64,000 nt of DNA from assembly GCF_004010195.1 (NCBI RefSeq), contig NC_057719.1, forward strand, positions 3,955,902 through 4,019,901. The letters are read 5' to 3'. Origin of the DNA: Chiloscyllium plagiosum. Lineage: Eukaryota. The position numbers and the translations under genes are program-made. Shown here piece after piece: positions 1-64,000 of this stretch; the first letter of the stretch is position 1; the number at the start of each line of letters is the position of its first letter. The notes under the pieces are model-generated. The model was not told the DNA's origin. It ran no database searches and was given only the letters and a program-made list of their open reading frames with translations.

Positions 1-618
1 ATGCGATGTATTCCAATCAAACTCTCCTGCAGGTGTTGCCTCTTGCTGAGCTATATGGTCACCAGTTCTGGCTTTCCTCCAACATGTCACTCAAAAGTCA
101 TTCTTCAGGTCTGAGCTTAATAGTGAGTGTCAGTAGGATGAACAGTGAAGGGCATTGGAGTCAAAACCCATACCTGCCCTATCGTGTGATGACAAAGAAT
201 TACCTGAAAGCCCACAATTTCTTTTTTGTTTGGACCAAACATCCAACTGTCCACCTCTTTTGGTTTGGTGCTATTTCTATCTGGGAACATATCTGAAGGA
301 TGCTGCTGTAGGGTAGCTCAGTAAATGTAAGTTGCTGTTAAGTGCAGTAGACACTACAGGTTTGTAAATATTTGAATTTCTTGTTTGATATAATACTGAA
401 ATAAACACAAATAATTTGCATTTATTTAGAACTTTTAACCTCTCAAAATAACAAATTCTTTAATTTAGATGTGTATCAAAACTCCTGAAATTTTCTCCAA
501 TTCCTTATCCATTATTCTCTTACATTTTACTGGTAAAATAAATGCAAATTATGTGTCCACATATATACTTTGGGATTGTTTATGCTCTGGTTGCCAAACA
601 TTGTTTGTGATTTTACAG

Positions 619-714
619 TGCAATCCACCCCTGGAGGTGAAGGATTTGTTTAAAGATATGCAAGATGGGAAGATCCTGATGGCTTTGCTGGAAGTGCTAT
701 CTGGGCAAAGACTG
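619..714 (+). CDS. CLMN: Calmin internal coding exon (CH1 domain, CNPPLEVKDLFKDMQDGKILMALLEVLSGQRL)
   Basis: tttacAG acceptor at 617-618 and CTG|gtaaag donor at 715; 96 nt, phase 0-0; peptide closely matches the calmin first calponin-homology domain as recalled. Confidence 0.93.
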
Positions 715-1585
715 GTAAAGTTATTTAACACAATTGCACTTCTACAAACTTGTAGTTTATGACTTTGTTTATTTTGGTGCAATATCTTTACATAGCGGTA
801 GATATCCTAGTGAGGAATATTATCATTAAGCAACTGTTTCAAAATGTTCAATAGCAATAAAAGTTATCTTCAATGTTTACAAATCACTACTTGAGTCTCA
901 ACTGAACTATTCTGTCCAAATCTGAACACTGTGCTTTAGAAAGGATATCAAGGTCTTAGAGTGGGAACAGAAAAGATTCACAGAATGGTACCAGTGTTCA
1001 GAGATTTCAGCATTACATTGGTGAGATTAGAGAAGGTTATGATTGTTCTCACTGTTAATATAGTGACATTCAATATGATGAGTCACCTATTTGAAAATTA
1101 TCTAATTATCAAGTTAGCCGAACATCAGTTTCTGGGGAATGCTAGACTTTATTATTAGGAGCTGTTAACAAAATCATAACATGAGAGTTCAGTAAACACA
1201 TTTATGACAGGAAATTTTGTATTTGACAATTCCGTATTAGAATGCAACTAGTGTGGTTAAGGAGAACCAGTAGATGTAGTGTATTTAGATTATAACAGGA
1301 GCATTCAGTAAAGAGCCTTACAATTTAAAAAAAAATAAAATTAGCATCCGTGGAATTGTTTATCAGCTCAGATTGAGAATTGGTTAATGATCAGAAACCA
1401 AAGACTAGGAATAAATATATACTTTCATGTTAGTAAACTGTATCAGTGAAATACCACAAGAATGGTACTTGGGCTTCAGCTATTTACAATCAATTTGAAT
1501 GACATTTGTGAGTGTGATTATTCAAGTTTGCTGATATTTCAAAGTTGGGTGGAAACGTCAACGGTGAGGAGGATGCAAAGAGGAA

Positions 1586-3260
1586 TCACAGAATTTTACA
1601 GAACAAAAGGTGGCCATTTGACCTATTGATTCTTCTGTACTTGCTCCCAAAACAGCCACCCAGCTAGTCCCATTCTCGAGCACTACCTTCAAAGCCCTCT
1701 AAATTCAACACTTTTAAAATATATATCCAGTTCTTTTTCAAAACATCATATGGACTCCACCTCCACTCACTCTCCCAGTAAGTGCATTCCAAATCCTAAT
1801 AACTCTGAGTAATTAAGTTATTCATAGTCTCACTACCAGCTCTCTTGTTGACAATCTCAAAATTGTAACCCCTAGTTACTGACATATCAACTAGTGGAAA
1901 CAGAATTTTCTTCTTTACCCTGTCAAAATTGTTTATAACTTTGAAGGCCTCAACAAAGTCACCTCCTTAATCTTCTCTGCTCCAAGAAGAATAAGGAGAA
2001 AGTGAGCTTTGCAGATGCTGGAGATCAGAGTCTAGAGTGTGGTGCTGGAAAAGCACAGCAGGTCAGGCAGCATCCAAGGAGCAGAAGAATCGACGTTTCG
2101 GACAAAAGTCCTTAATCAGGAATGAGGTTGTGAGCCAAGGGGATGGTAAGATAAATGGGTGGAGGTTTGGGCTGGGGAAAGGTAGCTGAGAGTACGATAG
2201 GTAGATGAAGGGGGGAGGTAATGGTAATAGATCAGAAGTGTTCAACTCCCCCTTGCTTTCTGCAAAGGGCATGGAGGAGCCCCAGAACCTACATCGCCAC
2301 TCCTTAACCACCTAACGCCTGAAGGAAGAACGCCTCATCTTCCGCCTCAGGATCCCCCAACCCCATGGCATCAATGTGGATTTCACCAGTTTCCTCATTT
2401 CCCCTCTCCCCACCTCATCCCAGATCCAACATTCCAACTCAGCACCGCCCTCATGGCCTGTCCTACCTGTCCATTGTCCTTGCCACCTATCCACTCCACC
2501 TTGCCCTCTGACTTATCACTATTACCATCACCTCCATCTCCCTAACGCACTCTCAGCTACCTTCCCCAGCCCTTCAGTGCTTTTCCAGTACCACACTCTC
2601 AACTCCAAGGAGAATAAATCCAATTTTTCTAATCTTTTCTTGTTTCTAAAATCCCTCATTCTTGGTGTCATTCCATAACCCCTTTTGTGCTCTCTACAGG
2701 GCTTTAACATCCTTCCTTAAATAAAAGTGCTCAAAAGTGAACGCACTACTCCAAGTGTGGCCTGACCAATGATTTGTAGAGGTGTAGCACTTGCTTACTT
2801 GCTTTTATACTCTATATTCCTCTATTTATAAATCCAAGGGTCCTATAACCCACCTTAACAATTGTTGCAACTTGCATGGTTATCTTCAGAGAATTATGCG
2901 CATGAACCCCAAGGTCCCTCTGCTCCTCTACTCTCCTCAAAATTGCACCATTGAACCTGGATTATCTCTCTATGTTTTTTCAACAAAATTGCATTACCTC
3001 ACATTTGTCAGCATTGAAATTCACCTGTCCGGTGTCTGTCTATTTAGCCAACTTGTCAATGTTCCTCTGAAGTTACTCAGCATTATTCTCACAATTCACT
3101 ATTCTCCCTAGCTTAGTATCATCTGCAAATTTTAGAGATTTTGCCCTCAACAACCATCTTCAAACAATTTTTATAAATCAGAAAAAGCAAATGTCCCAAC
3201 ACTGATACTTGGGGAACATCACTTTCAACTCTTTTCCAATCTGAAAAATGAGAAAAAGAG
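1586..3260 (-). mobile_element. CR1 LINE 3' fragment (decayed), interrupted by a Penelope insertion
   Basis: ORF 2528-2710 has CR1 C-terminal motifs (RLEKLDLFSLE); resembles copies at ~21170-22010 (-) and ~24160-24640 (+). Confidence 0.75.
1995..2602. mobile_element. Penelope-like element remnant with inverted terminal repeat parts and a 15-bp TSD
   Basis: Flanked by ctccaagaagaataa (1980-1994) and ctccaaggagaataa (2603-2617); GIY-YIG C-terminal peptide RLKEERLIFRLRIPQPHGINVDF on +; hammerhead-like motif on - at ~2088-2123. Confidence 0.75.
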
Positions 3261-3989
3261 AGTGTGGTTTAGAACATGGCAAGTGTTTTGTGATGTGGAA
3301 AAATTACTAGATTGGCAGATATAATAGAAAATATATTTATTTTCAAATGATAAGAGATGATCTCACTGAAAGATATAGAATTCTTTAGGAGTTTGCCAGG
3401 GTAAATGCTACAAGAATATTTCACTTGGCTGGTCATCTCAGATATATGTAAGAATAATAGGGTTGTAATAGTAGGGAATGTTAACTTTCTCCAGACATAG
3501 ACTGGGACTACCATAGTGTTAAGGGCTTGGATGGTGAGGAATTTGTTCGATGTGTTCAAGAAAATTTTCTTTATTAATATGTAGATGTACCCACTAGAAA
3601 ACGAGTAAAACTACTTTCTGTTGGGAAATAAGGCCAGGGCAAGTGACTGAAGTGTTGGGGGGAACACTGTGGAATCAGTGATCATAATCCTATTAGTGTT
3701 TAAATAGTTATGGAATAGGATAGGCCTTGTATAAAAATAAAAGTTATTAATTAGAGTAAGGTGAATTTTGCTGGTATGAGACAGAAACTTTCAAGAGTTG
3801 ATTGAAGTAGACTGTTTGCAGGTAAAGGGGCGACTGGTAAGTGGGAAGTTTTCAAAATTCAGATAACCAGTTCAGAGGCATTATATTTCTGTTAGAATGA
3901 AGGGTAAAGTTGATAAAAGTAGGGAATGGTGAATGAATGAAGATATTGAAGTTCTGGTCAAAAATAAGGAGTCCTATATTGGGTATAGA

Positions 3990-5155
3990 CATAAGAACTA
4001 GGAGCAGGAGTAGGCCATTTGGCTCCTCAAGCCTGCTCCACCATTCAATATGATCATGGCTGATCTTTTCGTGGACTCAGCTCAATTTACTTGTCCCCTC
4101 ACCATATCCCTTAATTCCTTTATTGTTCAAAAAAAAAACACTATCTTAGCTTTAAAAACGTTTACTGAAGTAACGTCAACTACTTCACTGGGCAGTGAAT
4201 TCCATAGATTTACAACCTCTGGGTGAAGAAGTTCCTTCTCAATTCATTCCTAAATCTGCTCCCCCTAATTTTGAGGTTATGCCCTCTTGTCCTAGTTTCA
4301 CATGCCAGTGGAAACATCCTCTCTACTTCTATCTTATCTATTCCCTTCATAATTTTATATGTTTCTATAAGACCCTCCCCCCATTCTTCTAAATTCCAAT
4401 GAATATAATCCCAGTCTACTTAGTCTCCTTATAAGCTAACTCCCTCAACTCCAGAATCAACCTAGCGAACCTCCTCTGCACCCCCTCTAGTGACAGTACA
4501 TCCTTTATGAAGGAAGGAGACTAAAACTGCATGCAGTACTCCCAAGTGTGGCCTCACCAGCACCCTGTACAGCTGCAACATAACCTGTCTGCTTTTAAAC
4601 TCAATCCCTTTAGTAATGAAGGACAAAATTCCATTTGTCTTCCTAATTACTTGTTGTACCTGCAGACAAACCCTCTGTGATCCATACACAAGGACACCCA
4701 GGTCCCTCTGCATAGTAGCATGCTGCAACGTTTTACCATTCAAGTAATAATCCTTTTTATTGTTACTTCTACCAAAATGGATGACTTCATATTTATCAAC
4801 ATTGTATTCCATCTGCCAGACCTTTGCCCACTCATTTAAAGTATCTATGTTCCTCTGCAAAGTTTCACAGTCCTCTGCACACTTTGATCTGCCACCCATC
4901 TTAGTGTCACCTGCAAACTTTGACACACTACACGTAGTCCCCAACTCCAAACCATCTACATAAATTGTGAATAATTGTGGTCCCAACACTGATCCCTGAG
5001 GCTCACCACTAGTTACTGATTGCCAACTAGAATAACACTCATTTATCCCCACTCTTTGCTTCCTGTTAGTCAACAAATCCTCTATCAGTGCTAATACTTT
5101 AACCGTAACGCCTTGCATCCTTATCTTACGCAGCAGCCTCTTGTGCTGCACCTTC
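3990..5155 (-). mobile_element. CR1 LINE reverse transcriptase 3' fragment
   Basis: ORF 4462-5151 with [24 protein letters not shown] (decayed FADD) and RDLGV motifs. Confidence 0.9.
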
Positions 5156-5248
5156 CGAATAGTCTGATACTACTGGATATTTAATTCTCAGTTGTGACCA
5201 TCCTGTAACTATGTTGTGGTTCTGTTTGCTGAGCTGGGAATTTGTGTT

Positions 5249-5288
5249 GCAGACGTTTCGTCCCTTGTCTAGGTGACATCCTCAGTGC
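5249..5288 (-). ncRNA. Minimal type I hammerhead ribozyme motif (Penelope terminal repeat), intact
   Basis: Minus strand GCA-CTGAGGA-T-GTC(A)CCT-AGACA-AGGGAC-GAAA-CGTC-TGC: stem I GCA/TGC, 6-bp stem II, GUC cleavage site, ACGT palindrome in place of stem III. Confidence 0.8.
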
Positions 5289-5547
5289 TTGGGAGCCTCC
5301 TGTGAAGTGCTTCTGTAATATTTCCTCCGGCATTTATAGTGGTTTGTCTCTGCCGCTTCCGGTTGTCAGTTCCAGCTGTCCGCTGCCGTGGCCGGTATAT
5401 TGGGTTCAGGTCGATGTGTTTGTTGATAGAATCTGTGGATGAGTGCCATGCCTTTAGGAATTCCCTGGCTGTTCTCTGTTTGGCTTGTCCTATAATAGTA
5501 GTGTTGTCCCAGTCAAATTCATGTTGCTTGTCATCTGCGTGTGTGGC

Positions 5548-5557
5548 NNNNNNNNNN
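5548..5557. other. Assembly gap (10 N)
   Basis: Run of n bases. Confidence 1.
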
Positions 5558-5714
5558 TTCTTGATGTATGGTAACGTGGCTAGTCCTTTGGGTTGTGGCA
5601 TGTCCTCATTCCGTTGTCTTTCCCTTAGGCATCTGTTGATGAAATTGCGGGGGTATCCGTTTTTGGCGAATACATTGTAACTTCTTCCTCTTTTTGGAGT
5701 TCTGGTGAAGGTTC

Positions 5715-6190
5715 AGTAAAGATTTACTAGGATCTTGTTGGGATTGTTGGGATTGGAAGGTTTGAGTATAAGGGTAGGTTGGGACATTTTTTACAGGAGT
5801 GTAGGAGATTGAGGGGTGACCTTATAGAAGTTTATAAAATCATTAGCATCATAGATAAGGTGAATAGCAAATGTCATTTTCTTAGGGTAGGTGAGTTCAA
5901 AACTAGAGGGCATAGGTTTAAGGTGAGAGGAGAAAGATTTCAGAGAGATCTGAGGGGCAACTTTTTCACAGAGCATGGTTCATGTGTGGAATGAACTGCC
6001 AGAGAAAGTGGTAGATGCAGGTACAGTTACAATATTTAAAAGACATTGGATAGGTATATGAATAGGAAATCTTTAGAGGGAAATGGGCGAAATACAGGCA
6101 AGTGAGATTAGTTTACTTTGGGGAAACTTGGTCAACATGGATGAGTTGGACTGATGGATCTGTTTCTGTGCTGTATGACTCTGACTCAAT
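5715..6190 (+). mobile_element. CR1 LINE 3' end
   Basis: RRLRGDLIEVYKI, TRGHRFKV and NFFT motifs; ends in a ctgtatgactct-type CR1 tail. Confidence 0.88.
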
Positions 6191-6458
6191 GGTGAGTCTA
6201 CAACTAGGAGGGTGCATTATCAGAATATAAAGTTTGGAATTTTTGGAATGCGAAGCAGGACAGGATCGTGCATGATCTAAGTATGATGTGAAGTAACATT
6301 TTTCTGGTTCTGCAAATTTGAGAAGGGGTGTATGGTCCGGTTTATCATTTTGTATGGTTGGCAAATAACAGCAGAATTCATGCACATAGTAATTTTCTTT
6401 TTAGACATCACAATCTTGCAAATATTGAATTGACTAATAGTTCTTTTACTTTGCCCAG

Positions 6459-6542
6459 ATGCAACAGTATAAACATTCCACTCATCGGATTTTCAGACTG
6501 AATAATATTGCAAAGGCCCTTCAGTTTCTGGAGGAAGGATAC
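6459..6542 (+). CDS. CLMN: Calmin coding exon (MQQYKHSTHRIFRLNNIAKALQFLEEGY)
   Basis: ttgcccAG acceptor, TAC|gtaagt donor; 84 nt; HRIFRLNNIAKAL motif characteristic of calmin CH1. Confidence 0.93.
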
Positions 6543-6989
6543 GTAAGTATTTTATTTGGGGCATTGGGGCTATGTCAACAACCTTTGTTCAATTTACACA
6601 TGTCTATAGTTGAAAATAGATTTCAGTTGCCTCAGTTAACTTCATTAGTGGCTTCTGTAAAGGGTGTAACAACACTGACCACCAGACTATCCTCTGTGCA
6701 CCACCTGGTTGATTCAATGTAGGCAATGTAGATAAATGCCAACTTTACTGACTTGGGAAAACTACACATTGATCTACTGCTCCTACAATCTGGTTACTTC
6801 CCTTAATATTTAGCATTCTAACAATAAGATGTAATTGAAACTTTCAAATTTAATACTTACATTGAAATTTATGATGCATAATTGTTATTGAGGCACTGCA
6901 AATTGTGATGTGGAATCTTGATCTGAAATATCTGTCCTGTAACTGCGAATGTTTTGAATATTAACTAGCCAGTGCCTCATTGTTTGTAG

Positions 6990-7082
6990 GTGAGACTGGT
7001 CAGCATTGATGCACATGAGATTGCCGATGGCAACCCTTCTATGATCCTTGGCTTAATCTGGAATATCATTCTCCATTTCCAG
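6990..7082 (+). CDS. CLMN: Calmin coding exon ([31 protein letters not shown])
   Basis: tttgtAG acceptor, CAG|gtaagg donor; 93 nt; actinin-type actin-binding signature (IADGN..LGLIW.IILHFQ); too short for the ORF track. Confidence 0.94.
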
Positions 7083-9410
7083 GTAAGGTAATGGCATCCC
7101 TCTCTTCATAGACTGAAAGGTCAGCAAATCATTCTCAACTCTTTCAATCTAGTCAACAAAGTTGGGATTTGGTTATTTTGTATATTATTTGCTAGCTAAT
7201 GTTATGACAATACACTTCAAATGATAGGGTGCTAAAGTGGTTGTTTGCCAATCATGCTTGTGCCTGATCCTCTGAAAGAGCTACATAGTTAGTGGCACTC
7301 CTTTCCCCCATAACCTTCTATCTTTTTTCACATCAAGTATTTACCTGATCAGTTTTGAAATTGGAACAACAGTGGGACATTTCAGTCAGTTGAGCTTGGC
7401 CTGCTATTTAATATATTTGTATACTTCTTTAAAAAGGTGACGAATACTTGCTTAGTACTCCAGTTGTGACCTCACTAGTAAACTGTATACTGAAGCATAA
7501 CCTCCCTACTTTTGTATTCAATTCCCCTTCTCATAACATTCTATTAGTTTTCCTAATTATTTGCTGTACCTACATCCTAACCTATTGCAATTCATGCACA
7601 AGGACCCACAGAAGCTCTCCCATCTCAGAGCTCTGCAATCTCTCACTATTCAAGTGAATATGCTTTGTTTTTATTCTTCCTGCCAAAATGGACAATTTCA
7701 CATTTTCCCACAGTATACTTCAATTGTCAAATGTTTTGCCCACTCACTTTTTTGTAGCATCATGTTCTTTAGAAAACTATCGCAACTGACTTGGGTGGTC
7801 TGCTAGAAATCAAGCTGTGCTATTTTCAGAGTTATCACAAAAGTTAGTGTTTACAAGAAATGCATGAAATCCACAAACTACTGATTGTCAGACATTCGTT
7901 GATAGAAAGTATGGACTAGGTTTTTGTACTCCTCAAGAAATCACCATTTATAATGGATCATTAGATTCTAGCTCTAGCTAAATGATTAAATTAAGTGAAG
8001 TAAGCTCTACAAATTAAAACTCTAAAGGCTTCATAGATTCCCCTTACACACACGCACCTGATTTCCCGTGCACACAGACAAACGTAAACACATGGATGGA
8101 GAGATTTGTAGCGTTGGTTCTTGCTGACCCAAACGCTCCTTGTTGACCCTCCTTTTTCCAAATGCTTCCACTGATTTACAAGGGAAGTAGGATGGTTGGT
8201 TCATATATGATAGATCTTTGACTTATCCAATTTGAAGTCATTACTTGCACTAACTGCTGAAGGAAAGACAGGCTTGAGCACTTTGGGTTTGGAGTGGCTT
8301 ACTATAGAAGAGTGAGAGAGAGCGAAGTTTGGTGGCTGCAGATCTGCTGGGTTCTCTTTTGGTCTTGAACTGTCTTTTTCATAGCCCAAGCTGTTCAGCT
8401 AACTGACCGCCAATCATCTTGTTATTGGCAAGCAGAAGCTTTGTGTCATTGATAATTTGCTCCGAGTTCACAAACCAATCTGTTTCATTCGTAAACCTAC
8501 TTCTTGGGTACAGAAACAGATAAACTCCTTTTATATACAAAACATGCAAGCATCCTTGTACATTGATTGGTTTCACAACAGTTCTTTCTAATTTCAGCCC
8601 ACAGTTTCAAAAAGTACAAAAATACAAAGCCATGGTCTTTCTACAGCTTACTTTCCTACTAATCTTTATGTCAACAACAAATTTGATGTCCATATCTTCC
8701 ACCACTTCATCCAAGTTATTATATGGAATATAAAAGTAGGGAGGTTTTGTTAAAATCTCTCTCATTTTTTTCCTCTCTCTTTTTCCCTGACTTCTGTATG
8801 TTACTCAGTGCTGCCATTGTGATACCTAATCTAATATGGTAATATTTAAACATCTAAAGTGGTGAAAGAAGATGGATCACCTGCTTTCCAGTATTATGAA
8901 GTGTGTCTCTAAGCGATTTGGAAGTGAAGACGGTTCCCCACCCCTTTACCATCAACCTGCACTGCTGCTGGATTGAAATGTATGTTTATCTCATCAGTTT
9001 CCATGCTATCCTGGAAGCATCGTGTGTTGAGATATACCTCTACAGATGTCAATTTGTGTTTCAGTACATTATCTCGTCATTCAGATGTGAGCCTCTTCAG
9101 TCAGTCAGTGATAAATGAAAGATTGTCTGATCTTGCTCCTCACTAATCTGAAGCTGCTGACAGCCATCATTCAACAGTGAACAAACAAACAATTGAACTT
9201 GATATTCCAATGAAATTCTCCTTGCCAGACCTGGATAGTTAAAAAAATATTCAAGCAGATGTCCACCTTGCCTAAGCAGAAGAGCTGATTAAAATTGGAA
9301 TTGAGGATTTAAGCTGTATGTCATGGGTGATTTTTATATGTTCATTTGAATGGTTCTTAACCAGGCATCAGGGTTAAAATAGCTCCCTCCATGTTATGTT
9401 CTGCAGTATT

Positions 9411-9646
9411 TAGAATCATAGAGATACACAGCACAGAAACTAACGCTTTGGTCTGACTCATCCATGCCGACCAAATATCCAAAATAAATCTAATCCCATT
9501 TGCCAGCATTTAGCTCATATCCATCTTAAACCCTTCCTGTTCAAAAACCTTTTTGGATCCCTTTTAAATATGGTAATTGTACCAGCCTCCACCACTCCCT
9601 CTGGCAGTTCATTCCATACATGCACCACCTTCCGCATGAAAAAGTT
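9411..9646 (-). mobile_element. CR1 LINE 3' end, ending ~30 nt before a CLMN acceptor
   Basis: VVHVWNELPEGVVEAGTITIFK motif on the minus strand. Confidence 0.85.
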
Positions 9647-9677
9647 TAACAAATATTTTTTGTTCCTTTTACTGCAG

Positions 9678-9865
9678 ATAAAGGAAGCAACAGGACACCT
9701 GAAGACTTTCTCTCCCACATCTTCCTTGTCTTCCTTGCACAGTGGAAGTGATAATGACCTGACGTTACACCGCACTCCTAAGGAAACAGCCCCTTCAGCT
9801 CCATACAAGGATCAGAGGAGGGTCATTAAAGTTCTCCTGAACTGGGTGCAGAGGAGGATTACAAA
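9678..9865 (+). CDS. CLMN: Calmin coding exon (Ser-rich CH1-CH2 linker and start of CH2, IKEATGHL...KVLLNWVQRRIT)
   Basis: actgcAG acceptor, AA|gtaggt donor; 188 nt ending in phase 2; the next exon supplies G to complete AAG (Lys). Confidence 0.9.
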
Positions 9866-11516
9866 GTAGGTTTCAACTTCATGCTGTTTGTTTTATTTAG
9901 AGCAGAACCTTCATTTATGTTGCGCTTGCAATCTGGAACTCTTCTACTCCTTTTCTTCTCTTTCCCACTTTTAAAAGCCTTCCATAATCTACTGCTGGCC
10001 ATGTGGTTGGCAAATTTCCAACTTGGAATCCACTACATTATTATTATGTACTCAATGGTTCAGTCAGTACCACACTCAGCAGATAATGGCAGTGTTCCCT
10101 CTCCTGCTCAATATCACAAGTCATAGATTCAAGCCCATATCAAAGACTATATCGTCGTTCCTTCACTTCAGTCATAATCTTAAAACTCCCTTCTACATAA
10201 GGTGTGTCTATACCCAAAGGATTATAGCCGTTTTCATGGGGGCAAATCACCACCATCACCTCTTCAATAATTAGGGATGTGCAATTAATGCAGATATAGC
10301 CAGCCACACCCACATCCCTTGAATGAATAATAAAAAACATACAGTTCTTAAGGGAGGGTTTACTCCCTGCTTTTTTTGGATGAGTTTGGTAAATCAAAGT
10401 GCCTTGTACGCTCGCAGGTGGTAAAGATACCATTACATTCACCAACATTCATCCCTTAACAAACACCTAGATATAGAATATGTCACATTATGTCATTGCT
10501 GTTTTTGGGAGTTTGTATGCAAATTCATATGTTCCTCACAATACAACACTTGTCCCAAAAAAACCTATTTAGCTATGAAGCACCTTGGAACTAGGGGAAC
10601 ACTGATCTTTTTAGCTATACTTGAATGATGACATGACAATATGGACTAAATTCTGTAGGAAGATAACATTGACCAGGGGTGCATTCCTGAAATTCAGAAG
10701 GTTATGTGTTGATTTGCTCAAAATTTTGAGATTCTAAGGGAACAGATAGGATAGATAGACAGAAATTATATCCATTGGTTGGGAAAAGTAGGACTATGCC
10801 ATGGTATAGTCGAAAACTAGAAACTAGATGTTTAAAGAGTGAAATTAAGGAAAAAGGTGGCAGAAGTTTAGAATTCTCTTTCACAAATTGCAATTGATGC
10901 TAGATCTAATGATGATTTTTAGTGTTAAATCAGATTAGTACACTTTGTTAACTAAAAGGAGGAGTAATAAGTTGATATGTATGGAGTTATATTGCAGATC
11001 AGACATGATCTCACTTAATAGAGGGTTAGGTTAGAGGGTCAATTTTTTTGTGGGCTGTGAAAGGTGCCATTGAAATAGTTATTCCACATTTTAAGTGCCA
11101 AAGGATATTTTTGATATTTTAAAACCATGTATAAAAAAATGACTTGCATTCTGTACTTGGTGTCTTTCATGATCTAAGAGCAAAATACTTTACTACCAAC
11201 TTATTGTGCATTACTGATGTTACAGTAATTGTAGATCTATTCACACTTTTAAGGATTGTGTGATCTATCTGATGGCATTATTAGACAAGTTAGATCACAG
11301 AATTAAATCTGGCTTGATAGATCATATGTTGATTTTGTTTCTATTTAACAGTGTTTTTTCACTAAAACACAATGGTGCAGATTTGAAGTTAACAATACAA
11401 TAGGATTTCATTGTGTAATAGAAATGAAGTTAAAATAGAATAAACCAAGCAAATCACATATAACACAATGTGGAAGATTTCAAAACATGCTGTGAAAATA
11501 TTACTCCCTCTATCCC

Positions 11517-11665
11517 ATGATTTGGAGGTGCCAGTGCTGGACTGGGGTGGACAAAGTTTAAAAATCACACCACACCTGATGAAAAGGCAGCACCTTGAAA
11601 GCTAGTGCTTCCAAATAAACCTTTTGGACTGTAACCTGGTGTTGTGTGATTTTTAAATTTGTTCC
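11517..11665. mobile_element. Short Penelope terminal-repeat insertion with an inverted 5' segment
   Basis: Inverted halves aaaaatcacac...gtgtgattttt; same repeat family as 39100-39225, 41820-41915, 45510-45600, 47782-47950 and the end of the GIY-YIG element at 50597. Confidence 0.7.
11573..11607 (+). ncRNA. Minimal hammerhead ribozyme motif (Penelope repeat), sense in a CLMN intron
   Basis: CAC-CTGATGA-A-AAGG-CAGCA-CCTT-GAAA-GCTA-GTG. Confidence 0.7.
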
Positions 11666-11739
11666 TCCATCCCAATATAGTAATTTTACAATAGTCCAAA
11701 TACCAGAGGGAATTTTCTCTCTGTCTATAGGTTTTTGTT

Positions 11740-12750
11740 TTGATTTGATTTATTTTTGTCACATGTACTGAGATACATTGAAAAGTATTGTTTTGCATGC
11801 TAACCAGACGAATTATACCTTGCATAAGTACATCAGGGTAATAGAACAGAATGTAGAATGTAGTTTTACAGCTACCTAGAAGGTGCAGAGAAAGATCAAT
11901 TCTAATATATGAGGTGTCTGTTCATAAGCTTGATAACAGTACGGAAGAAGCTGTTTTTAAATCTATTGGTATATGTTTTCAAACTTCTCCAATGGAAGAT
12001 GGGGGTGGAAGAGAGTGTAACTAGGGTGGGAAGGGTCTTTGACTATGTTTGCTGCTTTCCCAAGGCAGTAGGAAGTTTAGACGGAGTCAGTAGAAGGAAG
12101 TCTGGTTTTCATTGTGGACTAAGCTGTGTTCACAACTCCCTGTAATTTCTTGTGGTCTTGGGCAGAGCAGTTGTCATGCGAAGCTGTGATGCATCTTGGT
12201 AGGGTGCTTTTTATGGTACATCTATAAAAATTGGTAAGAGTCATTATGGACATGCCGAATGTTCTTAGCCTTCTGAGGAAGTAGAGGTTTCATGTCCTTT
12301 TTTGACTAGCGTCGATGTGGATGGACCAGGATAAATGTTGGTGATAGGAACTTGAAGATTTTGACCACCTCCACCTCAGCCCTATTGATACAGACAGGGG
12401 CATGTCCTCCACTTTGTTTTTTGAAGTCAATGACCAGCTCCTTTGTTTTGCTGACATTGAGGGAGAGATATTTGGTCTTTATACCATGCCACTAAGTTGT
12501 TTATCGCATTCCTGTACTCTTTCGAGTCATTCTTTGAGGTCTGATCCACTATAGTGGTTTCATAAAATTTGTAAGTGGCGTTAGAGCTGAATTTGGCCAC
12601 ACATTCATGACTATATAAGGATTATGATAAGGAACTGAGTACACAGCCTTGTAAGGCACCAGTGTTGAGGATTATCATGGAGGAGGTGTGTCACCTATCT
12701 TTACTGATTGCAGTTTATGGATCAGGAAATCAAGGATCTATTGCAGATGT
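11740..12750 (-). mobile_element. Rex1/Babar-like LINE 3' fragment
   Basis: Minus strand translates LYFLRRLRTFGMSIMTLTNFYRCTIKSTL...NCSAQDHKKLQGVVN, the Rex1/Babar RT C-terminal pattern. Confidence 0.7.
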
Positions 12751-14192
12751 TTAATGTAACTATTTCTTTGAATTCCCAGTCTTGAGAGTTTGATAGCTTT
12801 TTTCTTGATTAGTTATACAACTGAATTTAGACTTTCTCAGCTTTAAATTACATGCTTCATGGTTCTAACCACATACTTCAGATCTGGAGTATTCAACTAA
12901 AACCCTTTCATGAAGGTAACTTATTTCCTAACTTCTCTGAATCAACTCCTCTGCAACTATTGTTTGCATCTAACTTCAGGCAGGATTTCTGTGAATTGAA
13001 ACAAAAAGCTTTCCAGGTTATGGAGTGGTTTTCCCCCAAGAAGAAAATTCCTGGCCATTCTAAACAGAAGGCAAGCTAATGCTTCTCAAGGTTTCCTCTC
13101 TCCACTAGTAAAGCTCTCCCATTGCAAACACATTCACATTATCACCTCTCTTACACTGGTTTTCAAAAATTATGGTTCCAGAAATACTGACTCGTTAATT
13201 ATTAAACCCCTTCACGCAGGCCGACCAAATCCACATGCCACTAGTTCAAAATCTATACGCAAAGGATATTAAAATATGAAAATCACACACCTTGCATCTT
13301 GGAAAGAACAAGGAGTTTCACAATGGAGGTTGAACAGTCTGCCTAATGTTGTGCCTGTTTAACGCAGTGTCAGATTTTCTGCCTATTGACTGGTAATGAA
13401 CAGACCCTGGGAAGATTTGGTAGCTTCATGTGGGCTTGGAGATTAGACACTGAGCAGCACTTTTCTGAAGCCACTTGAACCCTTCAGAAGGAATGGTGCT
13501 GTTGTCAGTGCTGTCATTATTAGATGGGTCCCATTTGCCTGGTGAAATGTCATGATCAGATGTTACTGCTAAAAGCTTTTCAGCAAATGTTCAACATTTG
13601 CCCTGAGGAGAGTTCAGGGCATTAGAAAAAGAAACGTTTGTCACCAGTTTAGAGATTGTTTATCATGAACCAGGCAATCATTCTAAGACTTTACTACATG
13701 CTATAAAATGGCATAAACTTGGGGGAGGTGGGGAGTGAGGCACGGAGACAAACGAGAGAGACCTTTTTCACAAAGAAATGATTCATATCTGGAATGTGCT
13801 GCCCGGAAGTATAATGGAGACTAGTTCTATTGAGGTATTTCTAAGTGCATTTTATGATTAATTGAGTAGAAACAATGAGTAATGATTAAAGGCAGAACTG
13901 ACACAAAGACATAATGCTGATTGATAATGAGAACATGATAGCCTCCTTCCACATAGTAACAATTCTGTAATTCAATTCTTATGTACCAATGTGTATGTCT
14001 CAAGTGAGAGAAACCTATGGCAACTGCATACTTTCTGGTTCAAAGCATCCATGGTTAGGAGATCTAAGAATCTAATACTGCTACACTGGCCTGTTGTCAA
14101 GATATGGTGAGGATAGATTGGCAGAGATGGTGTTGTGCTACATGTATGATGTTTATTAAATTGCCAATACCATGAACTTTATCATTATACAG

Positions 14193-14386
14193 GTATGGCG
14201 TAGCCATTCAAGACTTTAGTACCAGTTGGCGGAGTGGCATTGCATTCCTAGCGCTCATCAAAGCAATCGACCCAAGCTTAGTGGATATGAGAAAAGCTAT
14301 GGAGAGACCAAACAAGGTCAATCTTGAAGATGCGTTCAAACTAGCACACATCAATCTGGACATCCCACCACTATTAGAGCCTGAAG
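14193..14386 (+). CDS. CLMN: Calmin coding exon (CH2, YGVAIQDFSTSWRSGIAFLALIKAIDPSLVD...LDIPPLLEPE)
   Basis: atacAG acceptor, G|gtatgg donor; 194 nt, phase 2-1; CH2 motifs DF..SWRSG.AF and IP.LLEPE. Confidence 0.94.
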
Positions 14387-14408
14387 GTATGGCAGAATTC
14401 TTTCTACA

Positions 14409-15997
14409 TTGAATGAGATAGCTTTGGCAAATAGAATTAAGGAGAATCCAAAGAGTTTTTACAAATACAGTAAGGAAAAAAGGGTAACTAGAGAGAGAAT
14501 AGGGCCCCGCAAAGGCAGCCTTTGTGTGGAGCTGCAGAAAATGGGGGAGATACTAAATGAGTATTTTGCATCAGTATTTACTGTGGAAAAGAATATGAAT
14601 GATATAGACTGTAGGGAAATGGATGGTGACATCTTGCAAAATGTCCATGTTATAGAGGAGGAAGTACTGGATGTCTTGAAACAGGTAAAGGTGGATAAAT
14701 CCCCAGGATCTGATCAGGTGTACCCTAGAACTCTGTGGGAAACTAGAGAAGTGATTGCTCGACCTCTTGCTGAGATATTTGTATCATTGATAGTCACAGG
14801 TGAGGTGCTGGAAGACTGGAGGTTGGGTAACATGGTGCCACTGTTTAAGAAGGGTAGTAAGGACAAACCAGGGAACTATAGACCAGTGAGCCTGACTTCG
14901 GTGGTGGGCAAGTTGTTGGAAGGAATCCTGAGGGACAGGATGTACATGTATTTGGAAAGGCAAGGACTGATTAGGGATAGTCAACATGGCTTTGTGCGTG
15001 GGAAATCATGTCTCACAAACTTGATTGAGTTTTTTGAAGAAGTAACAAAGAGGATTGATGAGGGCAGAGTGGTAGATGTGATCTATATGGACTTTAGTAA
15101 GTCGTTCGACAAGGTTCCCCACGACTGATTAGCAAGGTTAGATCTCATGGAATAAAGGGAGAACTAGCCATTTGAATACAGAACTGGCTCAAAGGTAGAA
15201 GACAGAGGGTGGTGGTAAAGAGTTGTTTTTCAGACTGGAGGCCTGTGACCAGTGGAGTGCCACAAGGATCGGTGCTGGGCCCTCTACCTGAACAAAGAGA
15301 CCTTGGAGTGCAGATTCATAGCTCCTTGAAAGTGGAGTCGCAGGTAGATAGGACAGTGAAGAAGGCATTTGGTATGCTTTCTTTTATTGGTCAGAGTATT
15401 GAGTACAGGAGTTGGGAGGTCATGTTGCAGTTGTACAGGACATTGGTTAGGCCACTGTTGGAATATTGCGTGCAATTCTGGTTTCCTTCCTATCGGAAAG
15501 ATGTTGTGAAACTTGAACGGGTTCAGAAAAGATTTACAAGATGTTGCCAGGGTTGGAGGATTTGAGCTGTAGGGAGAGGTTGAACGGGCTGGGGCTGTTT
15601 TCCCTGGAGTGTCGGAGGCTGAGGGGTGACCTTATAGAGGTTTACAAAATTATGAGGGGCATGGATAGGGTAAATAGGCAAAGTCTTTTCCCTGAGGTCA
15701 GGGAATCGAGAACTAGAGGGCATAGGTTTAGAGTGAGAGGGAAAAGATATAAAAGAGACCCAAGGGGCAACTTTTTCACACAGATGGCAGTGCGTGTATG
15801 GAATGAGCTGCCAGAGGAAGTGGTGGAGGCTGGTACAATTGCAACATTTAAAAGGCATTTGGATGGGTATATGAATAGGAAGGGTTTGGAGGGATATGGG
15901 CTGCGTGCTGGCAGGTGGGACTAGATTGGGTTGGGATATCTGGTCGACATGGACGTGTTGGATTGAAGGGTCTGTTTCCATCTCTATGACTCTATGA
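14409..15997 (+). mobile_element. CR1 LINE ORF2 (RT) 5'-truncated copy with an internal deletion
   Basis: ORFs 14409-15128, 15209-15565 and 15541-15924: [44 protein letters not shown]; ctctatgactctatga tail. Confidence 0.93.
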
Positions 15998-17017
15998 ATT
16001 ATGCATTCTCCATACTGGTCCAAGAAGCACCTGCAGATTAGGTCAAATGGCAAATAATGCTCCTTCTACATTGTACCACTGATGGTCCTTTTATCCCAAT
16101 TTCAGATCAGAATCTCTTGATGAACTAAGTGACATTTCTAATTCTACCTTGTTCTGATGATCACTAAAGATGTGGTCAGGCATTCTATTGTGCCCTATTT
16201 AGATTCTATGATTTTTCTTTTACTGTTATACACTAAAACTGATTTGCACTTATTCAGTTTCAGAATGTGAGTTAAAGTGGGAATACATTGTAAATTAATG
16301 TAAACCAATAGCCCTGATTATCTTCGATATAACAGGAGAAAAATCAATGCACAGCAGTCCATTCACAGAAAAACAGGTGGCCAGCAGTTGAAAGTTGTAG
16401 GTGGGTACTTTAGCTGCCTTGTGATGCAAAAGATTTGCTATTTACCATCATAAAGCAGAATTTTCAATGTGTGAGAAGTCTGCCTGCCTGAAATAGGTTT
16501 GTTATTAGATTCGGGTTCTTTGCTAGTGTGTGACCCCATACTCAAAATTCAGGTATAAATAGGTAAGCTTGGACTTATATCAGTAGGACTTATGCCATTT
16601 CACAAGCGATTTCTAGAGGAACCACCAGAGGCTTTTCAAATGAAAGATGACCACAAAATGTTTCCAGAATTATTTTTGTGGAACTTGAAGGAGTTTGTGA
16701 GATTCTCCAGAGTCTACAAAAGCACAAGTAAGTGGTTGTACTGGTTCTGGTTCATGCCTCTCCTAGAGGACAGTCTAATAATGTGGCCAAATGTTGCAGA
16801 CAGGCCACAATCCTGGGACATCAATTAGGCTCTTGTCACTTCCATTCACATGACTGCCATGTACAACCATCATCATAACTGACTTTCTGTCCAAATCTTT
16901 TACACCAGTTCATTTCCCTGAATCAGAGACACCATAATCCATGTGTTCCTGCTCGCCCTCTGAACATCATCAGAGCAGAACACAAATAATGCAGTGAAAA
17001 TTCTCCTTTATCTGCAG

Positions 17018-17100
17018 ATGTTGATGTTGAACATCCAGAAGAACAGTCCATCACCACTTATGTATCACAGTTTTTGGAGCATTTCCCTGACATCGATGAG
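17018..17100 (+). CDS. CLMN: Calmin coding exon (end of CH2, DVDVEHPEEQSITTYVSQFLEHFPDIDE)
   Basis: tctgcAG acceptor, GAG|gtatga donor; 83 nt, phase 1-0; P.EQSI.TYV.QF motif. Confidence 0.92.
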
Positions 17101-18891
17101 GTATGAGATTTGTCTGTTACTATCTGTCCAACACTATGCTATGTTTAAGCTGCTGTTCATCTGCCAGTCACTGTTAATTGAATGACTTTGGTCAACATTC
17201 ATTGTGCATATATAATAAAAATCAAAAAGAATATTTTACTATGTTGTTGTGGTTCTCCACGTTGTTTTGCTTTTGGTGGCATGTTAGAATGTAAAACAGT
17301 AGAGAACAGGAACAGGTTCTTCAGCCTGCCATGTCTACACCAAACATGATGCCATTCTGAACTAATCCCATCTGCCTGCATGGTCCACATATCCCTCTTC
17401 CCTACCTGTGTATGTGTCTATCTAAATGGCTGTTAAACTTTGCTGTCATATCTACTTGTACCACCTCCCCAGCAGTGTGTTCCAGGCATCTACCCTTCTC
17501 TGTGTAAAAGAAAATCTTGCTTATGGAGAAGATGTTTTCACTAGTAAAAGAGACCAGGACCCAAGGCGCAGCCTCAGTGAAGGGAGGACCCCTTAGAATT
17601 GAGTGAGGAGAAATTTCTTCAGCTGAAGATGGTGAATCTATGGAACGCATTGCTGCAGAGGCCTCTGGAGACCAAGTCATTGACTGTCTTTTAAGATAGC
17701 AATAGATACGTTCTTGATTAGTAAGGGGTTTAAGGGTTATGTGGTGAAGGCAGGAGCATGGGGTTGAGAAACATATCAACCATGACCTAAAACTGGAGCA
17801 GACTCAAGAGCTGAATTGCCTTATTATGCTCCTCTATTTTATGATAGACTTCTTCCTCTAAGCGCCACTGAGTACAGACTTCTTCAATTACTTGTCTTCT
17901 TCACAACCAAGGTTTGTCCAAATATGCATTGTTAGCTGTGAAGCCTCTCCATATTAATCAGCTCATGAGAAGTCTCAGTTACGTGCAGGGTAACTTGTTG
18001 CTGTTAAAACCTTAGTTTTCGGGTGAAGCCTGATTTGGATCAACAAGTCTGCCTGAGTGACACAGCAACACTGGCTAATGTCAGCAAACTTGATTGGGGT
18101 GGGCAGTGAGGCTGAACTCAAAAGGTTATAATTTGTGCCCTTTATAATTTGTGTCCTTGTCCCATTCAAGCTTTTGGTGAAAAGCTATCAGTTATGTAAG
18201 TTCTCCCAGCTGATTTTGAAAGGTCAGGGATGTGTTGGTGTGAGAATCTATAAGTGTCCTATCTCATTTATGTTTTAAGTGAGCAGAAACTAAGTGAAGC
18301 TCCTGGTTTGCCTTTTAAATATGGCATCCAAATTTTTGAGCCCAGAAAGTCCCTGCATATTTAGGAGCTTCCTGTCTATAAAATTTGGCATTTTACTTGC
18401 TTATGCATCTGTAATTAGTTGAGAAGAATATAATCTCGAGAAAATCCTGCCGCTCTGAGCAAGCCCCATTCGCCATTACACCTGTTGTCACACTTATGTC
18501 TAAAGAAAAGAAAATTCTGCCAAATAAATAATTTATGTAAAAATACTAATCGGATCACCATTTAGGCTCAATAAATTAAAGAGTAAAATACATAGTTTCT
18601 TCTTTCCAGTACTTGGCCAGACGCAAGGGTGGTGGTGAAACCAGTCACTGAGAGGTCTGTGAGAGCAGATGTACAGCAATTGCCAAATGAATCCTTTTTT
18701 CCTTTGCCTGCCAATGGAAAGAAAAGTTGGTTTCTACCAAGTGATACCTCACAAGTGATGAAAATTAAGATTTAGTCATGCCATGATATATATTATTTAT
18801 ATATTATATCGAAAACCCAATACTAGCTCCTCATCCACATTATTTAAGTTTTGTTACTATATCTAATCATTACATTTTTTATTACTGACAG

Positions 18892-20274
18892 AATGATACT
18901 GCAGAAAATGCCTATGAATCTCCATTTGAGGATTCTTGTATCAGCTTTGCAACCATGTCTTCTGATCTTAGTGCACAAGATTCCAATGTTGGAAATAAAC
19001 ATTGTGATTCAGATATTGTCTCGCCTCCGCTACAGGACTGTACAGATTTTATCCCCTCCTACCTGAAAGATGATAAATTATCTGCACAAAATGTCGTGAT
19101 GAATGACAATCAGCCATTACATGAAGAAAACGATAATTCTTTTGTTATTCAGGACAGTAGTTCTAATGAAACGGAAATGGTTACCACTAACATGGTTGAG
19201 GTTTCCAATATTGCAAAATCAAGTATGTCCTCACATCAAGATAGTCAGTTATCATCATCTGATCTGCACAATGTACTCTTACAACCCACATCTGATACCA
19301 ATGTCACTGACACGGTAGAGGAGATTTATGTCCTGCTACATCCATTGAAAAGAAAGTCTTCAAATGGTGAGAAAACACTGTTGGAAAAGAAGCCTTCCTC
19401 TCCGGAACCTTATGATTATCATTCACCAGTTGCAGCGAATGATGTATTGAAAGCTAGGTCTAGAATTGAAACACCTGAACCTTTTGCTGAAGATCAATGT
19501 GACACATCCTTGGAAATCGTCTCAGAAACCACATACTCCTCTAATAAATTAAATGAAGCTCTCAAAAGTCCACAAGATCAGTGTGTTTCTTTATACCATA
19601 TGGATACGCAATCTAATGCTAGTATGCCTGCTCGGATACGTAAAGTTTCAGAATCATGTACACAGACTGATGAAAAACCATCTTCTGAACAGAATGAGCT
19701 ATTGCCTTCAGTAATAGATAATGCACTTATGGGTGAAGAAAAAGTGTCTGTAATTCCACTTAACCTTGTTTACTATCCTCATTATGAGGTACCAGTGTCT
19801 AAGGTACTTGAAGCTTTTTCAGTTACCGGTAGTCCTCAAAAGGAACTTGTCCCAGAGTTTCAGAAAGACTTGTCACCACTGGCTGATGAAGCTTACCAGT
19901 CTTGCTCTGAGCTCAGTGGTTCTTTTTCATTGCAGGAACTTAGTCCAACATTCTCTGAAAAAACTTTGTGCACCCCTGACTCTGATCAGATTGACAGCTC
20001 GAGCATCTCTAATCATGCTGAACCTGGTAAGATTGCTCAGTCATTTTCTTCTTACCAAGGAACTGACTTGTCTCAGTTTCTGCCAGTAGCAATCCATAAT
20101 GCTGCCAACGAAAGCATTGTGAATCCTCTTAATAAGTTGCCAGATCAGCCTAACTTGGAGGCTATTAATGAACGATTTTTGGAAGAAAAACCTTCAGTGA
20201 CAAAGTCTGGAGATCTTCAGATACCCAAAAGCGAACATGAAAAGGATCAAGATGAAAACAGTCCAGGTCCAGAG
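18892..20274 (+). CDS. CLMN: Calmin large central exon (461 codons, Ser/Glu/Asp-rich)
   Basis: ctgacAG acceptor in frame with ORF 18955-20325; GAG|gtaaca donor; contains the calmin-like block KVSVIPLNLVYYPHYEVPVSKVLEAF. Confidence 0.88.
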
Positions 20275-22184
20275 GTAACAAACATTCACTACATTTGGCA
20301 CCTTGAATTGAGAGGTTCACTATGATGGTTTGTAAAGCCTTCCTACTCTCATGCAGATTACTTTCAAGGTCATATTTGCTTACAATTCAAACTTTTAACC
20401 TGCTATTGTTGGTTGCTATCCATGATTGAACTTAGAGTTTCAGAATATATTCGTTCAAATTCCATAATAGCAGTCTGAGAATTTGAATTCTGTTTTGCCA
20501 TAAATCTAGAGATAAAAATGGTAAGTTTCCAATCTCTTCAAGCTGTCTGACCATTGTGAAAACCAACTTGTTCACTTAAAGTAATATTTGAGATTGGAAA
20601 CTTACCACCCTGCTGAGTTTGGTCTACTTGCAACTCCAGGCCAAAATCATTGGGGTTGACTTGAAATTGTCCTCTGCGATGGCATAGGAAATCACTCAGT
20701 AATAACAAGATTGTCTTCCTCGTCTTTTGTATAACTGAGTAGGCCTTGAGGCCAATTAAAAGGACAGTTAAAAGTCAGACCTGCATAGTGGTACATTTTG
20801 TTGCAAAATGTACCACCTTACCTGCACAGCTAATGTGAAAGAGCAATGTCGAAGAGCAGTGAGCACTGGTATTGTTACTTATTTCTACGAATTCATCTAA
20901 CCTTCCCTGAATCCTTAAACATAAACTGGAGAATAATGGGGAGATATTCTAAATAGACTCGTGAAGAGAATGGTTACTTGGAAGAATTATTGGAGGACTG
21001 CTAGGCCATTGGTCAGCAAAATCCAGTAGTCTTTTACTCAACATTGGAGAGATTTTAGCAAGAAAAACTGTGATTTATTTTTAAATTGACAACTAATCAG
21101 AACAAGCTGCTTTGAAATGTGCCAAATTATTTCATTTTTAGTTTAATTCAGAATTTCAGAATAATATAGAATCATAGAATTTTACAATACAAGAGGAAGC
21201 CATTCGGCCCTTTGTGTCTTTACTGGCTCCTGAAAGAGCTAACTACGTAGTACCATTCTCCAGCCTTTTCTCCCTAGTTGTCAAAATTCATCACCTTCAA
21301 ATATATACTGTTTTGAAACTTGTTATGGACTCCACCTCCACCATTCTCCTGGGCAGTGTACTACAAATCCTAATCAATCTGAGTAAAGAAATTTCTCTTC
21401 ACCTAACTTGTAGCTCTCTTGCTGACAATCTTGAAATTGTAACACCTAAGTATCGAAATATCAATTAATGGAAATAGAATATCCTTCTGTACCCTTCAAA
21501 GTGGTTCATAATTTAGAACACCTCTATAAGGTCACCCCTTAATCTTTTCTGCTCTAAGGAGAATAAGGCCAATTTCCCTAACCTTTTCTTGTATCTAAAA
21601 TCTCTCATTCTGGTATCATTGTAGTAAATCTCTTTTGTACTCTGTCCAGGGCTTTAACATCCTTCCTTAAATAAGGGGCCCAGAACTGAACATAATATTC
21701 CACATTTGGTCTGACCAATGAATTGTAGGGGTATAGCATCATGTGCTTGCTCTTACACTTAAAAACTGAAGGATCCTATAAGCCGCCTTAAGAACAGTTG
21801 CAACTTGCCTAGCCACTTTCAGAGATTTATGCCCGTGAACCCCAAGGTCACTCTGCTTCTGTATTACCCTCAAACTTGTACCAGTTGAGCCTGTATTGTT
21901 TCTCAATGTTTCTTCAGTCCAAATTTGTATTACCTCACATTTCTCTGTTTTACGATTCATCTGCTAAGTGTCTGCTCATTTGGCCAACTTGTCAACCTCA
22001 ACATTGTCAACATGATGTTGTACAGAAGCTATACAGAAAAAGACATAGTTGAAAACTAGAAGCAAATTTTGATTTGGAAATGGAGAGCAGTTTAAATAAA
22101 AATCAGCAATGCACATGTTTTTGGAAGGTTTTTGATTGTGTTGCCTAGAGCTATCATAACGAGACTGATTTTCTACCTTTCCAG

Positions 22185-22336
22185 GCATTAAACAACCAAC
22201 TTTTGCACTCGCTGCAAAGTCAAATGGGTCTGAAAGAGACAGGAAAAGATGTGGAGATTTATGGTAGTGGTCCAGAACAGCCAGCTGATACGAAAGATGG
22301 GCAGCACAACATCCTGCAAAGTTCTGTGATTTCATG
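22185..22336 (+). CDS. CLMN: Calmin coding exon (ALNNQLLHSLQSQMG...NILQSSVIS)
   Basis: ctttccAG acceptor, open frame, weak TG|gttggt donor; phase 0-2 fits the next exon. Confidence 0.65.
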
Positions 22337-22560
22337 GTTGGTTTCTATTTCCATCTGACTTTTTCTCTGCCCTTCTCCTCTTCTCATTCTGCAATTAACC
22401 TTTTCATAGACTTTTGCTTCTAATGCACAACCAGGAACCAGAACAACAACCTGTATTTAATATAGAATATTTAATGAAGTAAAATGTCTCAAGAAACCTC
22501 CTAAGCTTCATGGAAGCTATATAAGACATAAATTGACAATTAGGACAAAAAAAAGGAGCA

Positions 22561-22673
22561 CAGCGGGTCAGGCAGCATCTGAAGAGCTCCTGGGATGCTG
22601 CCTGACCTGCTGTGCTTTTCCAGCATCACACTCTCGACTTTGATATCCAGCATCTGCAGTCCTCACTGACTCC
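22561..22673. mobile_element. Palindromic mini Penelope-repeat insertion with TSD
   Basis: Inverted arms gcacagcgggtcaggcagcatc / gatgctgcctgacctgctgtgc; flanked by acaaaaaa(aa)ggagca direct repeats. Confidence 0.7.
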
Positions 22674-22833
22674 ACAAAAAAGGAGCAATTGGGCTAAGTG
22701 ACCAAAACATCATCATTATTTTTTTTCCAAATAAAATTACAAGCCATAAAGGAGATTTTTCTTTATTAAATAACTAGTTTTAACTCTTTTCAAACTGATC
22801 TTTTTATCCGTTATTTGATTTGTATTTTTCCAG

Positions 22834-22936
22834 CTCACCCACTTTAGTAAGTGCTGAAAACTCGCAAGAGAAAAGCAGTTATGATGTTTTCACCAGCCAT
22901 AAAGATCACAACCATGAATTCTGCCTGAAAGCAATG
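22834..22936 (+). CDS. CLMN: Calmin coding exon (C-SPTLVSAENSQEKSSYDVFTSHKDHNHEFCLKAM)
   Basis: Long pyrimidine tract and ttccAG acceptor, ATG|gtgagt donor; phase 2-0 restores the frame. Confidence 0.72.
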
Positions 22937-24829
22937 GTGAGTGAAACAGACTGGGAGCTACAATGTAGTTAGGTTAAGTACTCGTTATAACTGTTCAATA
23001 GTGTCTCTAGCAGGCAGATCCCATTTAAGTAAGGGAAGTAGATTTTTTATTTCTCAATGCTCTTAATGGGGAGGACTTCAAAAATTCTGAGTTTGGGAGA
23101 TTTTGTTATATTAGCTAATAGGACTAACTCGTTCGTACTGGGTAACTCTGCTTTAGATTATGTATTCAAGTTGTTGGAGTGGGACACAAGTTCACAATCT
23201 TTTGTCTTGGAAGTTAGTGTTATCACTGAAATGTGGCTAATATCGATTCTAATGGGACCAAACTATACGAAGAAAATCACTCCCAGATGGTCAAGTTGTG
23301 CAATTCAACTGGCCATTCCAACAAGAAGGATTCTAGCTCTTTCCTTGCTACTGGACACTAATCTCTTTCCTTGCCAATTAATCACAGTGGCCAGTTATTC
23401 CTTACATGCTAATTCTGTTCTGCTTCATTATCCTATTTTATAATATCCCTCTTCTAATTTACTAGATTTCCATTCTTATAATGGCTGGTTGTGCTTCAAT
23501 CCTGTTTCCACTGATTTTGAATTCTCCATCCTAAGTACTTTCATCCTCTTCCCCACTCTTTGCTTGTTCACTCTCCCCTACCTTCCTACACACTCTGATT
23601 TTGTCACTGCATCGCCTATTTCCTATGTGACCTGAAATATTCAAATTTGTCTTGACAACCTATGATCAACTGCTTAGGAGATCAACCACTAGAAGAAAGA
23701 AATACTAAAAAGAAATATACAGTGCAAGTTTGTAGAATCTAACAGGGTAAAAACTCCACTTTTCTATATATTTTACTCTCTTTTAACCCTTCTGATACTG
23801 TTTCACAAAGTTGACTTGTATTCATCAGCTCAGGCTTTTCACCATTTTCCGAGATTTGTCAGGCATTTATTGCTGAAGGAAGAGAGTATAACACTAAAGA
23901 AATGTTGCTGCAACTATACAGGGCATTAGTGAGATGGCTTCTAGAGTATTGCATGCAGTTTAGTCCCCTTACTTGAGGACCTTTTTCGGCATTTTGTTAT
24001 AGACTTACAAATAGTGGGGAGGAAGTAGAAAAGAGCATTATAGGCAGAATATGGAAATCGACAGGTCATGTAGAGTTGCAATAGTTGCTGATTTCATTAA
24101 CTCTAGGGTAGACTGGGAAAAAGGTAGAGTGTGGGCACAAAAGGAGAAATTTCTGCAATGTGAGAGTTCAAAAGAGAATTATTAGAATAATATCAGGAGT
24201 GAAGGATTTTCGAAGAAAAGATTAGAGAGATTGGGCTTATTCTCCTCAAAACAATGAAGATTAAGAGGTGACTTTATTGAAGTGTTCAAAATTATGAACA
24301 ATTTTGACAGGGTAAAAAAAAAATCTATTTTCACCAGTTAGCAGGTCAGTAACTAGGGGTCACAATTTCAAAGCTGTCAAAAAGAAAGCTAGTAGTGAGA
24401 TGAAGAGAAACTTCTTTATTTAGAGTTATTAGGATTTAGAATACACTGCCTGGGAGAGTAGGGGAGGTGGATTCCATTGAAGGTTTTAAAAGAGAGCTGG
24501 ATATATATTTGAAAGTGACTAAGTTAGAGAGCTACAGAATGGGGTTGGCAAGTGGGACCAGTTGTGTAGCCCTTTCAGCACAAGATCAGTACAGATATGA
24601 TGGCTTGAATGGCTTCCTCTGTAGTGTAAAATTCAATGAATCTAATATATCGTGGGTCTGAAAGGACACTAAAATTGACTTTTATACCTTTGCAAGGGAA
24701 AGGCATTTCACTTTTATGTTTGGAAACAAAAAAAAATGATTCTCCTCGTGATTATAAGATGTCCAGATGGTCCCCACTTTTGCCTCTGATAATTCCAGGT
24801 CCTATTGGAGGTTTGGGAAATACACAAAC

Positions 24830-25075
24830 CAGTCTCCCCATGTCTGAGTGGGTTTCCTCCAGGTGCTCCGGTTTTCTCCCACAATCCAAAGAAGTGCAGA
24901 TTAACTGAATTTGCCATGTTAAATTGCATACAGTGTTCAGGGATGTGTGGGTTAGGTGCATTAGTCAGGGGTAAATGTAGACTAATAGGGAAGGGGAATG
25001 GGTCTGGGTGCTCTTTGGAGGTTCGGTGTGGACTTGTTGGGCCAAATGGTGTGTTTCCACACTGCAGGAGTTCAA
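24830..25075 (+). mobile_element. HE1-like V-SINE, 5'-truncated
   Basis: V-domain gtgggtttcctccaggtgctccggttttctcccacaatccaaaga. Confidence 0.8.
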
Positions 25076-25271
25076 TGATTGAATACATAGGGAGTGCCCA
25101 ATTAAAGCCTGTCCCCCCACTGTTTTTGGCAATGCTGGAGAAATTCTCTGCCAATAGAAGGCCATCTGAAAAGCTCAACAAAAGGACCTACATGCTGGAA
25201 ATAAGTTTGGTAGGACTCAGAACATTTGAGTCTCCAAGTAACAGCAGTACTGTATCTTGTTTCTTCCTCAG

Positions 25272-25397
25272 AATGACCAATGTTCAAGTGAATCAGAAGA
25301 ACACACAAGCAATCAAGATGAAAAACTGATTCAGGATGAACATTGCTCTGATCCCAATATGCTATCATTGATAAGACAACATAACACTCGGCACAAG
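25272..25397 (+). CDS. CLMN: Calmin coding exon (NDQCSSESEEHTSNQDEK...LIRQHNTRHK)
   Basis: ttcttcctcAG acceptor, AAG|gtaggc donor; 126 nt symmetric phase 0 exon. Confidence 0.78.
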
Positions 25398-27067
25398 GTA
25401 GGCCTCATGATAAAGTGTGCTCAATGCACATTTTCCAATATCTTGTGTTAGTAAGTCATGAAGAACTGCCTTAACCTTGTAATTTATCATGCTTTGGAAT
25501 AACAGCTTAAAAAATGGGAGCAGCAACATGCTTGACCTGTCTAGTCTGCTCTCCTATGCAAGAAGATCATGGCTGTTCCAATTATGGCCTTACCTCCACT
25601 CTCCTGCCTGCATTCCCCTCGTAATCTTTGACTGCTTTGAGATGAAAATTCTGTCTTATTTTTTAACCCTTTTTAGGGATAATAAATTCCAAAAATTAAC
25701 GATCCTGAGACAAAATTCCCTCTTGTGCGTGTCTTAAATTTATTTATCCAGGGAGTGGTGAGCCTATGGATTTCACTACCACAGAAAGCAGTCAAGGCCA
25801 AAGCATTGTATGATTTCAAAAAGAAGGTGGATATAGCACTTTGGGCTAAAGGGATCAGAGGATATGGGGGAAAAGCAGGAACAGACTATTGAGTTGAATG
25901 ATCAGCTATAATCATGTTGAATGGTGAAGCAAGCTCGAAGATAAATGGACTACTCCTGCTCCTGTGTTTCTATATTTCTAAATAGGACTCTCTTTATTTT
26001 GAATTGGTGCCCCAGTTCTAGATTTCCCTATGAGTTGAAACATCTCAGCATAGAGTCATAGGTCTGTTTCTGTGCTGTATGACTATCGATCCAACCTGTC
26101 CAAGCTGAACCGGTTTCCCAAACTAAACTACTCCCATCAGCCTGTGTTTGGAGGGTTCCGACCTGAAACATTGATTTCCCCTTCTCTTCTGATGCTGCTT
26201 GAGCTGCTGTGCTTTTCCAGCTCCACTCTTTATCCACCCATATCCCTCTAAACCTTTCTTATCCATGTAATTGTCCAAATATCTTTTAAATGTTGTAATT
26301 GCATTCACCTCTATCACTTCTGGAAATTTATATATGCAACACCAAAAATTAAGCTAAATTAAGAAAATAAACACTTCCCTCAAATCACAGATTCAAAATT
26401 TTTTAAACACAATCAAGATAACTCAGCCCCTCTTTATCGCTTGAAACTTACTCCCTGCTTTATTACCCTGGTGACACAATTATGGACACTTCCCTAGATT
26501 GGATTCACTGAAAGGCTTTTGTAGCACAGTGGTAGTATCCCTACCTCTGGGCCAGAAAGATTGGGTTCCAGAGGTGTGTCAAAACAGGTTGATTGCAAGT
26601 GTCTAGATTTGGCTTCACTGCCAACTGTGGGATCGGGCTATGAAATGGGAATGAGATAATTTCAACAAGTTAATGGCCCACTCCAAAGACACTAAACTAA
26701 AGGAACCCACGTCGCATTCTGGGAATACAAATTTCCTTCTTGATGCATAAATGAACAGAGCTTTGTAGAGTTCCTGTCTCACTTTGAAAAGAGCTTGACA
26801 ACATAATTGAACCTCCGTGATCAGATGCGGAAATATTGTTTGTACAGTCAAACATTTGTAAAATTAGAGAATGCATCTCCTTAATTCTTTGCGTTGTCAC
26901 ACCAGACATTTTACACAGCGGTCAATTTCCCGAAAGAGTCACCTTTGTTTCAAAAATGTTAGCAGAAAGTATCGAGGGTCTAGTTATAGTATACTTTTGG
27001 ATTGTACATCCTGCAAGAAGAGGGAAAGAATCATTTTCTATTGACAACATAACTTTTTGAACTGCAG

Positions 27068-27132
27068 ATACCTGAGAGTCTGGTGCTGCTGAATGAAGCA
27101 AAATTTACAGATGAAACACACCTCCAAACAAG
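27068..27132 (+). CDS. CLMN: Calmin penultimate coding exon (IPESLVLLNEAKFTDETHLQT-R)
   Basis: actgcAG acceptor, AG|gtaaga donor; 65 nt, phase 0-2, which the last exon requires. Confidence 0.75.
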
Positions 27133-27429
27133 GTAAGAATACTGAATTTGTGCTTAAGCTATTACCCAAAACCTAGTTTAATCCAGAGGCTGATGTTACT
27201 GTTCACATTGACATGCCACAGTGCCAAATGTGGAGATTATTCAAAATAAGTAAAATGCTTTAATCTGCATCTGTCTGATTACACAAAGGAAATTAGTTGA
27301 ACATGTGTAGATATGCTGGAGCTTGAAGCTAGGCACTCCAGCTAGCCCTTGATATGAGGGGCATACTGAGTGAATGTTGTGCCTTGAGAACAAAAACAAA
27401 GAAATGTTTTTGTTCTGTATGTGAACCAG

Positions 27430-29530
27430 TATGAGTAGTCTAATGTCCACTCTTGCCTCTTTTACATTTTATATACCTAAGACAAACTCTTGCAATCATT
27501 GGTTTTATTACTAGCTAGCTTCCCCTCATACTTCATCTTGTCTCGCTAATTGCTTTTTTTTTTGGGTTATCCTCTGCAGCTTTTAAAGGTTTCCCAATCC
27601 TCTGATTTCTCACTAGTCTTCATCACATTGTATGCTCTTTCTTTTGCTTTTATGCAGTCCCTGACTTCCCTTGTCAGCATTGGTTGTCTTATTCTCCTGT
27701 TAATGTTTCTACTTCCTTGGGCTGATTTTTTTGCTGTGCCTCCTGAATTACCCCCAGAAACTCCTGCCACTGCTGCTCCACTATCTTCCCTGCTAGGTTC
27801 CCCTTCAATCAATTCTGGCCAGCTCCTTCCTAATATCCTTGTAGTTACTTTTACTGAATTGCAATATCATTACATCCGATTCCAGCTTCTCCTGCTCAAA
27901 CTGCAGTGTGAATTCTCTCATATTATGTGACCCTTCCACCTCCATCCCCCCACCCCCACCGCTGGGGTGGGGGGGTTCCTTCAACTTCAGCCCTCTAATC
28001 AAATCTGCCTCATCACAAATCATCAAATCCAGAATTGCCTGTTCCTTAGTTGGCTCTACCACAAACTACTCCAAAAAAACCCATCTCATAGACAATCCAT
28101 GAATCCCTTTTCTTGGAACCTGATTATCCCAGTCTGCCTGCACATTAAGGCCCCCCACGATAATTGTAATAGTGGCTTTCTTAATACTTTTTCTATCTCC
28201 TGATTAATTTTCTTCCCATATCCTGAGTACTGCTATGAGGCCTGTATACAATTCCTATAAGGGTCTTTTTTGTCCTTTGTGGTTCCTCAACTCTACCCAC
28301 ACAGATTCTATGCCTTCTCTTTCTATATCACTTCTTGCTATCATTATAATTTTATTTCTTATTAACAAGGTAACCCCACTCCCTCTGCTCGTCTACCTGT
28401 CTTTTCAGTAGTCAATTTTGCCTGTCCTCGGATGCTGCCTGAATTGCTGTGCTCTTCCAGCACCACTAGTCCAGAGTTTTCAGTAGGATGCATATCCTTG
28501 TATAATTAGTTCCCAGCCCTGATCCCCTTGCAGCCATATCTCTGTCAGACCCACAACATCATACCCATCAATTTCAATCTGCGCTACAAGCTCATTTCGC
28601 TTGTTTCATAAACTGCATGAATTTTTCAAGTACAACATCCTCAGTCCTACATTGACAGCCCCCTTCTTATAGTTGTCCCCTCATTTGCTGTGCCTGAAGT
28701 TAAATTCTTGAGCCTTCCCATACTTCATCTTATTACCTTTTTTGGAAACTTTTAAAAACCTCTCCTGAGTCTTCCCTCCCGCCCCCTTTATTTTTTCCGT
28801 AAGTTTTCATGCAACTGAACCCATTTCCCCATTATTTAGTTTAAAGCCCAATTCACAGCACTGGTTATGTGATTTGCAAGGATTCGGGTCCCAGCATGAT
28901 TCAGCTGAGCTGATCCCATTTGGAACAGCTCCCTCCTTCCCCAGTATTGATGCCTCTCATGAATTCAAATCTGTTTCTCCCACACCAGTCTTTGAGCCAC
29001 TCTTTAATCTTATTATTCCGGTGCAATTTGCTTGTAGCTCAGGTAGTAATCCAGAGATTACCACCTTTCTTGGTTATGCTTTTCAATTTAACCCTTAGTT
29101 GTTGATATTCCCTCAGCAGAACCTCTTTTTCCTTGTATTATTGATACCAATGTGGATTGCAAAAACTGGATCTTTGCCCTCCCACTCAAAATTCCTCTGT
29201 AGCCCAGATGAGATCTCTTGAACCTGGCCACCAGACAAGACACACAGCTTTGGGGACTCTTGATCCTGGCCAGAGACAGTGTCTATTCCTCTGATTATAC
29301 TATTGCTGATCACAACTACATTACTCTTTTCTCCATTGTCTTGACTGGCTCCCTGTACTGAGGTGCTATGGTCAATTAACTCATCCTTCCTTCCAGCCTT
29401 CTGCTCTTGTCCACACAGGAAGCCAGAATCTCAAACCTACTATTCAAGCTCAAGGGCTTAGCTCCCTTCAGCATTACCTCCTGAACTCCCTGCCTCCCTC
29501 ATAGTCCCTGACTAATGAACAAATTTGATG
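27430..29530 (-). mobile_element. CR1 LINE 5' region (ORF1 esterase remnant plus ORF2 endonuclease), decayed
   Basis: ORF 29113-29313 (SIIRGID..CVLSGG..IHIGIN, SGNH-like); ORF 27805-28062 (EPTKEQAILDL, APE endonuclease). Confidence 0.8.
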
Positions 29531-31049
29531 TAATTGATCTCAGGGATGTGTTCGGCCCCCGATCCTGGCCTTCAATCTATCTCAGTCTGTGCCTTATTCT
29601 GGATATGATTTCCCCTTCTTGATTTTGCAATTTTGTCAACACGCCTCTTATTAAACAGAGCTAAGATGACTCACGCTAGCTCTGCTCAGGAGACATAAGG
29701 TGTAGAAGAAGAACTAGGCCATTCAGCTCATCTGCTGTCATTCAATGAGCTCATGGCTGATGTCATAACCTTCAATACCACTTTCTGCCTTTTCCCCAAA
29801 ATCCTCAATTCCCTTATTAATTAAAAATCTGTCTATCTCAGTCTTGAATATATTTAGTGACCCAGCCTCTACAGCACTTTGCAGTAAATAGTTCCACAGT
29901 TTCACTACCTGGAAAAGAAATTTCATTGCTATCTTAAATGCTCAACTCCTTTATTCTAAGATTTATGCCACCTAGTACTGACTCTCCCACAAGGGAGAAG
30001 CCTGGTGAGGCCAATCTTGGTATTAGGAACATCATCTTCCACCTCTTATCCTTTTGACAAGTTGTGTGGCAAATTACTAATTAAGGGGGATTCTTGTTTG
30101 TTAAATGCCTTGTTAAAGGCTCAACTCGCCTCAATGTTCAGCTTCCTATCTTACAAAATGCAGCAAACAAACTAGATGTTGGGGAAAACTCCTTATGGAA
30201 ATAAGAGCAGGTACTGGGTCAATCCAGCTTGTCGCTTGCTTCAAAGGACCCTTCATGTTGGCCACTGGATAAGTACCTTGGTGTTGGTGAGCACAGTAGC
30301 AGAGATGGAATCAATATGATGTTCAGAGAGAAGATAGTGACACTTACACTGGGAAAGCCATTGACCTTCCTACAATGCTGTGCGTTGTTCCATGTATCTA
30401 AGATTCCTTTGACATGGTTTGCAAGCTTGGACCAGACTGGCTTGAACTGGTATCGTGGTCTTCACTGCTGGTCCTAGTAGAAGAGTAAGTAGTGCCTCTA
30501 CACCACCTCGTCCACCAGACCCTCCAGGACACAGACCAAAAAGGATAGTATCAGGGGAAAATGTCAGGAACTGCACGGACAGCACTAGACTGAAAGTGCA
30601 AATTCAGGTGCGCATTGGCCTTTTCAAGGTGGCACTGGTGCAAAGGATGTTTGTGAATTCCATGATATTTGCTGAGTGGTGAGCGGTTCTTGTAATTGCA
30701 TGTGGAAAGATGAGCAAGAATCAGAGGTGACAGATGCTGCAGAGGAGGGGAAGGTAGTTAATGAGGTGAGTTTGGTATGATACAGCAAGAAAGTTCATGA
30801 TACCGCAAGGGAAGTCTCTCCAAAAAAGCCAATTCAACTTGGACTAGCCAAAATAACGTAACATTCAGCCCAATATGTAATACCTCCCCACCCAATCCTT
30901 TTGATTAATGTTTTCTCATGAAACACCTGAAAAATGAATCGTGCTGGGCGCAGTGTCCTGGCAAATTGAATAACTAGACTTGTAGATAATGTTTTAAACT
31001 AATTAGAGGGGGAGAGGGTTTGGGGAGATGGGATACCTAGCCTTAAAGT

Positions 31050-33385
31050 GTAAAGGATATTGCAGCATTACAAGGCAGCTCTTTGGATAATGGTACCCAG
31101 AGTGGGATAGAACGAGTATACAAACATAGAAAAACAACAACAAATAAGGATGAAGGGGAAAAAAAATCTGGCAAAATGGCATTCTTTTCTTGAATATACA
31201 TGTAGCGTTCACAACAAAATAAATGATTTAATGGCACAAATACAGATTAACGGGTATGACCTTATATGGAATACTAGCTACCAGAGATAGTGGATTAACA
31301 GGTCGTAATGTTTAAAGACTCCTCCGATACTGGAATGTCCCAGTGGATTAGACTGCCAGTTTATTTTTGGGGGAAGAAAAGGAAAGGAGACTAAAAACAT
31401 GTCAGTTAGCTTAACATTTGTTATTGGAAGAAAGTTGGAGTCTACATGGTGAGGCTGCACCTAGAATATTGTGGGGAGTTTTGGTCTCCTTTTCTGAGGA
31501 AGGATGCTCTTGCTCTGGAGGGAGTGAAGTGTTGGTTTACCAAGCTGATTCTGGGAATGGCAGGACTGATGTATGAGGAGAAAGTGACTGGGTTAGGATT
31601 GTTTTCACTGGAGTCCAGACGAGTGAGAGGGAATTTCATAGAGACTTATAAAATTCTAACAGGACAGACAGGGTAGGTTCAGGGGGAATCTTCCTCATGG
31701 TGGGTATGTCCAGAACCAGGGGTCACAATCTGAGGATTTGGGGTGGACCACATCTCTTCACCAAAGAGTGCTGAGCTTGTGGAATTCATTACCACAGGAA
31801 GTAATTGATGCCAAAACATTGAATGTATTCGAGAGGCAGCTAGATACAGCACTTGGAGTAAATGGCATCAAAGATAATTGGGAGAGAGCAGGATTAGGCT
31901 ATTGAGTTGAACAATCCATCATGATCGTGGTGAATGACAGAACAGGCTCGAAGGGCCAAATGGCCACTTCCTGCTACTATAAAAGATGTACAACCGAGCA
32001 TTTAGATATATATTTTAGCATGAATCGAAGAATGAGAGGTTAAATGGAGCATTTTAGGGATGGCAAACTATAACTACTGGAGTATCATAGGGATCAGTGC
32101 TGGGGCCACAATTATTTACATATACATATTCATAGCTTGGATGAAGAAAATTAGTGTATAATAATCATGTTTGCGGTTGACAAAAATAGGTGAATGGTAA
32201 GGAATTGTGTCAGCAGATAAATATAGACAAGTTTAACGAGTAGGGAAAAAACTTGGCAGATAGAATAACATAGTCATGCAGCAGAGATACAGGCCCTTTA
32301 GTCCACTGTGTCATGCCAACCAACAAACATCAAACTACACTAATCCCATTTACCTGGTCCACAGCCTACTACGTCCTGATATTTAAATACTCATCCAGCT
32401 GCTTCTTAAATATTGCGAGAATACCTGTCTCCACCACCCTCTCAGGCACCATGTTTGATATTTCTACCAGCCGCTGGGTGGGGAAAAAAGAATTCCTCAG
32501 ATGTGGGAAAATGTATGGTTTAGCAAGAAGAATGAGGAGCTGACTATTTTCTAAATGGTGCAAGATGGCAAAATGCTACTGCATAAGAGAGATTTGGAAG
32601 CCTAGTTAATAAATCACAAAAGGCTAGCATACAAGTTCAACAGGTAATAGAGAAGGCAAATGGAATGTTGGCCTTTATTTCAAAGGGAATGGAATATAAA
32701 AATAGTGAGGTCTTGCCAGAACTGTGTACCAGCTACTAATTAGACCACACTTGTAATTCTGTGATCACTTTTAATCCCTTATTTAGGGAAAGATATACTT
32801 GTATTGGAGACAGTCCAGCAAAGGAGCAGTAGGATGTGAAGGTACTGATTTATGAGCTATTAATTAGGTTGTACTCATTGGAATTTAGAAGAATGAAAGA
32901 AGATCTTATTGAAACATACAAGATTCATTGGGGACTTGACTGAGATGCTGAGAGGGTGGTTCATCTTGCGGGCAAGTCTAGGACCAAAAGACATACTCAA
33001 AATTAGGGGCCACCCATTTAAGACGGATGAGGAGAAATATCTTCTGGGGTTAGTTAATTTAGCACGGTTGTGTTCATTGTTTAGATTTCTGAGTTTAGCA
33101 GTTGGGACATTATGTTGAGGTTGTACAAGACATTGGTGAGGCCTCTTCTGGAGTACTGTTACCACTTCTGGTTGCCCTATTAGAGGAGAGATAGTATCGA
33201 GATAGAGAATTCATAAGAGATTTACCAGAACATTGTCTGGAATGAAGCGGTTCAGTTATGGGCAGAGGCTGGGACTTCTTTCACTGAAACATAAGAAGTT
33301 GAGGGACGACCTTATAGATGCTTATAAAATCATGAATGGCAGGTGTCTTTTCCCTAGGTTGGGGGATTTCAAGACTAAAGGCTAA
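31050..33385. mobile_element. Cluster of decayed CR1 LINE fragments (mostly +)
   Basis: ORF 31446-31676 (LEYCGEFWSPFLRKD, GLFSLE) and further CR1 RT-tail pieces running up to the last CLMN acceptor. Confidence 0.75.
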
Positions 33386-33423
33386 TCTGTTTTTGGTATT
33401 CATATTTGCATTCTTTCCTCCAG

Positions 33424-33628
33424 GTCAGACCAACAATCTGACAATGCAAGTGTATTGGAAGCAATGTGGCACCCAACTGCTGCTGTCATCCGTGATAAGG
33501 TACCTCCAGGATCCCCTACTCATCCTCAATTACCGTACCTTGTTGTTATTCTCTGGATGGCAGTATACTGGCTGATCATTCTTCTGCACCTCGACTTGGA
33601 GTCACTTGGCCCGTCAACAGCCAGTTGA
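33424..33628 (+). CDS. CLMN: Calmin terminal coding exon with C-terminal transmembrane anchor (...PQLPYLVVILWMAVYWLIILLHLDLESLGPSTAS*)
   Basis: ttctttcctccAG acceptor; phase 2 entry; ~20-residue hydrophobic helix with the LW..VY.L pattern of the calmin tail; TGA at 33626-33628. Confidence 0.88.
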
Positions 33629-36600
33629 TTATGTTATCAGATAGGTCATAATTACTCTTCTACTTAACAGTTTGTGGAGTAGTTTTGTACTGTTAGATTT
33701 TGTTCTTTTTATACTCATATGTTTCCAGAGTTTTCCTGACATCCCTGTTTAAATTGTAAAATCCCAAAGTTCCAATGCCTGTAACAAATGAAGGGCAAAG
33801 ACTGAGTATAAACCTGAGAAATTGTTTTTATTCCATTAATCTGGATTGTTTGGTTAATAAGAGGTGACCTAATGAGGACTAGTTACATGTTATTGAACAT
33901 ACTTGGCCTTGTCCACATCTTCAAAAAAAATGGTACAGCATGTTACAGACTTTCTATGTGTGCTGAAGGGGGTACAAATTTCAAATCAATTGAAGCTTCC
34001 TGAGTGGTATGACAGCAAGAAAGTGAATAGTTTTTTAATACCTTTTATAGTATACATGATGTAAATGAAGCTTTATTTTAATATTTACTTTTATGGCTAC
34101 ATTTTGCTCTTTCGTAAAAGGGTCTCATTTGCAACCTATTATGTTGATACCAAAAGTCAGAAGAATAAGACACCATTGTACTCAAGTAATGAAATAAACA
34201 CTTGAGTTTTAAATACCAAGACTGGCAAAATGGGAATATAATGTGAATGTTATAATCCTGCATTTCTGGAACATTACTACTATAATCTTTTCTCTAACTT
34301 GTGTTCCTACAGAACATAACTTTCCCCAATGCATGTGCAAGACTGCTCAATCACCCTGTATTTTGTGCAATAAGAATATATTGTTAAAACACAGCTGGGC
34401 TGATCTTTTCAAGGTTTCATTGATTGTTGTTTCTCACTTTCAGTTTGTCTCCCCATTGCCTGGGGTATTTGGAAGGTGCATTCAGAATCTGCTTTTAGTT
34501 CTTTACTAAATATGCTTTTATCATCTTTTTCATAAGTGGTCCAGGTTATCACTGCCTATTGGCCTCCTCACTAAAATATGTTGAACAAGGTATCATGGCT
34601 TCTAGACATCTTCCTGCTAACCTTTAGTGGCAAATGATTGCAAGACAGCATGATACATTACTGATATATTCACAATGTTTTATTTAAATCCAGATTTTTT
34701 TTCTCATTTGCTTTTATTTGTTGTCGGTCCTGTGATTCTAGTAAGTCCTAAATAAATAAGCCAAAGATTGGAAAATGGGCACAAAGATTTGGCACATTTT
34801 GAAGTTTTCCCTCTCTGCATTTTTTTTCTCTTTTCATCCAGATGATGAAATTGCACTTAAAACAAAGCTTTAAACTGCCACTGAAAGTAGAGGCTGGGCC
34901 TTTACTATTTCCATTATTTGTGTATATGACTCAACTTCTTTGATTGTTAATAGTCTGTACGTGCTGGATGTGCTTGTGTCTGTGTACAGTTGTTTTCTGT
35001 AATTGAATTTGTTCTTGGCTGGTTAGACAGTTAAGGCTCTACCTTATGATTGAAGGTTTTTCCTCCTTTCCATAAACTAAATTCCACAAGTGCTGCTAAT
35101 AGCATTTATGAAATCTCGTGCAGGAAAGTTGATGGTGGGTTTGGGCAGGAAATGCATCTATTGAACACAATAATCCAACCTAATCCTGTTTCCACAAGGG
35201 CTTGTAGGCAGGACCCACTGGTTAGTGATCAGTAGCTCATTAAGCTCATTCAAACTCTGCAGAAACAAACCACAACTAATTGCAGTGTACCCACTCATTG
35301 ATTCATCACACACTAAGTATTGTGTTGGAGACTTTCCTCCTGTGTACACTGCCCAGAACACTTAAAGTAGATGATACTGAAAGCTGAAGTTATTTATCCA
35401 GTCTGACGTTTTAAAACCTCACCCACCTGCGATCTTCCCCAACAATCTCGGTCATAACAGTTAGAAATGTGCTGTTCTACACTGTTCACATAAGTAGCAT
35501 CTCAAAGCTCATTAATACTCCAATAGTATTACAGTAATGAATAACCCAATGTTACAAATTAGAATACCACTGCTGTAATCTGTAATGTTCGCTAAATGAG
35601 AAAGCAAAAGTAATTATAACGATAGTTACAATTTTGAATGTTCCCACATCTGTTTAAGGGTGGAATGGAGAAAAACCTTTAGTTCAGTGTAGTGCTGAGA
35701 TAAACCTATAGAGGGTTTGGCAGAGTCTATGATCCGATTATGTTAGTTAAGTCAAGATAGCAGATCGACTTTTTTTTACTGATTAGTGAAGGACACAAAT
35801 CTGGGAGGGCAAATATTTTCACTCTTATACCCATGCTTTGCATTTTTGACCTAATGGTAGTGTGATTGAATGGTCTAAGCCATTGGATTCAAATCCTACT
35901 TGCTTCAGAAGTGTTTCATAACACATCTGAATAGATTGATTAAAAATATCTACTAATGACACCCCCGATCTCCACTACTGTAATGTGTAGGGAAGACAGG
36001 ATGAGGTTGGACTCTGATGTTATCATATTTTTGTACTTAGTCAAAGTTTCCTGTCTGTGCTTACACTCCTCCTGATCATCATAGCCTCACAAGTATAACG
36101 TTAACCTTTTGGAGTCTCATCATACATCAAACTGATCAGAGTGAATATGGTACAGACTTCAAACTCTTCCGGCAATTGGAGCTCTATAGATGCCATGCAT
36201 TTACAATTTGCATATAAAAGGAACCTGACCCCTGAAACAGGCAGTTGCATGGTCTGTTAGTAGTAGGCAGCTGCAGAAACTGCCAGGTGGCATTCAAATC
36301 TCTCGTCCCATTTTGAAACCACTAATCTAGTTAATGTTAATTCAACCAAAATAGTTTTGCCATGAAACTTCCAGTCAAATAGCCAATCTACAATGGCCAT
36401 CTGGGATCATATTTGAATATTGAGGTGCATACCTACAGAACTGTACCAGTAACAATTCACCTTCAATTGAGGGCAGTAGGGTTGGAGGAAATATTGAGCA
36501 AAAAGACAATTGTTTTGCTTAGACTAGCATTGAGTAACATTCTTCTTGCTGTACTGCAGTTATTAGGGATGTACATCAACACAGTAAAACTCTTAAGCTT

Positions 36601-37075
36601 ATTTATAGGAATACTGGCAGGTACAGTATCACCAACTCTATAATGATTTAAAATATAGTAGGATTAATTGTTTGTACAGGAGAAAACAAAAATTGTGCCT
36701 TTTTTGAAACTTTAATGTTTAATTAATGAAGTCAGAACAGCTGGTTATCAATCAGTAGTGAGACAACCATGTTATGCTTTGCTTTGAGTGTGTTTCTCCA
36801 TTGCTCCAGAAACACACCTTCAAAGAGGTTACCTGTATGTGTACCAGTTGTAGATAGGAGCTTGGGTGTCTCTAGCCTTTGGACCCTCTATCATTCAAGG
36901 ATACTTGCTTTAGAGCACAGACCGTAATATTGCACAGATTATATGATTCTCAAAATAAAAATCTTTTCACAATGTTTGTTTCTCTAAAAATGGTGTACAT
37001 TTTCTGTCATAGTTTGGGAGCTTCTGTAAAAATAAGTTTGTGAATAAAAGCTATTCAACAATTTATTAAAATCTG
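33629..37075 (+). other. CLMN: Putative long CLMN 3'UTR
   Basis: AT-rich and nearly free of recognisable TEs, unlike the flanks; ends in a cluster of polyA signals. Confidence 0.55.
37043..37048 (+). terminator. Putative distal polyadenylation signal AATAAA
   Basis: AATAAA at 37043, ATTAAA at ~37065 and a downstream GT/T-rich tract (ggttgattttgtttttcttt); other AATAAA at 34193, 34751 and 36954. Confidence 0.5.
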
Positions 37076-37462
37076 GTCTTAAACTTCCTGGTTGATTTTG
37101 TTTTTCTTTCCATTCAATATTTCTCACACACCAATCAAACTGAGGTGCTGCTCCTGCTGAGATACAATTTCACATGATATAGTGCAACCCTAGTGAATGA
37201 GGTAAACTAAAGAATCAAATCAGGGTCTATTGTTACCAAAATAACATCTTTCTGCAAGTATTTTTAAACAATGCCTCAACAGTACGATAGCAGCAACTTT
37301 TATTTTGTTTCGGTCAGCACTTATTACTCATTCCTAATTGCTCATAGTAATTGGTGGTATCTGCAATCTTGAGTCACTATAGTCCATGTGGTGTAGTATG
37401 TTCACAGTGCTGTTAAGGAGGATGTGCCACATTTTGGCTGAGGAAAAGTGAAGGAACAGCAT

Positions 37463-37785
37463 GGGCGGCACGGTGGCACAGTGGTTAGCACTGCTGCCTC
37501 ACAGCGCCAGAGACTCGGGTTCAATTCCCGACTCAGGCGACTGACTGTATGGAGTTTGCGCTTTCTCCCTGTGTCTGCGTGGGTTTCCTCCGGGTGCTCC
37601 GGTTTCCTCCCACAGTCCAAAGATGTGCAGGTCAGGTGAATTGGCCATGCTAAATTGCCCGTAGTGTTAGGTAAGGGGTAAATGTAGGGATATGGGTGGG
37701 TTGCGCTTCGGCGGGTCAGTGTGGACTTGTTGGGCAGAAGGCCTGTTTCCACACTGTAAGTAATCTAATCTAATCTAATCTAATC
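37463..37785 (+). mobile_element. Full-length tRNA-derived HE1-like V-SINE
   Basis: Pol III A box TGGCACAGTGG, B box GGTTCAATTCC, V-domain and (TAATC)n tail. Confidence 0.9.
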
Positions 37786-38220
37786 ATGGCCAAGATTCCT
37801 CATTTTCAAGTTAAAGTATGGCATAATCTGTGTTGGATGACTTCATATACACCGATCCCCGGAGCAAGTTATTTCATGCAATCTTGTGCTTCTTAGCTCA
37901 TTTTCTATGCTAATAATGTAGTGTGAGTTACTCAGCAAATCACCTCGTGAGTGCGTCAGAAGAATTCACCAGTGGTGGGACATTTTGGGATAGAAGATCC
38001 TGGTACCATATTTAAAAGGTCAGTTGTACACCACTTCATTTGCTACAAGCTTGGACTTGCCTGTGGTGGCTTCCTGTGGAACCCCATAGATGCATCCCAA
38101 ATCTCATCTGGCTCCCAAGTTTACCAATTCTGCTGGACAGAATCACTGATGGGAAGGACAATTCTTTTGATATCTGTTTATCTCCTCCCTCCTCACTACC
38201 CAAGACTTCAGATACAACTG

Positions 38221-38935
38221 CCAGGTGAAGCAGAGATTTACTTGCACTTCACTCAATCTAGTATACCATATTTCAGTGCTCACAACATGGTCATCTTTAT
38301 ACTGGATAGACAAAATGCAGATTGGGTGACTGTTTTGTGGAACCACCTACATTCTATGCATAAAAGTTACACCAAGCTTCCAGGTGCCTGCCACTTCAAC
38401 ACACCATACTGTTCCCTGGCCAACATCTCTGTCTTGGGCCTCCTGCAGTGTTTGGGTGAGGCTCAGCACATGCTGGAAGAACATCTCATTTTTAACTTAG
38501 GAACCCTGCAGCCTTCAGGGCTCAATAGTGTTCAATGGAGACTGAACATGTCCTTCCATCTCCATTGCCCAGCCCCACACCAAGGCCCTGTCCATGACAT
38601 TGGGTGCTTTCAGCACAACCAACCCATTTACATCTATCATGGATCTCATTTTCAGCTTTTCTCCTTCCTAACTTAGATTCATCCATCCTTTTACCTAACA
38701 CTCTTTCTATCCCTCCGCTCCATCTCCACCTATTCATTCACTCCTCCACTCCCTCCTCACACGCTGTCATCAGCATATATACCACCAGTTCCCAGCTCCT
38801 ATCAATTCTGAAGAAGAGTCACTTGATTCAGCATTAACTGTGCTTTCTTTCTATAGATGCCGCCAGACCTACCAAGTTGCTCGAGCAATTTCGGTTTCGG
38901 TTCAGATCTTCAACACCAGGGCTTTTGTTTTGTTT
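38221..38935 (+). mobile_element. Penelope-like element 3' part (GIY-YIG endonuclease, decayed)
   Basis: FTCTSLNLVY..QCSQHGHLYTG*TKCRLGD..ACHFN..EEHLIFNLGTLQPSGLN; degenerate hammerhead CTGAAGA at 38808. Confidence 0.8.
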
Positions 38936-39183
38936 TAGTTAAATGATGCCCCCTTTAGAAATTCTTCCTGATCTATTCACCTTGTTTCATGTGAGTATTA
39001 ATTTAATCCTAAATAATTGTTTCTAGGAGATTCCTGACCACCAAAGCTAAACAGGCTAGTCTGTAATTGTTGGGATTATCCTTACAACCTTTCTTGAATG
39101 ATTTGGAGGTGCTGGTGTTGGACTGTGTGTACAAAGTAAAAAATCTCAACACAAGGCTATAGTACAACAGGTGTTTTTGGAAG

Positions 39184-39218
39184 CACTAGCTTTCGGAATG
39201 CTGCTCCTTCTTCAGGTG
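39184..39218 (-). ncRNA. Minimal hammerhead ribozyme motif (Penelope repeat)
   Basis: Minus strand CAC-CTGAAGA-A-GGAG-CAGCA-TTCC-GAAA-GCTA-GTG. Confidence 0.7.
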
Positions 39219-40115
39219 GTTGTGGACCCTTCCCATTACAGGGTTTCTTTGTCTGACACCATGGCCTAGCAGCAACATCCTCTACTGTAAAGACTATTTC
39301 AAAGTATTCATTTAACAACCTGCTTCAATTATAAATCTCGTTTTGGTCTCTAATCAGCTCTTCTCCTTTTAACATCTTTTGTTTTTACTATTTATGCAAC
39401 CATTGAAGACTTTGGGATTCCCCCTTATATTAGCTGCTAATCTTTCCTCATAATTTCTTTGTTTCTCTTATTTGCTTTACCATCTGCCCATTATACTCGA
39501 CATTCCTCTTAGTTGTATTATATTTTCTGCCTTACACTTTTTCTAATGTTAATTTCTATGTCTGTTGTCATCCAGCGAACTCTGGATCGGTTTATCCCAT
39601 TTCAGGAATATACTTCAACAGTACTAGCCAGCTGTTCTTTGAAGGTAGCCTGTTTAGCTACAATTTCTCCTGCCAAGCTCCTCTTCCAGACAAATCTGCC
39701 CAGCTCAATTCTTGCCCCATTGAAATCAGCTCTGTCAATTGATTTTTCTTACTCTGAATTGTTGCATGCCCTTCTCCAACACCATTCTTTAGCCATATGA
39801 TACAAAAATCACTATCTCCTAAATGACCCCCCACTGATATTTGATCCATTTGGCCCACCTGCCATCCAAGGACCAGGTTCAACAATGCATTCCTGTTGTA
39901 GTGGACACACACTGCTGTAGGAAACTCTCCTGAATGTAAGATGAAGATAAAATAGATCTAACCAAGCTATTTACAAATAACAACTTGAAAATAATTGAAA
40001 CTCGCAACAAAACAAAACATCAATCTCAACAACACCTTACTATACCCAAAAGTCAGAGACCATTCCCTTATCACGTTTAAAGCTTTGACTTAACTGTTTC
40101 TTTTAATTTCTGGTT

Positions 40116-40450
40116 TCATAGAATCCTTAGTGTGGAAACAGGCGATTGGACCCAACAAGTCCACCCCAACCCTCCGAAGAGTAACTGACCTGGACCCATT
40201 CCCCTACCACTCTACCTTTACCTTTTGACTAATGCACCTAACCTACACATCCCTGAACACTATGGACAATTTAGCACGGCCAATTCACCTAACTCGCACA
40301 TCTTTGGATTGTGGGAGGTAACCGGAGCACCCGGAGGAAACCCACGCAGACCCTAGGAGAATGTGTAAACTCCACACAGACTGTTGCCCAAGGCTGGAAT
40401 CAAATCTGGGTCCCTGGTGCTGTGAGGCAGTAGTGCTAACCATTGCACCA
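40116..40450 (-). mobile_element. HE1-like V-SINE
   Basis: Reverse complement of the 37463 element. Confidence 0.87.
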
Positions 40451-40451
40451 A

Positions 40452-41050
40452 TAGACAATAGGTGCAGGAGTAGGCCATTCTGCCCTTCGAGCCAGCACCA
40501 CCATTCATTATGATCATGGCTGATTATCCTCAATCAGTATCCTGTTCCTGCCTTATCCCAATAACCCTTGATTCCACTATCCTTAAGAGCGTTATCCATC
40601 TCTTTCTTGAAAGTATCCAGAAACTTGGCCTCCACAGCCTTCTGGGGCAGAGCGTTCCATACACTTATCACTCTCTGGGTGAAGAAGTTTCTCCTCAACT
40701 CTGTTCTAAATGGCCTACCCCTTATTTTTAAACTGTGTCCTCTGGTTCGGGACTCACCCATCAGCGGAAACATGCTTCAGAGTGTCCAATCCTTTAATAA
40801 TCTTATACGTCTCAATCAGATCCCCTCTCAGCCTTCTAAACTCAAGGGTATACAAGCCCAGTCGCTCCAATCTTTCAGCGTTAAGATAGTCCCGCCATTC
40901 TGGGAATTGACCTCATGAACCTATGCTGCACTCCCTCAATAGCCAGAATGTCTTTCCTCAAATTTGGAGACCAAAACTGCACACAATATTCTAGGTACGG
41001 TCTCACCAGGGCCCTGTACAGCTGCAGAAGAACCTCTTTGCTTCTATACC
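40452..41050 (-). mobile_element. CR1 LINE 3' end
   Basis: ORFs 40534-40773 and 40881-41138 with [18 protein letters not shown] and VWNALP motifs. Confidence 0.9.
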
Positions 41051-41827
41051 TTGTTGCCCTGTTATATATGGTCTCGAGAGCTTGATAGCCTCTTTCTTGA
41101 CTATTCACACAATGGAGTTTAAATTTTCTTAACTTCAAATAACCCCTTCAGGGTTGTTACCAAATATATCTGGTCCGGAATTTTGAAACTAAAATCCTTA
41201 CATTAATGCAATCTATTTCCCAAATATTCTGCACTAACTCTTTTTGTTCCAAGAGAAACTGTTGTTACAACTAAATCCAGGAAAGTCACCCGTGAATGGA
41301 AACCAAAGGCTTTCTGATCTGTGGGTATTTCCTAAGTGAAACATTATTGAGTCTTCTAAATCAAAAACAAGCTAATGTCTTTCAGTGTTTGCTCTCTTTA
41401 ATTTCTTGCTGTCAAAATACAAACAAGTCCACGTTATTGCTTCAAGAGAATGCTCAAGGACTGTACTGGCACATAGAAGTTTTAAGTCATGCCTCCATAA
41501 ATTAATTTATTACCCCATTTATCTCACAGGTGAATAAACCATATACAGTTGTTTCAAAGCCTAAACTCTAAAATAAATTATTTCAAACATATAAATATGC
41601 TCAATCTATTTTTATCTACAAAGTGATTAATTTAGTACACAATTACACATTTGCCTGGAGGGCCATCACAACACTTACAGCTGAAAGTGAAATGAAAAGG
41701 CGTCCTATTACAAAGTAAAACTAATGTTTAAGATCCCTGATAGATAGTGGTAATTTAGCACAGTGTTAAATCAGGTGGTTATATGGAAATAGTGATTAAT
41801 TTAGTACACAATTACACATGTGACAAC

Positions 41828-41862
41828 CACCTGATGAAGGTGCAGCGCTCCGAAAGCTAGTG
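41828..41862 (+). ncRNA. Minimal hammerhead ribozyme motif (Penelope repeat)
   Basis: CAC-CTGATGA-A-GGTGC-AGC-GCTCC-GAAA-GCTA-GTG (one T-T mismatch in stem II). Confidence 0.68.
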
Positions 41863-42334
41863 CTTCCAATTAAACCTGTTGGACGATAATCTGGTGTTGT
41901 GTGATTTTTAACTTCATGATAGGAGGCAGAGGATGGTGGTAGAGGGTTGTTGTTCAGCTAAGAGGCTTGTGACCAGTAGTGTATTACAACGAATAGTGCT
42001 GGGTCCACTGTTGTTAGTCATTGATATATTCTCATCCAAATTGTTTCATAGAGGCATCGTTCATAAGTTTGTGGATAACACCAAAATTGGTGGTTTAGTG
42101 AAAAGTAAAGGTGATTATCAAAGAGTACAATACCTTTATCAACTGGGCCAGTGGGCCGAGGAATAGCAGATGCAAGGTGTACATAAGACAAACCAGGACA
42201 GGACTTACACAGTTAATTGTAGGACCTTGGGATGTATTGTCAAGCAGAGAAACATAGGTGCGCAGGTATATAATTCCTTGAAAGCAGAATCACAGGTAGA
42301 CAGGGTGGTTAAGAAGGCATTTGGCATGCTTGGA

Positions 42335-44446
42335 ATATAGAACTGTACAGCACAGGAATGGGCCCTTTGGCCCCATGATGTTGTGCCAAACATGACGTCA
42401 AATTAAATTAATCCTTTCTGCCTGCCATTGGTCCATACCCCTCCATTCCTTTTCTATTCATATGCTAATCTAAAAGTCTCAGACCCTGCTGTCATATCTG
42501 CCTCCACCACCACCCCTGGCAGTGCATTTCACACTCCTACCATTCTGTGTAAAATACTTGCCCTCACATCTCCTTTGAACGTTTCACCCCTCATCTTAAA
42601 TGCATGCTCCCTAGTTTTAGAGATTTCAACTCTGGGAGAAAAGTTCTGACTGTCAATCCTATCTATGCACCTCATAATTTTATTGACTTCTATCAAGTCT
42701 CCCCTCAGCCTCTGTTACTCCAGACAAAACAACCAGAATGTTTCTAGCCTTTCTGTATAGTTCAAACTCTCTAATCCAGGCAGAACCCTAGTAAACCACT
42801 TCTGCACCCTCTCCAAAACCTCCACATCCTTCCTGTGATGTGGCCACCAGAAGTGAACACAATACTCCAAGTGTAGCCTAACCAAAGTCTTATAAAGCTG
42901 CAACATGACATCTTGACTCTTGCACTCAAATCCCCAACCAATAAAAGGAAGTATGCCATATGCCGCCTTCACTACCCTATCTATTTGCGTGGCCACTTTT
43001 GGGGAGCTTTGGACTTGAACCCCAAGATTCCTCTGTACATCAATACTGTTCAAGGTCCTGCTATTAACTGTATACTTTTCCTTAACATTTAATCTCCCAA
43101 AGTGCAGCACCTCACACTTACATGCTTTAAATTCCATCTGCCATTTCTCCACACGTATCTGCAAATGATCTATATCCCGCTGTTTCCTTTGACAACCTTC
43201 TACACGATCTGTAATTCCACCATCTTTGTATCATTGCAAACTTACTAAGCCACCCATCTACATTTTCATCCAGGTCATTTATCTATTATCACAAACAGCA
43301 GAGGTCCCTTTAGAACACCACTAATTGTGGACCTCCAGTCTGAAAAACAACTTTCCACCACCATATTCTGCCTTCCATGAGCAAGCCAATTCTGAATCCA
43401 TGCAGCCAAATCACTGTGTATTCCTTGCGTCTTAATCTTCTGGATGAGCTTACTATGAGGGACCTTGTCAAAAGCCTTATTAAACTCCATGTAGATGACA
43501 TCCACTATTCGACCTTCATCAATCACTTTTGTCACCTCCTTGAAAAGTTCAATCAAGTTAGTAAGGCATGACCTGCCCTGCACAAAGCTATGCTGACTAT
43601 CCCTAATTAGGCTATGCTTTTCCAAATGCATGTAAATCCTATCCCTTAGAATTCTCTCCAATAACTTCCCAACCACCAGTCTAAGACTCATTGGTCTGTA
43701 GTTTCCTTCTTGAATAGAGGAACAACATTAGCTACTCGCAACTCCTCTGGGATCTCTCCAGTGGCGAATGAGCAGACAAAGACCTTGGTCAAGGCCCCAG
43801 CAATCTCCTCACCTTGCCTAACCTGGGGTAGATATCATCAGACCCTGAGGACTTATTCATTTTAATGCTCTTCAAGAGATCCTTTCTTTGTTTTTGAGAT
43901 CTTTCTTGATCTCAAAATGCCGTAACACATTAGCACAAATCTCACCATCCTCCATATCCTTTACCTGTGTGAATACTAATATGAAGTACTCATTTAGGAT
44001 TTTATCCATATCCACTGCCTCCAAGCCTCCCTCCTTTGTCCTTGAGTGGTCCTATCTCCTCTCTAGATATCCTCTTGCCTTGCGATTCTCTTTAATCCTA
44101 CTTGCCAAGGTTATTTCATGACCTCTTCTTGCTCTCCTAATTCCCTGACAGAGTTCTTTCCTGCTTTCTTTACATTTCTCATGGGCTCTGTCTGATTTTA
44201 AATTCCTAAACCTTGCAACTGCTTCTTTTTCCCTTTTGACTAAATCCATAATCTCCCTCATTATCTAAGGGTCCCTTACTTTGCCATCCTTATCCTGCCT
44301 CCTTATGGAACATGCCAGTCCTGAACTGTCATTAGCAGGTCTTTAAACAATTCCCATATGTCAGATGTTCACTTGTCTGATAACAACTCCTCCCAATTCA
44401 CACTCCCTAGCTCCTGACTAATACTGAATTAACTTGCCCTCCCCCC
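42335..44446 (-). mobile_element. CR1 LINE ORF2 fragment (RT)
   Basis: ORFs 42715-43164, 43275-43691 and 44052-44261 with RT motifs; inserted into a + strand CR1 piece at ~41920-42330. Confidence 0.9.
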
Positions 44447-44960
44447 TGAGAACATGTATAGGGTATAAGCAGCTAGGGAAAGAGTAAAGTTCTGAATTTT
44501 GTGAAATGTGGTTCGGCTGAGCATGACTCAGATTAGATAAGAACTTATAGTTAACAATTGGGTGCTGGATGCAAGAGTAATTGGTTAACAGGTGGAAAAG
44601 CAGTCATTATGTCAAGCCATTTAACAATATTGGAAGCGTTCAGTATGCAAGGTCAGCTAACAAGGGGAAAAGTATCCAGTTAACAAGGTTCAGAAGATTC
44701 ACTATGTAACAGTAAAGGGCTTGGTCTCTGCTACTGATACTTGTTGATTGGAACGGTCACCCAATTATTATGTATGTTGCCTCCCTGTAAAGTGACCACA
44801 TAGTTCATTGAGAAACTGCTGTTCCAGAGAAGACTGTGAACTCATGTCCCTGTGCACATGGGTGATCGTTCTCTCTCCCTCCAGGGCCCAGAATAAAGAT
44901 GAAGGAGGTAAAACTATATTGTGTCTCTGAGCTTTTTGCTTTGACTGATTGGGGAGGAGA
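44447..44960 (+). mobile_element. LTR-like repeat (solo LTR candidate), copy 1
   Basis: Starts TGAGAA; AATAAA at ~44892; homologous by eye along its length to 51763-52265 in reverse orientation. Confidence 0.6.
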
Positions 44961-44964
44961 AGTA

Positions 44965-45455
44965 AGGAAGTTAGTAAAACCGGAAAGGATACAAAAAGGT
45001 TTAAAAGGATGGAAGGTTTGAGTTATAAGGAGAAGCTGGATAGGCTGGGACTTTTTTCCCTGGCACATAGGAAGCTGAAGGGTGACATAATAGAGATTTT
45101 TAAAAATCATGAAAAGGACCTAGATAAGGTGAATTGCCAAGATCTTTTCCCTAGGACAGGGGAGTTGAAAACAACAGGTGCATAGGTTTAAGGTCAGAGG
45201 GGGAAAGATTTAAAAGGGACCTGAAGGGCAGCTTTTTTGCATGCTGGGTGGTGTGTACATGGAACAGGCTGCCAGAGGAAGTGGTGGAGGCAGGTACATT
45301 AACAGTACTTGAAAGATATTTGGGCAGAAACGTGGATAGGAAATATTCAGAAGGATATGGGCTAAATAAAGGCAAATGGGATTAGTTCAGTCTAAGAAAC
45401 CTGATCAATATGGATGAGTGGGACCAAAGGGCCTGTTTCCATGCTTATGACTCTT
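44965..45455 (+). mobile_element. CR1 LINE 3' end
   Basis: GLSYKEKLDRLGLFSL and KGDIIEIFK motifs, CR1 tail. Confidence 0.85.
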
Positions 45456-45959
45456 CATAAAAAATCTTGGACACAAAAAATTCTGTAAGCATGATCTTAA
45501 CCTTCACAAACTACCTAATGAAGGAGTGGTGCTTCAAAAGCTAGTGCTTCCAAATAAACCTGTTGGACTATAATCTGGTGTTGTGCGATTTTTAACTTTG
45601 AGGAAGAAACGTCAACTCGTAACATCACCTAAACGAAAAAAAAACTACGGACGCTGGAAATCTGAAACAAACGCAGACATGTTGGAGAAATTCAGGTGCT
45701 ATGAAAACTAGCTATACTGGGGGCCTCGACACGTCCTGAGGAAGGGCTTTTGTCCGACACGTCGATTTTCCTGATCCTCGGATGCTGCCTGACCTGCTGT
45801 GCTGTTCCAGCACCACTCTGATCTAAACTCTGGTTTCCAGCATCTGCAGTCTTCACTTTTGCCTACGTTCCACAAATTGTGCCAACCCTGCTGAGTTTCT
45901 TCAGCACCCCCTGTGCTTGTTTCAGGTTTCCAGCCTCTACGGTACTTTCCTTTTAAACA

Positions 45960-47450
45960 CTTTCAACCGGGGCCCGAGTGATACCAGTGTGGGTACCATG
46001 GGGCTTGTGTTTTTTTTTCTGTTGTTGTTGCAAACAGACACGGTAGGAAGGCAACGTCCAAGATGGCAGCTTGTGAATACGGTCTATCCGTGTGCAAGCA
46101 GCTTGTTGACCACCGCCGGCCGGAGCGCTGTCCGCCCCGTCCGACCCTAACGAGCGACGTGATTGGATCCCCTCTGCCGCCTGTGCTCCCGTGGACCAAT
46201 CGGAAATCCTGATGCATCGGGCTGGGGCCGAAAGGAGGGAGAAGGGGGCGGGGAAAAGGGAGGAAAAAGAACAGGGTGGCGAATGCGCGCGCAGCCTGCG
46301 GCCCGTCCAGGTGAAAAGGAAAGGGAGTGGAGAAGCGAGGAAGGAAAACATTTTCTTTTTAAAAAAAATATCCAGAGAGGACGGGGGTGGGTGGGATTTC
46401 AAAGAAGGCCGCGAAACGGGAAGGGAAGGAAGAATTTTTCTTTTTTTTTTAAAAAAAAGAGAACGAGTTACCTGAAAGGGGAAAGGGTGGGGTGCCGAAC
46501 AGACACCGGGCAATTACCAGCAACAGCGGCAGGGGAGGGGGAGGGGAGTTGAAAACCGTCGCCATCCTCCCGAACTCTACCTCCAACCCTCTCCCTCCCC
46601 TCAACAACAAACACACTCAATGCATCGTTACAGCCGGGGGTAAGCGACACTTCTTCTTTTCGAGACACTTCACGTCATATGTACATTTAAAACGCGCGTA
46701 TAAATATCTAATCAACGTGGTGGGGTGGGAAAAAAAGAGGAAAAAAAAACTGGTACTTGTTAATCCTTCAGACGGTTCTGCCCCTCTCCCTCTCCTCCTC
46801 CTCCTCCTCCGGCCGCGTGGCTGCGCGAGTGCCGCCAACGGCTTCCCTTTACCAGAATGTTCCGCCAGCCTCGCACGCGCGCCTCGGGCCGTTAACGGAC
46901 GCTCTCCCTCACCTCGTGTTTGAATTTTTAATTCTCTTCCCCCCCCCCCAACGCCGCGGGTGCTAAAGAGTTTGATTTTTAAAGATATTTTAATTTTCAC
47001 GTATCACCAATCACAGCCGGGGATCTTTACCCGATGTAATCTCAGTAGTTGGAGGCCTAACTGAGATTTTATTGTTCGCAGTCTTCCCCGTCTTTTTTTT
47101 TTAGAAAAGACACAGTTCTGGATATTTAAAGGTCTGGGCCTGTTAGCCTCGGAGTGGGAGTAGGTGGCTGAGGTCGCGCTGCGAGGCCTAGTGTTCAGGC
47201 TTCTGAAGCAGTCTTGCCCCGGTTCTAATTGGGATTGCTCTACATCCACACATTCTCCCCACCCACGGGGCGTCGACGTTTTTGGGGGTCGCGTGTTAGC
47301 GTTTATTAAACTCTTTGTGAGGCCATGCCGGCTAGTGATCACATCGGCTGCATCCGCAGAGGAGAAGGGAAACCGACTGCTGTCTTGAAGTTAATAGAAA
47401 CTCTCCCAGGAATCCGGTCTGCGGTGCTGCCCCCGGTGATTCTCAGCCAG
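45960..47450. promoter_or_regulatory. CpG island / TATA-less promoter, probably of DICER1 (by synteny)
   Basis: Sharp rise in GC and CpG in a CpG-depleted window; YY1-like CAAGATGGC (~46059), inverted CCAAT (gattgg 46161), CCAAT (46196, 47007), GC box GGGGCGGGG (~46245), NRF1-like TGCGCGCGCA (46284-46293). Confidence 0.8.
46290..46639 (+). other. DICER1: Putative non-coding first exon of the downstream gene (likely DICER1); 5' end uncertain
   Basis: Strong GGG|GTAAGC donor at 46640, downstream of the promoter motifs; CLMN-DICER1 tandem order in human; no coding exon seen in the window. Confidence 0.4.
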
Positions 47451-49189
47451 TTCTTCACTATCCTTCACTTGCCAAGGGTTTCACATGATAACCCATCCTT
47501 CGTTCACATCTATTTCGCCTTCCATGCCCTCAGGTTATGTCATATTCTCGTCATTTTTATCGAGTTTACTGCCCTTTGTTGAGCTTTTGTCGTCTTGTCT
47601 AACGTAGTTGTTCATTTCTTCTCAGCAGTAATGGTTTGCATTTATATAACACCAGTTAAACATCTTAAAATGCATTCTTTACAGAAGTACTTTATTTGTT
47701 TTAAAAGTTGATTAGAACCATGGAACGTATTAAGGCAGATGACTAAGTGTTCACTCAAACAAGTAGATTTTAAGGGCATGGTCAAAAATCACACCACACT
47801 GGGTCATAGTCCCAACAAATTTGCAGCTGCCTAAGGAAGGAGTTGAGGCTCCAAAAGATTGCTGTGTCACATAAACCTGTTTGAGTATAACCCGGTGTTG
47901 TTTGATTTTTGACTTTGTCCGCCCCAGTCCAACACTGGCACTTCCACATTAGAGGATATAGGCATTCAGCTTTCAGGGATTCGGCAGTTGCAGGTATAGC
48001 CACCCATAGTTGGACAAAGGAAATCAGGGGTATGCAAGTGATCAGAATCTTTCTCATTAAATTTTTGCCCGTGACCAAATCTACTATAAACATGTTTAAG
48101 CCTAACCATCATAGTCAAGCTGGTCATCTGATTTCCCATCTGAAATTCTTTCGTATTGCTGCTAGAAAAAAGTCTACTATTCATCATTCTTCTGTTACAC
48201 GGTAACTTGCGTGTTTTGCACTTGTGCGCTTTTTGCCGTGTACGATTATGTGGTTTGTGCTGTCCATGTAGCACCCTTGGTACGGGTGGAATGCTGTCTT
48301 TTTTTTACTGTATCAGTTGTATATGGTAGAAATGACAAAAAAGCTACTCTACTATTCACACATTGCACAGTGGAGCTGTTTGGAGTCCTAGTCAAAATTA
48401 ACTTAGTCTTTTTATCCCTCTTGCCAGAGGAAGCAAGTATTATTTAAAAATCATTAAGCACTTTGAGAACTTTAGTTTTGGCACAAACCTTTTGCTGTGT
48501 TGCGCAACATTAAAATTTAGCAGCATTTTGTGGAATTTTGTATAACGGAGACATTTTATTTCAAGGATAAAAAGCAAAATGCTTTAAATCCTCTATGTAT
48601 AGCAGTATCTATGGAGAAAAACGGTTTTAGGTAGATGATCTTTCATGGATGCTAGTGTTTTTTTTCTCCACGTATTCTGCCAGACCTCATGAATAATTGC
48701 TGCATTTTTTTGTTTTTATTTCAGACTTCCAAAATACACACTATTTTGTTTCTTGTGCTATTTCAAGCATGTTTGTTGGTCGACTTGGACAATTTTAAGT
48801 ATTGTACTATACTAGTCTATGCACTGAAATTAAGTGGTTCCCACAAATGTTTGTGTACTGTTTGTTTACAGTGAAGCCTGCTTGAAAACATGCAATGAAA
48901 TTGTAAAACTCTGCTTGTAGTGGGGTTTTTTCCTCCTCTTGGTCATACCACTTCTGTACCTTGAAGTAGATCAATTTTATTGATCCATTTCAGGCCAGTA
49001 GGTGTTCGTACTTGTTTTTAAAAATGCCATTATTAATGTGAAGGCTATGAATATTGTGTTTGACTGAAGCTTCCAGTGACACAGTCTTGTTCTATTTAAG
49101 ATATAGTACTGATACTCCAGGACTGGTTAGAACCTTTCAGAATATCCCAATATGTTTTATTCATTTAGGGGCTTTTCAAATGTAGTTAT

Positions 49190-49740
49190 ACAGTCCGATG
49201 TACAGCACAGAAACAGACCCTTCGGTCCAACTAGTCCATGCTGATCAGATACCTTAAATTAATTGATTCCCATTTCCCAATATTTGCCCTATCTCCATCT
49301 AAACTCTTCCTATTCATATATCTTTCCAGTTGCCTTCTAAATGTTGTAATTGTACCACCCTCCACCACTAACTCTGGCAGTTCATTCCATATATTCTCCA
49401 CCCTGTGTGAAAGGATTGCCCCGGTGTCATTTTTAAATCTTTTCCCTCTCAGTAAACCTTTGCCCTCTAGCTTGGACTCCCCTACCCTGGGGAAAAGATC
49501 TTGAGTATTCATTTTATCTATTCCACTTATGATTTTATAAATCTCTTCAAGGTCAGCCCTCAGCCTCTGATGCTCCAGGCAAAATAGCGTCAGCCTGTTC
49601 AACCTCTTCCTATAGCTCAAAGCCTCCAACCTTGGCAACATCCTTGTAAAATCTTTCTGCACCTTTTAGGTTTCATAACATCCTTCTCAGAGCAGGGAGA
49701 CCAAAATTGAATGCAGTAATCCAAAAGTGATCTAACTTTA
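49190..49740 (-). mobile_element. CR1 LINE 3' end
   Basis: ORF 49231-49662 (FTRMLP, IWNELP). Confidence 0.88.
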
Positions 49741-50261
49741 TTGTAGTCATGCAGTACCAAAGTCTCATGAACAAGAATGAGTTCAATGTATTTTTAATAG
49801 CATTGGTTGAGAGATGAATGTTAGACAGGGGACTGAAGAGATGGTGTTAGAGCAGTGACATGGAGAATTTGCAGTCAGTGAGAAGACAGATGGAGCCTTA
49901 GTATGACATCTCTTCTGGAAATGGCATCATTAACAATGCAGTAGTTCTGTTCTGCAGTATAGTTCCACTTCAGATTATGGCCTTGTCTTGTGTTTTGTTT
50001 TGGCTAAGTACAAGTTACATTGAGATTTTTGGAGGGATTTCCACCTCAAGATGTAGAGTTTTCTCACCGTATCTTGCCAAACTCGTGTCATTGCTTACTT
50101 ACCCAACCTACGCCACTTGTCATGCCTAATTCTATCTATGTAGTAACCCTTGTAGTGCCTAAATGCAGCTGCCATTTGGCAGATAACCAAGAATTCACTT
50201 GTGTGTGTACCATCTTTAAAGGCACATTGTGCACTTGGACAAAGACTCTGCGCTGTTCAGC

Positions 50262-50568
50262 TTAGATTAGATTACAATGTGGAAACAGGCCCTTCGGCCC
50301 AACAAGTCCACACCAACCTGCCGAAGCGTAACCCACCCATACCCCTACATTTGCGCCTTACCTAACACTATGGGCAATTTAGCATGGCCAATTCACCTGA
50401 CCTGCACATCTTTGGACTGTGGGGGAAACCGGAGCACCCGGAGGAAACACGCTGACACGGGGAGAACGTGCAAACTCCACACAAAGTCAGTCGCCTGAGG
50501 CGGGAATTGAACCCGGATCTCTGGCGCTGTGAGGCAGCAGTGCTAACCACTGTGCCACCGTGCCGCCC
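50262..50568 (-). mobile_element. Full-length HE1-like V-SINE
   Basis: Near-identical reverse complement of 37463-37785. Confidence 0.9.
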
Positions 50569-50596
50569 ACACCTGTCTTGCATGGTATCTTTCTGT

Positions 50597-51690
50597 TTAA
50601 AAATCACACAACACCAGGTTATAGTACAAGTTTATTTGGAATCACTAGCTTTCAGAGCACAACTCCTTCAAGTGGTTGTGGAGTTTAAGACCATGAGACA
50701 CAATTTATAGTAAGAGATTACAGTTTCATACAGTGACATTGAACAAACCTAGATTAAGTCTTTTAGAATGGATTGCATGTTTGTCTTTAATATGTAAATT
50801 CCTGAACTACTATTAAGTCACCTTGTCGAGATAACGTAGGGATTTATAAGGTGACATCTCAGCTCAGACATTGTATTAAAGGTGTGAGGTCAGAGTCTGT
50901 CTGTATCCCAATCTTGAGTCAGACTGGTTTGATTTCTAAAGTGGAATTCACAAAATATTGCATGTATTGACTGCCTGCAGACTGTGCATTTTTGAGCAAA
51001 ATAGAATGTATCTGCAAATATAATTCTGCAAATACAAATTCACCCAGAGACTGGTATATGTGTGCTCATGCATGAGACAGAGAGAGAGTATTTGCATGTT
51101 TGAAGGCTCGTAAAGTGTGGGTGTGATGGAGTATAAGCCTGGAAGAGGGTGTGGGGGCTGTATGTGTGTGTGTGTGTATTGGGAAAGGGTCTGCGGGAAT
51201 GTGTATGTGTTTGCATGTGTGGGAGTGTATTGTGTAGTGGGGTAACCTGTAGTGTGATATGAACCCAATATCCCAGTTGAGGCCATCCTCATGGGAACTG
51301 AACCTGCCCATCAGCTTCTGCTTGGCCACTTTGCATTGTTGCCTATCCAAAAGTCTGCCTTGGAGGACAGTCACCTGAAGATCCAAGGCCAAATGTCCCA
51401 GATCGCTGAAGTGCTCCCTGACTGGGTGGGAACGTCACTGTCTGTTGTTTTTGTGGTGTCCGTTCATCTGTTGTTGTAGCGTCTGCTTGGTCTTGCCAAT
51501 GTACCATGCCTCAGGCCATCCTTGCCTGCAGCGTATGAGACAGACAATGTTGGCCAAGTCACGTGAGCACCTGCTCTGCGTACACGGTTGGTGGTGTCCC
51601 CACGTGTAATGGTGTTATCCATGTTGACACTCTGACACATCTTGCAGTGGTTGAGATGACAGGGTTGTATGTGGTCGATGTTGTTCTAAA
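50597..51690 (-). mobile_element. Penelope-like element 3' part with GIY-YIG endonuclease and terminal repeat
   Basis: Minus strand LANIVCLIRCRQGWPEAWYIGKTKQT...VLQGRL...QKLMGRFSSHEDGLNWDIGF; ends in the GAAAGCTAGTG repeat family. Confidence 0.85.
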
Positions 51691-51762
51691 GGCGGGGCAA
51701 TTCGCTGAGAATAATCATTGCATGGTTCCTGACATTCTTGGACAGGGCAAACAATGTTGTCC

Positions 51763-52265
51763 TGTTTCCCCCACCTCTGTTGAAGCAAAATGCTCAGACA
51801 CAGTATAGTTTTACCTCCTTTGTCTTTATTCCGGGCCCTGGAGGGAGAGCAAACGATCGCCCATGTGCATAGGACCATGAGGTCTTCTCTGGAACATCAT
51901 AGTCATGTAACAGAGACGAGCATCCAGATAAGGCAACAATATTGATTGGGTGACCGTTACAATCAATGAGTATCAATAGTAAAGATTAAGCCATCTGCTA
52001 TTACACAATGAATAATTGGCTTCACATAACAAATACTTTTTACGTTGCTAACTGACCTTGCATACTGAATGCTACCTTATCTTGTTAGATGTCTTGACAT
52101 AACGACTGCTTTTCCGCCTTGTTAACCCATTACCCTTGCCTCCAGTACCCCATTGTTAACTGTAAGTTCTTATCTGATCTGAGTCATGCTCAGCTGATAC
52201 TCTTATTTTACAAAACTCAGAATTTAGCTCTTTTCCTGCCTGCTTATACTCTATACACATTTTCA
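51763..52265 (-). mobile_element. LTR-like repeat, copy 2 (inverted relative to 44447)
   Basis: Minus strand TGAAAATGTGTATAGAGTATAAGCAG...GCTGAGCATGACTCAGAT...AATAAAGACAAAGGAGGTAAAACTATA matches copy 1; 3' boundary uncertain. Confidence 0.62.
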
Positions 52266-54059
52266 ATAAGGGGAAATTGGTACCTGTTGTGCAGGCAGAG
52301 ACCCAAAGGTCCTGATGGATGGGATGGTGCAGAGGTGGGATTTCCTCTTACCCTGGGACCAGAAGTAAGGCCACCAATTCAATCAATAGAAATTGGAATT
52401 GAAAACCAATTGTGACCATCAGAACTATCTGCTTGAAGAAAAACCTCCTTTGATTCATTATTGTCCTTTAAGGAAGGAAAGCTCCCATCATTGCATGGTG
52501 AATTAGTAGTGGGACTAAGCCATTATAGTTGGTCCATATGATAGGATCAGTATGAATGATTAACATATACGGTACTTAGCAGATTGAAAAAGCTGGAGGG
52601 GAGAAAAAAAGCTCCTTACTAGATATTGGTTTATTTACAACTTTACAACACATTAACTTGGAGACACATCAATGTACTAGAGCCAAGTTTACAGATGACA
52701 CAAGAATAGATGGGAAGGCAAGTGGTAAGTCTGACAGTTTGCAAAGAAATAGAGACAGGTTAAGCAAGTGGGCAAAACACTTGGCAGGTGGAATATAATG
52801 TGGGAAAGGTGAATCTATACACTCTAGCAGGAAGAATTGAGGATTGTTTAAATTTAGGGAGATTTGAATGACGTCGCCTGACAAAGGGGCAACATTTGGA
52901 AATCTTCTGATTAACTTGTTTAAGACATTGGTTAGATCTCAGCTGAAGTATTTTGTACAGTTCTGGGTGCTACACAATAGAAAGGATGTAAAGGCATTGG
53001 AGAGAGTGCAGAACCAATTTATAAGAATGGGCCTATGGAGGAGAAGTTTATGAGGATAGGTTGAAGAAGTTGAGACTGGTCTGCTTGGAGAGGAAAAGAC
53101 TAAGGGGGAGGTCTGTTTCAAAATAATAAGGTGGTGTGGATAGGAAGAAATTGTTTTTACTTGTAAAAGAATCTCCCAGAGTGATTGCCAAAAGAAACAA
53201 CTGTGAGGTAGGGAAATAACTTTTTCACCTGTTAAATAGGGAATAAAATGCATTGTCTGCAAGTGTTGTGGGGCCAGGATCAATTGAGGCATTCAAGAAG
53301 GTGTTAGATGATTTATCTCAATGTGCTGGCAGGTGGGACGAGATTGGTTTAGGATATCTGGTTGGCATGGACGGGTTGGACCAAAGGGTCTGTTTCCATG
53401 CTGTACATCTCTATGACTCTAATGTACAAGGGTATGGGGAAAAGGCAGGAAATTAAGTCAGTACTGGTCTTCATTTGAAGAGTCAGCAGAGTCACACTGG
53501 GCTGCATTGCATTCTTGTGTGCCAAACCACTCCTGTGATTTCCAGAGCAAAGTTTGTTGTTTGTAAGTTGGCTGTAATTGTGTGGGACAGATGAGATGTC
53601 TGTTTTTTTTGTAAATTTGTTTTTCATGCTCTTCAGGTCAACCACTAGTCAGAATCCATCTCTGAGAGCAGTGTTATGTTTGCTGGTGTGCAGATAAGAC
53701 CTTTAGAAACACTTAATGAAATCTAGTTTATATTAAAATGCATTTGCTCATTAAAACGAATGCATGACAAGGTGTTGATGTTTTGCTGCACGATCAATTT
53801 TTCCATACCTCTAGCATGTATCAAATAAGTGCTTTAAATGCTCATAAATTTCTACAATAGCCGTTCTCTATACCTTGTGCAAATGAGTAAGACAACTAGT
53901 TCTAATGTTAATCAGGATCACATTTTGGGTTTCTTACAATACTGTAGTTAAAAACTGTGATTTAACAGCCACTTGAGTGCATTAGTGAGATATACACTCA
54001 ACTCTGAGGTCATGGAATGTGGTGCCTACCCACGTGTCACTTAATTTGCCTAAACGTAC

Positions 54060-54712
54060 AGTTTTGGAGTTCAGTAACTGAGTGGTGCTGAACAAAAAGA
54101 TCTAGAGGTGCAGGTGCCTAGTTCCTTGTAAATGGAGTTGCAAATAGACAGGGTGGTGAAGAAGATATTTGACATGCTTGTCTTCACTGGTCAGTATATT
54201 GAGTATAGGAGTTGGGATTCAGTGTTGCGGCTGTACAGGACATCGGTGATGTTGCTTCAGAATACTGCATTCAGTTCTGGTCTCCCTGCTAAATGTTGTT
54301 AAGCTTGAAAGAATACAGAAAAAATTTTTCAAAGATGTTGCTGCGATTGAAGGGTTTGGGTTATGGGGAGAGGCTAAATATGCTGGGTGGTTTTCCCTGG
54401 AGTGTGGAAGGCTGAGGGGTGACCTTGTAGAGGCTTCATAAAAACTATGAATGGATATGTCTTTCTCCCAGGGTAGGGAAGTCCAAAATTAGAGTGCATA
54501 GATTTAAAGGGCAACTTTTTCACACAGAGGGTGGTGTGTGTATGAGGAGGTGGTGGAGACATTTTAAAATACATCTTGATGGGCACATGAATAGGAAAGA
54601 TTTAGAGGGATCTGGGCCAAATGCTGTCAAATGGGACGATATGAGTTTAAGATATTTGGTTGATGTGGATGAGTTTGCCTGAAGTGCCTGTTTCTGTGCT
54701 GTATAACTCTGA
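54060..54712 (+). mobile_element. CR1 LINE 3' fragment (decayed)
   Basis: CR1 RT-tail nucleotide motifs and ctgtataactctg tail. Confidence 0.8.
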
Positions 54713-55289
54713 CTGTTTGAAATGCCTGTAGAACAGAGAGCAGTAGTGAAAGCAGATTTGAGAACCAGAAAGTTTGCAGTAATCCAAAGGATATTTTAAA
54801 TTGTCATTTCATAGTTATCCAGTATCTTCCTGTCCCTGCCATGCTTTGTAATGAAGCAGTCTTATGCTAGGCATACCTAAAAGTGGGGTGTCAACCTACT
54901 GACAGTACAACATACTGTTTTTGAATGGGAAATAGTAGAAGCAGTATGCAACAGTGATCCCACGCCAGCTGATCAGATTTAAACTCTATTATCAACAAAG
55001 TGATTATCTTTACATCCTTTTATAAGAGACTGAAGTCTGCAGTTTGCTGTTTCTCTCTCGCTCCTTTCTTAACTAATGGAATGACATATGCCTCATTCCG
55101 ATCTGCAAAATAATTCCCGAATCTCTGGAATTTTGGAAGATAATCACCAATGCTCACAACACTCAAGTTCCAGTAACTCATTTTTAAAATTGCCACATCC
55201 TAGTCCACATTTTCCTTGGTTTAAAGCAGCATATTTTCCTATTTGCTTTTAGTCCATAGTCCTAAAGAAAGGTCTTCGCTTTGTGATAT

Positions 55290-56070
55290 CAAATAACATT
55301 CAAAGGCATTGGATACAGCAAAGGCTATGGACCCTGACAACATTCTGGTAATAGTAATGAAGATTTGTGCTCTAGAGCTATCTGTGTCCTACCCAGGTTG
55401 TACCAGTACAGTTATGACATTGACATTTAGCCAACAATGTGGAAAATTATATAATTGTGTCCTGGACAAATCCAACTTGGCCAATTATTATCTAAGCAGC
55501 GTCATTAGGGCTCTTGCTCAAAACGTGGACTCTCCTGCTCCTCAGATGCTGCCTAACCTGCTGTGCTTTTCCAGTATCCCACTCTTGACTCTGATCTCCA
55601 GCATCTGCAATCTTCACTTTCTATTGTCTAAGCAATCAACTCTTGGTTATCAACAAAATGATTTGAAAAAGTTTTTGATAGGACCATTAAAAGACACTTA
55701 CAAAAGAATAACCTCATTGACAGTCAGTTTGAGTTCTGCTTGGACGCCTGGTGGGATGAGAGTGACTGGCCTTAATATCAAGGTGTTATTCAACTGAAAG
55801 GAGCTCGAGCAAAACTGGAGTCAACTGGAATTAGGCAAAAATCTCTGGTGGTTGGCATCATACCTAGCATAAAGGAAAATAAAGTGATGAAATCAGTTTA
55901 ACCGTTCCACGATATCACTGCAGGATTTCCTCAGTACTGTCTTTAGTTGCTTCATAAATGATCTTCCTTCCATCAAAAAGGTCAGTGAGGATAGTCACTG
56001 ATTTTGCCATTTTCATGACTCCTTAGATACTGAAGTAGTCCATGCTGTATTAAGCAAGACCTAGACATAA
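55290..56070 (+). mobile_element. Old CR1/L2-type LINE RT fragment with a Penelope-repeat insertion at ~55505-55625
   Basis: ORF 55309 DTAKAMDPDNILVIVMKICALEL (KA.GPD.I motif). Confidence 0.65.
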
Positions 56071-56725
56071 TCCATACACGTACCACCTTTTGCGTGTTAA
56101 AGTTGCGCCTTAGGTTTCTCTTGTATCTTTCACCTCTCATCCTAAACCTATGCCCTCTAGTTCTGGACTCCCCGACCCCAGGGAAAAGACTTGGTCTATA
56201 TATCCTATCCATGCCCCTCATGATTTTATAAACCTCTATAAAGTCATCCCATAACCTCCACTCCAGGGAAAACTCCAGCCTGTTCAGCCTCTCCCTATGG
56301 CTCAATTCCCCAACCCTGGCAACATCTTTGTAAATCTTTTCTGAACCCTTTCAAGTTTCACAACATCTTTCCGATAGGAAGGAGACCAGAATTGCACGCA
56401 ATATTCCAACAGTGGCCTAATCAATGTCCTGTACAGCCACAACACAACCTCCCAACTCCTGTACTCAATACTCTGACCAATAAAAGAAAGCATACCAAAT
56501 GCGTCCTTCACTACCCTATCTGCCTGCGACTCCACTTTCAAGGAGTTATGAACTGCACTCCAAGGTCTCTTTGTTCAGCAATGCTCCCTAGGACCTTACC
56601 ATTAAGCGTATAAGTCCTGTTAAGATTTGCTTTGTCAAAATGCAGCACCTCGCATTTATCTGAATTGAACTCCATCTGCCACTTCTCAATCCATTTGTCC
56701 ATCTCATCAAGATCCCATTGAAGAA
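56070..56725 (-). mobile_element. CR1 LINE 3' fragment
   Basis: ORFs 55982-56305, 56302-56541 and 56538-56732 ([24 protein letters not shown]). Confidence 0.9.
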
Positions 56726-57213
56726 TACTCAAAACTCAGCTAGAACAGAAAGATACAGCGCAGTACAGGCCCTTTGGCCCTCGATGTTGCACCGATCATC
56801 GAGCTCTGGCAACATTTGTGGACAGAGCTACAAAATTAATGTTGATAGAGTTTAACCTTGCACAATTCTCCCAGACTGCTTCAGACAACTCTTGCTTCAT
56901 ATCTCTATAATTGGCCATCCAAAATTTCTTAAAGGTAAAGAAAACAGAAGCTCTACACAGTCCCCACCCACCCCCACAAATTTTGAGCAAAAGGAGTGAG
57001 TAATAAATATTTAATCAATAGCACTAATGGCAGTGGACCAATATGGAACACAGCAACAAGGGCAGGATTTTCTAGCATGGAGCATATTTTATCACTCTAA
57101 AAATTCATTCATTTGATATTTCTGTTATATCTAGGCTAGCATTTATTGCCCATTTTTTGTTAAGCCATCTTTGATACTTTAATAATGAGTTTTGTTTTGT
57201 TTATTTCCTAATT

Positions 57214-57401
57214 CGAGGCAGCATCTGAGGAGCAGGAAAATCGACGTTTCGGGCAAAAGCCCTTCAGGGCCTCCTGATGAAGGGCTTTTGCCCGAAACAT
57301 CGATTTATCTGCTGCTTGGATGCTGCCTGAACCGCTGTGCTTTTCCAGCACCACTGTAATCTAGAATCTGGTTTCCTGCAACTGCAGTCCTTGTTTTTAC
57401 C
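57214..57401. mobile_element. Palindromic mini Penelope-repeat insertion with a 13-bp TSD
   Basis: 51-nt inverted arms at 57216-57266 and 57278-57328; flanks ttatttcctaatt (57201) and ttattttctaatt (57402). Confidence 0.78.
57272..57303 (+). ncRNA. Minimal hammerhead motif, another family (stem III palindrome mutated)
   Basis: TC-CTGATGA-A-GGGC-TTTT-GCCC-GAAA-CATC-GA. Confidence 0.55.
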
Positions 57402-58925
57402 TTATTTTCTAATTAGTCATTTACAAGAATAACATTGGGCCACCAGTTTGTTGTTCATGATATGGAGTTTAACATCACTAGACAATAAAGTCCACAGGTC
57501 TTAGAAAAAGTGGATAGGTATCAGGTATTGCTAAGTTTCGGTTTGTGTTTGTTGTATGGTATCCAGTCAAAGAATGCTTGTGGACCAGGGCTGTGAAAGA
57601 TATAAAAGCATAGAGAGAGATCTACTTTCAGTTTAAAAGAGGACAAGGGAACATTTTTTTTCAATTTGAGTGCAGAAAATTCTATTCTTCAACGCAGTCA
57701 TTAATGTTGAGTCACATTTCGTGTTTACTAATCTCCCACATTGCTTAATTGAACTTTTCTATGATCTAATTAGAATTTTCTATTCAATCAAAAATAATCT
57801 GCAAAGGGCAAGAATGTTTGAAGAAACAATAATAAAATTCTTGGATGTATACCTTTAATTCCCAAATTCAAACTTGTAATTTTAGTGAGCTCTGATGCTG
57901 GTTCTTAAGATAAATTTCACTCATTTCCAAGAACAAGTAGGAAGAGTTTGTGAGCTTTGATTTATAACCTCAAATCCAGATTCCTGCTGACCTCTAACCG
58001 TTTAATCTCTTGCTTGAGCAGAATATATCTTTTTGCCTGAAAAAATATTCAAGGACTGTGCTTCCACCACCTTTTCAGGAAGACAGTTCTGAATTTTCAA
58101 ACTTCTGAGAGGGGGAAATAAAAAGTTCCACCTCATCTGTTCTAAATGAATGACCCCTGATTTATTAAACAGGACACATAGTCCGAGATTCTCCTGCAAG
58201 AGAAAACATCCTGTTGTTAGGTTCTTTTCCTGAGGTTTTACACGAGAGATGCAATTCACACATACCAACTTTTGCAAACAGTTGAAGTTTATTAAAGCTT
58301 ATACAAGCTAGGTGACCCCATTTGACCTCTCTTGCAACCGTGTCAGGTTAAGTCAAAGCGAGGCACTGAACAAAGAAAATACATCCCCTTCATACAGGTC
58401 AGTTGGCCGTGCTGACAGATACTCTGGCCACGCCCTCAGTCACATGCAACTCAAGATTCCCCCCCCGACCCCCGTTACACTAAGTCACATGTTACCCCAG
58501 GTACAATGACAGGATGAGATCATCCTCAGTGCAAATGCCCTAATCCTGGGGAATAGTTATGCAGATGATTTCCTGACAAATTCCCCAAGACAATGCAGGT
58601 GTGACATATTTCTGACCAGAAAGCATTTCTGAATGGATGAGATTGAACAGTAGTTTTGCTTGACAATAGCAAGAGGGAATAGAAGTAAATGACTGTCTAA
58701 TTGGGGTGTGGGTGATTCGCATACTTGCCTGACTCGTCCCCACCCAAAGGTGTCATATTAAATGTTGTTATGGAAAACAAAAGCTTATGATCTAAGGGGA
58801 TAGCGTATTCAAGTGGATTTAAAATAAATAGGAAGCAGGAAATGACATCACCATCCCAAAGAAACCCAAACATGTAAGTAGAAAGCAGGAAACAACAGTG
58901 CTTCGTCCAGAGGCTCAATGAAGAT

Positions 58926-59242
58926 ATTAGATTAGATTAGATTCCCTACAGTGTGGAAACAGGCCCTTCGGCCCAACAAGTCCACATGGACCCTCCAAAG
59001 AGCCACCCACCCAGACTCGTTCCCCTACATTTACCCCTTCACCTAACATTACGGGCAATTTATCATGGCCAATTCACCTAACCTGCACATCTTTGGACTG
59101 TGGGAGGAAACCGGAGCACCCGGAGGAAACCCATGTAGACACGGAGAGAATGTGCAAACTCCACACAGACAGTTGCCCGAGGCAGGAATTGAACCCGGGT
59201 CTCTGGTGCTGTGAGGCAGCAGTGCTAACCACTGTGCCACCC
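58926..59242 (-). mobile_element. HE1-like V-SINE
   Basis: (attag)n tail, V-domain and A/B boxes on the minus strand. Confidence 0.9.
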
Positions 59243-60787
59243 ACATACTCTCTGCAGTCTCACTAGTTCCCTGTATAACTGAAGCATAACCTTTCAATTT
59301 ATGTATTCCATTTCCCTTGCGAGAAATGAGCTATTCTACTCTCTTTCCTAATTATTTTCTATACCTGTGTATAACCGGTGTATAACCTTCTGCAGTTTAT
59401 GCCTGAGGTCACCCAGATCTTTGCAGCTCAACTTTGCAATCTGTCATCATTCAGATGAGGCTTTTTATTCTTCATGCCAAATTAGACATTTTCACACATT
59501 GTACTTTATGTGCCATATCTTTGACCACTCACCTCACCTCACGATATCATTTGGAACTCCCTTGTGTCCTCTTCACAACTTACTGATGAGGCAAAGGTTG
59601 GTAAGCGAGTAACTTTGGCAACCATACCTTCTATCCCTTCATCTAAGTCATTAATATAAATTGTAGACCATGTTTCCTGTGACATATCACTTGTTGTATA
59701 CTCTCAACCTGAAAATACCTATTTATCTTAAATCCACTTCAAACCATAAGCTTTTGTTTTCCACAATAACATTTATTGCGATACGTTATCAAATGCTCCT
59801 GAAAATCTAAGTGCAATGCATCTACCAATATCCCCTTCTTCCGCTGTTTGTGTTTCCTTCTCAAAGAACTCATTAGTCAAACATGATTTCCCTTTCACAA
59901 TACCATGTTGACTTTGTTTATTATCTTTACCTTATCCAATTTCCTTGCTATAACCTCTTTAATAGTAGCCTCTAACATTTTCCCATTGACAGATGTTAAG
60001 CTGACTGGCCTCATGTTTCCTGCTTTGTGTCCCTCCCTTCTTGAATAAAAGAGTTGCGTCACTACCTTCCATTTCAAACTGTTACCAAATCAATGAAGGT
60101 TTGCTGAGCTAAAACCAGTATGTCACCTATCTGACTGGCCATTTCTTTTAAGATGAAGTCTGTCATTTACTTGTCAGCCCACAGCTCCAACAATTTACTT
60201 CTCTGGTGATCTGATTTCTTGATTTATTGCTGCTTTTGGGATGTTACTGGTACCTTTGAAAGTGAATTCATTAGCCATTTCCTTATTTTTCATGATTAAT
60301 TCTGCAGTGTCACTTATTATCAGAACAAAGCTTTCTTTGTTAGCTTTTTGTATCTGTTTTTATATTTCTAAGTAGCTTTCTCTCAAACTCTTACTTTTTT
60401 CTTTTTATTAATTGTTTTGTTCATTTTTTTTGCTGTTTTTTCAAATTTTGTCCAACCTTTTAACCTTGCGCAATTATTCTTCTAATTGCAATTTCTTGTT
60501 AACCACAGATGAAATTTTCTTTCTTGTTGGAATGTATTTATTCTGAAATATAACCTGTCTATTCTGAAATATAACCTTACGTTTCATTGCATCTCTATTT
60601 GCCAAACGTTTAACCTAATTTTCCAGTTCATTTTAGCCAGCTTTGCATTCATGCCCTCATAATTGCCCTTATAAAAACTTATCTGACTCATTCCTCTCTT
60701 CCTATTTCAATTGGGTGTTGTGGATGCTGCTTTAATATGAGACCATGAAATAATTGTATGTCATTTCACAATACTAGGTCTAGTATA

Positions 60788-62288
60788 CAGGTAGTTCTTG
60801 AATAATGCGAGTTCAGGCAGCGTGATTTGCTTATAATATCACTAAGGAGTTAAGGAATGGGAGTTTAGAGAATGCTTACCTCTGTTCACAGTAGCCCAAT
60901 TTCAGCGGTGATCGTTTTGCACGTTTCGTCCTGCGCATGAGCCGATATCAGCAGCATTCTACGCATGCGCCGGTGTCAGTGCAAGTCTTCGTGTCATCTA
61001 CACATGCGCGGATGTCAACTGCCAACAGAGCAGTTTTCTGTGAGAGGTACCGTACACAGCAGGTTTCAGAGAGATCCAATGAGCAGCTTCTTGTGAAAGG
61101 TACACGACTCCTAGAATATCTCTTTCTTTGAAAAAATGAGGGAGCATAGTGACAAAAATGTTAGCAAGAAGTGTATTGATGAAATTGTAGTCGGTGAGCA
61201 CAAAAGGCTATAATACAAAGAAACTAGATAATATGAAGCATTTTGAGCATAAGGAGAGAATGTGATATAGCTTGCTTAATAGGAATAAGGAAGTATACCA
61301 TATGCACAAGAATGACCCTCTGCCTCTGCATTAACAATATTTTTTAAATGTACAATGTTAAATTTACTTTTGTTTCTTTGGTAAGTATGATTTATACCTT
61401 CATCTAGACAATGCTATACTTTGTGTTAGACCTTTGGGTGATCATGAGTGATATTTCCTGCTGGTCTGCCCCAATTCAACTTTTCCTATCGGCCCCATTA
61501 TTTATGTTAAGCGATTTTTCTCTGGAATGCAACTATGGTGTAATAGGTGTTATGGACTAGACCAGCTTATGCAAAACATTCTTAAGCAGGCAGCCAGGAC
61601 CATAACTTTGCAATTTACTTTGGTAAGTGTACAGTGAAAATTACCTAGAGTAAGTTAGTGAGGTTGACTACTAGGTTTTAAAACAGAAAAATTTATTCAC
61701 AAAATTACATAATGAAACACAGAACAGAATAATGAACATCTACAGAACTCAGTCTATCCAAACTAGACTTAATTATGCTGTTCCAAATATATACCAGTCC
61801 AAATAAGCAAACCTCCTTAACAGTAAAAATGGAACAGATGCTTACTGGTTGAAGTTAGAAGGGCAGAAAGGGAGAGAGAGCCTGTTTCCACAAAGCTGAA
61901 CTCCTAATTTGTTCTGGACTGAACTGCTCAGCAAGAGAGTTGACCACACCCCTTTCATTATATATGTCACTTCTAAAACATGACCACTTTGGCCTGAAAG
62001 AGTCGGGAGTGTGTTGCTTGGGCTTATGCCTGAAACGTTGATTCTTGTGATCCTCATGCTGCCTGACCTCTGTGCTTTTCCAGCAACACACTGTCAACTC
62101 TGAAGTCTCATCTGTTTTCATATTAAAGGGTATCGAGAGGCCTTTTTGTTTCTTTGTACCAAACCAGTCTGATCGGAAGTGGGAGCTGTTTATGACCCTC
62201 TGAAAGAAACCAAAGGCACAGTATTCTTGAGAAAAGGAAAAGCTTTTAGAGAAAAGGGACCAACTTTGTGATATAGGAGAATGATTTT
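60788..62288 (+). mobile_element. Non-autonomous Tigger/pogo-like DNA transposon
   Basis: TA target then CAGGTAGTTC terminus; frameshifted N-terminal HTH remnant KKLDNMKHFEHKER/DIACLIGIRKYTICT at ~61217-61310; decayed right terminus. Confidence 0.65.
61548..62273 (-). mobile_element. Solo LTR with a 4-bp TSD (TAGG)
   Basis: TAGG at 61544-61547 and 62274-62277; TGT...(C>T)A ends; TATA-like box (~61960) precedes AATAAA (~61695) on the minus strand. Confidence 0.68.
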
Positions 62289-63553
62289 AAGTCTGCTCGC
62301 TGGTTTACTGCAGAATGTGCTGTTCTAGAAAATTGCCCTGAAAGCATTCTACCAACTCTTCATCTCGGCTCTCTTTGTCCGTCTGAACTTTACCAATGAA
62401 TTGTGGATTAAAATCTCCCAAGATTATTGCCATGCCTTTCTGACAAAGTCTCAGTATTTCTTCCTTTATGCCTCTCCTTGCTGTGTGATTCCAAAGAAAT
62501 GAATTTTTGCCTTTATTATTTATCATTTTTACCCAAACAGTTTTCACATCTTGGTTTCCTGAACTTAGGTCGTCCCTCTCTATTGGGCTAATCATTAACT
62601 AACAACCTCTCCTTTTTTGGTTTCCTTTCATTCCTAAATGTCTTATCCTTCAAGTTACAGGTTCCATTCCGTGTTATTCATGCATTCAGGAATATCAAAT
62701 TTAAAACCGGCTCAACAATTTGTATAACCGGAGAAAAGGGAATGATCTGATTTCTGTGTAAAGTAAGTGACTTGTCTTCAAAATAATTCTTTAGTTGCAA
62801 AGTACTGGCAGTATATTTTCTGTCTAAAGAAGTTCTGATCCAAAGGAAGTCGAAATGGAAACTATCAAGGGAGAGCGACATACAATCCATATTTAAAATT
62901 CCATTCTCGGCGAGAAACCCATTTTTTTTTTTCTCACTACGGTTTGTAAATTGCTGACTCCAGATCGAAGGCCAAAAATAGTTTGAGTTCAAGGCTCTGA
63001 AATTGTGTTGTTAGAGAATAGCTTTCATAAACTCCTTCATGCTTAATAAATACAGGAGTTGGGATGAATTAAAGGAGAAACATAGTGTTTGGTTAATCAT
63101 TCCTCATCCACTGAGTCGAAAGTGCACCTCAAAGTATCTTTAAACTTGAAATGGCAACTGAAGTAGTATTCATTGACTACCTGTCAAACAAATGAACCCA
63201 TTGCTGCGTGGCGCCTCCAGAGAGGTGCTGTTTTGTGTGTGTCTGTGCAACAAGTGGTTGATTGAAAACAATACTCTTGAGTTTCTGCTTTCTAGTCATC
63301 TAGGTGATCCTAATTCAATGATGTAAGGCCCAAAGATGGCAGAAAAGAAAATAACAAAGATCCAACACTAATGTCAGTGTTAATTGGGCCCAGTTGTGCT
63401 GGACAGAAACATAATTGTTCAGTAATCTAATTAGTTATATGGTTTGACCTTATCATCCCATGGTGATGATTATTAGAAAGTTTGACAAGTGACCTGCAAT
63501 ATAAGCATAGCTTCATGTCTAAGCATGACCTGACCATTTACTTATCGACAATT

Positions 63554-63885
63554 GGGGAGACGATGGCCTAGTGGTATTATCACTGGACTGTTAATCCAGA
63601 GACCCAGGTCATGTTCTGGGGGCCTTGGTTCAAATCCTGCTATGGCAGATGGTGGAATTTGAATTCAATAAATATCTGGAATTAAGAATCTAATGACAAC
63701 AAATATCCATTGCCAGTTGTCAGAAAACACCCATCTGGTTCACTAATGTCTTTTAGGGAAAGGTGTCTGCTGTTCTTACCTGATCTACATGTGACTCCAG
63801 ACCTACAACAAAGTGGCTGACTTTCAACTACCCTCTGGGCAATCGGGAATAGGCAATAAATGCTGCCTAACCAGTGATGGCCCAT
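63554..63885 (+). mobile_element. tRNA-headed DeuSINE (SacSINE1-like)
   Basis: A box TGGCCTAGTGG, B box GGTTCAAATCC, central block catgtgactccagacc and ggcaataaatgctg tail; older copies at ~20440-20720 and ~52370-52500. Confidence 0.7.
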
Positions 63886-64000
63886 TGTCCACTTCAAACT
63901 AAATTCGGAGCAACATGGGAAAATGAAATGCTGCCTTTTTGATAAGGGTTTTGGGCTCAAATTCACCCAATAGCTTTCAGGACTTTTTCTATTCTTGGTG

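Follow-up and report, generated by a model that had tools for sequence, protein, structure and literature searches.

A minimal hammerhead motif, probably a passive relic, in the terminal repeat of a truncated Penelope-like element in a calmin intron of Chiloscyllium plagiosum

Minimal hammerhead ribozymes (min-HHRs) are known from the pseudo-LTRs of metazoan Penelope-like elements (PLEs) (Cervera and De la Pena 2014, PMC4209133). The published min-HHRs did not cleave as monomers and cleaved to a low degree as dimers and trimers (PMC4209133), and a double-hammerhead fold has been described in which stems III and I both form between copies (PMC4209133; review PMC6765202). In Drosophila virilis Penelope, helix II has a bulge and helix I has 2 bp (PMC4209133). 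Within the available text of that paper and two supplementary files, sharks are not named, and the text does not mention an open reading frame (ORF) stop codon within the motif. For PAc, a Poseidon element of Anolis carolinensis, the hammerhead was reported to cleave only with the element protein, and insertion in vitro did not depend on cleavage (Frangieh et al. 2024, PMC11167929). The motif class has thus been known since 2014, and an ORF start inside the hammerhead is already in print for the Anolis Poseidon (PMC11167929). Animal non-LTR retrozymes, which were found in the one chondrichthyan sampled, likewise carry hammerhead-bearing sequence related to Penelope pseudo-LTRs (PMC7229834; bioRxiv 10.64898/2026.07.22.740005); 1 of 9 Xenopus retrozyme dimers cleaved (bioRxiv 10.64898/2026.07.22.740005). 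No description of shark PLE hammerheads was found in the literature searched, although Lunse et al. (RNA Biol) may list shark examples.

We analyzed a candidate of this class in a 64,000-nucleotide stretch of the Chiloscyllium plagiosum genome, referred to below as the window. Positions 5249-5288 hold a minimal hammerhead motif in the 3' terminal repeat of a truncated and broken copy of a high-copy PLE. The copy lies antisense in an intron of calmin and is very probably a passive relic, with no cutting of RNA in the cell. The parts of the motif are as follows.

5249..5288, minus strand: minimal type I hammerhead motif, from its pairing and a descriptor
5288-5286 with 5251-5249, minus strand: stem I, 3 Watson-Crick pairs with no extension possible
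5285-5279, minus strand: core CUGAGGA
5278, minus strand: unpaired extra base U, between 9 and 10.1
5277-5260, minus strand: stem II, with A5274 bulged
5259-5256, minus strand: GAAA
5255-5252, minus strand: C, G, U, C

Helix III is absent except for the palindrome ACGU (A15.1-C15.2-G16.2-U16.1) at 5256-5253, and the predicted cut site lies 3' of C5252, after the GUC triplet. Stem II consists of three contiguous pairs, the bulged A5274 and three further pairs, and its bulge-free register has two mismatches; the "6-bp stem II" of an earlier note on this DNA therefore holds for the number of pairs and not for their continuity. The G10.1-C11.1 pair is present as G5277-C5260. Every sequence trait of PLE min-HHRs that was checked was found here (core CUGANGA/GAAA/UH, extra base, G10.1-C11.1, palindrome, helices I and II). 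The likeness to the published class (PMC4209133) covers the type I topology, the full core, a palindrome in place of helix III, the extra base after A9, the G10.1-C11.1 pair, a short helix I with a long helix II, and occurrence in families of copies, mostly as single motifs of truncated copies. Unlike retrozymes, which are tandem and non-coding, the shark motif is a single copy joined to the end of an ORF, and a non-LTR retrozyme was ruled out on these grounds.

A strict descriptor (core, one extra base, stem II of at least 3 bp, palindromic stem III, UH, stem I of at least 3 bp) was drawn up after the motif had been seen, following features in the text of PMC4209133. It matched three times in the window (5285 minus, 11576 plus and 39215 minus), compared with 0 matches in 1,000 dinucleotide shuffles, and the loosest descriptor gave four window matches versus four in 1,000 shuffles. 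Together with the full core, the 3-bp stem I, the GUC and the ACGU, this result upholds the claim of an intact minimal hammerhead on the minus strand. An Rfam scan of the window returned no hammerhead model at E values up to 5 and two unrelated weak matches. The stability of the monomer fold was ordinary relative to shuffles (z = -1.03; 30 of 200 shuffles folded as well), and stem I was lost in energy folding of 58- and 116-base contexts. Both the missing Rfam match and the ordinary fold energy are expected because the motif is without helix III. Energy folding and co-folding did not return the catalytic fold, which is not diagnostic because the core contacts lie outside the energy model. A canonical type I hammerhead of the kind covered by the Rfam models was ruled out, given the lack of a closed helix III and of a curated-model match.

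The same core pattern was absent from viral contigs (0 matches) and was found at 17 loci in metagenome contigs (L001-L017), none of them of the shark family. Pairing at the free positions gave a stem I of 3 bp or longer at 8 of the 17 loci and a stem II of 5 bp or longer at 12, with differing sequences; with look-alikes merged, the counts were 4 of 11 and 8 of 11 (p about 2e-5 each). Since just one of the 17 loci had a PLE-protein match, and a weak one, the metagenome loci support the fold of the class and not the link to PLEs. The equivalent ATG opened no frame matching PLE proteins in any of them (0/17), and locus L009 is probably due to chance.

The element copy that carries the motif, and the gap within it, are laid out as follows.

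5558..5707, minus strand: end of the reverse transcriptase (RT) thumb and the RT-endonuclease linker (tblastn 84%, P0002 residues 249-292)
5548..5557: assembly gap of 10 N, the window's sole gap, inside the element
5272..5547, minus strand: 3' end of the ORF, with the last part of the GIY-YIG endonuclease domain and about 40 more codons (tblastn 84%, P0002 residues 360-463)
5212..5248, minus strand: A/C-rich 3' end of the element; 5212, which lies 40 bases beyond the predicted cut, is an end point common to many copies of the family

The copy spans about 5707-5212 on the minus strand and is truncated and broken, with its 5' truncation point near 5707 and a frameshift near 5680; a stop-to-stop minus-strand frame runs from 5712 to 5269. 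A Chiloscyllium family protein (P0002) aligned at 84% to 5673-5542 and 5583-5272 (tblastn), and this ORF piece confirms the proposal that the motif sits at the end of a shark Penelope-like element. Past the gap, 52 residues matched 10 proteins among 14 candidates, the best six being from Chiloscyllium punctatum (87-96%). The gap takes the place of 85 family-protein codons, among them those of the GIY-YIG motif, and the two halves that flank it putatively form a single copy. The earlier note had placed the motif at the 3' end of a GIY-YIG ORF remnant. The remnant does belong to an RT-GIY-YIG family, an assignment that follows from its 84% identity to a family protein bearing the motif, but the GIY-YIG motif itself is absent from the window, and a Pfam search of the window ORF gave no GIY-YIG match and nothing informative. 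Among the family proteins, P0002 has an RT domain (Pfam RVT_1, E = 3.3e-6), and P0005 matched GIY-YIG weakly and below the curated cut-off (Pfam, E = 0.028), with the motif residues visible in the family proteins. The window copy has Lys at 5454 where family proteins keep Glu, and 5454 differs from 99% of the depth in DNA-type run X1. Its flanks are two different LINE-like pieces, and a target-site duplication sought there was not seen.

The Penelope/Poseidon clade is distinguished by the absence of a CX2-5CxxC linker zinc finger, which is present in Neptune and reduced in Nematis (PMC8557442). The RT-endonuclease linker was without Cys in P0001, P0002, P0003 and P0005, and hence has no such finger; in the C-terminal endonuclease of the family proteins, the stretch that separates the GIY half from the YIG half holds two Cys. 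By these motifs (a CCHH-type endonuclease and a Cys-free linker), the family fits the Penelope/Poseidon clade as that paper defines it. A further clade trait is a 3' end common to copies with an optional tail of 30 to 40 bases; the shark family likewise ends at 5212, with part of the sequencing records running on past that point in a common longer form.

Two codons of the element lie within the motif.

5277..5279, minus strand: ATG formed by hammerhead A9, the extra U and G10.1, the likely start codon (frame match to the N terminus of the RT ORF)
5269..5271, minus strand: stop codon (TAG) that closes the RT-endonuclease ORF, located at the top of stem II (family proteins end there)

The family proteins P0002, P0004, P0005 and P0006 and the Stegostoma model P0007 all end at the stop-codon position 5271-5269. 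A second frame through the motif matched residues 1-40 of P0024, the N-terminal part of a family RT protein, at 85%. The ATG at 5279 is the likely ORF start because P0029, a full-length relative (48% identity), aligns to the Met at that position from residue 2 onward; a further in-frame ATG is found at 5333. Since the same stretch matches both an ORF end (P0002) and an ORF start (P0024), the motif-bearing stretch is, by its coding content, the 3' terminal repeat (pseudo-LTR) of the element; a full-length DNA copy with both of its repeats was not seen. Start and stop codons thus share the same 40 bases in different frames, with the stop 8 bases past the ATG. The C-terminal signature was confined to five proteins, all from sharks (P0002 and P0004-P0007), and was absent from the other relatives compared; an open run of 42 codons has a probability of about 0.13 by chance. 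On both counts, a stop codon in the ribozyme was rejected for now as a general PLE trait. No stop codon inside a PLE hammerhead was found in the literature searched, in which coverage of subscription papers was incomplete. A far-reaching reading would be that the ribozyme is triple-coded: in a tandem transcript, a ribosome that reaches the end of one copy would melt the ribozyme and might begin anew at the overlapping AUG, such that translation would gate cleavage and couple successive copies. We regard this as a long shot.

Element sequence also forms the end of Chiloscyllium punctatum isoform models of MAP3K7, NT5DC1 and NUDT6 and of one Stegostoma gene (P0001, P0004, P0026 and P0007), two of the four ending at the stop codon within the hammerhead. 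Such gene models are possibly alternative last exons made from the element, or else gene-model artefacts.

Around the element, the long plus-strand frame of the window is 99% identical to Chiloscyllium plagiosum calmin, and the host features are as follows.

604-726 and 6459-6554, plus strand: calmin coding blocks (tblastn of P0011)
727..6458, plus strand: host calmin intron, approximate limits, with the element inside in antisense orientation

Calmin coding exons extend over 604-33625 (plus strand), and one of them, at about 18890-20300, is 1.4 kb long. At about 46000-47400, a G+C-rich stretch resembles the promoter region of another gene.

The suggestion that three hammerhead-bearing repeat families occur in the 64-kb window proved correct, and the element family of 5249-5288 is represented in it by one copy only. 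Family 2 has at least five alignable copies (11576, 41831 and 45515 on the plus strand; 39215 and 50674 on the minus strand) and a decayed sixth near 47790-47960, and family 3 comprises copies at 57274 (plus strand, with an inverted partner), 45736 (plus) and 2119 (minus) together with tail pieces. The full core is kept in four window motifs, among which the GUC triplet occurs in 5249-5288 alone; its stem II energy is -4.3 kcal/mol versus -0.7 to -1.4 kcal/mol in the other three. The stem I strands of families 2 and 3 differ from those of the 5249-5288 motif.

The family-2 motif at 11576-11607 (plus strand) has a full core and the cut triplet CUA, lies in sense orientation in a calmin intron, and is the sole intact-core motif of the window known to share the strand of the host pre-mRNA. 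In its 4-bp stem II, three pairs are changed on both sides relative to the other copies, with pairing maintained; one of them has A-U for G10.1-C11.1. An inverted piece of family 2 precedes the motif. At 57216-57328, head-to-head inverted family-3 hammerhead pieces form a long hairpin, of which the plus-strand copy has A for G16.2. An Rfam microRNA-family match at this palindrome (57232-57313; E = 0.074) was weak and was set aside as spurious.

Sequencing records were matched to 5170-5545 at 82% likeness in 4 of 24 listed runs (DNA-type X1 and X2; RNA X21 and X22). Matching contigs numbered 9,569 in X1 and 13,356 in X2, which identifies a high-copy family and agrees with the expectation of many copies genome-wide; summed contig depth was not taken as copy number. 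Loose ends at 5212 were seen in 205 contigs of X1, 213 contigs of X2 and 118 RNA reads of X21. This common end lies 68 bases into the ORF in the A/C-rich stretch, exactly where the window copy ends. Among the 40 of 124 differences listed, at least 10 positions of the window copy differ from at least 80% of X1 depth, or about 3% of 334 bases. At that divergence, the probability that 13 core positions stay intact by chance is about 0.67, so the intact core of this copy needs no selection. The bases at 5265, which is one of these 10 positions and lies in stem II, and at 5317 are private to the window copy.

X22 gave 0 matching reads, and the RNA counts come from X21 alone, about 2% of that run, which is a fragmented poly(A) single-cell library. 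Of 470 RNA reads of the family, one was at least 99% alike to the window copy. The family RNA showed an orientation bias of about 9:1. This bias was not accepted as proof of element-driven transcription, as oligo-dT priming in A-rich flanks could yield the same result. The depth of the main orientation across the predicted cut was 193, 185, 173 and 162, with no step, and there was no site at which many of the X21 molecules begin or end. Because fragmented poly(A) single-cell RNA shows cut ends poorly, the lack of a read-end pile-up is a weak test. At the cut position 5252, U in place of C was found in 30% of family RNA reads compared with 3-6% of DNA contig depth. Positions 5238, 5244, 5303 and 5318 are enriched alike, which is most simply read as expression of a single subfamily or locus; survival of RNA that cuts more slowly is a possible alternative.

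The closest described counterpart is PAc (PMC11167929). In both elements the ORF starts at hammerhead stem II, and the cut falls 26 bases after the start in PAc and 28 in the shark copy. In both, genomic copies stop within an A/C-rich stretch of the ORF start and may carry a further tail; the shark end point and its longer form parallel the two reverse-transcription starts and the tail of PAc. In both cases no RNA-seq reads end at the cut site. The start of reverse transcription lies 111-118 bases inside the PAc ORF, however, whereas the main shark end lies 68 bases in. Moreover, PAc is intact and was assayed, whereas the shark copy is truncated and frameshifted and known from its sequence alone.

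For the shark family, we infer a dimer fold and help from protein on the model of published relatives, and inertness for the window copy. Stem III would be unable to close within one copy; two copies would swap strands, so that their ACGU palindromes pair with each other and stem I joins one copy to the other. Each core would then cut 3' of the GUC in the partner copy; this probably takes a tandem transcript and assistance from the element protein. Reverse transcription probably begins on uncut RNA, within the A/C-rich stretch that lies downstream of the cut, and a start at this point may be why copies end at 5212 with the whole motif. Because stems III and I would both form between copies, a dimer partner needs the same stem I, and mixed dimers with families 2 and 3, whose strands differ, do not fit; as the sole copy of its family in the window, the motif therefore has no nearby dimer partner. 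A failure of naked RNA to cleave would be compatible with membership in the class, since published monomers were inactive and the Anolis motif cleaved only with protein.

Among the alternatives, the one that survives best is that the motif is kept for coding or for protein binding, as a start, a stop or a reverse-transcription signal, without cleavage even in full tandem elements. We consider this unlikely, with an appreciable residual chance. The 40 bases are read in two frames, and stem II seems imperfect across the family, in that G occupies 5265 in 97-99% of the record depth and 5263 does not appear among the best-supported 40 of 124 differences. The U at the cut position in 30% of RNA reads points the same way, as do Anolis catalytic mutants, which inserted normally in vitro (PMC11167929). 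On the other hand, the catalytic core is complete, the free positions of the 17 metagenome loci pair far above chance, and the Anolis motif cleaved with protein and showed C3G/G8C rescue (PMC11167929).

It is improbable that the window copy is itself active; its transcript, made either from a promoter of its own or by transcription antisense to calmin, would have to pair in trans with other family RNA and be cut at 5252. In favor of activity, no core position is lost, nor is the GUC or stem I, and stem II still forms six pairs in its bulged register with the private change at 5265. The 470 reads show that family RNA is present, mostly in one orientation, and transcription of the family at some locus may supply partners in trans. 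Against activity stand the lack of a partner in cis in the window, the incompatible stem I of the other families, the single read in 470 that resembles this copy, the absence of a read-end pile-up in X21, the ordinary monomer fold with stem I lost in longer contexts, and the inactivity of published monomers (PMC4209133). The motif had been called the best candidate for an active self-cleaving RNA here. As a ranking by sequence among the four intact-core motifs this stands, but likely activity does not: the copy is alone, antisense to calmin and scarcely represented in RNA, and its core is probably intact by youth. An origin of the motif by chance within a coding remnant is next to impossible: the missing Rfam hammerhead and ordinary fold energy would fit it, but there were no matches in 1,000 shuffles, the same architecture recurs with different stems in two other window families and in metagenome loci, and the position agrees with the published one in Penelope-like elements.

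The preferred reading remains a passive relic of a numerous family. As a single copy, the motif carries little weight. It adds a cartilaginous-fish family with young and very numerous copies, which is useful to measure selection on the ribozyme and to repeat the protein-assisted cleavage seen in Anolis. Should the stop codon, start codon and ribozyme overlap for a functional reason, this would suggest a testable role for these weak ribozymes.
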